In this document: piece by piece, positions 1 through 64,000 of the stretch
How the letters are laid out: the number at the start of each line of letters is the position of its first letter
Position numbering within the stretch: the first letter of the stretch is position 1
Source of the DNA: an uncultured Methanoregulaceae archaeon
GTDB lineage: Archaea; Halobacteriota; Methanomicrobia; Methanomicrobiales; Methanospirillaceae
Reading direction: 5' to 3'
Assembly: GCA_963737635.1 (NCBI GenBank)
Contig: CAVTTL010000001.1
Coordinates: forward strand, 1,312,001 to 1,376,000
DNA length: 64,000 nucleotides
The notes under the pieces: model-generated
What the model saw: the letters and a program-made list of their open reading frames with translations, nothing else
Told to the model about the DNA's origin: nothing
Database searches by the model: none
Position numbers and translations under genes: made by a program

Positions 1-962
1 CATGACAACCAGACCGCATCATGGTGTTCCCACTCAGCGGGCATGAAAAAGCCCAGCTTTCTTGGGGTGTCTCCTGCTCGGGGAATCGCTGCTGTGGCAT
101 CGTGTTCAGGCGCCCGTGCACAAACAGAGCCATAGGTGTCCGGGCGTCGGTTCCTGAAAAATCCCCATGAATCACGGATTGTTGAATTTGTCCCAAGATC
201 GATCTGTGCCGTGACTGTTTCATCGGCGTCACCTGCCCGGACGAGCAGTTTCCCAAACGCGTCACAGATAAACGATCCCCCGAAAAACCGGATATTGCCC
301 TCCTGACCTGTCCGGTTGACGGCAGCGATATGTACACTGTTGGCGATGGCATGGCTGCGCTGGATGAGCTCCCAGGCTTCCTGCCAGTCTCCTTCGGAAG
401 GTGGGTCTGTGCAAGGATTCCCGATTGCAGTCGGATAGAATATGATCTCCGCCCCGTCGAGGGCGACGCACCGCGCTGCTTCGGGAAACCATTGGTCGTA
501 ACAGATGAGAATGGCGATTTTCCCATATCCGGTATCGTGCACGGTATAGTGATCTCCGGGATAAAAGTAGCCTTTTTCAAAAAATTTCGGGTCTTGGGGG
601 ATGTGAACCTTGTGGTAAGATCGACGGAGATTCCCATCGGTGTCGATCACGACCGCTGCATTATAGAACTGCCCCGAGGAAGATCGTTCAAAGATCGGGA
701 CGATGATAACTACCGCATACTGGCGGGCGAGCCGGGCAAATGCCTGCGTCGATTCCCCGGGAATATGTTCGGCATAGTGCTCTACAGGTGTCCCTATCTG
801 CTGAGGGAAATACTGGGTACGGAACAATTCAGGAAGACAGATGAGCTGTGCTCCGTTCCGTGCAGCATTTTCAACCCGCGTAAGCGCCGTTTTGAGGTTC
901 TTGTCCGGGTCCGGTCCGACCTCCATCTGGATAAGGGCGACGGTTCGTATGGTGTGATTCAT
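1..962 (-). CDS. N-carbamoylputrescine amidase (nitrilase family) fused to agmatine deiminase; runs off the left edge
   Basis: Not in ORF track (no stop in window). Manual translation from ATG 962: MNHTIRTVALIQM..ICLPELF..YHKVHIP..LICYDQWFPEAAR (E-K-C nitrilase triad), continuing in frame into FFMPAEWEHHDAVWLS, the agmatine deiminase N-terminal motif. Confidence 0.9.
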   Translation of the reverse strand, partial: MNHTIRTVALIQMEVGPDPDKNLKTALTRVENAARNGAQLICLPELFRTQYFPQQIGTPVEHYAEHIPGESTQAFARLARQYAVVIIVPIFERSSSGQFYNAAVVIDTDGNLRRSYHKVHIPQDPKFFEKGYFYPGDHYTVHDTGYGKIAILICYDQWFPEAARCVALDGAEIIFYPTAIGNPCTDPPSEGDWQEAWELIQRSHAIANSVHIAAVNRTGQEGNIRFFGGSFICDAFGKLLVRAGDADETVTAQIDLGTNSTIRDSWGFFRNRRPDTYGSVCARAPEHDATAAIPRAGDTPRKLGFFMPAEWEHHDAVWLS

Positions 963-1103
963 ACACGAATACTCTTGCTTTAGAGGTTATTTCTCCATAA
1001 ATATCATGTTATCCAAATCGGATCTGTTTTCATGATATGGAGAAGATGAAAACGAAGAAGACCTTTTATAATTTCTTCCCCGGAAAAGCGATGCATTATT
1101 TCA

Positions 1104-3434
1104 TTATTCGCCGGGCTCTGGTACGGGATTTATAGATGAATGGTCGGCATCATTTTTCTTGGTACGGTGATTCCTCGCATCGAGCCATTCGGAGAACTGA
1201 CCCATGAGGGAGAGTACCGCCGGCATAATGAAAATGGCGCCGAGGAGTGAGAATCCCACGGCAATGAGGGTACAGACGCCGAAGTTACTCGTGATGGGGA
1301 AGCTGGCAAGGCAGAGAGCGGAGAACCCAAAGAAGGTCGCGAGACCGGAGACGGTAATAGCGGTGCCAATTCTTTTCACACTCTCCTGGATGGCGGCAAT
1401 ATGATCGTGCAGGCGCTCTTCCTCTTCGCTGTAGCGTTCCATCACGAGGATAGTGTATTCAGCCGCGACCCCGATCGTCATGGAGCCGAGAGTTGCGGTC
1501 AGCGGGGAGTAAGCGATACCGAGAATATACATCATTACCGAGTTCCAGCCGACGATAAAGACGATGGGTATCAGCGGGGATATCGCGTGGATGTGCCGGT
1601 AGACCAGGGCAAGGAAGATAAAGATCAGGGCGAATCCGAGATAAGTCATCTCGTCCTTGGATGAGGTCAACCCCCCGATGAGGGCGGTCATGATATCGAA
1701 TGACCCGACAGGCTGAATGGAGATACCGATGGGAGGCTGGAGAAAGGCGATATCGCTCACCATGACTTTCTTGAGATCTTCTTCCTGCGGGATCTGGAGA
1801 TTAGCCATACCGAACTCTACGACGCCACGTGTCGAACCGCTGAGGTACTGGTCTTTCACGCTGGCGGGTATTTTGTCAAGCGCTACGTCCACCTGATTCT
1901 GGGTCTGGGGCATCACACCGCCGTTGTAAGCCATGATGTACGTCACGATGCTTGTTGCCGAGGTAATTTGGGAATGGTGGCCGAGCTCATAATCCTGGAA
2001 TGTTTTGATCCATTGCAAGGTGTCAAGGTCGGTAACCCTGCTCCCTTGGATATAGAAGTCTGCTGTCGTTGTGGACCCGAGGACCCGGGTGACTTTATCC
2101 ATCTGGATCTTTGCCGGCATATTGCTGGGGACAAAGTTGTTCTGGTTCGCTTCGATGGGGATGAGCGGGTCGATCTGAAACCCGATCACGGCAATGAGGG
2201 CTGCAATCAGGAGGATCGGGACCGGGTTTTTGGCGATCTTGATGGAAGTATCGGTGAGGAACTGGCCGTAGGACCAGGATTTCTTCTGGGGTGTCGGGAG
2301 CGTATCGCAGGCCTCCTCGCCGACGGCGTAGCAGACCTCAGGGGTCTGTGGTTTGGGCTTATAGCGGATAATATGGGCAACGGCCGGTATACCTACGAGC
2401 GAGACGCAGTAGCAACTCATGATCCCGATCATGGCCACAAGGCCGAATGACTGGATCATGGGGACCGTGGAGATAAACATCGCCGCAAATCCTAGGGAGG
2501 TGGCGAGCATAGCGTACATCACGGCCGGCCCGGTCTTTGTGATGGTCGTATAGACTGCGTCATCAAGCGAGCCTTTGCGGGACTCCTCGTCAAGCCGTGC
2601 GTGGAACTGGATCGCGTAATCGATGCCAAGCCCGATCATGACCGGGAACGCCCCCATCACCGCCATGTTGAGCTGGATGCCGGCAAGACCCATCAGGCCA
2701 AGAGCAGTGCTGAGGCCCAGTCCCACGAAGACCACTGGAAGAAACCGGTAGCTGACGTAGGAGAAGAGAAGGCCCATGACGATTATCATCAGGATCATGG
2801 CGGCCCCGATCAGGATACCCATCTGGGAACCCATCGCCGCTTTCATCTGCGCAGTAAATGCCGGACTTCCGGAGACTTCGACCGTCACGCCAGCTGGTGG
2901 GTCCGACTGGTCGACTGCCAGCTGCACAGCGTCCAAGACCGAAGCCTCGGTGGCATCTGAAAGGCCGGGATCCAAGGGGAACTGCATCAGGCTGAGCACA
3001 TTGGATGGTACTATCGTTGTCTTGGTGGCGGCCGGGATCTCGTTGACGAGTGTATCAATCTCACCTTTTGACTGGGGCAGGACGCCGTTGTTCTCGCTTT
3101 TGAGGACATCCACGATGCTTGATGCGCCGGCAATGTGTTGCTGCTGACGGATGTCTGATTCGAGCCGGTTCATATAGGTGAGCACGGCGGGGCTCAATGG
3201 GTCGCTTGTCTCGATGATCAGAATGATAGAATCTTGGTTGAATGTGTTGGTAAATTCATTATTGACGACGCCTTCCGGTGAATTCTTGTTCATATAGGTG
3301 TCATTGCCAGTCTGCATGGTGATCATGGTCATGCCGACAAGGGCGATGATAAATATCACTCCAATGAGGGCAACGACCAGTTTCGGCCGGCGGTTGACAA
3401 GGTGAGCAATGGCACTAAAGATCTGATCGATCAT
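1104..3434 (-). CDS. RND/MMPL (HAE3-type) transporter
   Basis: 776 aa, two TM bundles plus two extracytoplasmic loops, GLGIDYAIQF and GVAAEYTIL motifs. Confidence 0.9.
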   Translation of the reverse strand: MIDQIFSAIAHLVNRRPKLVVALIGVIFIIALVGMTMITMQTGNDTYMNKNSPEGVVNNEFTNTFNQDSIILIIETSDPLSPAVLTYMNRLESDIRQQQHIAGASSIVDVLKSENNGVLPQSKGEIDTLVNEIPAATKTTIVPSNVLSLMQFPLDPGLSDATEASVLDAVQLAVDQSDPPAGVTVEVSGSPAFTAQMKAAMGSQMGILIGAAMILMIIVMGLLFSYVSYRFLPVVFVGLGLSTALGLMGLAGIQLNMAVMGAFPVMIGLGIDYAIQFHARLDEESRKGSLDDAVYTTITKTGPAVMYAMLATSLGFAAMFISTVPMIQSFGLVAMIGIMSCYCVSLVGIPAVAHIIRYKPKPQTPEVCYAVGEEACDTLPTPQKKSWSYGQFLTDTSIKIAKNPVPILLIAALIAVIGFQIDPLIPIEANQNNFVPSNMPAKIQMDKVTRVLGSTTTADFYIQGSRVTDLDTLQWIKTFQDYELGHHSQITSATSIVTYIMAYNGGVMPQTQNQVDVALDKIPASVKDQYLSGSTRGVVEFGMANLQIPQEEDLKKVMVSDIAFLQPPIGISIQPVGSFDIMTALIGGLTSSKDEMTYLGFALIFIFLALVYRHIHAISPLIPIVFIVGWNSVMMYILGIAYSPLTATLGSMTIGVAAEYTILVMERYSEEEERLHDHIAAIQESVKRIGTAITVSGLATFFGFSALCLASFPITSNFGVCTLIAVGFSLLGAIFIMPAVLSLMGQFSEWLDARNHRTKKNDADHSSINPVPEPGE

Positions 3435-3549
3435 GACAGTCCTGTCGTTAGGGGTTTAACTGGTGATTCTGAATATGGCATTCTTTTCACGCTTTATGTG
3501 GATCGTCCTACAGGCATCACTGCAGGGAGCTAACCTGGGTTAAAAAGGT

Positions 3550-4923
3550 TTACCGTGGTTTGAAGCGTTTGACGTAGATCACGTAACCGGCGATAGCGAG
3601 CACTATGAGGACGATAGCGATAAGGCCCGGGAGTCCGATCAGGGAGACGACGGTTTTAGTCGGTACCACTTCGACGTTAACCTTGAGGGGGTCGGAGGTG
3701 AACTGGTTATCGAGTGCATCGCGGTAGAGAACCTCGGAGTCCAGGCCGTATTCTTTCACGGTTGCATCCGGGTCGACAGAGACGGCAAAGGAAGCGGTGC
3801 GGATATCGCCCGGCGCCATCGTGCCCAGGAAGGCGGTATCGTCGTTGCTGGTAAAGGGGTCGACAGCACTGATCCGTGCCTCGGCGTTATAGGCAGTAAT
3901 GCCGCCGGTATTCTGGAACTGGACGGTAATGACGGCGTTAGCGCCGGGAGTAACGTTTGCCGCGATGGGGGTAACTGCAAAGTCGACTTTCTGGCCGACC
4001 GGGACCCCGATGGTCTCGATAGGCGAATCCACGTAGTCCCCTTCGTAATTCTTGTAGTAGACCAGTACGTCGAGGGGGTAGGTCTTCTGCTGGGCGTCGC
4101 TAGCTACCTGGGCCCGGAACGTGCAGTTGGCCACCGCCCCGACCGGGAAATCGCCGACATAGAAACTACCGTCGGTGGGGGTGACCGGGCTCTGGCCGTT
4201 CTGCTGGATCCGGATCACGGCGTTCTGGCCGTCGTCAGACCCGACATTCTTGACCGTTAAGAAAATATATCCTTCGATCCCGGCGTTCAGGCCTTCGGTC
4301 TGCACGCTGGGAACCGCGATCTGGACTTCGGGCTTAATCGTGATAGGGATGTCGATGGTCTCGTTGACGTTCTTGTACTGGTAGTTCAGGGTCTCGGTGC
4401 CTTCCTGGTTGGCCTGGTACAGGTACGTGTAATTCAGGACGACCGGGATCTGGTAGGTCCCTGCCGAGGCATACTGGTTGACCGTAATATGGAAGGTGGC
4501 GGTGGCGCTCGAACTTGCCGGGAGGTCCCCGACTATCTGGGGTGAGGCTTTGACCACCAGCGGGGCGTCCCCGGCGTCCAGCGTCGCGGTCAGCTGTTTT
4601 GCCGTGTTGGAGAGATCGCTCGGGCTGATGATGCCGGACTCGACGATCATAAACTGGTTGAGCCCGGTGTTCCCGATGACGACCTGGAGGTTCACATCGT
4701 CTCCCGGCGAAAACTCGTTGGTGCCGGCGATGTGCGCGTCCAACTGGGGGCTCCCGGCCATGATCTGGGTCCCGGCCATCACCGGCGATACGGCACAGAG
4801 TGCCAGTACGATAGAAATAAGGCACAGGAGCCGCGGCAGGCTGGTCCGATGCCTAAAAATACTCTGTACTGCCCCGGCATTATCCCCGTTTGCGGGGGGT
4901 AGAGATCGACTCCTCTTATCCAT
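3550..4923 (-). CDS. COG1361 S-layer-domain protein with C-terminal TM anchor
   Basis: Signal peptide, repeated Ig-like beta segments (YxLDV.V.Y, DDTAFLG), C-terminal TM plus basic tail; usual RND partner; start uncertain. Confidence 0.8.
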   Translation of the reverse strand: MDKRSRSLPPANGDNAGAVQSIFRHRTSLPRLLCLISIVLALCAVSPVMAGTQIMAGSPQLDAHIAGTNEFSPGDDVNLQVVIGNTGLNQFMIVESGIISPSDLSNTAKQLTATLDAGDAPLVVKASPQIVGDLPASSSATATFHITVNQYASAGTYQIPVVLNYTYLYQANQEGTETLNYQYKNVNETIDIPITIKPEVQIAVPSVQTEGLNAGIEGYIFLTVKNVGSDDGQNAVIRIQQNGQSPVTPTDGSFYVGDFPVGAVANCTFRAQVASDAQQKTYPLDVLVYYKNYEGDYVDSPIETIGVPVGQKVDFAVTPIAANVTPGANAVITVQFQNTGGITAYNAEARISAVDPFTSNDDTAFLGTMAPGDIRTASFAVSVDPDATVKEYGLDSEVLYRDALDNQFTSDPLKVNVEVVPTKTVVSLIGLPGLIAIVLIVLAIAGYVIYVKRFKPR

Positions 4924-5071
4924 GCAGATCCTCGAAAAAGTTGTATAAAGTTGAGTACAGGTTGAAATCCATATCATATATATCCCGATCATGTTTTTTC
5001 GTTCGATTGTCGTCATCATGCAATTTTACCCTCGTTTCCCCTGTGTTTCGCGATACATATGTTTCCCATAA

Positions 5072-6169
5072 TCATTCCAGAGTCCTCCTGAATGTGACAA
5101 TACCGAGGATGATCATGACCGATGAGAAGATCAAAAGCGCAATAAGATCAGTCCCGATCACATTGAGCCCCTGGTTCCTCAGGATGATGCTCCTCAATGC
5201 GTGGATACCGTAATATTCCGGATTAATAACCGTAATCCAACGCAACCACACCGGCATACCTATGACCGGGTAAAATGCGCCTGAGGTCATGAATAGCATG
5301 AGGTTGAAAAATGCAATTACCGAGGAGTACTCCTGTTGCGATGAGAAACGGGAGGCAAAAGAGACGACGAGGCTTGTTACCCCCATACAGGCAATAAGGA
5401 TGACGATGAGGACAAGTAAAAAGTCTTGGAAACTCTGGAGGGCGATGCCCGTGATCAGGAGATCTATCCAGAATATCGTAAACCCGGCGATAAAAGCCCT
5501 GACAGTTCCACTTGAAATGATCCCCATAACGATACTCGATCGTTTCACCGGAGTGACCAGGTAGCCTTCGTGAATGCCGTTCTCCCGATCTTTGATAAGC
5601 GCAATCCCGCCACCGAACATGGTGGAAGTGAAGATGGCCATCATGATCACACCAACACCAAAGAACTGGAGATAGGTAATATTCCCATAGATTTTATCGA
5701 CAATGACCGGGTTGTTTGCTCCAAGGGCCAGCAGGATCTGGTTTACCGCTGCTTCGACCAGCGGAGGAGTTACGGAATCCGAGCTGTCAACGTAGAGCCT
5801 TACGGCATTATTGTTTGATACTGATGAAGGAAATACAATAACCGCCGAGATTTTTCCATTCTCCAAGTCTTGTTTGGCCTGTACTTCATCGGTGTAAGTG
5901 ATGACATCCAGCTGTTTTTCTGCATCATTCTGGCTGCCTTGGCTGATATGGTTAAGCTGGTATGCGGCGTTTGTGAAGAGCGGAGTATCGTTGTAAGGTG
6001 GGACTTCCTGGACGACACCGACCGGGATGTGACTGATGGTTCCCCCGATCACGTTCCCGAAGACTATCAGGTACATGATGGGCATAAAAAGCGTCATCAT
6101 GATGATGAACGGATTGCTCAGGAACTTCTTGAAGTCCCGTTTGAAGATAGCAAGGGGCCCCCGCATCAC
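5072..6169 (-). CDS. ABC-2 type permease
   Basis: DRENG/TPV and SGAFYP..MP.WL..NP motifs, 6 TMs. Confidence 0.9.
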   Translation of the reverse strand: MMRGPLAIFKRDFKKFLSNPFIIMMTLFMPIMYLIVFGNVIGGTISHIPVGVVQEVPPYNDTPLFTNAAYQLNHISQGSQNDAEKQLDVITYTDEVQAKQDLENGKISAVIVFPSSVSNNNAVRLYVDSSDSVTPPLVEAAVNQILLALGANNPVIVDKIYGNITYLQFFGVGVIMMAIFTSTMFGGGIALIKDRENGIHEGYLVTPVKRSSIVMGIISSGTVRAFIAGFTIFWIDLLITGIALQSFQDFLLVLIVILIACMGVTSLVVSFASRFSSQQEYSSVIAFFNLMLFMTSGAFYPVIGMPVWLRWITVINPEYYGIHALRSIILRNQGLNVIGTDLIALLIFSSVMIILGIVTFRRTLE

Positions 6170-7296
6170 GATGACCGTCTCCTGCCTGGGCCGGGCGCAT
6201 CGTTCCCGTCCCCATTGCCACTGTCCAATCCCTTGCCAGTCAGATAGATGAAGATGTCCTCAAGTGAGGGGGATCGTATAGAGATGGAGATAATGGGAAT
6301 CTGAAATTTATCAAATACGGCAAGGATGGAGGGGATTACCTGGCTGCCATTCGTTGCCGAGATCATTACTTTATGCTCGACAACCGACACCGCGTTGACA
6401 AGATTGACGTTATGGATCGCCTCTTCTGCTAAGGGATACATCCGGTCAACGCCGATCTCGATAAGGTCACCTGCCGGGATCAGTTTCCGGAGGTTCTCCA
6501 GAGTATCAAGGGCAATAAGTTTGCCCCGTTCCACAAAAGCGATCCGGCCACAGAGTTTTTCCGCCTCGTCCATGTAGTGGGTGGTGAGAATGATCGTCGT
6601 ATGTTCCTTGTTGAGCATCACGATCTGCTGCCAAACTTCCCTGCGCGCCTCAGGGTCGAGGCCAATAGTAGGTTCGTCCAAGAAAAGGATGAGCGGACGG
6701 TGGATGAACGCCCGGACGATCTCGAGCTTGCGCTTCATGCCTCCCGAGAACGTGCCTACCGGCATGTACGCCCGGTCAGAGAGGCCGGCCATTTTCAGGA
6801 GTTCCCAGATCCGGTCCGGGAGGATGCTATCCGGGACGTTTTCGAGTTTTCCGTAGAATTCGAGGTTGTCGTAGGCAGTCAGTTCGGAATCGCTGGTGTA
6901 GTTCTGTGAGCAAACACCTATGATTTCCCGGATCTTCTCCGGATCTTTGGTAATATCGTAATTGTTGACGAATGCCTGTCCCGACGTTGGTGAGAGCAGG
7001 GTCGTAAGGATCCTGATAAGCGTGCTCTTTCCTGCACCATTTGCGCCGAGGAGTCCGAATATTTCCCCGTGTTTAACTTCAAAAGAGACATCGTTTACGG
7101 CAATCACGGTTTTTGTTTTGCTCGCAAAGACCTTGGAGAGATGCTCGATCCTTATGATCGCCGTCTCGTCATTACCGTCCCATCCACTTTGAACCACCGG
7201 TAAAGAACCAGATACAGTCCCTGCAGGCATTAGACCGATCGTATCATCATGCCGGCTATCATGTCCAAGGACTATTTCATGACCAAACAGACGCAT
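6166..7296 (-). CDS. ABC transporter ATP-binding protein (DrrA-like)
   Basis: GANGAGKS, FSGGMKRKLE, LFLDEPT, TTHY; start placed just after the MarR stop. Confidence 0.9.
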   Translation of the reverse strand: MRLFGHEIVLGHDSRHDDTIGLMPAGTVSGSLPVVQSGWDGNDETAIIRIEHLSKVFASKTKTVIAVNDVSFEVKHGEIFGLLGANGAGKSTLIRILTTLLSPTSGQAFVNNYDITKDPEKIREIIGVCSQNYTSDSELTAYDNLEFYGKLENVPDSILPDRIWELLKMAGLSDRAYMPVGTFSGGMKRKLEIVRAFIHRPLILFLDEPTIGLDPEARREVWQQIVMLNKEHTTIILTTHYMDEAEKLCGRIAFVERGKLIALDTLENLRKLIPAGDLIEIGVDRMYPLAEEAIHNVNLVNAVSVVEHKVMISATNGSQVIPSILAVFDKFQIPIISISIRSPSLEDIFIYLTGKGLDSGNGDGNDAPGPGRRRSS

Positions 7297-7301
7297 GCTT
7301 C

Positions 7302-7745
7302 TTACCCCGACTGGAGTTTTGAGAGGATCTGGTATGCATCTTCCAATGCTATACACAGCTTCCCGATATCAGTGTCGTTAAGACCTGCAAGGTTCTCCTT
7401 GAGATCCTTCCTGTACCAGTTAATCGATTGCCGGAGATATTTTTTTCCTTTCTCGGTAATCGCAAGGTTAATCACCCGGCGATCGGTGGGATCCGGATGG
7501 CGTTCCGCGAGACCATCAGTGATCATCAGGTCGGCAAGCCGGGTCATGTAAGGCCGGGAGATATAGAGGCAGCTCCCAATCTCTGACATAGGCATCGTTT
7601 TGTGTTTCATAAGTATGCCAAGAGTATGGAGCTGGGCTATCTGTATTCCGGTGATTGAGGGCCTGTGCCGGATGACGTTCTTGTAGTAGAGGGGAATAAG
7701 TGCAAGAAGTGCATCGGCAGCGCGGTCCCGCATATCTTCAGCCAT
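7302..7745 (-). CDS. MarR family regulator
   Basis: 147 aa wHTH with D.TDRR...ITEKG wing. Confidence 0.9.
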   Translation of the reverse strand: MAEDMRDRAADALLALIPLYYKNVIRHRPSITGIQIAQLHTLGILMKHKTMPMSEIGSCLYISRPYMTRLADLMITDGLAERHPDPTDRRVINLAITEKGKKYLRQSINWYRKDLKENLAGLNDTDIGKLCIALEDAYQILSKLQSG

Positions 7746-7774
7746 TTTAAGTTCAGGAATTAGTTTTGAAACTT

Positions 7775-7797
7775 AATAGTTAAATAAGTAAACTATT
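7775..7797. promoter_or_regulatory. Putative MarR operator AATAGTT-N9-AACTATT
   Basis: 7-bp inverted repeat overlapping the TATA region 30-50 nt upstream of marR. Confidence 0.55.
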
Positions 7798-7904
7798 CCG
7801 GAAGTGATTCGTTCGCAAAGACCGGGTCGTTCTCATGTGATGCATTCCTCGTTTAACGGGAGACTGGGGGAGGGTACATATGAAACGCAATACTACCAGA
7901 GGTA

Positions 7905-8537
7905 TCATGCAATATCGCTTGTCACAAACAGGGACGCGATCAGAACTGCCCCGAATGCGGCGATCACAAGACCTGCGAGACGGTTGATCAGGTGCAGGCG
8001 CTCACATGTCAGGTAACCCCGCATAGAACCCAGTGTCCCGCAGAGGAATATCCACCACCCCATCTCCCCAAGGAAAACGCCGATGACAAAGATCGCAGGG
8101 GCGACCCAGGTATTTCCGCTAATCACCACCCCAAAGTCCGGGATAATCATGGCAAAGAAGAGAATGGTTAGGGGGTTTGCCAGTGCAATGGCAAGCATCG
8201 TAGAATAATCGGCAATATAGGACTCGCTTTGGGGAGCCGTTGTTGCCTGAGGGGGCGGGGAAAAGAAGATGCGTATTCCCACTGCAATAAGCGCAAGCCC
8301 GCCAAACAACCGGAAGAACTGCTGGCGGGCGAACAGGAAATCGGAGATGAGTGCGAGGCCAAATGCAGTCACTGCCGCATAAAACGCATCGGCAGTCGCT
8401 ACGCCAAGCCCCGAGCTGATACCATGCGTGCGTCCATACGCTAGAGAGCGCTGGATACACACAAATGCTATCGGGCCGACCGGCGCTGCTAATACGATAC
8501 CGATGATGACACCATTGATAAAGAGTCCAGTATCCAT
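7905..8537 (-). CDS. LysE family translocator
   Basis: AAPVGP, G...G.G...AD, LANP motifs. Confidence 0.9.
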   Translation of the reverse strand: MDTGLFINGVIIGIVLAAPVGPIAFVCIQRSLAYGRTHGISSGLGVATADAFYAAVTAFGLALISDFLFARQQFFRLFGGLALIAVGIRIFFSPPPQATTAPQSESYIADYSTMLAIALANPLTILFFAMIIPDFGVVISGNTWVAPAIFVIGVFLGEMGWWIFLCGTLGSMRGYLTCERLHLINRLAGLVIAAFGAVLIASLFVTSDIA

Positions 8538-8772
8538 TGCTCGCCGTTCCCGGTGCGCCTATTGATGACGTGTCCTCCATTCAGTCAGGATCAGCGCAGA
8601 GAATTTCTGCGATGAGCGAGCTGACACGCCAAGGAACTGGTGTATTTGATCCTTCCTTAGGCGCATGTACCGTTATTTGTTGCATGCCCGGTATCATCAA
8701 TCTGTCACTTTATAGATGTCGCTTTATCAATATCCCCTGTGGGATTAATAGAAGATGACGGGAATGGGTTAT

Positions 8773-8994
8773 TTATGGACTTCCATTCATGAGAAAACGC
8801 CATGCAAGTCCGGCAATACAGATCACGGAACAAATCACAACTAGTGAGATATTAAATACTTTTTCACTCCCGGTCATGTCTGCCCAGCTGGATCGTTGCT
8901 TCTTTAGCAGATACCCGATAAACAGACCGATTGCGGTACCCGCCATGAGCCCGATCACCGTAACCATACCGATGGACAGAAAATCATCAGTCAT
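8773..8994 (-). CDS. Small two-TM membrane protein
   Basis: 73 aa, two hydrophobic helices, GGAGA SD-like upstream. Confidence 0.65.
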   Translation of the reverse strand: MTDDFLSIGMVTVIGLMAGTAIGLFIGYLLKKQRSSWADMTGSEKVFNISLVVICSVICIAGLAWRFLMNGSP

Positions 8995-9169
8995 CGAATC
9001 TCTCCATCGTTGGTTTGCGCTGCCGGGATATAAAGCACCGCGCGTCGCCGTTAATCTTAGCCTGCAGTGATTACGGTCTTTTCTACAGCCACGACCAATA
9101 TAAGGTTTTATCGTGCTTCGGACACAATAATACAGCCATATCGCGAATCTTTCCGCAGGAGCGTAGGGT

Positions 9170-10237
9170 ATGATTTCACTCCGGTTTTACCGCATCTATG
9201 ATATCGGGCGGGAGATCGATATCGACTGGCTCGAGAAGTCTCTTGCCCGGAATTATTTCACGGCCCGGTCGAGTTTTGTCCGGGTCAAGCCCAAATCCAT
9301 CATGATCGAATCGTCCCCGATCCTGATCCGTATGCTGCCAATTACGGTGGAGCGGGAAGGACGCTCGTTTGAATTCTCCGCGGTTGCCCGGGTTTATGAT
9401 ATCGGGGTCATCAGCCTCTGTTTCATTCACGAGAACCCGGAGGCAGATCATGACAAGCTCGAATACCTTGCGTTCCTGTTCGCCGGCCAGGAAGGGCTTT
9501 CGGATTTCTTCCTCCAGTATCTTTCTACGCTGGGTGAGATCATCAAGCCGCATATCAAAAATTTTGCCATCGATCCGGACTTCTACGAGGACTACACGAT
9601 TTATGTGACCGATCGGCGGGACGATTCAATCGATCCGGTGCCCCTTCTTCTTGGAGACCGGACCTGTGTATCCCCCCAGATCCGCGAAGACATCATAAAA
9701 AATTCTCTCAGTTATTCCGATGAGGACCTGGCGGTGATTTCGTGGGATTCTGCGCTCTTATGCGGTCCCGAGAGCCCGACAGATCTTATCGATCTTATCG
9801 AGTTTGCAAACGTGCAGGTGCTCGAACTGAGATACTATGACCGGGAGCTTACCCGCGAGATGGCGCGGATGTATGACGATATCGAGCATGCGGACCGGTT
9901 GTCTTGGTTCAGCCGGAGCCGCAAGTACCACTCCATTATGAAACACCAGATGAAGACGTCCGCGGAGATCTCGGAGACGATTGAAAAGGTTGATAACCTG
10001 ATCAAAGTGACCGAGGATATCTATTACGCCCGTGTCTATTCGGCCGCATTAAAGATCCTCCGCAGTGGTCAGTGGAGCGAGAGCGTTAGTAGGAAAATTA
10101 ATGTGATCCGCGAGAACTATTCGATGCTTTCTGATGAAGTTAGGATCGAGCACTCAAATTTCCTTGAGTGGGTGGTGATCCTCCTGATCGCATTCGAGAT
10201 TTCTGTAATGCTTTGGGAGCGTGCGTGGTCCTTGTGA
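9170..10237 (+). CDS. Conserved hypothetical protein, RMD1/DUF155-like
   Basis: 355 aa, AGGAG SD, C-terminal LEWVVILLIAFEI helix typical of this family. Confidence 0.65.
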   Translation: MISLRFYRIYDIGREIDIDWLEKSLARNYFTARSSFVRVKPKSIMIESSPILIRMLPITVEREGRSFEFSAVARVYDIGVISLCFIHENPEADHDKLEYLAFLFAGQEGLSDFFLQYLSTLGEIIKPHIKNFAIDPDFYEDYTIYVTDRRDDSIDPVPLLLGDRTCVSPQIREDIIKNSLSYSDEDLAVISWDSALLCGPESPTDLIDLIEFANVQVLELRYYDRELTREMARMYDDIEHADRLSWFSRSRKYHSIMKHQMKTSAEISETIEKVDNLIKVTEDIYYARVYSAALKILRSGQWSESVSRKINVIRENYSMLSDEVRIEHSNFLEWVVILLIAFEISVMLWERAWSL

Positions 10238-10320
10238 CGGAAGCACGTTTTCATATGAAAAGCAGGCTGGAATGTGACAACTCGTCGGCCTGAGAGATTT
10301 AAAACGCCGAGAAAAAAGAA

Positions 10321-10668
10321 TTACAGGTAACGGTTCTTCCGCAGCCAGTCTACCTGAGGCGGCAGGTACCGGTAGATAATATCGCACTTATCGTCTTGGA
10401 AACTCCACGGGACAATAATCAGGGTGTCCCCTTCGCGGATCCAGACGCGTTTTTTAATCTTGCCTTTAATTCGTCCCATACGGGTGACCCCGTCGAAACA
10501 TCGTACCCGTATGTGGTTTGCACCCATCATCAGGTCGGCGGAACCAAACATTTCATTATTCCATTTCTTGGGAAGCCTGACCCGGACAAAAGGTGTACCA
10601 TCGGGATTAAAACCTTCAGGTTCCCCAGTTTCACCACTACCGCCTTTTTTCTTTGCATTATCGGTGAT
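10321..10668 (-). CDS. eif1A: Translation initiation factor aIF-1A, probable ATC start
   Basis: VRVRLPK..EMF..GANHIRVRCFDG..RIKGKIKKRVWIREGD..PW.FQ; frame open to TGA at 10683-10681 with no ATG/GTG/TTG upstream of 10551; GAGGAG 8 nt before ATC 10668. Confidence 0.92.
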   Translation of the reverse strand: MTDNAKKKGGSGETGEPEGFNPDGTPFVRVRLPKKWNNEMFGSADLMMGANHIRVRCFDGVTRMGRIKGKIKKRVWIREGDTLIIVPWSFQDDKCDIIYRYLPPQVDWLRKNRYL

Positions 10669-10784
10669 GCCAACAACTCCTCATATATAAATGGCGTTGA
10701 GAATAATTAACGTATCCATCCGTACACCCTCTAATACTGGTGCAGATTCATACCTGTATTTCTGAATGTTTTTCCTTATTGCTT

Positions 10785-11906
10785 TTAGCCGCCTTCCGGC
10801 TCATCAGGGCCAAAAAGTGTCTGCTGCCGTGAATCCTGCCGTTTCAAGCATGAGAGCCGCAGGCCGATGCGCCTTATTTTCGTTCCATTGAAGAGTTCGC
10901 GGAGAAGTTCTTGTGAACCCCCCCGGATCGTTTCCTTATCATCATGATAATGAATCAGAGTCTTTGCTTTTGTTTTTGTTACAAATCCTTCGGATCGGAT
11001 TCTGACGGTGATGGTTTTGAAATAAAGGTTTTCTTTAGCAAGGGACTGGTACGCCTCTTCTATGAGGTCTTCCATAGTGGCGACAATCTCACCGGGATCC
11101 CGAGTATCCTGTTTAAAGGTGGTCTCTTTTGAGAGAGATTTTATATCGCCACGCTCAACAACTTCGTCCCCGTCAGCGCCGAGAGCAGCTTCGTGTAGCA
11201 CTACCGCTGCTCGCCCGAAGTGCCCGAGAAGCCTCTGAATATCGTATGTGGCAAGTTCACCGATGGTATGTATCCTCAGTGTCTCCAGTTCTTTCTCAGT
11301 TTTACTCCCTATCCCTGGGATCTTACGGACCGGCAGGGGTGCAAGAAATGAAGGAACATCTGCGGGTTTCACGACGGTCAGGCCATCGGGTTTTTTGAAA
11401 TCCGAGGCCATTTTTGCAACAATCTTCGTCGGAGCAAGACCGAGCGAACAGGTGATCCCGCACCGGCCGCGGATCTCCTTTTTCAGGTATTCTGCTAGTT
11501 TCTGCGACTCAAAAAAACTACCGGCAGGACTCAGATCCAAAAATGCCTCGTCAATGCTCACCTGCTCGAACCGGAACTCCGTTGATCTAAGAATTACCAT
11601 GATCTCTTCAGATACCTCTACATAGCGGGACATGTGAGGACGAAGAAAGACCGCTTCAGGACAGAGCCGGTATGCCTGAGATATGGGCATTGCAGACTTG
11701 ATACCGTACTTCCGTGCCTCGTATGAGCAGGTGGCAACAACGCCCCTCCCGGTACCCCCCTGAGGATCGGCACCAACCACAACGGGTTTTCCGGCATGGC
11801 ATGGGTGATCGTGCATCTCGACGGCTGCATAGAAACAGTCCATATCGGCATGCAGGATAATTCTGCAAGGGTTAACAGGTGTATCACCTGTCGTTACCCC
11901 GGTCAT
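10785..11906 (-). CDS. dinB: DNA polymerase IV (Y family)
   Basis: ILHADMDCFYAAVE, CSYEARKYG, SIDEAF, KMASDFKKPDG; C-terminal QQTLF. Confidence 0.95.
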   Translation of the reverse strand: MTGVTTGDTPVNPCRIILHADMDCFYAAVEMHDHPCHAGKPVVVGADPQGGTGRGVVATCSYEARKYGIKSAMPISQAYRLCPEAVFLRPHMSRYVEVSEEIMVILRSTEFRFEQVSIDEAFLDLSPAGSFFESQKLAEYLKKEIRGRCGITCSLGLAPTKIVAKMASDFKKPDGLTVVKPADVPSFLAPLPVRKIPGIGSKTEKELETLRIHTIGELATYDIQRLLGHFGRAAVVLHEAALGADGDEVVERGDIKSLSKETTFKQDTRDPGEIVATMEDLIEEAYQSLAKENLYFKTITVRIRSEGFVTKTKAKTLIHYHDDKETIRGGSQELLRELFNGTKIRRIGLRLSCLKRQDSRQQTLFGPDEPEGG

Positions 11907-11949
11907 TATCCTTCCTTGTGATATCCTTCCTGTCATGTGTGGATATCGG

Positions 11950-13161
11950 TCACCTGCTCAGGCCTCTAGCCGTAAACTCCCTTTTCTCTGAAAAACCGGT
12001 GAAATCACTTAGGGTACATTGCCGCTGCTTCAGGCTTTCTTGGAGCAGAGTGGTTTCAGTGATAAATCTCTGCAAAGGGAGGGTAAATGTGGCAGAGACA
12101 TGTGCAAGTGCAGATTTGAGGTCTTCGAATTCTCTGAACGGTTCATGCATTGCACTCCTGACATTCTCCCGTACATTAAACACACCCATAGGTACATAAC
12201 CGGGTAACGCCTCGCGCAATATAATGGCGCCAGCCTGCCGGTGCTCCCGAGCTAATGCTTCAAGTACTGCCATCTTGCAGGAATAATAGCACCCGCCAAG
12301 GGACGAATAACCCTCCTTCCCCTTATTTCTCTCGTAATCCGAAAAGACATATTCCTCGTTTCCGAGCACATGAAGGAATGCTTCTGTCCACTCATACTGC
12401 CAGCCGGTTGGCATCAGGAGGACTGCATACCGATTATGCAGGCTGGCGAATTCGTACATTCTCAGGGTATCGATCACCGGGCACTTTTTTACCTCCGTCA
12501 GGAGCCGGTCGCCGATCATAGTGTCACATGCGGTTATCGACCACCGCGTTGGAACAAGACGGCGTCGGGGGCCTCTCCCCATCGTCCCAGCGGAAAATGC
12601 CTTCTGGATAGTTGAGAATGCAAGATCCGAACGGTGTAAATCGAGAACAGCATTGCGGGCCGTCAGATCGGTATCATAAAAGACTTTTTCGAGAGATGGA
12701 TTCCAGCGTCCTGCCTCGATCTCCAAACGTTCAAGCGGTGCACTTGGCCCAAACGGGGTATGCTCTTCTGAAAAAGTGAGGCCCACTGGGGGGGTTTCGA
12801 ATGCGGCCTCGCTTTCAATGGAACCTTCGGCAAGGACGATTTCCTGAAGTTTTTCTACAAACCGGTTATCGAGATCGAGGGCATTGGTCATATGCTTACC
12901 CCGGACAAGGTTCATCCGGTACCCGATGATCTCTTCCTGGGTCAGGTGGCCACAAATCCACTCCTCAGGCCTGTCCATGATCCCGGTGTCACCATGCACC
13001 GGTGCAATCATCGGACCGGCAAGTATATCCGGGTAGTTCCAGCTGCCGATAAAGACCGAGGGCGGGGAGCTGCCGGTCATCTCCTTTCCCACTTCCACCG
13101 ATTTCATCTGGGCCGTTGCCGCGGTCAGCTGCCTGAGATATGCCCCTTTCCCGAGGATCAT
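11950..13161 (-). CDS. nreA: Nre family DNA repair protein (DUF650/DUF651)
   Basis: [38 protein letters not shown]; C-terminal PIP-like QCTLSDF. Confidence 0.88.
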
Positions 13162-13385
13162 GCTATATGAGAGATCGGGAGTATGAATATTAAAGAGAGA
13201 GGGTGTGCGGGGAGAAAGTGAAACACGGGCCCCGCTTTACCGTGGTGCCGGAAAAGAACCGTTGGGTAGTAATCGGTATTGCAGAAATTGTCGGCATTCT
13301 CTTGTATCTGGCTTGAAATGGAGATTTTTGAGACAGCCTCTTCGTTCTCAAATCCTATAACCAATTATATTAAACAGGTACTGAC

Positions 13386-13709
13386 ATGATCCCGGTTTCT
13401 GTCGCGCTTGCTGCTTTCATATGCTATGTCCTTGTCAACATCATTGTTTTCAATCTGTATGCGTATGACAAACATACCGCTCGCACTGGTGAGTGGAGGC
13501 TTACCGAACGCCTTCTTATTACAGCTGCGTTATTCGGGCCGTTTGGTGCATATGTAGCAATGCACCTATTCCGTCACAAAATCAGGAAACTGAAATTCTA
13601 CCTGATACCGCTATTCATGATCATTCATATTGCTGGAATACTCTATGTGGCGGCCATTCTTGTTCACCCCCCTCTATCCGATCTTGCTCAACGAACCCTG
13701 ATCCTTTAA
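13386..13709 (+). CDS. DUF1294 family membrane protein
   Basis: YAYDK..A...WR..E..L...GA..AM..FRHK.RK motif. Confidence 0.85.
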   Translation: MIPVSVALAAFICYVLVNIIVFNLYAYDKHTARTGEWRLTERLLITAALFGPFGAYVAMHLFRHKIRKLKFYLIPLFMIIHIAGILYVAAILVHPPLSDLAQRTLIL

Positions 13710-13735
13710 TACCGGGGCAGGTCATACTTCCTTGA

Positions 13736-14224
13736 ATGCGAACCAACAGGCACCAGTATTTCCTTGACCTCGCCCAGCGGTGCGCCAACCAGGGCACCTG
13801 TCTGCGACGCAACTTCGGCGCGATTATTGTCGACGAATACAATACGATCGTATCCACCGGCTATACCGGCGCCCCACGTAAGCAGATGGACTGCACCGAA
13901 CTCAGGCACTGCTGGAGAAAAGAGCATAACATCCCCTCAGGTTCCAACTACGAACGGTGCAGAAGCGTACACGCGGAGATGAATGCGCTGCTCCAGGCAG
14001 GGAAACTGGCCCGCGGTTGTACTCTCTATCTCGCCGGTTTCGATGTTGGTACAGGTGAACTCACGCAGATATGGCCGTGTTTCTTGTGCTCCAAGATGAT
14101 CGTCAACAGCGGGATTGCCCGGGTCGTTATGCGGACGACACCTTCGGAGTTCAAAGAGATGGATCCAATGGTGCTCTACCAGATGCGGAGCCGGGAATCA
14201 CTCGGGGACGATTCCGCGTCATAA
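13736..14224 (+). CDS. dCMP/cytidine deaminase family protein
   Basis: TC.RR.FGA, TGY.GAP, HAEMNA, PCFLC zinc motifs. Confidence 0.9.
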   Translation: MRTNRHQYFLDLAQRCANQGTCLRRNFGAIIVDEYNTIVSTGYTGAPRKQMDCTELRHCWRKEHNIPSGSNYERCRSVHAEMNALLQAGKLARGCTLYLAGFDVGTGELTQIWPCFLCSKMIVNSGIARVVMRTTPSEFKEMDPMVLYQMRSRESLGDDSAS

Positions 14225-14321
14225 CCTTCAGCATGTACTCTACAGTTGATGTATGAAGTAACCGACAGATACACGCTCCCACAAAAACTATGCCTCCACG
14301 AGCCCCACATTTTTCATATCC

Positions 14322-15134
14322 ATGCCTGCCCGATCCGTTCCCGTGGTACTTGTTCACGGTTGGAAGAGCCATCCCGGCATATGGAACCGGCTCACCCCGC
14401 GGCTCAATGAGACGGGCATTCCTTACTGGAGCTTTGACTTCACATCCCTTGACGGAGCGTCTATGGAAGAGATTGCAGGAGCTCTGGGAAGATTTATTGC
14501 AACAAAGCGGGAAGAGCAAGACTACAATGGCAGCGTTGATGTAGTGTGCCATTCCATTGGCTCCTGCATCGCCCGCTACCTATTCGAAGTAACGGATGGT
14601 CACACCCGGCACGAACAGGTGCGCCAGCTCATCGCCATTGGCCCGCCCAACAACGGCTCTTCTCTTGCCGAACTTTTCTGCGACCCGGTAGTCGGGCCGG
14701 CAATAACCGAGAGGTTATGCGGCACCTTCGTTCCCCAGAATTTTGATCCTGTCGCAGATGTCATTGTTCAGGCCTGTCGTCCGGGGAGCGCAACGATGAC
14801 GGCCCTTCGCGAGGCAGGTATCCGCCCTGATATCCGGTACCGGCTCCTCTGCGCGGAAAATATCATTCGCACTTCCTCCTTTTTCCCCTGTTTTGGGGGA
14901 AAGACCTATGAGCTACAGCCAGATGGGAGATGGGTTATGACGTACTTCGGTGACGGCATCGTGCCTCATGCAGACTCGGTTCTTCCCGGCGCGACTCTGG
15001 ATATTCTCCCGGCTAAGCCAGCATCGCTCGAAAATGATGCCCGGCAATACTGTCATATTCATCTGCCCCGTGCTCCCGAAGTTGTGAACCGCGTCGTTGA
15101 TTTCCTGCATCATTGCCCGGTCACTCAGGGTTAA
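14322..15134 (+). CDS. Alpha/beta hydrolase (lipase/esterase-like)
   Basis: VVLVHGW, CHSIG nucleophile elbow, GPPNNGS, GDGIV, late His. Confidence 0.85.
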   Translation: MPARSVPVVLVHGWKSHPGIWNRLTPRLNETGIPYWSFDFTSLDGASMEEIAGALGRFIATKREEQDYNGSVDVVCHSIGSCIARYLFEVTDGHTRHEQVRQLIAIGPPNNGSSLAELFCDPVVGPAITERLCGTFVPQNFDPVADVIVQACRPGSATMTALREAGIRPDIRYRLLCAENIIRTSSFFPCFGGKTYELQPDGRWVMTYFGDGIVPHADSVLPGATLDILPAKPASLENDARQYCHIHLPRAPEVVNRVVDFLHHCPVTQG

Positions 15135-15192
15135 TGAGATAACTGTACTAATGAGAAGGATGGCCCTTTGCGACTGTCGGTGCAGGTTGTTT

Positions 15193-15696
15193 TTATGTAG
15201 CTCTCTTTGCCTCGTTATAGAGGGAGACCAGAGAGATACTAGTCAGATTAAGCGTGGTTGCCGCATACCATAGGAACGTTTCGTTGGGACTCAGCTTCAT
15301 GATCCAGCCCGACCACAGCATCAGGCAGATGATCGAAAAGGAGAGCAGGGTGTCTCCCGCAAGAAAGACCATAGGCCGGTGTGCAAGCCTCCCTAACTCA
15401 GCAAGGGTGCAGTATTCCAGCGGAGTGGGAATATGCAGGAGATCGCCAGCAGCCCGTATGGCGTTCATGGTAAAATCGATAGCTGCCCATGCAACCACCA
15501 GCCACCCAAAACCTGACAGGAGTGGATTTGAAGGCGTCCCGGCCTGGATAGCCGCAATACCAAAGAGCCCCTTGAAGGTACAGAACGGGAGTCCGATTGT
15601 AAGGGTAAGAAAGAAGGGCCGGACAAAAAATTTCTGGATGCGGTCGGCTGGGCTCGGGTCCTTCATGTACCGTTCCGGGGTCTGTTCTGGTGGCAT
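15193..15696 (-). CDS. Hypothetical membrane protein
   Basis: About 4 hydrophobic segments; start uncertain. Confidence 0.65.
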   Translation of the reverse strand: MPPEQTPERYMKDPSPADRIQKFFVRPFFLTLTIGLPFCTFKGLFGIAAIQAGTPSNPLLSGFGWLVVAWAAIDFTMNAIRAAGDLLHIPTPLEYCTLAELGRLAHRPMVFLAGDTLLSFSIICLMLWSGWIMKLSPNETFLWYAATTLNLTSISLVSLYNEAKRAT

Positions 15697-15932
15697 GGGT
15701 GTGCAAAGATAGGACTTCGGTGACCAAAGCCTGCAGGAACCTAGTGCAGGTTTACGGCATATCAGGGCCGGGGGTACTGTTTTGTTTCTGTGACCGTTAT
15801 GTCGGGAAAGAATAAGAAAGATTTTGGTGCATGGCAAAAGGAAAATATCCCGTTATGCACTATTTAACCGCGAGTCCGCTATCCCCTGCACAATGCATTC
15901 CTTTATCTCCCCGAAGCGATGAACCCTTGACC

Positions 15933-16220
15933 ATGTCACCAGTACACCCGTCAGGATCCGGACCAAGGAAAAGCCGCTTTGCAAGCCCGGACAGGAACCG
16001 CCATGCGGAAAACCACGAGCATCACGCGATGGCCACTCCAGATGTCCATCCCCCACACCACCCCCAGAAAAAAGAAGAACTTCCACCTCGGCATCATCCC
16101 CATACCGGACCAGAAAACAAAGATTTGAACGTGGATCACGGTACTCATGAGGATCGGCCGCGCCCCGGAAAGATTGCAAAGAAGGAAGAACCTTCCGTAT
16201 CAAATAAAAAATCTCGATGA
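15933..16220 (+). CDS. Small His/Pro-rich disordered protein
   Basis: 95 aa, 13 His; TTTATC TATA-like about 28 nt upstream of ATG; fills an otherwise empty gap. Confidence 0.5.
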   Translation: MSPVHPSGSGPRKSRFASPDRNRHAENHEHHAMATPDVHPPHHPQKKEELPPRHHPHTGPENKDLNVDHGTHEDRPRPGKIAKKEEPSVSNKKSR

Positions 16221-16332
16221 TCCTATCGGTGTGACTACATTTCATGCGCTACTGATTTTGACCCAAGGAAGCCGCGGAAGGGACGGAGTGAGAACTTAAT
16301 ATTTCGAAACAGCAAATTACAAAAGAGACGAT

Positions 16333-17079
16333 TTATCCACGCCGAACTACAAAGATCGCTGCACCGAGGGCAATAATAATAGCTGAAGGTTCCAAAGGCA
16401 CCGTTGTTGTGGTTGCTGGTACGGTGAATAGTATCGTGACCTGAGTTGTTTCCGGCGGTATGGGAACGGGACTCTGTGTCGGAATGGTTGTTGGTGGGAA
16501 TGTGGGTCGTGTGGGCCGGGTTACAATCGAGGTGATCGATACCGAACCTTTGGTCACTTCCGTGTCACCACGCTGAACGAGGAGCGTCCCATTATTGGGT
16601 GATGTGGGGTTTTCGATACGGACGGAATACGAGCGGACGGCTGTGTTTACAGATGTCCCAAATCCCACGACTGCATGCCCTGAATCATCAGTCGTGACCA
16701 ACGCATAATAACTGGTGTCTGATATAAGTGACGATGATGGCGCCACATCATCGAGGATCGTCCTCCCATTGCCGTTAGAATATTTATAGGATCCAATCGT
16801 GTAAGGTCCTCCCGCCGGATCCTGCTGAACGTTCAACTGGTTGGGGACAATAAAAGGTGGCTGATTGTATGCATTTCCCGATAGCGACCAGGTACCCGTC
16901 AGCCAGACATAATATGCGGTATTTGGGTTTCCTGTTATATCGACGGTAAACTGTTGTCCCTGATTAATTGGGGAGCCGGAAAGATCAGAGATGGTATATT
17001 CTGCTGCTACTGAGGTGCTCAGAAGAGATGTGCTGCAGGCGCACAGGATGAGAACAAAGATTGCAGATTTTATGTACAT
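16333..17079 (-). CDS. Secreted surface protein with S-layer-glycoprotein-like domain, Thr/Pro linker and C-terminal anchor
   Basis: Signal peptide; FTVDITG.P...Y.VW..G...QPP.I..NQ and Y..V.T..SG...V.F.T...YSVRIE resemble a Methanomicrobiales S-layer domain; ends VPLEP-TM-RRG. Confidence 0.7.
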   Translation of the reverse strand: MYIKSAIFVLILCACSTSLLSTSVAAEYTISDLSGSPINQGQQFTVDITGNPNTAYYVWLTGTWSLSGNAYNQPPFIVPNQLNVQQDPAGGPYTIGSYKYSNGNGRTILDDVAPSSSLISDTSYYALVTTDDSGHAVVGFGTSVNTAVRSYSVRIENPTSPNNGTLLVQRGDTEVTKGSVSITSIVTRPTRPTFPPTTIPTQSPVPIPPETTQVTILFTVPATTTTVPLEPSAIIIALGAAIFVVRRG

Positions 17080-17270
17080 TCCAGTCTCACTGTACTAGTT
17101 TTCACACCAAGATGACGTTTTTTTCTGTTGAGGATAAACTTATGCGTTATGATGTCCTCATAAACCGTTTTTTTACAAAGAGTCTGGTTTCATTGTAGAG
17201 GAAGAGTTTCGTTTTTCCCCACAACACAATAGCTGATCTTTAAACGTTCCCTGCTCGTATCCGGGATCAT

Positions 17271-18227
17271 ATGCATGCAATAGAGGTTTCGCACCTGACC
17301 AAGAAATTTGGCGCCCTGACCGCGTTGAATGACATAAATTTCTCGGTTGACGTGGGGGAAACATTTGGTTTCCTTGGCCCGAACGGTGCGGGAAAGACTA
17401 CGATGATCCGGATTCTCACAGGCATCTCCTATCCAACTTCAGGAGCGGCATCCATATTCGGCCACGATATCTGCTGCGATACGATTGCGGCACGGCAGTC
17501 CATGGGAATCGTTTCTGAGACTTCGAATGTCTACGATGACCTGACCGCCTGGCAGAACATGATCTTTTCTGCAGAACTCTATCATGTACGCCGGGAGGTC
17601 CGGGAGAAAAAAGCAACGGAACTTCTTACCACCTTTGGTCTCTACGAGCGTCGCAATGACAAGGCGCATGGTTTTTCCAAAGGCATGAAACGGCGGCTGA
17701 CCATTGCCATGGGTCTGGTCAACAGCCCTCAACTGCTCTTTCTCGATGAACCGACTTCGGGTCTCGATGTCCAGAGCAATCTCGTCATTCGTGATGTAAT
17801 CACTGACCTTATCCATCAGGGAGTTACCGTTTTTCTGACCACCCATAATATCGAGGAGGCGAATATGATGTGCGACCGGGTGGCGATCGTCAACCGGGGA
17901 ACAATTGCTGCAATCGACGCACCGGAACGGCTCAAGGAAACAATCCAGAGCGTGCAGTCGATAGTGGTTTCTTTTGATCATACATCAGTGCACCAGATTG
18001 ATGAAGTTCGTCGTCTTTCGATGGTCAACGATGCCATAAAAGAAGGGGACAAGTTCCGGCTTTATACGGAAGATCCTGCAACGGTGATCGAATCGGTGAT
18101 GGAGTATGCCCGGGCTCAAAATCTCCGGGTGATCAGTATATCGACACTGGGCCCGAGCCTTGAGGATGTTTTCATCAAATTGACTGGCCTGCAGAGAACA
18201 GGGGGGATGATCCATGCCATCGATTGA
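17271..18227 (+). CDS. ABC transporter ATP-binding protein
   Basis: GPNGAGKT, FSKGMKRRL, LFLDEPT, TTH. Confidence 0.92.
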   Translation: MHAIEVSHLTKKFGALTALNDINFSVDVGETFGFLGPNGAGKTTMIRILTGISYPTSGAASIFGHDICCDTIAARQSMGIVSETSNVYDDLTAWQNMIFSAELYHVRREVREKKATELLTTFGLYERRNDKAHGFSKGMKRRLTIAMGLVNSPQLLFLDEPTSGLDVQSNLVIRDVITDLIHQGVTVFLTTHNIEEANMMCDRVAIVNRGTIAAIDAPERLKETIQSVQSIVVSFDHTSVHQIDEVRRLSMVNDAIKEGDKFRLYTEDPATVIESVMEYARAQNLRVISISTLGPSLEDVFIKLTGLQRTGGMIHAID

Positions 18228-18993
18228 AGGGAAAGAAAAAACTTCTGCATGGTTTGGGCGGCTCGGCCACGAATTATCAGCTGCATGGGCGATCTCGCGC
18301 AAGGACATGATCACGTACTACATCAAGCCAAATATCATCGTTTCGGGGATTCTTTTTCCGCTTTTTATGTTTCTCGCATTTGCTATCGGAAAAAATGCCC
18401 CTCCCGGCACCCTTATCCCGGGCCTCATCGCTATCACACTACTCTTCTCGGCTTCTTCGATCGAACCGGTTTCGATTCCCATCGAACGGCGGGTAAAAAC
18501 ATTCGATCGGCTCCTCTCCGCACCCATCTCGCTTCATTCATTGGTTTTTGGTGAGAGCATGAGCGGTTTTCTCTACAGTCTTGGTATTGCCTGTCTCCCT
18601 CTTGTTATCGGAATTGTTCTTTTTGGGACACCGATCGAGCATGCACCAGTACTTGTTATTGCGATGGCGCTGACTGCGTTCTGTTTTGCAACACTCGGAA
18701 CCCTGTTCGCCGCCTACCCAACGGAAAATGTTGGGGAGGTCATGTCCATGCTCAACACAGTCCGGCTGCCGCTTATCTTTATATCCGGCGTCTTTATCCC
18801 TATATCGGAAATTCCGCAGATAGGCCAGAGTATCGCGCTTTTCTCACCTCTGACGTATGGAAACGATATGATTACCTATGCATATACCGGTATATCGCTG
18901 TATTCACCCGTTGGGGATATCCTCGCATTGCTGCTCTTCATTTTGATCTTCCAGTTCGTAGCAAACCGGCTATATAAGAAATTCAATGAATGA
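18214..18993 (+). CDS. ABC-2 type permease
   Basis: ERR..TFDRLL.AP, SGVFIP, SPLTY; 6 TMs. Confidence 0.9.
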   Translation: MPSIEGKEKTSAWFGRLGHELSAAWAISRKDMITYYIKPNIIVSGILFPLFMFLAFAIGKNAPPGTLIPGLIAITLLFSASSIEPVSIPIERRVKTFDRLLSAPISLHSLVFGESMSGFLYSLGIACLPLVIGIVLFGTPIEHAPVLVIAMALTAFCFATLGTLFAAYPTENVGEVMSMLNTVRLPLIFISGVFIPISEIPQIGQSIALFSPLTYGNDMITYAYTGISLYSPVGDILALLLFILIFQFVANRLYKKFNE

Positions 18994-19130
18994 GAAAGCA
19001 GATCGGCTGGATTTAGATCAGAAAATAAAAAACAGGCAAATGAACCCCAGATTTTATTATTTTAATTAATTAAAATCGCGGGCTTGACAAAAAAAGCGGA
19101 TGTTTTCCAGATCCAAGAGATAACCTGCTC

Positions 19131-19208
19131 TCATGCGTACGGCAGGTGTTGCACAACAGTCTGGAGAATAGCGATTATCAGATTCAGTAACCAGTTCCAG
19201 TCGAACAT
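19131..19208 (-). CDS. 25-aa amphipathic small protein MFDWNWLLNLIIAILQTVVQHLPYA
   Basis: Below ORF-track cutoff; GGAGGTGA SD at 19220-19213, 4 nt before ATG; TATAAAT at 19263-19257; T7 run downstream (19095-19089). Confidence 0.7.
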   Translation of the reverse strand: MFDWNWLLNLIIAILQTVVQHLPYA

Positions 19209-19470
19209 CCTGTCACCTCCGTTTTTTGGGTATAAGTGAGAATGTAGAATTATAGCATTTATACTATGCGATTTTTATCCGGGAAGGATAAAGGCGATAT
19301 TTTCAAAATTACTACTATAATTATGATAAAATGCAAAAAATCTGTCGGATTAAAATTATACTATCAGGTACTGGCAGGATCCCTACGAATGGCACAAAAC
19401 CGGAATACTGCGAAGTTGATCGGAACCGGTATAGAATAACATGATGAACCAAAAATAGTTCGCGATACAA

Positions 19471-19803
19471 TTACATTTTTGATTGGTCGAAAGTAATATT
19501 TGCTCCTGCCGGGACCTTTGTCTTCTTCCTTTTCGCGTCGGGAAAAACTTCTTTGGATTTTTCCTTTATGGCCTTCCGGCCCGCACCGGCAACTTTTGCT
19601 GTCTCCTCTTCGGCATAGATGCCAAGGAAACAATCTACCGGGTTTTTCCCGCCCTGACACAGATCATTCTTTTTGTCTTCACATTCGCTGCATGTAGGAA
19701 CATGAGACGGGAGAAGATGAGGGAAGTGGATCTTCCAGAGTTCCGGATCGATCTTTCCTTCTTCGAGGAATTTTTTCACATGCCGTGGCGTATACTTCAT
19801 CAC
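19471..19803 (-). CDS. Hypothetical protein with Cys4 cluster and basic tail
   Basis: CSEC-x7-C-x8-C followed by Lys-rich C-terminus. Confidence 0.6.
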   Translation of the reverse strand: MMKYTPRHVKKFLEEGKIDPELWKIHFPHLLPSHVPTCSECEDKKNDLCQGGKNPVDCFLGIYAEEETAKVAGAGRKAIKEKSKEVFPDAKRKKTKVPAGANITFDQSKM

Positions 19804-19902
19804 TGATCTTATTGTACTGATGATTTCTTATCTGTATCTCAGACTCAAAATTTGGATACTTCTGCGGCATTATTTTATTGCATTCTCATGGGGAAGAGAA
19901 AT

Positions 19903-21895
19903 TCAAAAAAAGGTTCCCATCAACATAAAAACCGAAAGATTTGCTTGGGCCTGGGCAAGATCTTTTGTACTTTTCTCGATAACCGGATGGAACTTGGCCC
20001 GGCTTTTGAGGATCTTCTGCTGGGTTGAGTACAGTTTTTCGATGCCGGTTAAGATTTCACGTTCAACCGGCCGGATTTTTGGCTGGAACGTATGGATCAG
20101 GCCCTGAATATCTGACGCGGAGGCGTATGTATCCTCATCAAAGACGAACCTGCCCTCCTGCTGTTTTCTCCATTTCATCAGATCACTTTTCAAAACTGTG
20201 TCCAAACCCGGTATATTCGTGATTTTCTGCGGGATGATGTCTGCCGCAGTCTCTATACCAAACGACCGGAGTGCGGCCTTCTGGTTCTCGCTGAGCCTGG
20301 GTGATGTGCAGGTTTCGATAAAACAGTTCTCCAGGAATTTCTTCTGTTGTTTATCCCTTGAAGTATGCTGGATGCTGACCAATGCGTTCTTGTATTCACG
20401 CTCAATCGTCTCATATTTTTCTTTGGAAGCCGTAAGTGCCTTTAGCCGGTTGATAAATTCTGTATCTCCAGCTTCGGCTTTCCATTTTTTATCCCAGAGC
20501 TGCCAGCTGTACCGGGCGTCCTCGAACGCTTTTTTCCGGCGTTTCTTTTCCGTCTTGTCCCTGCCCGGAACTATCTGGAGAAGCCCTGCGATACCAACCG
20601 GTACAAGGTTGATACTGTCTTTGAGGCTATAGGACCCACCACTCTCCGTTAATAACCGGAGCATCAGGATAGCGCTGGTAACCAGAAGCAGGGCTTGGGC
20701 AGGCTCTGCGTACCTTTCCCATCCTGACCGCCCGTGCGATCTCCCGGGAGAGTGGCGCGGGAAGACAGTGGTACTTCCGCGGGTTGATCTCGGGGATGGG
20801 TCCCGGCGGTTTAATAGCAAGAACCTTCTGCCATTCTGAGGCGACATCGATCCTCGAGATCGCATCCGAACTCAGGAACAAGAGGACTCCGGAACTATTT
20901 TCCAAGCTGCACCACGGACAGGAGGAAAGGCCGGTATAATAGGTGTGCATGGATTCGGTCGTGCACTTTTTGAGTCTTTTTTCTAGTGCATCAAGCACAT
21001 TCCACCAGTCATTTGCGCTCGGGCGCCCCCAGGATTGGGTCCCGGATTCTGTGAATGCCTGCTCAAAAAGGCTGGAAATCTCACTAGGAACCACTGATAG
21101 TCCGACCGAGTTTGGCGGTGGCGCCATTGCCCTGAGTGCTGCGTTCCTGCCAAATGCAAACCGGTGCTCGGCAATTGCCCGTTCGATCGGCATATCATCA
21201 TTTCCCTTGTAAACCCCGGAGAACGGATGTCTGCCCATAAAGAGCAAAAGGAAGATGAGGATCGCCAGCCCGAAGTTATCATGATTCTGCGTGCGCAGTA
21301 TCTTAAAATCCTTTGACTTCTGGAGCTCGGGTGGCGTGAACTGGGCGACCCCCACTTCACAGAAATAAGTCCTGTCATTGGTCTGTACCTGAAACGAGTC
21401 GCAATCGATCAGCCTTACGCATGCCTTTTTCGTGACAAGGATGTTTCCTTCATTAACGTCCCCAACGACGTACCCGTACTTATGAATAATGTAGAACGCG
21501 GCAGCGAGGTTTTTTGCCGTCCTCACCAGAAATTTCCAGTCTGCGTTCGGGAAGGACTCCTTCCGGTGCGAAGGGCCGTATACCCGGTGGATCGGTTCGC
21601 AATCGGTGATCCTCGGCATAATAAATCCGCATACCGGGCCATTTTTACCATCACGGAGCAGGTCGAGAGGCCATGCAGCAAATTCCTTTAACTCTTCGTT
21701 GCAGCCACTTACCATCAGACTGAGTTTTTCCTGTCGCTCCCCGGTGAGCGGCTTGTGGTAGATTTTGGCCAATACGTCCCTGCGGTGGGGCGCGATCTCG
21801 TAGACATCCCCTTCACCACCGCTTCCCACTTTTTTCCCAAGACTGACATGGGCATCCCTGCTGTCGAAAAGGTTGTAGTACGGCGATGGACTCAT
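19903..21895 (-). CDS. YegI-like Ser/Thr kinase with TM and C-terminal HhH region; frameshift near 20700
   Basis: GSGGEG, AKIYH, GDVNEGNILV, IDCDSFQ, FTPPELQ, C..C zinc knuckle; second frame supplies TM and LRSFGIETAAD..IPG HhH-like region. Confidence 0.85.
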
Positions 21896-21906
21896 TGCTT
21901 TTCAGC

Positions 21907-22671
21907 TCACGGGGATTTCACGGCAAGGATCAGAGTCTTGTCGTCATCGCTTCGCGCATTCACGTCATCCCGGGAAAGCAACACGCTCAGGTGTGTGATG
22001 AGATTCCCACATCCGTTCTCAGGTTCATTCCTGAGTGCTGCAAACAGGGGCCGGAAAAACCCCTCGTGCACAGTGCGGCTGGAAAAAGAGAGTACCAGGT
22101 TCTGGAGACCGTCGGTAAAGAGGGCAAGCTCTTCCGGGGGATTATCCTTGCGATCTATTTTGATATGCTCCAGAAAATCATCATCGGTAATAAAACATGT
22201 CGTATTCGCATATTCACCCTGTTCCGGCCAGAAGACCGTGCGGTAACCGCCTTTTTCGCCCATCACAATACAACCGTCCCCGATCTGGAAAGAGAGTGTA
22301 TGATCGTTTGCAACTACAACGCCGATCAGCGTGCAGGCATAGTCTTTTACCCGCTGGCCCTCTTCTTTGGCCCGGGCGACGATCGCTTCCCGGGACATAG
22401 AAATCCAAGCCTTGATGTCGTCGTTTGCGATGGACGAAAAATGTTCCTCCTTTCTGATAGTGGAAAGGATCTGAAGGTACATTGATTCGCAGACGATCTC
22501 TGCACCATTCCCCCCATGGGTCGTACTACCTGCGCCATCGGCGGCAAGGCCGATAAAAAAATTCCGGTCCGAGACCCGGATGGCCCCGGTCCGGTGATAA
22601 TCCTGCCCCGGCTCGTTCCGGTCGCTGTGCGATTTTCCCGTAACCGACAAAGAGAGGTGTTTCCAGGTCAT
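21907..22671 (-). CDS. PP2C-like phosphatase (YegK/PphC type)
   Basis: SV.G.SH...QD, ADGAGS, CTL, IGDG, GEYANTT.F, TDG, DDKTL; ATGA overlap with vWA stop. Confidence 0.9.
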
Positions 22672-23342
22672 ATCTCGCTCCACCCTGACGGTGGAGAGAG
22701 CAGGATCCTGTCTCCTGGATTGCTTCGTGAAGCTGATTTCATGGAATTGGAGAGCCACTGGAAGAATTCCCTGAATTTAAGGCCCTGGAGTTTGAGCGGC
22801 TGCCGGACTGAGATCTGCCGGAGTACAGACATATCTGCATTCTGGACACCGACCGCAAAGAAGGCAAACGACTTCGAACTTTCGCCTTCCCTTACCGCTG
22901 CGGCAGCACGCTGCCATTCGTCTGTCGGGGAACCGTCAGTAATGAGAAAGATCCATGGCCGGTAGAAGGAGATTCCGTTAGCCCGGTATTCCTCTTTGCG
23001 CTTCTTCACCAAATCGATTCCTTTCAGGATTGCCTCACCAAGCGGTGTATCCCCTTCGGCTTCAAGCGTAGGATCGAGGAAGAAATCCGCAGTATTGAAC
23101 TCAGAGATGACCCTGACTGGCCCAAAGGAGACCAGCGCCACTTCAACCCTTTTTACTGCAAGAGAATCGCTCTGAAGTTCCTCGTAAAAGGATCGCAGGC
23201 CGGTATTGAGTTCTGCGATTGCCTTTCCCGCCATGGAACCGGATGTATCCAGCAACAGGAGGCAGGGACACCGGGGTTCTGGGTTTTCTGCGAAGGTAAC
23301 GGATCCCAGCGGCTGCTGGTCATACATCGTGTCGTCACTCAT
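22668..23342 (-). CDS. terY: TerY-like vWA protein (YegL type)
   Basis: [43 protein letters not shown]. Confidence 0.9.
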
Positions 23343-23560
23343 CTGGTCTCTCCTGTATTCACTTATCATATCAACGACTAACTGTATATCTTTGTTGAGG
23401 CTGACATGCCCTGATGGTTTCGTATAGCGGTCAGCAATTTTCTTTCTGATGAAGATTGCGTTTCTTGGAAAATATCCCGAACACTAAAAAACTCTATGTC
23501 CTTTCGCGGGATCAACTTCGAAAAATTTCTGCCAAGGATCTGCCCGAAAAGAGAGGAAGG

Positions 23561-25214
23561 TTAATACTTTCGGTACAGGGCAATGCCGGCGACGACCCCG
23601 CAGCCGATGAGTGCGGAGAGCACGTCATATCCGGGCGACTTGGGGGTTGGTGTTGCCGTGGCAATAGCCTGTTGTTGTGCAAGCCAAGAGTTTACCGAGC
23701 CAGTAGTGGATGTAGCGCCAATCGCAAAGGTAGGTGCCGTTGTCGGCAACGACGTAGGAATGGTTGTCGCCCCTCCAGCGCCTACAGTTATGGTCTGAGT
23801 AGCGATATTTGTGCTGGTGCCCTCGGAGTTAGTAACCGTAAGGGTGACCGTATAGGTTCCTGCATTCTGGTACGTTTTGGATGGATTTTGCAGATTACTC
23901 GTACCCCCGTCTCCGAATGTCCATGCCCATGAAGTGGGTGACCCGGTTGATTCATCCGTAAACTGGACGTTAAGAGGAGGATTGCCTGAGGTGGGCGATT
24001 CCTCAAAGGCAGCGACCGGTATTGTTGGTCCGATGACGATATATCCTGTCATCGTCGTTGTGTTGCTCCCAAGCGAATTTTCTTCTGTCAGAGATACGGA
24101 ATAGGTTCCGTTGTTTATGTATGTGTTGGTCGGATTTTCCAAAGTGCTGGTATTACCATCCCCGAAATTCCAGCTCCAGGATGCCGGGTTCCCGGTTGAT
24201 TCGTCAGTGAATTGGACGGTAAGGGGTGCTGTACCGGACATCGGTGAACCATAAAATATCGGTAGTGGAACTGTCGTTGCTGCCGCGGCGAAGGTGTATT
24301 TGTCACCGGCGACTGCTGAGGATGTGCCGCTGGGTGTCGTAACTATTACGTCAACCGTTCCAGCTGCTTCAGCCGGAGTAGTTGCGGTAATTTCTGTATC
24401 ACTAACAACGGTGAAGCTGGTTGCCTCTGTGCCGCCTACGGTCACTGCAGTCGCCCCGGTGAAGCCTGTCCCGGTTATAGTTATTGTGGTGCCGGTGGAA
24501 ACCGGGCCGTATGTCGGTGAGACACTCGTTACTGCTGGGACTGTAGAGGTTGTCGTTGCCCCCGCATTCACAGTTATAGTTGTGGTCTGAGTGCTAGGTA
24601 CTACTGGGAAGAACGCCGCCATCTCCGATTGTGAGGTACACGGAATAGGTTCCAGCGGTCGTGTATGTGTATGACGGACTCTCATTACTAGCCGTATTTC
24701 CGCTGTTCGTACCTCCGTCACCGAATGACCAATCCCATGTGGTTGGGGATCCGGTGGATGTATCCATAAACTGCACAGTGAGAGGGGCAGTACCTGAGGT
24801 GGGCGACGCTGTGAATGAAGCAACTAATGGTGTGGCAGTAGTTGTAGCGGTTGTAGTCGCTGCTATTGGCGCATTCACCGTAATGGTCTGGGTAGCGGTA
24901 TTGGTGCTACTGCCCGCGGAGTTAGTCGCGATGAGAGATGCACTATAGGATCCTGCATAGTTGTACGTGTACGATGGGCTCTGAATTGTACTCTTATTTC
25001 CGTCTCCAAATGCCCAGCTCCATGATATAGGAGAATTCGTGGATTGATCCGTGAACTGTACAGTAAGCGGTGCAGTACCCGAGATTGGCGTCGCCGCGAA
25101 TACTGCAGTGGGTACGTTTAGTACCGGTGTGCTATCTGCAACGACTGGGACAACAACGCAGGCGATACAGACTAGCAGAATGCATCCCACAATGACGATG
25201 CACCTGGAATTCAA
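23561..25214 (-). CDS. Surface protein: 4 PKD domains, one IPT/TIG domain, PGF-CTERM-like anchor; 1-nt frameshift near 24596
   Basis: SG.APL.VQF.D.S...WSW.FGDG repeats, TITGTGF..TTP IPT domain, KSPGY-TM-RKY; TTG start with AGGAGG SD. Confidence 0.85.
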
Positions 25215-25517
25215 GGGACTTCCTCCTTAAGATTACCATTTATTGGCTGCTTCTCGATCAGGCAGGTCATAGAACTCATTATTCCCAAGAGCGATAGCAT
25301 ATTCACCCAGTGCAGCTGAGGGATTTTCGCTTACAGCTTTGCTGACCGCATTGTAAGTGTAGGTAACTATCGCACTTTTTGTAAAATAAAGGTTACATTT
25401 TGTAGTATAAACATTCTACTGAGTGTTTACTGACTTACCTTATCCCCGGCCGACCCCCTTTAGGCTAGTTCTCGTGCATTGGAACGGTCAGACCTAGCGA
25501 TTATTTCTTGATTTACC

Positions 25518-26396
25518 TTATCGCATGTTCTTTGACGGCGTTCGTTGGCTGCCGGAACCCGCGGGGATTTCAAGAAAATCCAGCAGTGCCTTGTTGAGTT
25601 GCCCGGCATGGGTCCAGTTCAGGCCGTGTGGCCCGCCCTCCACAACCACAAGCCGGCTTCCCGGGATTGCTTCGTGAGTTCGTTTTCCTGTAACTTCAAA
25701 AGGACAGATCCGATCGGAATCGCCATGGACAATAAGCGTTGGTATCGTAATCTTCGAAAGATCATTCCGGAAATCGGTCAGCCATGCTGTTACACAATCT
25801 AAAGTACCCATCGGGGATGCAGTGACTGCAGTATACCAGCTGAGCCGGAGAGCTTCATCAGTGACGAGCTTCCCACCAAAAATGTCAGCGTTATAGAAAT
25901 TATGGAAAAACTGGGTCAGGAATGACGGGCGATCCCCGACTATCCCCTGCTTGATCCCCTCAAAGACGCTTTCATCGACCCCCTCAGGATTGTCACGGGC
26001 TTTTACCAGATACGGCGGGATCGCGGAGATAAACACCGCTTTACTTACGCGCCGGGAGCCCATGGTGCCAAGATACCGGGCAACCTCACCGCCTCCCATG
26101 GAAAACCCGACCAATGCTACATCGTTCAGGTTGAGTGTCGTCATCAGCTTATCAAGGTCTTGCGCGAGAGTGTCATAATCATAGCCCTTCACTGGTTTAC
26201 TGGATCGACCAAACCCTCTCCTGTCGTACGAAATGACCCTATACCCTGCGTTAAGCAAGACAGGTACCTGCTTTTCCCAGGATGCCCCGGAAAGCGGCCA
26301 CCCATGGATCAGAACCACCGGTGTTCCTTTTCCATGATCCTCATAATAGAGATCGATCTCTCCTGAATTTTCTTTCCCGACAGTAATATACGGCAT
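25518..26396 (-). CDS. Non-heme haloperoxidase/arylesterase-type alpha/beta hydrolase
   Basis: LIHGWPL, YDRRGFG.S, GFSMGG, HGD.D, GPHG. Confidence 0.9.
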   Translation of the reverse strand: MPYITVGKENSGEIDLYYEDHGKGTPVVLIHGWPLSGASWEKQVPVLLNAGYRVISYDRRGFGRSSKPVKGYDYDTLAQDLDKLMTTLNLNDVALVGFSMGGGEVARYLGTMGSRRVSKAVFISAIPPYLVKARDNPEGVDESVFEGIKQGIVGDRPSFLTQFFHNFYNADIFGGKLVTDEALRLSWYTAVTASPMGTLDCVTAWLTDFRNDLSKITIPTLIVHGDSDRICPFEVTGKRTHEAIPGSRLVVVEGGPHGLNWTHAGQLNKALLDFLEIPAGSGSQRTPSKNMR

Positions 26397-26646
26397 CTTT
26401 CATCTCCTTTCAATGATGTACCTGCCTCATGTTGCATCTTCAATAAATTGATTTACACAATTTCCATTTTGAGAAACACTATTTGCAACTTTCAGAAAAA
26501 TCCGTGCCTTTGATCTGGCGATGATTGAAACGGGTACAGCCTCGGTCTGCAGCTGGCCGATTTTCTTCCTTATTTAGGCTCATTTTGTTCATTTATATTT
26601 GTATAATGAATATTATGTCAATCCGGCAAAATCACCATCCTTTTAT

Positions 26647-26667
26647 ACCCCTTTGTTTCCATTGGAA
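26647..26667 (-). promoter_or_regulatory. ORB-like (Orc1/Cdc6 origin recognition box) element TTCCAATGGAAACAAAGGGGT
   Basis: TTCCA-N2-GGAAAC dyad plus G-string, inside a 580-nt AT-rich intergenic gap. Confidence 0.6.
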
Positions 26668-26974
26668 AAAAAGCAAATATTGCTTTGTTTTAATTATTAA
26701 ACGCAAATCATAGACTATTTTAAAGAGTCTTGATGGAGATTTACCTAAACCTATAAAAGAGGAAACGAATACTAATCGTTTGTGCAAATATATCCAATAG
26801 TCATTATAATAAATTTGGGTTAACTGCAGGGCGCTTCTTTGCAATAAAAAATGAAATGATTGCATGTCAACGAGAAAACACGGTTTTTTTTCTTATTATT
26901 GGCTATACATTGCGATGTCCTATCCAAAGATTAACAAAAAAGCCCGGCTCAGGTTCTCCTGAGAAAGCATCATT

Positions 26975-27775
26975 ATGAAATATCCCTTCCTCATATCGAT
27001 CCCGCATGGAGGTGTTGAGATCCCGGAGGAGGTCGCTGGCCGATTCGCTCTTTCGGTACAGGAGATATCATGGTACTGTGATCCCGCCACCCGGACTCTC
27101 TTTGATTTCGGTCAGTTTGTGGAGGCTTTGATAGATACCGAGGTCTCCCGGATGGTTATCGATCTTAACCGTCCTCCGCTGCCACTCCCCCCCCGGGACC
27201 CGGATGGGGTCATCAAAGTAAGGACTGTCGATGGCCGCCAGGTCTACAGGCCCGGACAACTGCCTGACATCTCCCTGATTCACAGGCTGATGCTGAAATG
27301 GTATTTCCCTTATCACCAAAGCATCGATGAGCTTATCGACAAAAATTCTGTGCGCATCGCGTTTGACTGCCATTCGATGTTACCCTATGGATCGGCAGAA
27401 CAGAATGATGCCGGTAAACGCAGGCCCCTGATCTGCCTTGGGAACTACGGTGACGAGAACGGCCAGGCAAAGCTTGGAAGCCTTACTACCTGTCCCTCGG
27501 AATGGATCGCGCGTCTTGCAGATGCATTTAGGGAGGAGTTCCGCGGAACCGGTGAAGTGGCAATTAACACCCCATTCTCAGGAGGATTTATTTCAAACGC
27601 CCATTACTGGCGTAAAGGCATCCCCTGGATCCAGATAGAGATAAACCGGGCACTCTACGAATATGAAGCTCCTCTTGCCCAGCAACCTGCAGTAATAGAA
27701 GGCCAGATTCCTGAATTACGCTGTAAGATCGGGGAGATCCTGACCCGGTTCTGGGATGGAATTTCAGACGAGTGA
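26975..27775 (+). CDS. N-formylglutamate amidohydrolase family
   Basis: SIPHGG, SR.VIDLNR, YFPYH, DCHSM, N.PFSGG.I, IQIEINR.LY. Confidence 0.9.
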   Translation: MKYPFLISIPHGGVEIPEEVAGRFALSVQEISWYCDPATRTLFDFGQFVEALIDTEVSRMVIDLNRPPLPLPPRDPDGVIKVRTVDGRQVYRPGQLPDISLIHRLMLKWYFPYHQSIDELIDKNSVRIAFDCHSMLPYGSAEQNDAGKRRPLICLGNYGDENGQAKLGSLTTCPSEWIARLADAFREEFRGTGEVAINTPFSGGFISNAHYWRKGIPWIQIEINRALYEYEAPLAQQPAVIEGQIPELRCKIGEILTRFWDGISDE

Positions 27776-28189
27776 CTTGTGAAGAGAGCGCCCGTGATTG
27801 ATGCAGCTTTATAAGACGATTTTCATGCGCGAGTCTTTTCCCGGGATTTTTTCCTTAATCTCCAAAATGAATCATCGGAAGCGCGGAAATACGGGAAACA
27901 AGATTTTGATCGCGGTCATGAAGGGAGGATTTGCCCGGCTAAAAAACTGGTGATCAGATCATTGGCAATTCGGCTGAATTGGATAGGTATGGAATTATGT
28001 CGGTACACCGGGCGAATATGGTAATTGTTGCTGGTCCGGGGCACTTTTTTGAACAATTAATATTAAGAATTAAACCATGTACTATTTTTTATAAATCGGG
28101 CGATTATTTGTTGGAAATTTACGAAAAAACCGGAAATCCGGGGGCTGGAAGATATAGAATTAAATGGGATCAGGTGAGAACAATCGTTA

Positions 28190-30866
28190 ATGATTTCCCT
28201 GCTCTATGTCGATGACGAGCCAGCACTGCTGGATCTGTGCCGGCTTTTTTTAGAGCAGGAAGAAGACCTATCTGTCTCTACGGTATCGTCTGTTGGCGAA
28301 GCTCTTACCCGGATCGCCACAGGGAAGTTTGATGCCATTATATCTGATTACCAGATGCCCGAGATTGATGGCATTACGTTCCTTCGTAACGTACGCCAGA
28401 AGTATCCCGACATGCCATTTATCCTGTTTTCCGGCAGGGGTCGGGAAGAAGTCGTGATCGAGGCAATCAACGGTGGCGCGGATTCCTATGTCCAGAAAGG
28501 AGGAGATCCGGAATCACAGTTCAAGGAGTTATCTCATCGTGTCCGTCAGATCGTCCGGCGGAGAAAAGCTGAAACCGAACTGCGACTGATGAAGTTTTCT
28601 GTCGATCATGCGTCTGAGGGAATCGTCTGGATGCACATGAACGGTGAAATTACCTATTACAACGATGCTATATGCACTATGCTTGGCTATACATCGCAGG
28701 AGTTTTCCCGGCTCACAGTTTCAGATATCAAGCAGAGTTTTTCCCCTCATTCTCTTTCATCAGAATGGAATAAACTGCTCACCTGTAAATGCGCCACCGT
28801 AGAAGAAATTCTCGTAAAAAAAGATGGATCGTTTCTTCCGGTCGAACTGGTGCTCAACTATAATGAACAGGGATCGGAATCGTTGATCTTCGCATTTGTC
28901 CGGGACATCAGCGAGCGGCGGCGTTCTGAGCAGGAGCTCAAAGAAGCATTCCACCAGTTGATGCTGACTGAGGACGGGCTGCAACAGCAGTTTGTGGAAC
29001 TCAAAAAAAGCGACGATGCGATGTGGGCGATAGGCCAGCGGTACGAGATGCTTTCAGAACAAAGCGATGTCTGGATCTGGGAGAGTACTGCTGACGGCAG
29101 GCTCACCAGCTCGAGCGCTCAGGTCCACGATCTTCTTGGTTACAGACCGAGTGAACTGGCGGGAAAAACATTTGCAGAGCTCCTAGTCCCGGCCGATGCA
29201 GCCCGGGCCGCTGCCGAACTTGCCGAAGTCATGATAAAAAAAGAGGCGTTCCATTCACTTCTCCTGCGGGTAGCACACCGCGACGGACGGGAGATTATGC
29301 TTGAGCTTACCGGAATGCCCATTCTTTCCCGGAATAGAGTTTTTTCAGGATTTTACGGTATCGCCCGTGATTTTTCCTGTGAAACGTTTTCCGTAACGTC
29401 CCATCCTTTGCATATACCCGGCTACAGACTCCCTGCTGGAACAGGCAGGCGACGCGATCTTTATTGCCGATGCACGGACCGGTGTGCTCATTGATGCAAA
29501 CCAGAAAGCTCTTCACCTGGTGAACCGGACGCTCCCCGAACTCCTTGCAATGCAGGAATCCGCGCTTTACCCTGGAGGCGGAGAAGTGGATCAGGCAGAT
29601 CAGATCCGGCCAGGTCACGATGAAGAGTCAGGAATTTCTGAAGAGGTGATCGTTGACCGGGATGGAAATCGTATACCGGTGATCGTAAGCACCAAAATGC
29701 TTCTGATAGGTGACCGGCGAGCTTCGCATTGGGATATATCACGATATATCGGATCTCCGGGCCATCCGGGAGACCCTTCGGGAGAAGACTGGCGAGCTTG
29801 ACCGTTTTTTCACTACCGGTCCCGATTTGCTTTGCATCTTGGATACCGGAGGCAGATTTTTACGGCTCAATCCTGCCGGTGAAGCCCTTCTCGGCTGTGG
29901 AATCCGAACGCAGGACGTCCTGTCGCTTGTCGAGATCGTGCATACCGATGATCGCGCAGCCACCCGTACAACACTCCACCGCATGGGTCGGGGAGGAAAG
30001 CTGTCACTTTTGTCAACCGGATTATGTACCCTGGTGGTTCCTTCCGGTGGATCGAATGGCGGGCGTTCATGTCGGGAAGGAAACAGATCTATGCGATTGC
30101 ACGGGACCTGACTGATCAGAAAAAGGTGGAAGAAGCCCTTGCTCTGGCAAACCGTAAACTCAACCTGCTCACCGATCTTACCGGTCATGATATCAGGAAC
30201 AAATTAACTGTGCTGATGGGATATTTCGATCTCTTCCAAAACTGCCCGGGCGAACCGTACTTTTCAATGTATACGGAAAAGATCAATGAAACGATCGCTG
30301 CTATTTCCGCCCAAGTGGAATTTACCCGGATCTATCAGAACCTCGGAATGTCAGCCCCAGGATGGACCAATGTTCACAATCTGTTCTGTAAAATCTGCCG
30401 GCAGCTGGAGATATCTTCCGGTTCTGTTGCTTCGATTCCTGATGGGTGGGAGATCTTTACCGATCCGCTGATCGATCGGGTCTTTTACACTCTTGTAGAT
30501 AACGCATTCCACTATGGCACGACACTTACGGAAATCCGCCGCACTGCATACGAAACTCCGAAAGGTCTTGTTGTAGTTATCGAGGACAACGGTATCGGGA
30601 TCGCGCGGGAAGACAAGGAACGGATATTCAAGAAAGAATGCGAGAGATCTTCCGGCCACAGCCACAATCTTTTTCTGGCCCGTGAGATCCTTTCCATCAC
30701 GGGTATCGTGATCCGGGAGACCGGAAGGGCAGGAAGAGGGGCACGTTTTGAGATGCTTGTGCCAAAAAAGGCGTACAGGATCTTTGTGCCTGTGCCGGAC
30801 CAGTCTAACGGGCACGTGCAAGCCCCAGACTTTATCACCCCTACTCACCATAACCACACATCATGA
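28190..30866 (+). CDS. REC + multi-PAS + histidine kinase hybrid sensor; at least 3 frameshifts (~29400, ~29720, ~30000)
   Basis: LYVDDE..ISDYQMP receiver, four PAS/PAC segments across frames, HDIRNKL H-box, DN..EDNG.GI..GARFE HATPase. Confidence 0.85.
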
Positions 30867-31756
30867 TCCGTGAAACATCTCAGGAATTCCTGGACACGCT
30901 CAAATCCTATGTCCCCGATCCCAAGAGGCCGGTCGGTTTAGCCCGACAGGAATTCTCGGATTTTTTTACGGAATTCCAGTATGAGGAACGACCGGCGACA
31001 GAACAGGTTGCGATTAGGGACGATCTGCGGGGTGTATGGTGTTCAGTGCCCGAGGCAGCACCGGATCGGACCCTCCTTTTCTTCCATGGCGGTTTTTTCT
31101 CTGCGGGATCCACCTCGGATCATCTAGGATTCTGCGCCGAGATTGCCAAGGCCACTCAGTCCCGGGTCTTTTCTGTCGATTACCGCTTGGCGCCTGAGCA
31201 TCCCTTCCCAGCGCAGGTTGAAGATGCGTTTGCCGCGTACCGCTATCTTTTAAGCCACGACTGCCTGCCGCACCGGATTATTCCCATTGGCATATCTTCC
31301 GGGGGGACTCTTGTACTCAACCTCCTGATTTCACTCCGCGATCAGCGCCAGATTATGCCCCCAGCTGCCGTTTGCATGTCACCAATGGTTGACCTTTCGT
31401 TCGGCGGTGATTCGATAACTACAAATCAGGACAGCGACTGGCTTACTCCGGCCCGGTTCGATTCGATACGAACGCACTATCTTGCAGGCACCGATCCTGA
31501 AGATTCACGGGCTTCCCCGGTCCATGCCAATCTGTCGGGCCTGCCCCGTCTCTATATCCAGGCTGGCTCCAGTGAGCTCATGTATGATGATATTTCCGCA
31601 TTTGCAAAGAAAGCCAAATGGGCGGGGGTTCAGATCAGATTCGAGATCTGGGAGGGCATGTTTCATTTCTGGCAGATTTTCGGCAGGCAGGTACCTGAGG
31701 CCCGTAATGCGGTTGCCCGTGCGGGAGCCTTTGTACAGGAGACGTTCGGACGATAA
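30863..31756 (+). CDS. HSL-family esterase (alpha/beta hydrolase)
   Basis: FHGGF, DYRLAPEHPFPA, GISSGG, GMFH. Confidence 0.9.
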   Translation: MIRETSQEFLDTLKSYVPDPKRPVGLARQEFSDFFTEFQYEERPATEQVAIRDDLRGVWCSVPEAAPDRTLLFFHGGFFSAGSTSDHLGFCAEIAKATQSRVFSVDYRLAPEHPFPAQVEDAFAAYRYLLSHDCLPHRIIPIGISSGGTLVLNLLISLRDQRQIMPPAAVCMSPMVDLSFGGDSITTNQDSDWLTPARFDSIRTHYLAGTDPEDSRASPVHANLSGLPRLYIQAGSSELMYDDISAFAKKAKWAGVQIRFEIWEGMFHFWQIFGRQVPEARNAVARAGAFVQETFGR

Positions 31757-31937
31757 ATCTGGTCCCGGCTGAGATGTAAATCTTCGTTCTTCCGAAGTAT
31801 CTGGAGATTTTTATTTTCACCGGATGCGCGATGGATGCGGCAGGACAGGCTTAAACATCTTTTGCACGCAGCGCAAGCCGAGAGCCCCTGAAAAGGTAAA
31901 AAAAACATTCATCCCATAAGAATTCCAATAAAGAACT

Positions 31938-32792
31938 ATGATAGATCGGATTATTCGTAGTTTCGAATTGGTAAAGGCGAGCTGGCGGATCCTGATGGAG
32001 GATAAGAAACTCCTTGCATTCCCCATAATCTCCGGTATTGTAACGCTGCTCGTCATCGCAACATTTATCCCTGTTATATTCTTTTCGAACGGTTTGTTTT
32101 CATTTAACACGAATACCCTCGGTGGAATCGGTTTTCTTTTCCTCTTTTATCTCGTCAGTTACTTTGTTGTAATCTTCTTTAACGTAGGTCTGATCAGCTG
32201 TGTTAACGCAAAGCTGAACGGAAAAGATATGACGGTCAAAGAGGGGCTCTCAGCCGCCACTCGCCACCTCGGCTCAATCATTGCCTGGGCGGTCGTGGCT
32301 GCCACAGTTGGTCTCATCCTGCGCATGATCGAAGACCGGTCCGGGTTCCTTGGCCAGATCGCCGCCTCGATTATCGGCGGTGCGTGGAGCCTGGTCACCC
32401 TTTTTGTTGTACCGGTACTCGCTTTCGAGGACAAAGGTGTCTTTGAAGCAATGAAGGAATCGCTGGAACTTTTCAAAAAGACCTGGGGAGAGAGCGTTAT
32501 CGGAACGATCTCGATCTCTCTCATCTTTGCTGTTATCGGCTTTGTGGGCCTCCTTCTTGTAATCGGCACACTTTTCGTCGGTAATACGACGCTCTTTTTG
32601 GCTGCTCTTGCGCTCTTCATTGTGCTCGTTGCCGTTCTTGCAATCCTCGCATCTGCGATGCAGGGAATTTTCACCGTAGCGTTGTATACGTATGCAAAAA
32701 CCGGCTCAGCACCGGGTATTTTTCCTCCCGGTATAGTTGAAAGTGCGTTTACCCCGTCAAACCGACAGCAGTTCGGCCCGGGAAACATCTGA
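31938..32792 (+). CDS. DUF6159-like membrane protein
   Basis: Multi-TM, AWS..T.FVVP...E and LFKKTWGE motifs. Confidence 0.7.
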   Translation: MIDRIIRSFELVKASWRILMEDKKLLAFPIISGIVTLLVIATFIPVIFFSNGLFSFNTNTLGGIGFLFLFYLVSYFVVIFFNVGLISCVNAKLNGKDMTVKEGLSAATRHLGSIIAWAVVAATVGLILRMIEDRSGFLGQIAASIIGGAWSLVTLFVVPVLAFEDKGVFEAMKESLELFKKTWGESVIGTISISLIFAVIGFVGLLLVIGTLFVGNTTLFLAALALFIVLVAVLAILASAMQGIFTVALYTYAKTGSAPGIFPPGIVESAFTPSNRQQFGPGNI

Positions 32793-32850
32793 TTACTCTT
32801 ATTTTTTTGATTTTACCAGGATCCGCATTATTACCGATTTTCAGGACGCA

Positions 32851-33513
32851 CTAATAACTGAGCTGGCATTTTTCGAAATTTCCGTCCGTGTAGACCATGA
32901 TAGTGACGGGTGCGCCCTTCCTGTGCTGTCGCATGCGACTGTCGTAGATTTTCTGGACGTGTCGGAGCCCGTGCCGGGCAAACCATTCCTGCACGCATTC
33001 TAAAAATGCGATCTGGTGAGTGAGGAAGGCATGTTCATATTCCATTGTTTCCCGGGCAATAGCAAGACTTTCATCGTCTGTGATCTTTATATCGTATTCC
33101 CCATGCTTGTCAAGACCGGAGATCTGGCGCCAGTCCACGTTTCCTCTTTCATCAGGTTCCCGGTGGAGCATGTAAGGGTAGATCCGGCAGATCGCAAACC
33201 TGTTCTCATATATCCTGCACCTACCGTTTTCAAGGAACCAACACGATCCTACGGCGTCATTCTTTACCTTCAGTGCATAGCCGGACACATAGAATATGCC
33301 GTTCTGGTCGCAGAACTCGGGATTCGGAGCCGGTTCGAGTGCTTCGGGATCGATTTCACGAACTATAACTACATCCCGGTCGAGAAGGAAAACATGGCCG
33401 TTGAATGCACGTGTGCAGCATTTTGCGCAAGCAGTGCACCGGAACCCGACATCCCGTATTACACCGGGAAGATGATGTATCGGATACTCAAAAAGGGCAT
33501 TTTCCTCCTGCAT
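32851..33513 (-). CDS. YkgJ family cysteine-cluster protein
   Basis: FRCTACAKCC, C.FL...C.IY..R..ICR.YP. Confidence 0.88.
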   Translation of the reverse strand: MQEENALFEYPIHHLPGVIRDVGFRCTACAKCCTRAFNGHVFLLDRDVVIVREIDPEALEPAPNPEFCDQNGIFYVSGYALKVKNDAVGSCWFLENGRCRIYENRFAICRIYPYMLHREPDERGNVDWRQISGLDKHGEYDIKITDDESLAIARETMEYEHAFLTHQIAFLECVQEWFARHGLRHVQKIYDSRMRQHRKGAPVTIMVYTDGNFEKCQLSY

Positions 33514-33747
33514 CAGGGCAGCGATACGGTAGGGAATGGGGGTAAGAGAAACGATAACCACCGCTATGTACGGGATAGGGCGTCAACAAATATTGCCTTT
33601 GTGCCATCTCCTGTAAGGAGGGGAATGATCCTCATGAATATCCGAAAACGGTTAAAAACTACAAAACGGGAAATGTTTGAAACCGGGCGAATAAAATATT
33701 CCTTTTATCTTGAATAGTTTTCCCGGATAAAATTTTTGTTGGGGTTT

Positions 33748-34032
33748 TCAGAGTACGGTTCGCAGCAATGCAATGTTTTTTTCCAGTTTTGCAAGAATTT
33801 TCTCGCCAGAACGGTTCTGCGGGATCTTTTCTTCAGTAAAACTTTTACTGAGACCGTATTTCACAAAAATTTCACCTTCCGTGCTGAGATAAATATTGTT
33901 CAGTATCTGCTGATCACGCAACCGGTCAAAATCAGTGATTCCTTTCTGCGAAAGCATTTCGCGAATCCGTTTCACCTTTCCGCGCTCATATGCACTCAGG
34001 TTTTTTGAGCCTTTTGGTCGTCCTCGTGGCAT
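33748..34032 (-). CDS. Small basic protein with N-terminal AT-hook
   Basis: Starts MPRGRPKGSKN; TATATATA 24-32 nt upstream of ATG (leaderless layout). Confidence 0.65.
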   Translation of the reverse strand: MPRGRPKGSKNLSAYERGKVKRIREMLSQKGITDFDRLRDQQILNNIYLSTEGEIFVKYGLSKSFTEEKIPQNRSGEKILAKLEKNIALLRTVL

Positions 34033-34270
34033 ATACAAAAAGTTTTGTCTGGATCTATATATATGGATAGGATCGTTGGCATGATTGAGACCATGATTGA
34101 TATATAATTGAAAGATAATCCGGGAATATAAGGATTCGCAAAATCGCTTTCAAACGAAGAATTTCCCCAAAAAAATGGAATATTCGTGGAGATTTGTCCG
34201 GATTTTGAATACAAAAAGATACGCGCGGAAAAAATGAAAAAAAAAAGCGACAAAAATTACAGCACCGATT

Positions 34271-34735
34271 TTATGAACCCACCATAATGGGTGTTTGCTT
34301 TTCTGGGGCCTTTTTCTGCACTGCCGGTTTCTGGAGATGAGCCTGATGTGAAGGTTCTTTTGCTTTCTCTTCGTGATGCCCAGTCATTATCCTGCTCTGG
34401 TGTGCGAGCGCTGAAAGAATCTGCCGGCTGACTTCAAGATTTTCCTTGGTGAGTGCGGCTATATCCGCCATAATTTTTGTCTGATCGGCGATAAGCGCTT
34501 GGATCTCATGAGAATTTGTCGCACCGGTATCAGCCTGCGGAAGGGTCAGTTGTCGTTTCTTTGCAAATTCGCTCCGGCGCTTCCATATCTTGCTGATACT
34601 GTCAAGGCCTTTTTTTGTATCCGGGAATACTTTGAGGTACTGCTCATAAAATTCATGGCTGTCCCTGCACGTGAGGACGAGATCGATCTCTGCCTCCTCA
34701 ACTACTTGGTATTTTCGGGCTGGAGTTTTCTGCAT
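34271..34735 (-). CDS. Hypothetical protein with coiled-coil
   Basis: 154 aa, heptad region IQALIADQTKIMADIAALTKENLEVSRQIL. Confidence 0.7.
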   Translation of the reverse strand: MQKTPARKYQVVEEAEIDLVLTCRDSHEFYEQYLKVFPDTKKGLDSISKIWKRRSEFAKKRQLTLPQADTGATNSHEIQALIADQTKIMADIAALTKENLEVSRQILSALAHQSRIMTGHHEEKAKEPSHQAHLQKPAVQKKAPEKQTPIMVGS

Positions 34736-34934
34736 AACTATACACTTCTAAGTCTACCATGCGGGAAAAAAGAATTGTGGTTCATGCGTATCTTTGCTCA
34801 TCACAAATAACGAAAGCAAAACCGTATTTGGTTTTTTTGTTTTCTGCGAACAGGATATATCATTGGATGTTGCCATCGATCATTTTCACCCTGCCCACCC
34901 CTCTGCATAAAAGGCTGGTACTTCACCATTCTTT

Positions 34935-35390
34935 ATGGCGTTTGAAGATGCCCTCGTTTATGTCGTCATAGCACTAGTCGCCGGGTTTCTGTTAGGCTGG
35001 TTATTTGTGAAGGCGCAGATTTCCGCTATTGAGCAACGATACCGGGCGGATCTTGAACGGTGGAAAGCCGAATCTGCCGCAGAGATACGGAAAGACTCGG
35101 TCAACCGGTCCCGTTCTACCTTGAAAGGAAAAATTGCCGAACAGATGGCTCCCCTGCTGCCGGAGTTTGCATATCTTCCCGCAGATGCCCGGTTCATCGG
35201 GTCCCCGGTCGATTACATTGTCTTCGATGGCCTTTCAACAGTTGCCGATGAAAAAGGATCCGCTATCAGTATCGTATTCATGGACGTGAAGCATGGGAGC
35301 GCCACGCTTTCCCGGACACAGCGGATAATAAAGAAAGCGGTAGAGGAAAAAGCTGTTTCATGGCAGACTCTTCATCTTGAAGACCACTGA
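34935..35390 (+). CDS. Membrane-anchored Holliday junction resolvase-like endonuclease (Endonuc_Holl)
   Basis: N-terminal TM, SRSTLKGKIAEQMAP, DARFIGSPVDYIVFDGL, DVK. Confidence 0.85.
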   Translation: MAFEDALVYVVIALVAGFLLGWLFVKAQISAIEQRYRADLERWKAESAAEIRKDSVNRSRSTLKGKIAEQMAPLLPEFAYLPADARFIGSPVDYIVFDGLSTVADEKGSAISIVFMDVKHGSATLSRTQRIIKKAVEEKAVSWQTLHLEDH

Positions 35391-35547
35391 TGGGTAGTGC
35401 TGGATAAGACCCAGCGCGTCCGTTAGATAAATCTACTTTCCCTTGGAAAATTGAACGGCACCGGAAAGATGCAGAGGCAAAAAGACCATGTTCTGTTGAT
35501 TTAACTACTGAGTTCTCACGTATTGAGGGTTAAAAATCGAGAAAAAA

Positions 35548-36045
35548 TTAGTAGGCCCTAAAAGGCACAAACTCGTCGATGATCTTGACCCGGTCTCCTT
35601 GGGGGGTAACCACCCAGACTTCCGCCCTATCATTGTTACCGGTCGTGCCCGGGAGACTGACGGTAGTCTGACCTATATAGAGGGGTTGTGTCATATTGCC
35701 GGTCTCTACTATACCATCGGAACGAGTAAGCATAACGTCGATTTCAGGAATTAAATTCTGGCCCATGCCACCTTCGAATGTGAAAATTACCTGCGGATTT
35801 ATTGCCTTTCCATTACTTTGTACCTGAACCGTCACATCCCAATTAGGTTGTACCGTCTGGGTTGGCCCCGGTGTTGCGGGCACAAAGGTAGTTGGTACGG
35901 CAGTAGCCGAGGTAACTGGAACAACTGTGGTTTGTTGCGTCGTTGGAACCGGTGTTGCCTGCTGGGTTGCGGGTTGAGTACACCCGGCAAAGAAAAGGAA
36001 AAGCACAAGGAATGCAATACCGCCAAGGAGTAAATTCATTTTCAT
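35548..36045 (-). CDS. Hypothetical lipoprotein with Thr/Pro linker
   Basis: FAGC lipobox, TPVPTT-rich linker, beta-rich C-domain. Confidence 0.75.
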   Translation of the reverse strand: MKMNLLLGGIAFLVLFLFFAGCTQPATQQATPVPTTQQTTVVPVTSATAVPTTFVPATPGPTQTVQPNWDVTVQVQSNGKAINPQVIFTFEGGMGQNLIPEIDVMLTRSDGIVETGNMTQPLYIGQTTVSLPGTTGNNDRAEVWVVTPQGDRVKIIDEFVPFRAY

Positions 36046-36233
36046 GCAGGAGGTTTCACCTTGTGAAGTATTTAGGGTTGTGTGTGGGAACAGGGAAAAC
36101 CATTTTTTAATCTGGAAGATTCCGCTGAGTCAGTCGAGCCATTTGTTCACGGACTGGCAGTACGTGTACATATCTTTGATATCGATCGTTTTCGGCGATA
36201 AAAGGATTTTTAATTATAGGCTAGAGAGTGATT

Positions 36234-37827
36234 TCACTCATGACGCCCTTGAGCTGGTTCGATCCCGGTAGGTTGGCCCCGGATCGTGCGCTCCTTCATG
36301 ATTGTGTAAACCTCTTCTGCGCAGTCACGGGGCACCTCAACAAAAGAGTACGTATCGAGGATCCTTATTGCCCCGATGGACTTACCTGGGATACCCGTTT
36401 CACCGGCAATTGCACCAACAATGTCCTTTGGGGCGACATTATGGTCGCGGCCGAGACCCAAAAAGAACCTTACCATACCGGGTTCTGCTCCGGTATCGCC
36501 GAAATCAACCGGGGTACTGCGGTCCTTGTGGGAATCCGCACCCTGTTCCATACGCATTTTCAAAAGAGCAGCGGCGATTTCAAGCGTGGAAAGATCGCCT
36601 TCCTGTTCGATCATCCGTGCATACTGCTCAATACCGCCTTTTCTGACAGTCTCGTGGACCTCGTCGATTATCGTCCGGGTCCTTGACTCCATCACATCGT
36701 TTGCGGTGGGGAGCGCTTTTTTTGGGATCTGGACTTTTATGTATTTCTGGATCTCCCGGAAGCTTGGTGTAGTCGCGGGGCGTAACAAACATGATTGCCC
36801 GACCGCTTTTGCCTGCCCGTCCAGTCCTGCCGATACGGTGGACATAGTACTCAACGTCCTGCGGGACGTCGTAGTTAATCACCATATCCACATCCTCGAC
36901 ATCTATCCCGCGCGCGGCAACATCTGTTGCGATGAGGATATCAATACTGCCTTTCCGGAAACCGCTCATGACCCGGTCCCGCTGGGACTGTTTCATATCT
37001 CCATGGAGCTCCTCGGCGCGGTAACCCCGTGCCCGGATGTGGCCGGCAAGGTCTTCTGCGCCCCTCTTAGTATTGCAGAAGATGATAGTAAGCTCCGGGT
37101 CGACGACATCGATTACCCGGCAGAGAGACTCGAGCTTGTCCCGGTCCCTCACTTCGATATAGGATTGTTCGATAGCAGGAACGGTGAGTTCTTGGTACTC
37201 AACCCGGACAAACTCAGGCCGGTTCTGGAATCTTTTTGAGATCTCGATGATGGGCTGGGGCATCGTCGCGGAGAAAAGGAGTGTCTGCCTCTTCTGGGGA
37301 ATGCGTTTGAGGATATACTCAATGTCATCCCGGAACCCCATATCCAGCATCTGGTCAGCCTCGTCGAGCACTACCCTGGAGACATTGTCGAGCGAGAGGG
37401 TCCGGCGCCTGAGATGGTCCATCACGCGCCCAGGCGTCCCGATAACGACGTGGACGCCATGGGCAAGGGCTTTGAGCTGGCGTTCTATGGGCTGACCGCC
37501 ATAGACCGGGAGAACGGAAATTTTCGGAAGATAGGTAAGGAGATGGGAGAACTCCTCGGCAATTTGGATAGCGAGTTCCCGTGTCGGGCACAGGACAATA
37601 GCCTGCACGACCCGTTGCGAAGCGTCGATGTTTTCGATAACAGGAATGCCAAATGCTGATGTCTTCCCGGTACCTGTCTGTGCCTGCGCGGTCACGTCCC
37701 GGCCGGACTGGATAAGGGGAATGGCAAGCGCTTGGATGGGGGTAGGCTCTTCAAAGCCCATGTTTTCGATGGCTTTCTCGATCTCTTTTGAAAGCGAAAG
37801 ATCGGAAAACTGCAATCTTGAATTCAT
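36234..37827 (-). CDS. DEAD-box RNA helicase (DeaD/CshA-like, DbpA RNA-binding domain); frameshift near 36757
   Basis: Q motif, AQTGTGKT, PTRELA, DEAD, SAT, ARGID, HRIGRTGRAG; second frame gives IVGAIAGE..IGAI...YSFVEV. Confidence 0.9.
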
Positions 37828-37943
37828 ATCGCACGACTATTTGACGCTCAGGCTCATAAGATGTACCTTATCTCATAGTTTCCCCGGGACTACTAATAGT
37901 ATTATCAACGGGGCGATGCTACCGGGAATTGTCAGGGAACACC

Positions 37944-38516
37944 ATGAAAGTCATCGCATTTAATGGGAGCGCCCGCAAGGACGGTAATACCGCGATCCTT
38001 GTACGGACACTGTTTAAAGAGCTCGAAAAAGGAGGCATCAAGACCGAGCTTGTGCAGCTTGCAGGCAAGAAACTGCACGGGTGCACTGCCTGCATGAAGT
38101 GCATGGAGAATCGGGATCGCCGCTGTGTGATCGACGATTTTGCAAACGACTGCATCAAAAAGATGGACGAAGCTGACGGGATCATTCTTGCCTCGCCGAC
38201 ATATTTCTCTGATGTAACTGCGGAAATGAAGGCACTGATCGACCGGTCTGGTTTTGTTGCCATGGCAAACGATTCGATGTTCCGGCGCAAAGTGGGGGCC
38301 GCGGTTGTGGCAGTGCGCCGGGGCGGGGCAATCCATACATTCGATACGATCAATCATTTCTTCTTCATCAGCCAGATGGTCGTCCCGGGATCATGCTACT
38401 GGAACGTTGGAATCGGGCTTGCGCCGGGCGACGTGGATCATGATGAGGAAGGGCTCAACACCATGAAAGTGCTGGGCGAGAACATGGCATGGGTCATGAA
38501 AAAACTCAAGAAGTAA
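37944..38516 (+). CDS. Iron-sulfur flavoprotein (Isf)/flavodoxin family
   Basis: NGSARKDGNT, C..C..C-x7-C, SPTY. Confidence 0.88.
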   Translation: MKVIAFNGSARKDGNTAILVRTLFKELEKGGIKTELVQLAGKKLHGCTACMKCMENRDRRCVIDDFANDCIKKMDEADGIILASPTYFSDVTAEMKALIDRSGFVAMANDSMFRRKVGAAVVAVRRGGAIHTFDTINHFFFISQMVVPGSCYWNVGIGLAPGDVDHDEEGLNTMKVLGENMAWVMKKLKK

Positions 38517-38554
38517 TTTTTTTCATTCCTGGCACCGAGGAGACTTCGGGGCAT

Positions 38555-40000
38555 TCATTCTTTCAAGCATTCAAGTGTGCTTGTATCCTCTTCAATCCTG
38601 CTGTGGTGCCGGCTGTAAAGGACGTAGATCACGAGGCCGACGGCAAGCCAGAGTACGAATCTCAGGTGGGTCACGAGCGGCAGTGCAACGATCAGTAAAC
38701 CGCAGGAGAGGATGCAAAAAACCGGCACAAAGGGGACAAACGGGCACCTGAACGGCCGGGGTAGCGATGGTTGCGTGTGACGGAGGACGATTATGCCAAG
38801 CGAGACAATCATGAATGCAGCAAGCGTTCCGATGTTGACAAGCTCGGCGATGGCAGTTAGCGGGAGAAAGCCGGCGATGAGCGCGATGACGGCACCGACA
38901 AGGATAGTGACCTTGGCCGGGGTCCGGTAAACGGGATGGATCTGCCGGAAGATCCCAGGGAGCAGGCCGTCCCTTGACATGGCAAAGAAGATGCGGGTCT
39001 GCCCGTACAGGAGCACAATGATAACGGAGGTGATCCCGCAGATTGCCCCGACCGAGATCAGCGCGGATCCCCACGAGATCCCAATCTGTTCAAGGGCAAA
39101 AGCAACCGGGGCACTCGTCCCCGCAAAGAGTGTGTAAGGAACGATCCCGGTGAGAACTGCGGAGACGGCAATATAGAGCACGGTCGCGATTGCAAGCGAT
39201 GAAAGAATGCCAAGAGGTACGTCCCTTTGCGGGTTTTTGACTTCTTCTGCTGCAGTCGAGACTGCATCGAAACCGATATAGGCAAAAAAGACGATCGCTG
39301 CCCCAGTAAGGACACCGCTCCAGCCAAACGGCATAAATGGTACCCAGTTAACCGGCCGGATATGTCCGAAGGCGAGGTACAGGAAGAGAAGGATCACGCC
39401 AAGCTTTATCGCGACAATCACCGTGTTGACACGGGCACTCTCCCGTACTCCGATGATGAGCAGAACGCTTACTAAAAGGACGATGATCATTGCCGGGAGA
39501 TTGACCCGTCCCCCGCTTGTACCGGGTGGGTTTATGAATGCAGCGGGTATTATGATCCCTGCACCTGCCATGAGGCTTGTGGCATACCCGGACCCACCGA
39601 CCGCCACAGCTGCAATGGAAACCCCGTATTCGAGGATCAGGTCCCAACCGATGATCCAGGCCCAAATCTCACCGAGCGATGCATAGCTGTACGTATACGC
39701 GCTTCCGGCGACAGGAACCATCGCGGCAAACTCCGCGTACGAGAGGGCGGCAAATGCACAAACGATGCCGGCGATGATAAAAGAGATGACAAGTGCCGGC
39801 CCGGAATAGTTCGCTGCCACCAAACCGGTAATGACAAAGATACCGGTACCGATAATGGCACCGATACCCATGAGCGTCAGATCGAGCGGCGAGAGGACCT
39901 TCTTAAACGCGTGCTCGCCACCGGTACACTCCATGAGCTTGTCGACGGTTTTGGTCCGGAAGGCCCGGGTATTTTTTGGGATGAGTGCCCTGAGGTTCAT
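38555..40000 (-). CDS. APC family amino acid permease
   Basis: GAIIGTGIF, GSAYTY, FFAYIGFDA, RPFRCP; about 12 TMs. Confidence 0.92.
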   Translation of the reverse strand: MNLRALIPKNTRAFRTKTVDKLMECTGGEHAFKKVLSPLDLTLMGIGAIIGTGIFVITGLVAANYSGPALVISFIIAGIVCAFAALSYAEFAAMVPVAGSAYTYSYASLGEIWAWIIGWDLILEYGVSIAAVAVGGSGYATSLMAGAGIIIPAAFINPPGTSGGRVNLPAMIIVLLVSVLLIIGVRESARVNTVIVAIKLGVILLFLYLAFGHIRPVNWVPFMPFGWSGVLTGAAIVFFAYIGFDAVSTAAEEVKNPQRDVPLGILSSLAIATVLYIAVSAVLTGIVPYTLFAGTSAPVAFALEQIGISWGSALISVGAICGITSVIIVLLYGQTRIFFAMSRDGLLPGIFRQIHPVYRTPAKVTILVGAVIALIAGFLPLTAIAELVNIGTLAAFMIVSLGIIVLRHTQPSLPRPFRCPFVPFVPVFCILSCGLLIVALPLVTHLRFVLWLAVGLVIYVLYSRHHSRIEEDTSTLECLKE

Positions 40001-40043
40001 GAGTATGCCATCATTATTTTATAGCAGTTGATCAGGAATACTC

Positions 40044-40787
40044 TCACACCTCAATCGTTGTCCCATCCTCAGATATCACTAAGCCCGGGCATTCCTTTTC
40101 AAACTGTCCCTTCAGGGCCCGGCGTTCTTCAAGGGTATGGTACACCTCTGCCCCGAAATGCGTTAGTGCAAGGCGTTTTGCCTTGGCCACTTCGGCGATA
40201 TGGATCGCATCTTCGGGATTCAGGTGCTGCCAGTCCGGGCTTTTCTGCCCGGGCTTTAGCCCGCACTCGGTGATGAGAAGATCGGCGCCGCGGGCAAGAG
40301 TGATTGCGTTGTCGCAGATGCCGGTGTCGGTGCAGTAGGTAACGATCTTACCGTCAATCTCGAACCTGAACCCCCGGCAAGGAACGGGATGGACCAGCGG
40401 CAGGGAAGTGATCTTAAAAGGAAGTTCATGGACGCCGTCGGTGAGTTCCTTCACTGTGACCGCGAAGGGGACTTTGTCAAGCGGCACCGTGTAAGGATCG
40501 CGGACAAGCCCTGCAAGATCTGCCTTTGTGCCGACCTGTCCGCAAATTGTCAGCCCTTTCCTGAACCGGAACTTCACCAGCGTGTGGAGCCCTTCGGTAT
40601 GGTCGAGGTGGAAATGACTGATGAACAGGAAGACCGGCTTATCCTGCGAAATATACCGGTTAGCCTTTGCGATACCGTTTCCAGCATCAAGGATGATATT
40701 GCAATCCTGTGCCGAAATCAGGGCCGAGACCGTGTTCCCGGTGGCGGAGTCGTACCAGCCGTTTGTTCCAAGAAAGGTAACCTTCAT
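40044..40787 (-). CDS. MBL-fold hydrolase (RNase Z-like)
   Basis: FLGT.G, LDAG.G, SHFHLDH, YCTDT, LTH. Confidence 0.85.
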   Translation of the reverse strand: MKVTFLGTNGWYDSATGNTVSALISAQDCNIILDAGNGIAKANRYISQDKPVFLFISHFHLDHTEGLHTLVKFRFRKGLTICGQVGTKADLAGLVRDPYTVPLDKVPFAVTVKELTDGVHELPFKITSLPLVHPVPCRGFRFEIDGKIVTYCTDTGICDNAITLARGADLLITECGLKPGQKSPDWQHLNPEDAIHIAEVAKAKRLALTHFGAEVYHTLEERRALKGQFEKECPGLVISEDGTTIEV

Positions 40788-40958
40788 ACCCGGAACTTGG
40801 CCTTCTTTCATCATCAAGGTGCAGGTACCTGGGAGATTGCTGTGAGGGACTAACCCGTTCTCGCGCTTTTCCTGTGAGATCGATCACAATCTCCATGTAC
40901 CAGGGCGCCGCAATGGTAATCAGATGCAGGTAATTCCCGCACCGGAGCGTGGCCGCCT

Positions 40959-41804
40959 ATGGCACCGGTAAGAGTCGGCGTACATGTCTCAATCGCCGGT
41001 TCGCTCGATCTTGCCGTCGACCGGGCAAAGGATGCCGGCTGCGATGTCTTCCAAATGTTCTCGCGCAACCCCCGGGGATGGGGGTTCAAGCCGCTCGCTG
41101 ACGATGACTGCACCCTTTTCAAGCAGAAAATCAAGACGACCGGTCTTCTCCCGGTCGATCATATGCCCTACCTCCCCAACTTCGCATCCCCGAAGTCCGA
41201 GAATTGGGATAAATCGGTGCAGACCCTTCAGGCTGAACTCGATCGATGCGGGCGCCTCGGCATTCCGTATCTTGTCACCCATCTTGGCCATCACCTCGGG
41301 GACGGGATCGCGGGAGGAAGAGCGCGGGTGATAAAAGCAGTAAACACAGCGCTTGAAACATCAGATAATGACGTAATGCTGTTACTTGAAAATACCGCCG
41401 GCGAGAAGAACAGTGTCGGTAGCAGTTTCGAGCATATTCAGGCGATCATCAACGGGATTGAAAAAAGCGACCGGGTTGGCATATGTTTCGATACCTGCCA
41501 CGCATTCGCCGCTGGGTACGAGCTGCGCACCGAGGATGGTCTTGCTGCCACCCTTGTACAATTGGACAAGACCCTGGGTATCGATCGGCTCAAGGTCATC
41601 CATGTCAATGACACCAAAGGCGATCTTGGGAGCGGCCTTGACCGGCACGAGCATATCGGTATGGGGTTCATCGGCGAAGATGGCTTTCGTCGCATCCTTC
41701 ACAACCCGGTCTTCTCCCGACTCCCGCTCATCTGCGAAACGCCGGTAGATGACCGAAGAGACGACCGGGGCAATATTCAGGCAGTGCGGGACCTTGCCCG
41801 ATAA
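40959..41804 (+). CDS. nfo: Endonuclease IV
   Basis: GVHVSIAG, H.PYL.N, LLENTAG, CFDTCH.FAAGY, DRHEHIG.G. Confidence 0.95.
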   Translation: MAPVRVGVHVSIAGSLDLAVDRAKDAGCDVFQMFSRNPRGWGFKPLADDDCTLFKQKIKTTGLLPVDHMPYLPNFASPKSENWDKSVQTLQAELDRCGRLGIPYLVTHLGHHLGDGIAGGRARVIKAVNTALETSDNDVMLLLENTAGEKNSVGSSFEHIQAIINGIEKSDRVGICFDTCHAFAAGYELRTEDGLAATLVQLDKTLGIDRLKVIHVNDTKGDLGSGLDRHEHIGMGFIGEDGFRRILHNPVFSRLPLICETPVDDRRDDRGNIQAVRDLAR

Positions 41805-41810
41805 TTTTTT

Positions 41811-42014
41811 TTAATATCGCCGGATATGAGTGATGCGCTCTTCACTTACCGGTTGTTCGTAGTACTCCGGTGAATAGATTCGCTCTTCCACGACTCCTGC
41901 TGCCTCTTCGAGGTTTTTGGTCATTGCCAGGCATTCAGAACCGTGCGCTCCATTAACTTTAACCTGTATTCTTCCTTCCTTATCGATCACGATCTCCATT
42001 TCCTGCATTTCCAT
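41811..42014 (-). CDS. DUF2997 family protein
   Basis: 67 aa, I..EG...V.G..G..C...T..LEE..G.V.....EYY; AGGAGG SD. Confidence 0.85.
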   Translation of the reverse strand: MEMQEMEIVIDKEGRIQVKVNGAHGSECLAMTKNLEEAAGVVEERIYSPEYYEQPVSEERITHIRRY

Positions 42015-42032
42015 GATTTTTTCCTCCTTTTG

Positions 42033-43652
42033 TCAAGTCAATTGGTGCACCGGTGCATCTTTTCTCATGAGCGTACCGGTCACGAGGTCGCGGGCCGTGA
42101 CGCGCAGTTTTCTTTCCCGGTCGAGCGTGAACGTCAGCTCGAACCGCGGTTCGCCTCTCATCGCCGGCGGATCGGCGATGAGTAATGTAGGCGCCTGTGT
42201 GTTTACCAGGATCGGCCTGCTACCGATGCCGGAATCTCCTTGGGGCCCGACAAGACGAACTCCACCGGCAGTGTCCGAGACGAGCTCAAGTGAAAGCGCA
42301 TGCGCATCCGGCGAGCTCCTGATCTCGTACACAGGGATCCCGAGCCGGGTCTGGCCATCGTAGGCGGCACTGATGGTGACGCGGGCGACTTGGCCTGCGC
42401 TCGGGTAGGGGGCCCCGGAACGCACAAGGAACCGGTACCGGTGCTCCCGGCTTTTTGAGTCCCAGTACCGGAGCGCATAATCGTTTTTGATTTGGGAAGG
42501 TAAAATTGTACGAGGCAGAAAAAGTGCAGTTCCGCGGGCAATGGCATCGAACGGATGATCGGACAGTACAGGTATTCCCGCGTATTTTTTTTTCACGATA
42601 TTCTGGACGGCAGGTATCGCACAACCACGGCCGGTCATCAGGATCGCGACAGGCAGTATCTCTCCGTATCCGTGGGAGGTGGCAGCTGCCCGCGCACAGG
42701 TGATAGTACAATCCAGGATTGACTCAACCCCATGCTCCTTTAGGATCCGGCCAACATCATCCCGGGAAACTCTGACCGGGACCGTTGTTCCGGAAGGCGG
42801 ATCTTCAATCTGGATGATAGCATTGTCTTCAGATGTCAGTTGTCCGTACAGCTCCCCGATCCTGTCATTAATCCCATCACGTAACCTCTTGTTTTTTACT
42901 CCGGTGAACTTTCTGTTGTTCCGGGCGAGTACATCCTGCGCAATCCAGCCATCGACTGCTTTACATCCTGTATTATCGGAAGCAGTACCAATCACCTGCG
43001 GTCCCCTGTCCGGTGCATCATCGAAAAGTACGAAGCGTGCGGTGAAGTCTGTCTCATCCCAGCAGATAATGAGATATACATGCCCTGCTTCCGGAGATAC
43101 CCCGTACCCGGCAACGATGGCAGCCGGTTCGGTGAGCGTGTGCCAGGACCTGATGCCTTGAGCATGAGCAATACCTCCAAGCCATTCGGTGTACCATCCC
43201 GGCGCGTCCGTGGGAATGGCAAAGACCGCCGATGAACACCCGGGATACTCCCGCGTCGCCCGGGCTATAACGGCAGCAAGGAAATCCGCTGCTGCATCGT
43301 GGAATGTGATCCAACGGTCCGCACCGATCGGGATCCGCACCGGGCTTTCCTCCAGCAGGTATCTCCGGATCCATCGCGCGGTTGCGGGATGATCGGCATT
43401 TCCCGCACGCACCACTTCGTCGCCGATGGTCTGGCCCCCATCCTGATCATAATGGATCAATACTGGCACTATGTGGACCGATCTGCCGGTTCCCGCGCCG
43501 GGTACTTCCTGCGACAAGCCGGGAAACTTCTGGGTGTTATACTTGCCATCGTTCCGTATTGAAATGCCGATAACTAGCGAACCGACCCCGAAGTCTATCC
43601 CAAGGCGAACTGCCGGTCTGGGGGATTGTGCGTACCTGCCCACCATGGTCAC
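42033..43652 (-). CDS. Divergent Hsp70-family protein
   Basis: LGIDFG, LTEPAA, MTGRG..IP.VQ, DAIARG, RFELTFTLD..L.VTARDL; phosphate-2 motif degenerate; no lid. Confidence 0.75.
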   Translation of the reverse strand: MTMVGRYAQSPRPAVRLGIDFGVGSLVIGISIRNDGKYNTQKFPGLSQEVPGAGTGRSVHIVPVLIHYDQDGGQTIGDEVVRAGNADHPATARWIRRYLLEESPVRIPIGADRWITFHDAAADFLAAVIARATREYPGCSSAVFAIPTDAPGWYTEWLGGIAHAQGIRSWHTLTEPAAIVAGYGVSPEAGHVYLIICWDETDFTARFVLFDDAPDRGPQVIGTASDNTGCKAVDGWIAQDVLARNNRKFTGVKNKRLRDGINDRIGELYGQLTSEDNAIIQIEDPPSGTTVPVRVSRDDVGRILKEHGVESILDCTITCARAAATSHGYGEILPVAILMTGRGCAIPAVQNIVKKKYAGIPVLSDHPFDAIARGTALFLPRTILPSQIKNDYALRYWDSKSREHRYRFLVRSGAPYPSAGQVARVTISAAYDGQTRLGIPVYEIRSSPDAHALSLELVSDTAGGVRLVGPQGDSGIGSRPILVNTQAPTLLIADPPAMRGEPRFELTFTLDRERKLRVTARDLVTGTLMRKDAPVHQLT

Positions 43653-46452
43653 CCGGCAATCTGGATATCGTACATTCCGGCGTCCCGGTATGTCGGGCAG
43701 AGTTCAATCTCGTTTTGGAATCTGATGGATAACAGATTACAGAGAAATCTCCACTGGTTCGTCGTGGCATTCGTGCCGGTTGCCTGCTCCTGTTCCCGTG
43801 CGAGAGCAAGGTCAGCAAGGGTAGTCTGTGAAAGGGGCCGCATAAAGGGAACCCGGAAAACATGGATCATCCCATCTATGCCGCTGGTGACAATGCAGTC
43901 TCCACTCTTTATGGCAGCGATTCCGGTGACTGCACCTGCGTGAGCCGGGATGGTCCGGATCAGGAAGTGCCCGTAGAGAGCATAGAACGCAAGGGCGCCA
44001 TGGTTATATCCTGCCGCTATTGCGAGCCCGTCATCAGTGAACGTGAGGGTAGTCGGCCTTCCCGGGATCTGCGGGATCGTCCCGGCGGCGGTTCCTTCAG
44101 GTAGATGGTATAGCCGTATTACGGGATCGGCACCCGCTGCGGCAAGGAAGGTACCATCCCGGGAAATAGCGCAGGCGCTCACTTCATGTTTGGCATCCCG
44201 GAGAACGATACTTTTCTTTTCCCCGTTAAGCTGCCAGATCCTGAGGGTCGTGTCGTTACTCCCGGTCACAAAAAGGCGTCCTTGTGGGTCAATGCAGCAG
44301 CAGGTTATATTGCTCGAATGACCGAGCAGCGTAGCTATCGGTTTCCCACCGGATATACCCCGGATCCTCACTGCTCCGTCCCAGCCGCAGGATATGAATG
44401 TCTCTGTATCCGGTAAGAAAGCAAGGCACCTAGCGGTGGTTGTAAGACTTTCGCATGTGGCAACAAGGCCGCCTTTTGCAAGGTCCCAGATACGGAGACT
44501 TCTGTCTTTCCCGGCACAGGCAAAATATTCCCTGTCAGGGCTGACCGCAAGTGCCCTGACTGACGGCGTGTACACATCAATAGATCTGACAAGGGTGCCG
44601 TCTTCCCGGGAGAAAATGCAAACCCTGCCGTCCGTAGTCCCGGCGACTATTCCGTTGCCAGCCGCGCCGGATGTGAGGGAAAAGGCGGTTACCGCACCGG
44701 CCGGCGCCGGAGTGTACGGAGCAGTTCACCGGAGGGAATGCTTCGGAGGGTGACGGTGCCATCCCCTCCCGCGCTGGCAAGCAGTTTTCCGTCAGGAGAG
44801 ATGACACAGGCAGTAACTGTTTGTCTATATCCCCGGAATTCTTTTATCCGCAGCCTTTCAGGAACGCTGAAAAAGTATATGGTGCCCTCGTTGCAACCGG
44901 CAATCGCCAAAATGCCGTCAGGTGTAAAGGCACAGCATGTCGGAAGGCGGTTGTAAAAGGGGAGTTCTGCTGTCGGGTTCTTCTCTGTCCAGTTCCAGAA
45001 CCGGAGTACGTGATCATTGCTACCGATTGCGGCCCTGCGGTTTTCTGCCGATATCGCGTGGCAGCTGGGATGACCGGAGAACGTGGTGAATGTTCTCACG
45101 GTGATGCCGCTGTTTCCGTCTTTAAGTACGGGGAGGAAACGTTCATACACCACGAAAAGTCTGATCGGCCTGTTCTGTGTACGCGAGAGCCCGGATTGCG
45201 TCACCCGTGCCCGATACGGTCCATGTCTCCACTCCGCTTACAGTGTCTTGGCAGCGGATGGTCCCGTCAGCATAACCACAAGCAATGCTCTTACCCCCAT
45301 GGGCAGGGGAAATGGCAACGACCCGGGAAGGGTGCCCCTGAACTGCCAGCAGCGTTTTACCTGTCCGGCACGCGATGCGGATCGTCTTTCCGCTACTATC
45401 CCCGGCAATAATCTCCTCGCCGTTACCTGACATTGCCACACAGGAAATGGAATGGTCTTTATCAGCGTACGACCAGACTGTGTTTCCTTGGGGAATGCCG
45501 TAGCAGGTGAGCGTGCCGTCGTTCCCTCCGGAGATGATGTAAGAATTGTCAGGTGTGATCGCAAGAAAACCGATGGGTCCGGCGTTTGTGGTGATGGACG
45601 TAATGAGCCGGGCTGATGAGACCTGCCAGATTTCCATCTTCCCGTCGCTGTCAGCCGGCTGCGAGGAGTGTGCCGTCGCGGGAGAATGCAAGATTCAGGC
45701 ACTGGCTATCCTGATTTCCCATTGATACGAGGGGTTTTTCTGACATTGGGGGGATCCACGCTTCCGGCGAGCTCGCGGATCAATTCCTCAAAGACTTGGC
45801 CTTCATCACCACCCGGTCTCCAGCCAGCGATCTTCATGGAGTTCAGTGCCGCGATTGCAAGTGACAGTGGCGCACAAACGACCAGCTGCCACAAGACATC
45901 CCATGCCCGATCTTCGGTCAGGCCTGAGATGACCGCCTCCCACTCGCCATACGACCATCTACGGGCACCACGTGCCGGATCCGTTCCCATCAGTGCACAT
46001 GCAAGAATCCCGCCCATGCCGGTACCGGAGGAATAGTGGAGCGCCCGGGTTTTGATCCTGTCCGGTGCTGCGGCATACCCGCGGGCGAGAAAAGGATGAT
46101 AGGGGTCAGGATCAAGTCGGCACAATGCCTCATGCTGTCCGGTAATATACAAGAAGAGCGCCCGCAATCCCGGCTCCGAGGGAGTATATCCTCTGTCTGT
46201 TGCAATTTTTTCAAGTAACGGATCCTGATGGATCAACACCTCGTTACAGAACACATCGATTGCGTCCGGTGATGAAAGGGCGCCCAAGGTATTGAACGCG
46301 ATCTCCTGTGAATACGCATATGAGTCCGCTCTGGCAAGAGCGGTGAGTTCGCGGACTGCCTCTAGGTTCCCGCTCTTTACCTTATCAATAACGCCGCTCA
46401 ACCGCCGGTACAATAAGGGGCCGATAACCGGAAATGTGGGGGCGATCTTCAT
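43649..46452 (-). CDS. Large WD40-repeat protein with N-terminal helical (HEAT-like) region; about 4 frameshifts
   Basis: Many GH..V...SPDG..L.S.S.D.T.R.W repeats distributed over ORFs 45143-45691, 44689-45204, 44577-44807, 43649-44575; ATGA overlaps at both ends. Confidence 0.8.
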
Positions 46453-48018
46453 AAAGGTTCACGAGCGCCTGCGTCGAATGTCTCCAGCACAATGGTTTTC
46501 CCATTCCCTGAATGTCGCGCGGCTGCCCGCGATGCAGACTGCGCCCGCCCCTCGGCGAGCCAGGCCCGGAGTACCGCCACCGTCTCCCGCTGCGAGACGG
46601 AAAGAGGCACCTGCGTCTTTATGCAGCAGAGGATATCAGCGGTCGTGACCCGGCGCATGTTTTCGCTGAACGCTTGGTACATTGCGTCGATGATTGTCTG
46701 TTCGATCTCGGCTCCGACATATCCTTCGCTCTCCTGTGCAAGGATATCAAGGTCGAACTCCGTGGGGACACACTTGCGTTTCTTGAGGTGTACAGCGAAG
46801 ATCTCGCGCCGTTCTTCAAGGGTGGGCAGGTCGAGGAAGAAGATCTCGTCGAAACGCCCCTTCCTCAGTAGTTCCGGTGGAAGGGCGGCGATATTGTTCG
46901 CCGTCGCTACCACGAAGCAGGGGGAAGTCTTGTCCTGCATCCATGTGAGGAGATGGGCAAAGACCCGCTGGCTCGTGCCGGCATCCCCGCTGCCAAACGC
47001 GAACGCTTTCTCGATCTCGTCCACCCAGAGAATGCATGGGCTGATCGTCTCGGCAAGCGACAGCGCGCGGCGTGTTCTCTCCTCGGATTCACCGACAAGG
47101 CTGCCAAAGAGCGCCCCCACGTCGAGCCTGAGCAGGGGCAGGTGCCAGAGATCCGCAATCATCTTTGCGGTGAGGCTTTTACCCGTGCCCGGGATGCCGA
47201 TCAGCGCGATGCCTTTGGGTACCGGGAGTCCGAAGTCTCGGGCATCCTGCGTGAACGCCCGCTCGCGCAGGAAAAGCCAGTCCTTGAGAACCGCGAGGCC
47301 TCCGACGTTCTCCAGGGTCTCAGTATAACTGTAAAACTCCAGCGCGTCCGAGGCGCTCAGGATGTCTTTCTTGTCTGCGATGATCGCATCGATGTCCCGG
47401 TCATCCAGGGTACCGTGGGTGACGATCGCCTTTGAGAATGCCCGGCGTGCCTGATTGAGGGTCATGCCAAGGGCTGCCTGAATGATCTTTTCACGACCGG
47501 CAGGCGAAAGCGAACAGGTGATACCGCTTGTGGCGAGCAGGGTGTTGAGGTCTGCAGAGAGCTCGGCCGCTGTGGGTGGAGGGAAATGCACAATTACTGC
47601 CTCGTCCCGGATTTCTTCCGGTACCCGGGTGGTCGGTGTCAGGATCACGATCGTGCGCCGGTTGTACCGGAAAGCCTGGGAGAAATTACGGATGCGTCGT
47701 TTCACCTGGGGGTTGTTCCAGGTACTCGTGGAAATCCTTGAGGATAATAACGGCATCGTCGCCCGTCTTGACGATGTTGTCAAGCGCCGCGAGCGGATCC
47801 CGCGACTGGTTCAGGAAATTCTTATTGCCGGCGATGACAGAAAATCCGTCAACGCTGTCCCACGCAATGCACTGGCGGGGAGGATCCCAGCTCTCGCAGA
47901 CGTTCTGGATTTGTGATACCACTCGTTCTTCTTCCGGGGTGATCACGACGATCAGGGTGACCCGGGCCCGAAGCGAGACGTTGAGCCTGCGGGAGAAATC
48001 GGGTTCGGCAAGATTCAT
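46449..48018 (-). CDS. Ycf46-like AAA+ ATPase; frameshift near 47730
   Basis: N-terminal T.EE.R..WD..G..ILKDFH domain; VGGL..LK.W, GIPGTGKS, ILWVDEIEK, TAN, LLRKGRFDEIFF. Confidence 0.88.
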
Positions 48019-48021
48019 AGC

Positions 48022-48420
48022 CTATTTCCACCTCCTGACAACGATGCGCACGGTTCCGTCAATCTCTTCGGTCTCGGAGACAAGGTCAAAGCCATTCGCA
48101 GCAGTCTGTTTGAGTACCATTTTTCTAGCGTATTCTTTCTGGATTGTTTCCGCCTGTTGTTTCAATTCTTCGGCAATCTTTTTCTCGTTTTTTCCTGAAA
48201 TTCCCCACCAGTCCGCGACAAGGTCGTACGTGCCGTCAGGGTTCTTGACAAAGCCAAGCCCGTACGCTTTGTTTGTTTTCGCGGCTATGTCCACGTTGTG
48301 TTGGCCGTGATATCCTTTGATTGTGGTATTGTTTTCAACTGTGTAGCCGAGTTCCTGTAGGCATTGGATCAGTGCCTCGTGATGCCTGAATGTCGTCTTG
48401 ATACGGCTGAAATGCGAGAT
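48022..48420 (-). CDS. DUF1257 (Ycf35-like) protein
   Basis: Frame extends upstream of the called ORF to (I)SHFSRIKT..ALIQCL.ELGY..GF...DG.YDLVADWW..Q.Y; start is ATC 48420, or ATG 48428 if one base is missing. Confidence 0.85.
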   Translation of the reverse strand: MSHFSRIKTTFRHHEALIQCLQELGYTVENNTTIKGYHGQHNVDIAAKTNKAYGLGFVKNPDGTYDLVADWWGISGKNEKKIAEELKQQAETIQKEYARKMVLKQTAANGFDLVSETEEIDGTVRIVVRRWK

Positions 48421-48424
48421 GGTG

Positions 48425-49047
48425 TCATCCCCCCCGGAAGCAGGAGGCGAGCTGCCGAATCATATGTTTACAGGGAAAACCGGTGATCGTAGCAATACCG
48501 CCGGGTGCAATAGAAAATTCAACCGTTTCACCGTGCGCTTGAGTGCACACATCACCGCGGATGTTTCCGGTCAGCGGAATAATCTGCTGGTTTGACGACC
48601 CGATGTACGGGCTATCGCAGGGCAGGATGTTTACATACGGGCCGGCGATGAGAAGATCCGTGATCTCCAAGAGCCGGTGCCAAGCAGGATCAGTGCTCGA
48701 TGTAAGTTGTTCGTACGTGTATCCCGTATATGTCACGACCGTTCGCCTTGCTCTCCGGATCCGCTCTCCCACATATGCAAGTGCATCTGCCTGTGCGAAG
48801 GGCTCTCCTCCGGAGAACGTGGCGCCATCGATATCTTTGATGCCAAGGATCCGCCGGTGATCTCGTCAGCAGAAACCATATGGACAGGAGAAGACGACCA
48901 GAGTGCCGGGTTGAAACACTCTTTACACCGGATCGGGCACCCCTGCACCCAGATGACGGCCCGGATGCCGGGACCGTTTGCGGTTGACCTCGCAAGAAAA
49001 CCCGCGAGGTTGAGTTCTCTCCTGCGTCGGCATCCGTGATCGTTCAT
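48425..49047 (-). CDS. NrdG-like radical SAM (activating-enzyme family) protein; frameshift near 48855
   Basis: NGPGIRAVIWVQGCPIRCKECFNP, TFSGGEPFAQ, YTGY, D.LIAGPY, GSSNQ. Confidence 0.85.
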
Positions 49048-49353
49048 CTGATGCACCATCATTTTTCCGCCACTACGTCTTGGCTGCTGAAATGATTTCC
49101 GGTTTGTGTGATCGGTGTATCTTATAGTATCACCTAACTATTCCCGGAATGAAAATTACCCTTGGGGACGTGCAAATTAGCATACTTATGAGATACAATC
49201 TGACTATACAGGTTCGATTTTTACCTTTTAATAAGCACTGTTCCGGAGTTTTGGAATTCATAAGGATTTCGATCAGGAAATGCAGGGATGCGCGCAGGAT
49301 CAGATCCCGTTTTCCCGCTCTCTTATAACCATTCGGTAACAATAGATCCGGCA

Positions 49354-50364
49354 GTGAAGGCGACATTTGATGGCACTTCGGTGCTGATCGGTAGAGACGG
49401 GCGGGTGTTGTACGACCAGAGTGGATACGGGCGTCCCGAAGGCGAAGGGGTACGCCTTGCACCGCAGGAAGCATTGTACCTGTTGCACCGCCAGAAGATC
49501 GAAGTCGATGACTATACGTTCGATACCCTTCTTTCCGAATACGCGGACCAGCCCAACTTCCTGCGCAGGTTTCTTGTGTACCGCGATCTACGGGAACGCG
49601 GGTATGTCGTCCAGACCGGTCCCCATGATTACCGGGTATTCCGGCGCGGCGAAAAACCGGGGACCGGGGAATCGCTCTACCTCGTCCGCGTCCTCTCGGA
49701 ACGCGATCCGATCCGGTTTACCAAGTTGATTGAGGAAGTGGTCACGGCAAGAAATATGCGCAAGCAGTATGTCCTCGCGGTTGTCGACGATGAAGAAGAA
49801 CTGACCTATTACGAGATCAAGCTCCAGAAACTGACCGGCTCCGAACTTCCTGCACCTGAAACCGGCACCTGCGATGCAGTGCTGGTAGGCAAGTCTGCGA
49901 TGATCCGGGTACCCCCGCAGTCCGATCTGGAAAAGGCCGGCTTTGGGAAACGGTTAGACGAGGAGCGGCTCATGCTCTCGCCGGTCGAGCTCCTGTACCT
50001 TGCAGGGAGGGGGCTCGTCCGCATTACAAAAGACGGCACTTCTCTGACCGTGGAAGAATTTTTTGCAGCCGCTAAAGAAAGCGACCAGGAACTTGCCGCA
50101 AAAGACAAGGTTTATACCGAGCTGCGCCGGCATGATTTCATTCCCCGGACCGGCTACAAGTTTGGCCATCATTTCCGGGTGTACTGCGGAAAGAATGTGC
50201 ACTCGGATATGCTGGTACATGCAATAGAAAAAGAGGCCGTACTTCCCATGAGTGTCATCTCCCGATCGGTTAGGATGGCGCACAGTGTCAAAAAGAAGAT
50301 GTTGTTTGGCTGTGTACATATCACCGGAATCCAGTTCGTCGAATTCGCGCGGATAAAACTTTGA
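49354..50364 (+). CDS. endA: tRNA-splicing endonuclease (alpha2, two-unit type)
   Basis: Two repeats, VYRDLRERGY and RTGYKFGHHFRVY..H..R.AHSVKK; GTG start. Confidence 0.93.
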   Translation: MKATFDGTSVLIGRDGRVLYDQSGYGRPEGEGVRLAPQEALYLLHRQKIEVDDYTFDTLLSEYADQPNFLRRFLVYRDLRERGYVVQTGPHDYRVFRRGEKPGTGESLYLVRVLSERDPIRFTKLIEEVVTARNMRKQYVLAVVDDEEELTYYEIKLQKLTGSELPAPETGTCDAVLVGKSAMIRVPPQSDLEKAGFGKRLDEERLMLSPVELLYLAGRGLVRITKDGTSLTVEEFFAAAKESDQELAAKDKVYTELRRHDFIPRTGYKFGHHFRVYCGKNVHSDMLVHAIEKEAVLPMSVISRSVRMAHSVKKKMLFGCVHITGIQFVEFARIKL

Positions 50365-50397
50365 AATCTCTCTCAAAATTTCCCCTAATCTAGTCCT

Positions 50398-51669
50398 GTG
50401 AGTGAACCCGGTATGCCAGAATCTTCGATCAATCCATGGTCAAGCACCCCCTCTCTCGACATTGAAAAGACATTTGCCGAGTTTGGCATCGACCCGATCG
50501 CCCCGGTGCTTTCCGAATTGCCCGAGATCCCGTACTTCATGCGACGCGGTATTGTGGTAGGTCAGCGTGACTACCTCCCGATAGCCCGCGCGATACGGAA
50601 CCACACGCCGTTTCATCTCCTGACCGGGTTTATGCCAAGCGGCCACCCGCATCTCGGTCACCTCATGCTTATGAAGGAAGTGGTCTGGCATGTGCAGCAG
50701 AGTGCAAACGGGTACGTGACGATTGCCGACCGGGAAGCCTATGCGGTGAGGGGCCTTTCCTGGGAAAAATGCCGGGAATATGGGAAAGAGTACCTTTCCT
50801 GCCTCTATGCTCTGGGTTTCAAGGGAGAGACCTATTTCCAGAGCAAAAACGACCGGCTCAAGGACCTTGCGTTCGAGGCAGCGACAAAAGTGAATTTTTC
50901 CGAACTTACCGCAATCTATGGGTTTTCTCCGGAGACAGCGCTTGCCCATGCGGATAGCGTCGTTACTCAGGTGGCAGATATCCTGTTCCCGCAGGTCGAG
51001 AGAGAACCGGCCCCGACGTTAGTCCCGGTGGGAATTGATCAGGACCCCCATATCCGGCTAACCCGGGGGATCGCCCACAAGTTCCGGATGTTCACGGTCG
51101 AGGAGCGCGATGGGTACATCAGCGTGCGGTCGAAGAATGCCCCCGAAGCGGCGCTGGACGCGATCAAAAAGGCGTTTCCCCATGCGAAAAAATACGAAGG
51201 CCACGTAGACATCAAGGAGGCAGAATGCGCCGATGTCAGTGCAAAGGCCAGGGAGATTGAGCGAGCCTGTGGCGGGTATGCATTCTATACACCCTCATCC
51301 ACGTATCACATCTTCCTGCCCGGCCTTACCGGTGGCAAGATGTCATCCAGTATTCCCGAGAGCCTGATTACCTTTTTCGAGCCGGAGGCGGCGGTGCGAA
51401 AAAAAGTGATGAGCGGTCTTACCGGTGGCAGGATGACGCTTGAAGAGCAGCGACGGCTTGGCGGTGAACCGGAAAAGTGCACGCTCTTCCTGCTCAACAT
51501 GTTCCATATGGTGACCGACGATGCAAAACTTGCGGAGCTTCGGCGCAAGTGCCGGACGGGCGAGATCACCTGCGGGCAGTGCAAGAAGGAGACCGCAGAC
51601 CGAGTCGTGGCATTTTTAAAAGACTTCAAGGAGAAGATAGACGTGGCAGCAGAGACAATCGAGGTATGA
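50398..51669 (+). CDS. trpS: Tryptophanyl-tRNA synthetase
   Basis: TGFMPSG.PHLGH, Q.ADIL, VG.DQDPH, KMSSS. Confidence 0.95.
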   Translation: MSEPGMPESSINPWSSTPSLDIEKTFAEFGIDPIAPVLSELPEIPYFMRRGIVVGQRDYLPIARAIRNHTPFHLLTGFMPSGHPHLGHLMLMKEVVWHVQQSANGYVTIADREAYAVRGLSWEKCREYGKEYLSCLYALGFKGETYFQSKNDRLKDLAFEAATKVNFSELTAIYGFSPETALAHADSVVTQVADILFPQVEREPAPTLVPVGIDQDPHIRLTRGIAHKFRMFTVEERDGYISVRSKNAPEAALDAIKKAFPHAKKYEGHVDIKEAECADVSAKAREIERACGGYAFYTPSSTYHIFLPGLTGGKMSSSIPESLITFFEPEAAVRKKVMSGLTGGRMTLEEQRRLGGEPEKCTLFLLNMFHMVTDDAKLAELRRKCRTGEITCGQCKKETADRVVAFLKDFKEKIDVAAETIEV

Positions 51670-51675
51670 GGGGCG

Positions 51676-53124
51676 ATGGCAGAACTGACGTTAAACGAGA
51701 AGAGACTACTTGGGGCACTTGCAAAGGAGACGGCGACGGACGCAGGACACCTTGCTTCAGTTCTTAATGCCACTCCGGAAGCAGTCGTACAGTGGGCGCA
51801 CCTTGCCGAAGACAAAGGGCTTGCAAAGGTCGAGCGGATTGTAGAGAAAAAAATTATGCCGACAGCCGAAGGTGAACAGTATGTCTCATCGAACCTCCCT
51901 GAGACCCAGATTTTAGCAGTGATACACCCAGGCGCGATACTCGCGGATCTTCAGGGACATCCTGCATTCAAAATAGGTTTCGGCCAATTGCGAAAAAAAG
52001 GACTCATCCATGTTGATGGGTCAACGGTAATAAAAAATGAAACGAAGTCGACCAACGCGGAAGAATTTGCACTGCGCAATCCGGTTTCCGGTGAACAGAA
52101 TACAAGAGAACTGATCAAGCGCGGGATCCTCGTAGAATCCGAGACGGTCCGGTATGCCATTTCCATTACTCTTGAGGGGATCGCTCTTGTAACTCAGGGC
52201 CTTGATCTCCGCGAAGAGATCGGCACCCTGATCCGGGACCAGATCCTTTCCGGTGCTTGGAAGACGGCAAATCTGCGTAAGTATGATGTCAAAAAACTGC
52301 CAAAAACCGTTTACCCGGGAAAATCCCACCCGTACCAGAGGCTCATAGACGAGATGCGCCAGATCCTTCTGGAGATGGGTTTTACCGAGATGCACGGGGA
52401 GATTGTGCAGAGCGCATTCTGGAACTTCGACGCGCTCTTCCAGCCTCAGGATCACCCGGCCCGTGAAATGCAGGATACTTTTTACCTCAAAGAGGAAGTA
52501 CCGCTTCCTCAAGGCTGGGAGTGCCTCCGCGACATGCACGAGCATGGCGGGAACACCTCTTCGACCGGCTGGGGCGGCAAATGGAACCCAAAAAAGGCGC
52601 AGCAATGCGTGCTCCGGACCCATACTACAAGCCTTTCGATCCAGTATCTTGCCGCGCACCCGGAGCCGCCGGTTAAGGCGTTCTGTATCGGAAGGGTCTA
52701 CCGCCGCGAAGCAATCGATCCCACCCACACGCCGGAGTTCGAACAGCTCGAAGGGATCGTTATGGACAAAGGCGTGACATTCCGACACCTGCTCGGCTTT
52801 TTGAAAGAATTCTACCAGAGAATGGGATTTTCGGACGTGCGGTTCCGGCCCGGTTTTTTCCCGTACACGGAGCCCTCGGTAGAACCCGAGATCTGGGTTG
52901 ACAGTCTTGGCTGGGTTGAGATGGGTGGTGCCGGTGTTTTCCGGCAGGAAGTCACCGATCCGTGGGGTGTGAAGTGCCCGGTACTCGCGTGGGGCCTTGG
53001 GGTAAGCCGGGTCGCGATGTTGCGTCTGGGCTTAAAGGACCTGCGGCAGTTGTACCAGAGCGACCTCGAATGGATCAGGAATAGCCCCGTGCGTGCCCCG
53101 GGAGCATCCGGGAGGAAGGCATAG
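51676..53124 (+). CDS. pheS: Phenylalanyl-tRNA synthetase alpha subunit
   Basis: [43 protein letters not shown]. Confidence 0.97.
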
Positions 53125-53125
53125 C

Positions 53126-54754
53126 ATGGCGATCATCAGCCTTTCTTACAAGTACCTCGAACGACTGACTGGCACGGATCGGGAGACCATTTTAGAGCGT
53201 CTGCCGATGATCGGTTCCGAAATCGAACGTTTAGAGGAAGATCATGCGGATGTCGAGTTCTTCCCCAACCGCCCCGATCTCTTCTCAGTAGAAGGCGCTG
53301 CCCGGGCAATGCGGGGATTCCTCGGCATCGAGACCGGTCTCCCGGAATATGCAGTCAAACCCTCCGGGATCAGCTTCACGGTCGACCCCAATCTGAAAAA
53401 TATCCGGCCATTCCTCGCGTCAGCTGTTATCCGGAACGTCACTTTCGATGACGAATCCATCCTCTCGGTTATGGCGCTTCAGGAAGCCCTCCACTGGGCT
53501 GTGGGACGGGGCCGGAGCAAGGTTGCTATCGGTATCCACGACCTCGACACCGTTACACCACCGTTCCATTATACTGCCTCGCCACGAAGCAGGAGATTTG
53601 TCCCGCTCGATTTTACCGAAGAGCTCACGCTTGATGGCATCCTTGCCGAGCACCCGAAAGGCCGAGATTATGCAAAGATCGTGAAGGATTTCCCGCTCTT
53701 CCCCCTGATTGTTGATGCTGAGGAGAACGTCTGCTCTTTCCCACCGATCATCAACGGTGAACGGACCCGGGTGACGACCGGGACAAAAAACATTCTCCTC
53801 GATGTCACGGGTACCGACCAGCGGGCGGTCAGCGTCGCGGCAAATATTATCAGTACCGCCATGGTAGAAGCCGGCGCAACCCTCGAAAGCGTAGAGATTG
53901 ATGGTACAGAATCTCCCGATCTCACCCCGGCAGAACGCACGGTCAGCGTCCGGGAATGCTGCGATCTCATCGGCGTCGATCTGACCGCCCCGCAGATGGC
54001 AGAACTACTTGAAAGGATGCGGTTTGGCGCACGACCGGCAGGATCCGATCGTGTCCGTGTACAGGTGCCCTGTTACCGGGCTGATATCATGCACGACTGG
54101 GATCTCTTCGAGGATGTTGCCATTGCCTACGGATATGAGAACTTCGCCGTGGAGGTTCCCCCCACGTTCTCGATTGGAACACAACACCCGGTAAGCACAA
54201 TTGCAGCTCAGGTTCGCATGATCCTCGCGGGACTCGGGTACCTGGAGATGATGCCTTTTACGCTGACAAATGAACGGGTACTCTGCGATTACCTGCAGCG
54301 CCCCCGCTCCTCTTCAACACTCCACCTCATGCACCCGATCAGCGAAGAGTATACCATCGTGAGAACGGAGATTTTACCGCTCCTTCTCGAGATGCTGCAG
54401 GTCAACCGGCACCGTGAGCTCCCGCAGCGGATCTTTGCGACCGGAGATGTTCTTTCCGATCTCAGGACAACGCAGCGGCTGGCCGCGGTAAGCACCCATA
54501 CAACCGCGGACTTCTCAGAAGCCTATGCCCACGCAGATGCCGTCCTTCGTGAGCTTGGGATCGCGTATTGCGCTGAAGTCTCCGCTGATGCAGCCTTCAT
54601 TGAGGGAAGGCGGGCGGATATTATTGTCGAAGGAAAAAGAGTAGGGATATTCGGCGAGATCCATCCTGCTGTTCTGACAGCATTCGAGCTGGAACAACCG
54701 ATCGCAGCATTTGAGCTCGATCTCAGAGCCGTACCGGGATACCCTTCCCTTTAA
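53126..54754 (+). CDS. pheT: Phenylalanyl-tRNA synthetase beta subunit
   Basis: [33 protein letters not shown]. Confidence 0.96.
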
Positions 54755-55529
54755 GATACTCTTTTACATCGCGAACGGTAAATTCACCGTAGTGAAAGAC
54801 GCTTGCCGCGAGGCAGGCATCTGCTTTTCCCCGGGTAAAACCATCATAAAAATGTTCGAGCGTCCCAACGCCGCCGCTTGCAATCACCGGGATGCGTGCC
54901 GATTCCGAAATTGCCCGGGTGATCGCAATGTCGAACCCGTTTTTCGTGCCGTCAGTCTCCATGCTGGTAAGAAGGATCTCCCCGGCACCACGCTCTTCGA
55001 CATCTTTTGCCCAGCGCACCGCGTCTATCCCCGTCGGTTTGCTTCCGCCATAGATGACTACTTCGTACCAGCAGGTGCTGCCATCACATAGTTTCACCGG
55101 CACTGCCTCCGGGTTTGGCGTGAAATTCCGGCGGACATCCATTGCGACCACGATACACTGGGTCCCAAACGATTCTGCGCCCTTTGTGATCAGGATCGGA
55201 TCCTGCACGGCGCTCGTGTTCAGGCTCACCTTGTCGGCACCGGCCCTGAGGATCTGCTGGATGTCGTCGAGTGACCGCAGTCCGCCCCCGACCGTGAGCG
55301 GGAGGAAGAGCTGATCGGCTGCACGTTTGATGAGCTCGACGATAATCCCGCGTTTCTCCTTGGAAGCGGTGATATCCAAGAATACGACCTCGTCGGCACC
55401 TTGCTCGTTGTAGCGCTCAGCAAGTTCCACCGGGTCGCCGGCGTCCCTGAGACCAAGGAAGTTTGTCCCTTTTACCACCCGCCCATCCTTTAAGTCGAGG
55501 CAGGGGATGATCCGTCGCGTGAGCACCAT
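54723..55529 (-). CDS. hisF: Imidazole glycerol phosphate synthase cyclase subunit
   Basis: [43 protein letters not shown]. Confidence 0.97.
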
Positions 55530-55677
55530 TTCATTTTTGTTTTCTTCCGCAAGTGCTATCTACCTATCTGCCAGCCCCCTTTTTTCGCGGGAAGTTTAAG
55601 TGCGTTCGTCACCTTATGTACCGGGTACGTGATTGAACAGTACCTGCCGCGGGCGAGGTACGATACAGGTGTTTTTC

Positions 55678-56904
55678 ATGAGTACCGGGAAGTTGAAGAT
55701 TGACTGGGCGGCACAGTATATGCCCGTGCTTGCCACCATTAGGAAACAGTTTGAGAAGGAGAAGCCCTTCAAGGGCATGACCATCGGTATGGCTCTCCAT
55801 GTGGAGGCAAAGACCGCAAACCTTGTCCAGACGCTTGCGGCGGGTGGCGCAAAAGTCTATATTACCGGCTGTAACCCGCTCTCGACACAGGACGATGTGG
55901 CGACGGCGTTAAATGAAGTAAAAAATGTCCACTGCTACGCGAAGCGCGGGTGCACGGTCGAGGAGTACTACGCCGCGATCGAACAGGTGCTTGACGCCGC
56001 ACCATCGATAACCATCGATGACGGCATGGATCTCATCCATTACCTCCACACTAAACGCCGTGACATGCTCAAGAAAGTGATCGGCGGCTGTGAGGAAACA
56101 ACGACCGGTATCCACCGGCTCCGGGCGATGGCGGCAGAGAAAAAACTTGAGTTCCCCGTTATCGCGGTCAACGACACACCGATGAAACGGTTCTTCGACA
56201 ACGTACACGGGACCGGGGAGAGCGTACTCTCCGCGATCATGATCACTACAAACACCCTTATTGCCGGCAAGTACTTCGTGGTTGCCGGGTACGGCTACTG
56301 CGGTAGGGGCCTCGCGAGCAAAGCCCATGGCCTCGGCGCCAAGGTCGTCGTTACCGAAGTTGATCCCCGCCGGGCTCTAGAGGCGCACATGGACGGGTAC
56401 CATGTCATGACGATGGACCAGGCTGTAGAGATTGGCGACATCTTTGTCACGACCACCGGCAACACCAGCGTAATCGGGAAAAATCATTTCGGGAAACTCA
56501 AAGCAGGTGCGATCCTTGCAAATGCCGGCCACTTTAACGTTGAAATCGACATTGCGTGGCTTGCAAAACATGCAGACTCGACTGTCGAACGTGACGGGAT
56601 CACGACCTATATCCTCAAGGGAAAACCGGTCCATGTGCTTGCCGAGGGAAGGCTCGTGAACCTTGCCACGCCAAAGGGCATGGGCCACCCGGTTGAGGTC
56701 ATGGACCTGAGTTTCGCACTGCAGGCGCTTTGCACCCGGTATATCGCGGAACACGGTCATTCCCTTAAAGGCGGTGTCTACGAAGTCCCCCAGGAGATCG
56801 ACGAACAGGTCGCCCGCCTCAAACTTGCGTCGCTTGGTCTTACCATCGATGAGCTGAGCGCGGCCCAGAAGAAATACCAGTGCAGCTGGGATATCGGAAC
56901 CTAA
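55678..56904 (+). CDS. ahcY: Adenosylhomocysteinase
   Basis: LHVEAKT, CNPLSTQD, EETTTG, FDN.HGTG, GYGYCG.G, EGRLVNL, GHP.EVMD.SF. Confidence 0.97.
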   Translation: MSTGKLKIDWAAQYMPVLATIRKQFEKEKPFKGMTIGMALHVEAKTANLVQTLAAGGAKVYITGCNPLSTQDDVATALNEVKNVHCYAKRGCTVEEYYAAIEQVLDAAPSITIDDGMDLIHYLHTKRRDMLKKVIGGCEETTTGIHRLRAMAAEKKLEFPVIAVNDTPMKRFFDNVHGTGESVLSAIMITTNTLIAGKYFVVAGYGYCGRGLASKAHGLGAKVVVTEVDPRRALEAHMDGYHVMTMDQAVEIGDIFVTTTGNTSVIGKNHFGKLKAGAILANAGHFNVEIDIAWLAKHADSTVERDGITTYILKGKPVHVLAEGRLVNLATPKGMGHPVEVMDLSFALQALCTRYIAEHGHSLKGGVYEVPQEIDEQVARLKLASLGLTIDELSAAQKKYQCSWDIGT

Positions 56905-56959
56905 CCTTTCCGATCCTATTCGTTTTTAATTCTAATTTCCAGACGCTCGGTCCATCTGT

Positions 56960-57892
56960 CTACCGGGCTTTTTCCTCCGGAGCATCCGTACTTACTTTTT
57001 TACCCACATTCCATTGTTCGTAGATAACGATCAATGCCCCGGCGGCAAAAAGGGGAACAGCAAGCCAGAACTGGCTGCCGAGTGGATCGGAAAAGACGAA
57101 AAGTGAGGCAATGCAGCCGATGAACGGTGCAGCTGCGTAAATGGCTCCTGCCCTAGCGGCACCCATATCCCGCAGTGCAACAATAAACAGAATGAGACCA
57201 AGCCCGAAGGAAACGAATCCGGTGAGGATGGCAAGGACGATCAGGTTTGCTGCCGGCAAGGGCTCACCGAGGAGAATCACAAGCACCGCCGCGATGCTCC
57301 CGCCAAAGATCACCTTGCAGAGCGCGATAAGGCCGGGAGGGTAGGCAGAAATATGCGCCATACAGTTGTTGTCTATTCCCCAGAAAAAACCAGAGATGAT
57401 AATGCCGAGTGCTCCAAGAGAGAACCCAAGGGCGCTTTCACCATTCCAGCCAAGAATGATGCTGCCGGCAAAAATAAGGATAAGGGCGAGGCCCATCGTT
57501 TTATCGGCCGGTTCACGGAACACCCAGAACGCAAGCAAGACGGTTGCCACGATCTCGAAATTTAAGAGAAGTGCCGCGGTCGCCGCCGGTGTAACAGTGA
57601 GCGCGAAGCACTGGGTAACAGGGGCCACAAAACCGCCGATGACAACTGTTCCCGCCAGAAGGTACAGTTCCTTTCTGCCTGCACGCGGCTGCCCGGTAGT
57701 AAAACGCGGGCCGCTTACCACTCGCCAGCAGAGGACCCCGGCGCCGGACCCCAGAGAGAGCAGTGCGATAAGGAGCAGGGGGGCCATCCCATCGACTAGA
57801 ATTTTCAGAAGCGGTGTCGCTGTCCCGAAGAGAATGGTCGCGCACGCCAGTGCAGCGATCGCTTTTGGCAGTTTGGGAAAGTGGACGTCCAT
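56960..57892 (-). CDS. DMT/EamA family transporter
   Basis: 10 TMs, LLLNFE..T..LA..FRE, WGIDNN. Confidence 0.88.
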   Translation of the reverse strand: MDVHFPKLPKAIAALACATILFGTATPLLKILVDGMAPLLLIALLSLGSGAGVLCWRVVSGPRFTTGQPRAGRKELYLLAGTVVIGGFVAPVTQCFALTVTPAATAALLLNFEIVATVLLAFWVFREPADKTMGLALILIFAGSIILGWNGESALGFSLGALGIIISGFFWGIDNNCMAHISAYPPGLIALCKVIFGGSIAAVLVILLGEPLPAANLIVLAILTGFVSFGLGLILFIVALRDMGAARAGAIYAAAPFIGCIASLFVFSDPLGSQFWLAVPLFAAGALIVIYEQWNVGKKVSTDAPEEKAR

Positions 57893-57944
57893 GGTATCAG
57901 GCTCTTTGAGAATATGTGCAGAGAAATCTCCTATTTGGGATGAA

Positions 57945-58808
57945 TCAGGTCTTTGACCCTTCCCGCGCCGCGTAAAGATATTCCTGGGCAATTCCGCAGT
58001 ACGCGCCGAAATGTTTCCTGGCAAACGTCCGGATCCCATCGTACTCCCGTCCAGTCAAGGGAGCGTCCGGGTTAAGTGTGGTGAGATAGTGCGCCCCCAT
58101 TATCCGCCGGATCCAGACATCAACCGGGAATGCCTCGAACTTCTGGAACGCAAAGAGCAGGACGCAGTCCGCCGCCTTTGGGCCGATACCGGAGAATTTC
58201 ATGATCTGCCCGGCGCGCCTCCTCGTACGGCAGCGCGGCGACGTCTTTTGCCCAGTTTTTTTGTGCCGCAACGTCACGGGCTGTGTCAAAGACGTATGGC
58301 ATGCGGTACCCGAGCCTGCATTCTGCGAGAGCGGATGATCCCCCGGAGCAGGAGATCCTTGACGGTTCAGGAAATGAAAAAAAAGTCGTATCACCCTCAT
58401 CAATTTCATCACCGAACTTCTCAGCGATCAAGGCGATCCGCCGGCGGATCATAGGTATATTGGAATTGGTGGCGCAGATGTAGGAGCAGAGACATTCCCA
58501 CGCCGGTCTGCCGGTACGAGGCGCAGGCCCCGGCACCGTTCGATAGCCTCATGGATGAATGGATCAGTGTCAATCGATAGAAGTATTGCGCCCAGATCAA
58601 GGTCGAGTGAGAAATAATGCTGGATAAACGTCTTATCGGCGCCCTCAAAGGTCAGGGTCGCACCCTTCTGTTGGCACCGGATTACCCGGTCGCCCACGAC
58701 TCCGCACCAGCTGCCATCCGGCAGACGGTCCCAGCGAAAGGCCTGCCCACACCCGAGCGTCTGGTCAAGTGAGAACGGCTGGTTATGGCGAAGCACGATC
58801 TGTGGCAT
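57945..58808 (-). CDS. ogg: 8-oxoguanine DNA glycosylase (OGG1-like); 2 frameshifts (~58510, ~58210)
   Basis: FSLDQTL.CGQAFRW, GLRL, WECL.SYI..TN.NI, LGYR, GIGPK.ADCVLLF..FPVD.W, G.AQ.YL across three frames. Confidence 0.85.
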
Positions 58809-58971
58809 CTTGAACTGTCCCGGTCAGTTATCTGCTTTTAACCTTTTTAGATTAGAGCGGACGATTAATAATGTGAATTCTATGTATGACAAGCCTATTT
58901 TGAGATCGCACACCTTTTTATTTTCGCGATGGGACGGATAGCCTTTTAATATATCGATTAACAGTTCTTTC

Positions 58972-59301
58972 ATGGAATTAACAGAAACCCTCAAGGCCTT
59001 TATTGAAGAAGGCGGAGACTGGGAACGCAAACAGACCACGCTTCCCGGTGTCTCCATTATCCGGCTTCCGGCGACAAAAAACCGTCCGGCTTCACTTGCG
59101 ATCGATATTAACCCGCTTGGTGAACATGGTCTCCCCATGAAGAAAAAAGGAATCATGATCATGAATGCCGCCGAGCTCGCAGCATTCAGAGCAATCTTCA
59201 ATAATGAAAAAACCGATGGCCTTTTGAAGGCACTCGAAGAAGTCCTCCCCGAGCGTAAATCAGCAGCAAAAACCAAAAAAGCGGACGTTGTCCAGATCTA
59301 G
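58972..59301 (+). CDS. Conserved hypothetical archaeal protein
   Basis: 109 aa, DWERK.T..PGV..R.P..INP...KKKG; TTTTAATA about 25 nt upstream. Confidence 0.75.
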   Translation: MELTETLKAFIEEGGDWERKQTTLPGVSIIRLPATKNRPASLAIDINPLGEHGLPMKKKGIMIMNAAELAAFRAIFNNEKTDGLLKALEEVLPERKSAAKTKKADVVQI

Positions 59302-59338
59302 GACGTAAAAGACAGCACAATCCCGTTGGACTTTCGGA

Positions 59339-59827
59339 GTGATGCGTATTAAAATAATTCACATCGTCCCTCTTTTTCTTCTCGTCCTTACGCTCGCGGG
59401 TGCCGGGTGTCTTGGAACAAAAGCCCTTCCGGTCAACAAGACTGCACCCCCCTCTGTTCTTGTCGATTACCACCGGACCGGGGGCACTGACGGTGTCAAT
59501 GATCGTCTGGTGATCTTTACTAACGGCGTTGCGGTGATCTCCGGGGAGTCCACCAATACCGAGATTTCACTCAATGCGACCGATCTCGCACTTCTTTCCG
59601 TGCTGTTCAACGAGTCCCAGTTCTCAGATCTCCAGGCCAACTACCCGGCTCCCTACCAAAGGTCGAATCTTATGACGTATACGGTCAGTTACCGTGGAAA
59701 GACGGTGACAGCCGAGGAATCGGACATCCCGCCGTCATTCGAGACGATAGTCGAGAAACTGGACCAGATCCTTGAGAGTGCCGGTACGCAAAAAATCGTT
59801 TATCCGACTCTCGGGATCGCACGTTAG
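59339..59827 (+). CDS. Lipoprotein, possibly emfourin-like
   Basis: GAGC lipobox; VDYHRTGG.DG and YTVSY..KTV...IP...IVE.L. Confidence 0.65.
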   Translation: MMRIKIIHIVPLFLLVLTLAGAGCLGTKALPVNKTAPPSVLVDYHRTGGTDGVNDRLVIFTNGVAVISGESTNTEISLNATDLALLSVLFNESQFSDLQANYPAPYQRSNLMTYTVSYRGKTVTAEESDIPPSFETIVEKLDQILESAGTQKIVYPTLGIAR

Positions 59828-59980
59828 TTATTCGTCAGTACCCCATGGAGGTACCCTCGGGCGGTGTGCAGTACCACTGCTGATACAACCTCCCCCGATT
59901 ATAGCGCAATGCGGTCAGGAATAAAAGCCTGCATTTCGCAATCAGGTACAATGAAACTATTCTTAAAAGATATGCGTCAA

Positions 59981-61186
59981 TCATGCCCTTTTCGCTATCT
60001 TCGCTATTACCTTGCCGGTGAGACTCCTTTCAAGTGATATGGCATGGTTGTCGCACATCTCATGACAGCAATAACAGCGTATGCAATTCTTATAGGTTAT
60101 CTGGGGCTTTTTACCAACTATAGCGATGGTCGTTTTCGGGCAGCTCTGCACGCATTTCATGCAGCCGATACAGGTGTTGGGGTCAATCTTAGGCCATGGT
60201 GGATATGCCTTTGCAACGGCAAAAAACATACGAAGCACTATTCTGCGTTTCAGGTCCGTTCGATCGCTCTCTTTACCAATGCCGGAAAACGTGGAAGGGT
60301 GCTTAAAGTCTCTGACTATGAGCGCCGCAGGGTCATCTCCTAGAACGGTAACGTCACTGAGGTCCTTCCTGAGATAACCCCGCTCGACGGCCGCCTTGAC
60401 CGTGCCGATATCCATCGGGTCAAAGGACATCAGTCGCGCCGTCACGACATCGATAGCGCTATAGTCTCCCGAGGCCATCACAGCACCTATCTTTCGCGGT
60501 GTCCCGGTATGCGGTCCATCGCCTTCCATACCGACAACTGCATCCATGACCTGCAGCTTCGGCTTGACGACCTCGTTGAGGTCTATGATCATGCGGCAGA
60601 AATCGTCCGAGGAGGGCATTTTCCCGTGGTAGAGCGGCTTTTCAAATCCGGGTATGACCCCGAACAGGTTTTTTGCAGCGCCACTAAGATAGGTCAATGA
60701 ATGCGTCTTTGCTTTGGAGACAACGACCACGGCGTCCGCATCCAGTGCCGGGTTGATGATCGAAAACCGCTTCGCCATTTTACCGTCAGGAGCAGGCACT
60801 TCACGGCACCCCGTGTCGTAGTTCAGCGATATGTCAAGTTCCTCGGAAATTTTATCGTATCCCGAGGCAGCGTAGCTTTTTCTCAGGGTAGTTTCGGTAT
60901 AGGGCAGGCCTGAGCCGGGGCTATCACCCATGATCACCTTGCACCCGTGGCCCTTCAATATGCGGGCGACCGCATAAACGACTTCTGGATGCGTAGTCAC
61001 GCACGTCTCGGGTGCTGAACCCAGCAGCAGGTTGAACTTGAGGAAAACGGTCTGGCCGGGGGACACAAACCTACCTATGCCCCCGATCAAGTCGATCGAT
61101 CGTTCCACGGCAAGGTATGTTTTTTCCCGATTATAGTCTTCGCATCGTACCAGTGAGACTGGTTTTAAGCCGGTAGTATCGCTCAT
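59981..61186 (-). CDS. DUF362 protein with C-terminal 2x[4Fe-4S] domain
   Basis: LK.NLL, TTHPE, KTH...GA.KNLFG, MEGDGP; CIGCMKC..C and CIRCYCCHEMC. Confidence 0.9.
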   Translation of the reverse strand: MSDTTGLKPVSLVRCEDYNREKTYLAVERSIDLIGGIGRFVSPGQTVFLKFNLLLGSAPETCVTTHPEVVYAVARILKGHGCKVIMGDSPGSGLPYTETTLRKSYAASGYDKISEELDISLNYDTGCREVPAPDGKMAKRFSIINPALDADAVVVVSKAKTHSLTYLSGAAKNLFGVIPGFEKPLYHGKMPSSDDFCRMIIDLNEVVKPKLQVMDAVVGMEGDGPHTGTPRKIGAVMASGDYSAIDVVTARLMSFDPMDIGTVKAAVERGYLRKDLSDVTVLGDDPAALIVRDFKHPSTFSGIGKESDRTDLKRRIVLRMFFAVAKAYPPWPKIDPNTCIGCMKCVQSCPKTTIAIVGKKPQITYKNCIRCYCCHEMCDNHAISLERSLTGKVIAKIAKRA

Positions 61187-61201
61187 GTTAAGACCATCGC
61201 A

Positions 61202-61218
61202 ACTGACATGTTGTCAGT
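61202..61218. promoter_or_regulatory. Putative TetR operator ACTGACA-TGT-TGTCAGT
   Basis: 7-bp inverted repeat 16 nt upstream of the DUF362 start; related copy upstream of tetR. Confidence 0.6.
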
Positions 61219-61251
61219 AACGACACAAATAGATATCGTTCGACCGAAAAT

Positions 61252-61867
61252 CTATGGCGATGATCGAAAAGATCCCTTAAGAGCACCGAGCGTTTTCTCC
61301 ATCATCGCCCGTAAAGCATCAATTTTTTTCCGGCGTATCTTCCGGGTCGCGTGTATTCTTGAGCTCGCGATTCAGGTACAGGCTGACAAAGAAAAGCATC
61401 TCTGCGGTCTCGTCAGGATACTCCGTTTCGAAATGACCCTCCGCTATACCCTGCCGAACGATTTGCCGTACGAGGTGGAGGATCTTTTTCTTCAGGTCCT
61501 TTACGTACTCCTCCCGTCCGCTGATAGACTTATCAACGGATGCACCTTTGCCGAGCCCCATCTTTTTGCGGGAAAGATCGATTAAGGCATCGGATATCAG
61601 CAGCAGCTTCCGGGGTGCATTCAGCGCCGGGTCGTCCGCCACCCGGACAACATATTCGCCGAGGTGATCTAAGTACCGATCAATGATGGCCCGGACCAGA
61701 TCGTCCTTGGAGCGGAAATAGTAGTAAAAGGTGCCCTGCGCGATGCGTGCTTCGCGTATGATATCGCTGGGGGAAGTGTGATCGCACCCTTTTTGGGTGA
61801 AGATCGTTTCGGCGATGTCCATCAGCTCATTCCTGCGCACTTCAGGGCTTTTCTTGATCCTAGCCAT
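61252..61867 (-). CDS. TetR/AcrR family regulator; frameshift near 61325
   Basis: RR.EL..A..IF..KG...DI..A.IA.GTFYYYF.SKD; alternative frame continues KIDALRAMMEKTLGALKGSF to TAG at 61254-61252. Confidence 0.88.
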
Positions 61868-61887
61868 GATCCCCCGTTAAAAGAACT

Positions 61888-61904
61888 ATTGACAAGTAGT
61901 CAGT
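61888..61904. promoter_or_regulatory. Putative TetR auto-operator ATTGACA-AGT-AGTCAGT
   Basis: Same TGAC-N5-GTCA core and flanks as 61202-61218. Confidence 0.55.
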
Positions 61905-62003
61905 AAAGTTGTATAATCATTTTCCAGAAAAGCGTACGTTTCCGGAAGCGATACCGGCTATCTCTGGGGGGACCCGGTAATGTGTTCTTCCCGGAGAAAA
62001 GGG

Positions 62004-62897
62004 TTATTTGTTCTCGTACATGCACGACTGCACGTCGTGCCCGAGTTTCCCGATCGCATCGGCACGGCACCGCTGGCAGTGCCGCATCTGTTTTACATAC
62101 TTCCCACAGGCATCCTGCATCTTCCTTTTCATCTCGGGTGTTGGCGGGGCGATGTCGGCGAACTTATACTGGGCGATAAGCGGAATAAGGTTAAAAGTGT
62201 AGACCCCCATCTCCCCGACCTTCTTTGCAATGTCCAGGATATGATCTTCGTTGATCCCCGGAATATAGACGGTATTTATCTTGACGATCATGTGCCGTGC
62301 CACCGCCATCTCGATGCCTTTGAGCTGTTGCGAGAGGAGCAGTTTTGCGGCTTCAATTCCGGTGTACCGCTTTCCTTTATAGTCGACGAACTGGTAGATC
62401 TTCGCCCCGATCTCCGGGTCGATGGCGTTGAGCGTAACGGTTATATTACCCACATCGTACTTCTGGAGCAGATCGATTGTGTCCGGGAGGAGCAGGCCGT
62501 TTGTACTGATGCACTTGATAACCCCTGGGTACTCTTCATGGAGCCTGCGGAGCGTCTCGAAGGTCTCCTCATTTGCGAGCGGGTCCCCGGGACCTGCAAT
62601 GCCTATGACCTTGATATAGTCGTATTTTTCGGTGACCTTTTTTACCATGTCCATAGCTTCGTCCGGTTTGAGGACCCGGGTAGTCACACCGGGCCTGCTT
62701 TCGTTAACGCAGTCAAAATCCCGGATACAGTAGTTACACTGGATATTGCACTTGGGTGCCACAGGAATGTGGCAGCGCCCGAAAGCATGGCATGCCTTTT
62801 CGGAAAAACAGGGGTGCTCCTGGATTTTTCGCATCTGTGCAGGGTCCCACTGTACTTTCCTCCCCGCCACTTCTGCGGTCTTTATTTCGTCGGACAT
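62004..62897 (-). CDS. nifB: NifB (radical SAM domain only, methanogen type)
   Basis: HPC, CNIQCNYC, ESRPG, AGPGD, TVTLN, CQRCRADA: the full NifB fingerprint. Confidence 0.9.
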   Translation of the reverse strand: MSDEIKTAEVAGRKVQWDPAQMRKIQEHPCFSEKACHAFGRCHIPVAPKCNIQCNYCIRDFDCVNESRPGVTTRVLKPDEAMDMVKKVTEKYDYIKVIGIAGPGDPLANEETFETLRRLHEEYPGVIKCISTNGLLLPDTIDLLQKYDVGNITVTLNAIDPEIGAKIYQFVDYKGKRYTGIEAAKLLLSQQLKGIEMAVARHMIVKINTVYIPGINEDHILDIAKKVGEMGVYTFNLIPLIAQYKFADIAPPTPEMKRKMQDACGKYVKQMRHCQRCRADAIGKLGHDVQSCMYENK

Positions 62898-63006
62898 AGG
62901 CAACTACGTTTTAGATGAGTTTTCCATCTATAAATAAAGTTCAATAGGGGTTATTTACCCCGGCCGACAAGATAGTACAAGTCAGCAGCTGATTCTAAAC
63001 AGAGGG

Positions 63007-64000
63007 TCAGATTTGGGATAGTTCCTCATCATGAGGTACCGATCGAGAGAATACTAAGAAAAAGTTGGGATTGACGATATAGACCGGAAACGTACCAAAA
63101 AGCGTCTTTTTTTCGACCTGGTAGATCTGTGCTTCGAGCAGGAGTTCGGCCGCCCTCTGCAGAGCGGAAATTCTGATATCTTCTACAGGTCCCGCGGCAC
63201 CGGAAAACCGGTCGTGTTTTCCTGTGATCTCGATCTGGCGCACGAGGCACTCGGTTTTATCTTTTGTGAACCGGCTCAGCAGATCCCGGCTGGTAATGCC
63301 ATGAATATAGCGGATTATAAAGTACAGGGTGGCAATTATCACGGCGATGGCAAGAAAAACATTCCCCAGATCCTTTAACTCCGAGACTGAGAGGATATTG
63401 CTGAAGGTCATGCCCGGGAGCAGGATGATGGTCGAGACAATACCGACAAGGGCGAGCACCGCTCCCGCGAGGAACAGGAAAGAGACCACCTGCTCCGGGA
63501 CTTTCTTTTTGATCAGGTGTTTTTTCATCCCGGAAACGTCGGAGAAAAAATCTATGGTATAGGGCTCCAGTCTCCAGACCAGGAAATAGAAGAGGATGAT
63601 CGCAACTGATTCAAAGAGAATAAGCTCGGTGTGAGAGGGCGTAAGTACCCCGGAAAGAGCCATATCGATCACCAGGATGATATCGATGGTAAAGATCAGG
63701 GCAAACCCGTAAAAGAGCGGACGGCAGTTAATAAAAAATGCATTGAGAAAGACGCGGGTGAACCTTTTTGTGCTCGTGATAATGCCGGTCGCACGCAGTC
63801 CGGCGAGATACTTGGAGATCTCTGTCTGTTGCAGGGAAGTATCCTGTAGGTTATGAGGGATAAGCAGGGTGATGAAATAGAACATAAACAGGAAGAAACT
63901 GGCGGAGATAAAGAGCAGGGGATACACCGGATTGTAGAAGAAGACGAAGATGTTTATCAGGATTGCAACACCGAGAACAACCTGGGTGACCCTGCCCGAA
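63007..64000 (-). CDS. Hypothetical multi-TM protein, 5' end outside window
   Basis: Frame of ORF 63007-63927 stays open to the window edge; several hydrophobic helices. Confidence 0.7.
   Translation of the reverse strand, partial: SGRVTQVVLGVAILINIFVFFYNPVYPLLFISASFFLFMFYFITLLIPHNLQDTSLQQTEISKYLAGLRATGIITSTKRFTRVFLNAFFINCRPLFYGFALIFTIDIILVIDMALSGVLTPSHTELILFESVAIILFYFLVWRLEPYTIDFFSDVSGMKKHLIKKKVPEQVVSFLFLAGAVLALVGIVSTIILLPGMTFSNILSVSELKDLGNVFLAIAVIIATLYFIIRYIHGITSRDLLSRFTKDKTECLVRQIEITGKHDRFSGAAGPVEDIRISALQRAAELLLEAQIYQVEKKTLFGTFPVYIVNPNFFLVFSRSVPHDEELSQI

Follow-up and report, generated by a model that had tools for sequence, protein, structure and literature searches.

A conserved six-gene operon of a soil methanogen as a possible receptor-gated AAA+/Hsp70 protein-remodelling switch

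The 64,000-nucleotide stretch of DNA analysed here (the window), from an uncultured Methanoregulaceae archaeon, raises the question of what a soil methanogen, the host of the intact set, might do with six consecutive genes for an NrdG-like radical SAM enzyme, a DUF1257 protein, a Ycf46-type AAA+ ATPase, a HEAT-WD40 protein, an Hsp70-like protein and a DUF2997 protein. All six run in the same direction on the minus strand, between two plus-strand genes that are outside the system: nfo, for endonuclease IV (40959..41804; Pfam AP_endonuc_2), and endA, for the tRNA splicing endonuclease (49288..50364; Pfam tRNA_int_endo and synteny), after which come trpS and pheS. The tight joining described in the initial annotation holds: 4 nt lie between the radical SAM stop and the DUF1257 start and 3 nt between DUF1257 and the AAA gene, the AAA and WD40 genes share an ATGA overlap and the WD40 and Hsp70-like genes a GTGA overlap, and a gap of 18 nt precedes DUF2997. 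A scan of promoters and terminators returned 5 and 7 sites, where 4.0 and 6.2 were expected.

In the assembly, the operon is broken by frameshifts, and these proved to be six single-base indels, at 48852 in the radical SAM gene, at 47721 in the AAA gene and at 45769, 45652, 45160 and 44702 in the WD40 gene. None of the six is seen in short-read contigs from four studies, each indel being contradicted by the contigs of two to four of the four runs, including at least one run besides the possible source. The indels are assembly errors and the operon is intact; read as in the contigs, the radical SAM, AAA and WD40 genes become uninterrupted ORFs of 212, 522 and 933 aa, and other genes of the same assembly are split likewise. 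DUF1257 has no ATG, and the contigs of all four runs agree on its first codon, ATC at 48420-48418. The start of the radical SAM gene, placed at 49047 at the outset, is corrected to 49062, as relatives begin MMVH.

The arrangement of the six genes is conserved far beyond chance, with identical order in 13 of 14 loci of the same genus and in all eight further loci of the family, one of which breaks off behind the WD40 gene, where its contig stops. Of 171 family genomes, 66 hold DUF1257, and exactly these 66 also hold the Hsp70-like domain and the radical SAM gene (the radical SAM gene is missing in 103 at E 1e-20), and nfo directly adjoins endA, in a clean junction, in four of five operon-less relatives; among relatives, the set is kept or lost as a whole. 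When 80 loci were fetched by the Hsp70-like gene, all six genes were present in 14, of which 13 are bacterial, from five phyla and with shuffled order, and DUF1257 and DUF2997 were lacking from 52, mostly of a more distant cyanobacterial clade and some on short contigs. The AAA proteins of the six-gene loci form one clade (support 0.978), which is partly an ascertainment effect, as the bacterial loci were chosen by their Hsp70-like gene. These counts bear out the anticipated co-occurrence in other genomes, while the WD40/Hsp70 pair, raised at the outset as a possible variable slot, is conserved within the subtype across the five bacterial phyla; variation lies instead between subtypes, as in phages, where the AAA, DUF1257 and DUF2997 core has a different, DUF3150-like partner. 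The operon genes are under purifying selection, with dN/dS never above 0.3 in three pairs (AAA and DUF1257 0.04-0.05, Hsp70 beta domain 0.10-0.12, the remaining genes 0.16-0.25).

The putative motor of the set is the AAA+ ATPase (46449..48018; 522 aa; Pfam AAA and lid; PHROG 8638 over residues 9-504), of a family to which we take the name Ycf46 to apply, and no Ycf46 model was among its NCBIfam matches. It combines a degenerate first AAA-like domain with a second domain whose ATPase motifs are intact; the N-terminal domain carries LKDFH and is followed by one classic AAA domain, and the two halves match each other weakly (hhalign probability 40, E 3e-4). In the second domain, GIPGTGKS, WVDEIEK and LRKGRFD (Walker A, Walker B and arginine finger) are invariant or nearly so in 11 rows. 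In alignment, the pore loop reads GSLVG, with no aromatic residue, versus SKYYG and SKWVG in VAT, and of the eight commonest pore-loop-1 variants listed among 56 AAAs one has Phe (4 rows). The protein is 62% identical to a cyanobacterial plasmid AAA.

The two smallest proteins are likely to form one composite cofactor. DUF1257 (Ycf35-like; 48022..48420; 132 aa; Pfam E 1e-22; PHROG 20456) has a nearly invariant N-terminal Ser-His and, in a model of the orthologue from genome G019 (pLDDT 82), a predicted KA1/TBP-like alpha/beta domain with a C-terminal hairpin. The best structural match of the model has Z 7.7 (rmsd 3.0, 80 aligned) with several others tied and none at Z of at least 8; Foldseek found nothing in the PDB at E 0.001 and only two unnamed viral proteins in BFVD. 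DUF2997 (41811..42014; 67 aa; Pfam E 4.5e-15; PHROG 23133) comprises a beta-hairpin, a G-x-x-G-x-x-C motif and a helix, and among 46 rows G25 and G40 are invariant and G14, G22 and C28 are present in at least 90%. A complex of the two, as the initial annotation had supposed, is probable because of natural fusions in three viral loci (L130, L139, L140) together with weak co-fold support. The co-fold scored 0.47 against 0.04 for the best control, at a mark that 116 of 157 solved pairs and 2 of 215 mismatched ones attained, with only 18 of the solved pairs, plus both mismatches, reaching it at 0.60 or under; runs shared at least 82% of contacts, partner pLDDT was at least 50, and a single co-fold of the pair is weak and yields no contacts. 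Viral scans with the AAA found relatives; when the query was DUF2997 alone or the DUF1257 alignment, none could be confirmed. A link between the GY motif of DUF1257 and the presence of the radical SAM gene was considered and dropped, as enzyme-less copies keep the motif.

The radical SAM enzyme (48425..49062; 212 aa; Pfam Fer4_12) has an intact CxxxCxxC with C42, C46 and C49 invariant in 10 rows. Its C-terminal extension is a DUF2997-like beta-hairpin (hhalign probability 47, E 2e-4), which is missing in all five ordinary NrdG controls. This hairpin is the best window in 28 of 29 radical SAM enzymes of the system, but only 17 of the 29 scores lie above the 95th background percentile, a moderate likeness between sequences that are kin, in a class of structure where hairpins with a DG turn are common. 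In the NrdG-like genes at L188 and L189, the best hairpin window is not C-terminal. The idea of a hairpin common to four components was rejected, as only the radical SAM enzyme passed; against DUF2997, the Hsp70-like, WD40 and AAA profiles gave E 0.16-0.55 and DUF1257 a probability of 2.

The 933-aa protein (43649..46452; Pfam WD40 and alignment) has a helical HEAT-like N-terminus, WD40 beta-propellers and a conserved acidic C-terminal tail; HEAT_2 matches occur in its bacterial homologues, and an Atlas search with the HEAT-like region gave no usable match. The Hsp70-like protein (42033..43652; 539 aa; AlphaFold model, pLDDT 78) consists of a nucleotide-binding domain with degenerate motifs and a conserved beta substrate-binding domain, and by Foldseek the model matches DnaK/Hsc70 over both domains (~550 columns, E 1.5e-27, 15-18% identity). 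It has no helical lid, the strands ending at residue 537 of 539. The initial description of a degenerate Hsp70 is right for this genus and some sister genera and wrong for the bacterial versions: phosphate-2 DxGGGT is found in 0 of 12 same-genus proteins versus 21 of 21 bacterial copies of the system and is kept in two of five loci of other genera in the family, and the adenosine GG motif is in 0 of 12 same-genus rows.

Our results lead us to favour, with a little less than even confidence, a reading in which the six proteins make up one receptor-gated AAA+/Hsp70 protein-remodelling switch. Here, a Ycf46 hexamer whose first ring is dead and whose pore loop lacks an aromatic residue would dismantle a specific complex rather than thread proteins for degradation, the DUF1257-DUF2997 unit would be its adaptor, and the HEAT-WD40 protein would be the receptor for the client. 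The private lidless Hsp70 might grip either receptor or client via its beta domain; in bacteria it would cycle with a GrpE of its own, and in this genus it would be reduced to a static clamp. The NrdG-like enzyme, whose gene immediately follows that for DUF2997 in 13 of 15 bacterial loci, may dock at the site of DUF2997 through its look-alike hairpin and set the switch under anoxia by abstracting hydrogen from a glycine in one of the components. The most likely output would be a checkpoint at which severe stress or infection slows or arrests the cell; the stress induction of cyanobacterial ycf46 operons, which are of another subtype, would fit this reading. Of the interpretation made at the outset, co-occurrence, one travelling unit and the anatomy of a remodelling machine stand, and the variable slot and the defence enrichment do not.

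The strongest alternative, which we consider unlikely, is a conflict system devoted to defence against viruses or plasmids, in which the propellers would sense an invader protein and an ATP-gated assembly would trigger suicide or dormancy. It fits the patchy, all-or-none distribution, the presence of the core on phages and plasmids, the evolution of the WD40 gene, ~5x faster than its housekeeping flanks, and the duplication of the receptor gene in five loci (L051, L053, L061, L062, L085) and in Streptomyces (L089, three to four tandem copies). It is likewise in line with FGE-sulfatase-fold genes at two loci (co-directional in L075, by Pfam, with a homologue in L078) and with hairpin-tailed NrdG-like enzymes beside other AAA+ ATPases, a kinase-FHA set and VgrG-PAAR. 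However, the enrichment near defence genes that was to be looked for did not materialize, as only 3 of 120 neighbours matched PADLOC at 1e-15, two of them generically, in a set without matched controls that was chosen by a length rule as 120 of the 125 ORFs of at least 200 aa at 20 bacterial loci. With PADLOC 2.0, the operon's own genes gave only generic IetA AAA and WD40 matches, and the archaeal operon has no nuclease, pore or other effector domain. The fixed position between housekeeping genes across genera and the dN/dS values, low in all three pairs, also speak against it. This reading differs from the remodelling switch solely by invader specificity.

A radical-enzyme or peptide-maturation unit, which we judge improbable, would have the radical SAM enzyme act on DUF2997 as its substrate; DUF2997 and the DUF1257 N-terminal His would together form a glycyl/thiyl-radical or metal site, with the ATPase and Hsp70 as assembly factors. 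Such a unit would suit the adjacency of the DUF2997 and radical SAM genes in those 13 of 15 bacterial loci and the near-invariant Gly, Cys and His, as well as the best NCBIfam matches of the enzyme, which are glycyl-radical activases, and a genome that encodes a separate NrdD and NrdG2-like gene and has no PFL-like match. Yet the same Gly, Cys and His persist in phage and cyanobacterial copies that have no radical SAM gene, the enzyme adjoins the AAA at two loci (L040, L154) where DUF2997 was not detected, and DUF2997 lacks an RVxGY-type motif.

Similarly improbable is a general stress-recovery bi-chaperone in the style of DnaK-GrpE and ClpB, which would have no particular client and rescue aggregated or oxidised proteins at large. 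Bacterial operons do combine Hsp70, GrpE and AAA+ (a GrpE-like gene is in 13 of 34 examined loci), and the stress induction of cyanobacterial ycf46 described in the available parts of PMC7496141 and PMC13683863 would agree with it. The present operon has no GrpE gene, the genome holds three GrpE genes and a DnaK-like gene elsewhere, no J-domain partner was seen, and the missing lid, the non-aromatic pore loop and the loss of the Hsp70 ATPase motifs in the genus all tell against this scheme, which accounts for neither the radical SAM enzyme nor the 933-aa receptor. A decaying or chance cluster of pseudogenes or mobile-element relics, suggested by the six indels, the ATC start and decayed copies in two genomes (G014, G360), is barely conceivable, as the short-read contigs without the indels largely dispose of it, other genes of the assembly are split too, and purifying selection and an order conserved across genera oppose it.

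Returning to the remodelling switch, we speculate on a bolder version, itself quite unlikely, in which Ycf46, DUF1257 and DUF2997 would be a portable AAA+ engine of phages, plasmids, cyanobacteria, plastids and archaea, into which modules plug by a common beta-hairpin. Here it would be a surveillance machine whose ATPase releases a HEAT-propeller receptor held by Hsp70, and a reductase-less activase would write an oxygen-sensitive glycyl radical on the machine as an on/off mark. If true, a glycyl radical would serve signalling and not catalysis, a new use for this chemistry. The operon names likely partners of Ycf46 and Ycf35, in a set compact enough for expression and purification as a whole, and it makes a DUF1257-DUF2997 heterodimer and the hairpin-mediated docking of an orphan activase directly testable. 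It also appears to offer, within one archaeal family, an Hsp70 changing from an active ATPase to a pseudo-ATPase with GrpE loss, as far as motifs and gene content can tell.

Among known systems, the closest solved relatives of the active AAA domain are the Cdc48/p97/VAT segregases, which have the tandem AAA layout in common with it; here, in contrast, the first domain is degenerate, a separate N domain is absent and the pore loop is non-aromatic, and the operon partners are unrelated to Ufd1/Npl4, the cofactors of Cdc48/p97. DnaK-GrpE with ClpB, the textbook disaggregation pair, resembles the set in the Hsp70 fold over both domains and in the GrpE of bacterial copies, whereas the present Hsp70 is lidless, has no J protein in view, is paired with an AAA+ of another clade and has lost its ATPase motifs in the genus. 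NrdG-NrdD activation shares a short NrdG-like radical SAM fold with CxxxCxxC, but the G019 orthologue scores 99 bits against NrdG TIGR02491, under the cut-off of 126.1, and none of the 20 genomes behind the Hsp70-like loci has a match to that model above it; nrdD is not nearby (NrdD at C1:99135, >1.2 Mb off), and the C-terminal hairpin is one that NrdD-linked enzymes lack.

In the open literature, we found no description of the six-gene set, although the supplements of PMC7159879 could list such neighbourhoods; within this scope, the initial view that it matches no characterised pathway stands. The accessible text of Kaur et al. 2020 (PMC7159879) describes NTP-dependent conflict systems, among them MoxR-vWA ternary systems and a GAP1-N2 GTPase with HSP70-GrpE, which share with our set a chaperone-type NTPase core, propeller/HEAT superstructure repeats and HSP70 with GrpE, and whose FGS domains and radical SAM enzyme (in one subtype) are also paralleled here. 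By contrast, our ATPase is a classic-clade AAA, no MoxR, vWA or TRAFAC GTPase was matched among the six genes by Pfam, NCBIfam or PADLOC, tubulin and an effector are absent, and the chromosomal site is stable. The nearest counterparts are Ycf46 (slr0374, Synpcc7942_0417), Ycf35 and the DUF2997-ycf35-fed7 cluster of cyanobacteria and plastids, which comprise the same three families; Ycf46 and Ycf35 are retained in cyanobacteria and red-lineage plastids, and the portions available of PMC4284462, PMC7496141 and PMC13683863 report a stress-induced ycf46 operon and the DUF2997-DUF1257 neighbourhood and give no mechanism. In the latter two, as far as they are available, severe stress induces the three-gene ycf46 operons, whose expression goes along with growth arrest; the Ycf46 subtype in question is a different one that has neither Hsp70 nor WD40. 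In this anaerobic archaeon, by comparison, a single operon unites the three families with a HEAT-WD40 protein, a radical SAM enzyme and an Hsp70 of its own.

Between nfo (endonuclease IV, 40959-41804, plus strand) and endA (tRNA splicing endonuclease, 49288-50364, plus strand) we again found six tightly coupled, co-directional genes, all on the minus strand, whose Pfam matches are Fer4_12 (the NrdG-like radical SAM enzyme), DUF1257, AAA with its lid, WD40 (the HEAT-WD40 protein), MreB/Mbl (the Hsp70-like protein; weak) and DUF2997. Their GC content (54-58%) is near that of the flanks, each is single-copy in the source assembly (2.46 Mb, 4 contigs, 90% complete), and the source names of their homologues indicate Methanoregula. 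The frameshifts recorded in the initial annotation are assembly errors: contigs of four sequencing runs, each from a separate study and one being a possible source of the DNA, were compared over 40000-51000 and gave six single-base indels against the assembly, each reported by 2 to 4 of the four runs, and after correction the three broken genes encode 212, 522 and 933 aa with zero stops, sizes that match their relatives. Elsewhere the assembly also splits NrdD and an NrdG2-like gene. The first codon of DUF1257 is ATC (48418-48420, minus strand), behind a G-rich stretch, and the contigs of all four runs confirm it; 37 other starts, read by pattern, comprise 33 ATG, 3 GTG and 1 CTG, and one relative starts with CTG, three with GTG. 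This ATC could represent a genuine near-cognate start, or else an allele that has been weakened.

Within the archaeal family the set is co-inherited. Of 36 same-genus genomes, 14 have a strong match to the Hsp70-like gene; 24 genomes of other families within the order have none. The six-gene order is kept in 13 of the 14 same-genus loci, with eight further family loci having identical order, seven of them adjoining endA-trpS-pheS. A census of 171 family genomes, each at least 80% complete, found DUF1257 in 66, the Hsp70-like beta domain in those 66 plus one broken relic (G360), and the radical SAM gene in those 66 plus two weak, unrelated matches; outside the family, DUF1257 occurs in 1 of 281 genomes of the phylum. 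Two copies are decaying, the G014 exception to the conserved order (L033, 4600-8000), from which the WD40 gene and the N-terminal half of Hsp70 are missing and in which three other genes carry stops, and G360 (L176, 7200-8600), where all that survives is fragmentary Hsp70-like and DUF2997 genes. Family genomes devoid of the set keep nfo and endA within about 310 nt in four of five cases. One genome, G467, divides the set across two contigs (L181, 2-2091, and L059), with HEAT-WD40, Hsp70-like, DUF1257 and DUF2997 on one and radical SAM and AAA on the other. Estimates of dN/dS for the flanks and for all genes of the set but DUF2997, each based on between one and three species pairs, are 0.04-0.05 for AAA and DUF1257 and 0.04-0.07 for the flanks. 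In the Hsp70-like protein the beta domain gives 0.10-0.12 and the nucleotide-binding domain 0.20-0.22; radical SAM gives 0.16-0.22 and WD40 0.24-0.25.

The same genes co-occur far beyond this family. A profile search placed 281 cluster representatives in the Hsp70-like subfamily at E 1e-30, and GTDB genomes were scanned with an Hsp70-like alignment of 15 rows; among the best 80 of 504 loci, which were kept, all six genes stand together in 14 (six Chloroflexota, three Actinomycetota, two Planctomycetota, one Verrucomicrobiota, one deltaproteobacterium and one Methanolinea), in an order that varies between phyla. DUF1257 or DUF2997 was present in 28 of the 80 and neither in 52, mainly a more distant cyanobacterial clade. 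A GrpE-like gene lies in 13 of 34 loci examined (Pfam GrpE in L038, L055 and L071), and on a Pseudanabaena plasmid grpE accompanies five of the six genes; the source genome has three GrpE matches above the Pfam cut-off (C1:1161651, 1837204 and 2388952), all outside the operon. In a midpoint-rooted FastTree phylogeny of 56 AAAs, from which seven loci were omitted as near-duplicates or unrelated AAA, the Hsp70-linked AAAs form one clade (0.978) with the archaeal clade (1.0) nested within it, suggesting a single transfer from bacteria.

The AAA+ protein has an intact active domain, a degenerate, weakly matching first domain and a pore loop that lacks the aromatic residue found in VAT; by inspection, it ends in a short hydrophobic-acidic tail and the HEAT-WD40 protein in a conserved acidic one. 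The predicted Hsp70-like structure comprises a nucleotide-binding domain and a beta domain, with no lid. Its description as degenerate holds for the genus, where the phosphate-2 motif is absent from all 12 copies, and fails for the bacterial system copies, which keep it in 21 of 21, as does the Methanolinea copy; other genera are mixed. Some relatives reach 880-950 aa (L074 9001-11769, P0225, P0236, P0239 and others), and the one that was scanned has C-terminal HEAT repeats. DUF1257 is modeled as a KA1/TBP-like domain with an additional hairpin and clearly matches no family, and it is likely that DUF1257 and DUF2997 form a heterodimer: they are fused in L130, L139 and L140 (the latter two near-identical) and their co-fold scores 0.47 versus 0.04 for the best control, graded by the tool as weak support. 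An Atlas cluster of 207-aa proteins, 71% DUF2997 (score 0.79), is a lead only.

The system radical SAM enzymes end in E-h-x-I-x-x-D-G-x-h-x-x-[TS]-G, which resembles the first DUF2997 hairpin and is absent from the five ordinary NrdG proteins compared, of which four are NrdD-adjacent. A DUF2997 hairpin profile selects this C-terminal window in 28 of 29 system enzymes; since only 17 of the 29 score above the background 95th percentile, the case rests on position, not score. A hairpin-tailed NrdG-like gene also closes a cluster of PP2C, unknown, kinase-TPR, Clp-like AAA+ and FHA genes in G433, a family genome without the operon (L175, 1-8687), and in G025 (L173, 6560-14000) a second NrdG-like gene comes after a 729-aa AAA and three orphan ORFs, one of them resembling a coiled coil.

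All three core genes (AAA, DUF1257 and DUF2997) have PHROG families, 57 phage records and 78 plasmid records contain the AAA, and both small genes are present in 18 of 40 IMG/VR loci. Of 43 viral loci, 22 combine the core with a partner of roughly 300 aa, one member of which weakly matches DUF3150, and none of the cellular loci searched has this partner, so the accessory set differs between subtypes and not within the Hsp70/WD40 subtype. PMC4351075 reports that Corndog gp96 is present in infected cells, and the passages concerned assign it no function. On large viral contigs, one AAA is flanked by two DUF1257-DUF2997 pairs (L133 and L134, 4864-9538). A viral DUF2997 shares one open frame with an upstream region that we take by eye, from its motifs, to be an HNH/AP2-like endonuclease (L164, 8706-9380). 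A Treponema succinifaciens plasmid places an NrdG-like gene and a Ycf46 AAA between baseplate-hub-like and VgrG-PAAR genes (L040, 1414-13082).

Beyond co-inheritance and the heterodimer, we infer the mechanism, and our tentative reading, to which we give slightly less than an even chance, is that the six proteins constitute a receptor-gated remodeling switch. The HEAT-propeller receptor would present a complex to the ATPase, which with its DUF1257-DUF2997 adaptor would take it apart, while the private Hsp70 would hold the complex and the activase, docking via its hairpin, would mark one component. The main rival, a strictly anti-invader role, would fit the duplication of the receptor and the neighbors of FGE-sulfatase fold, but we consider it rather unlikely given the fixed chromosomal site, the lack of an effector and PADLOC matches in only 3 of 120 neighbors, which also speak against an enrichment near defense genes. 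The operon is real, intact and conserved, and no published account of the six-gene set was found in the article texts searched. The function proposed here is a prediction; the components belong to known families, and their arrangement, as initially proposed, matches no cataloged system.
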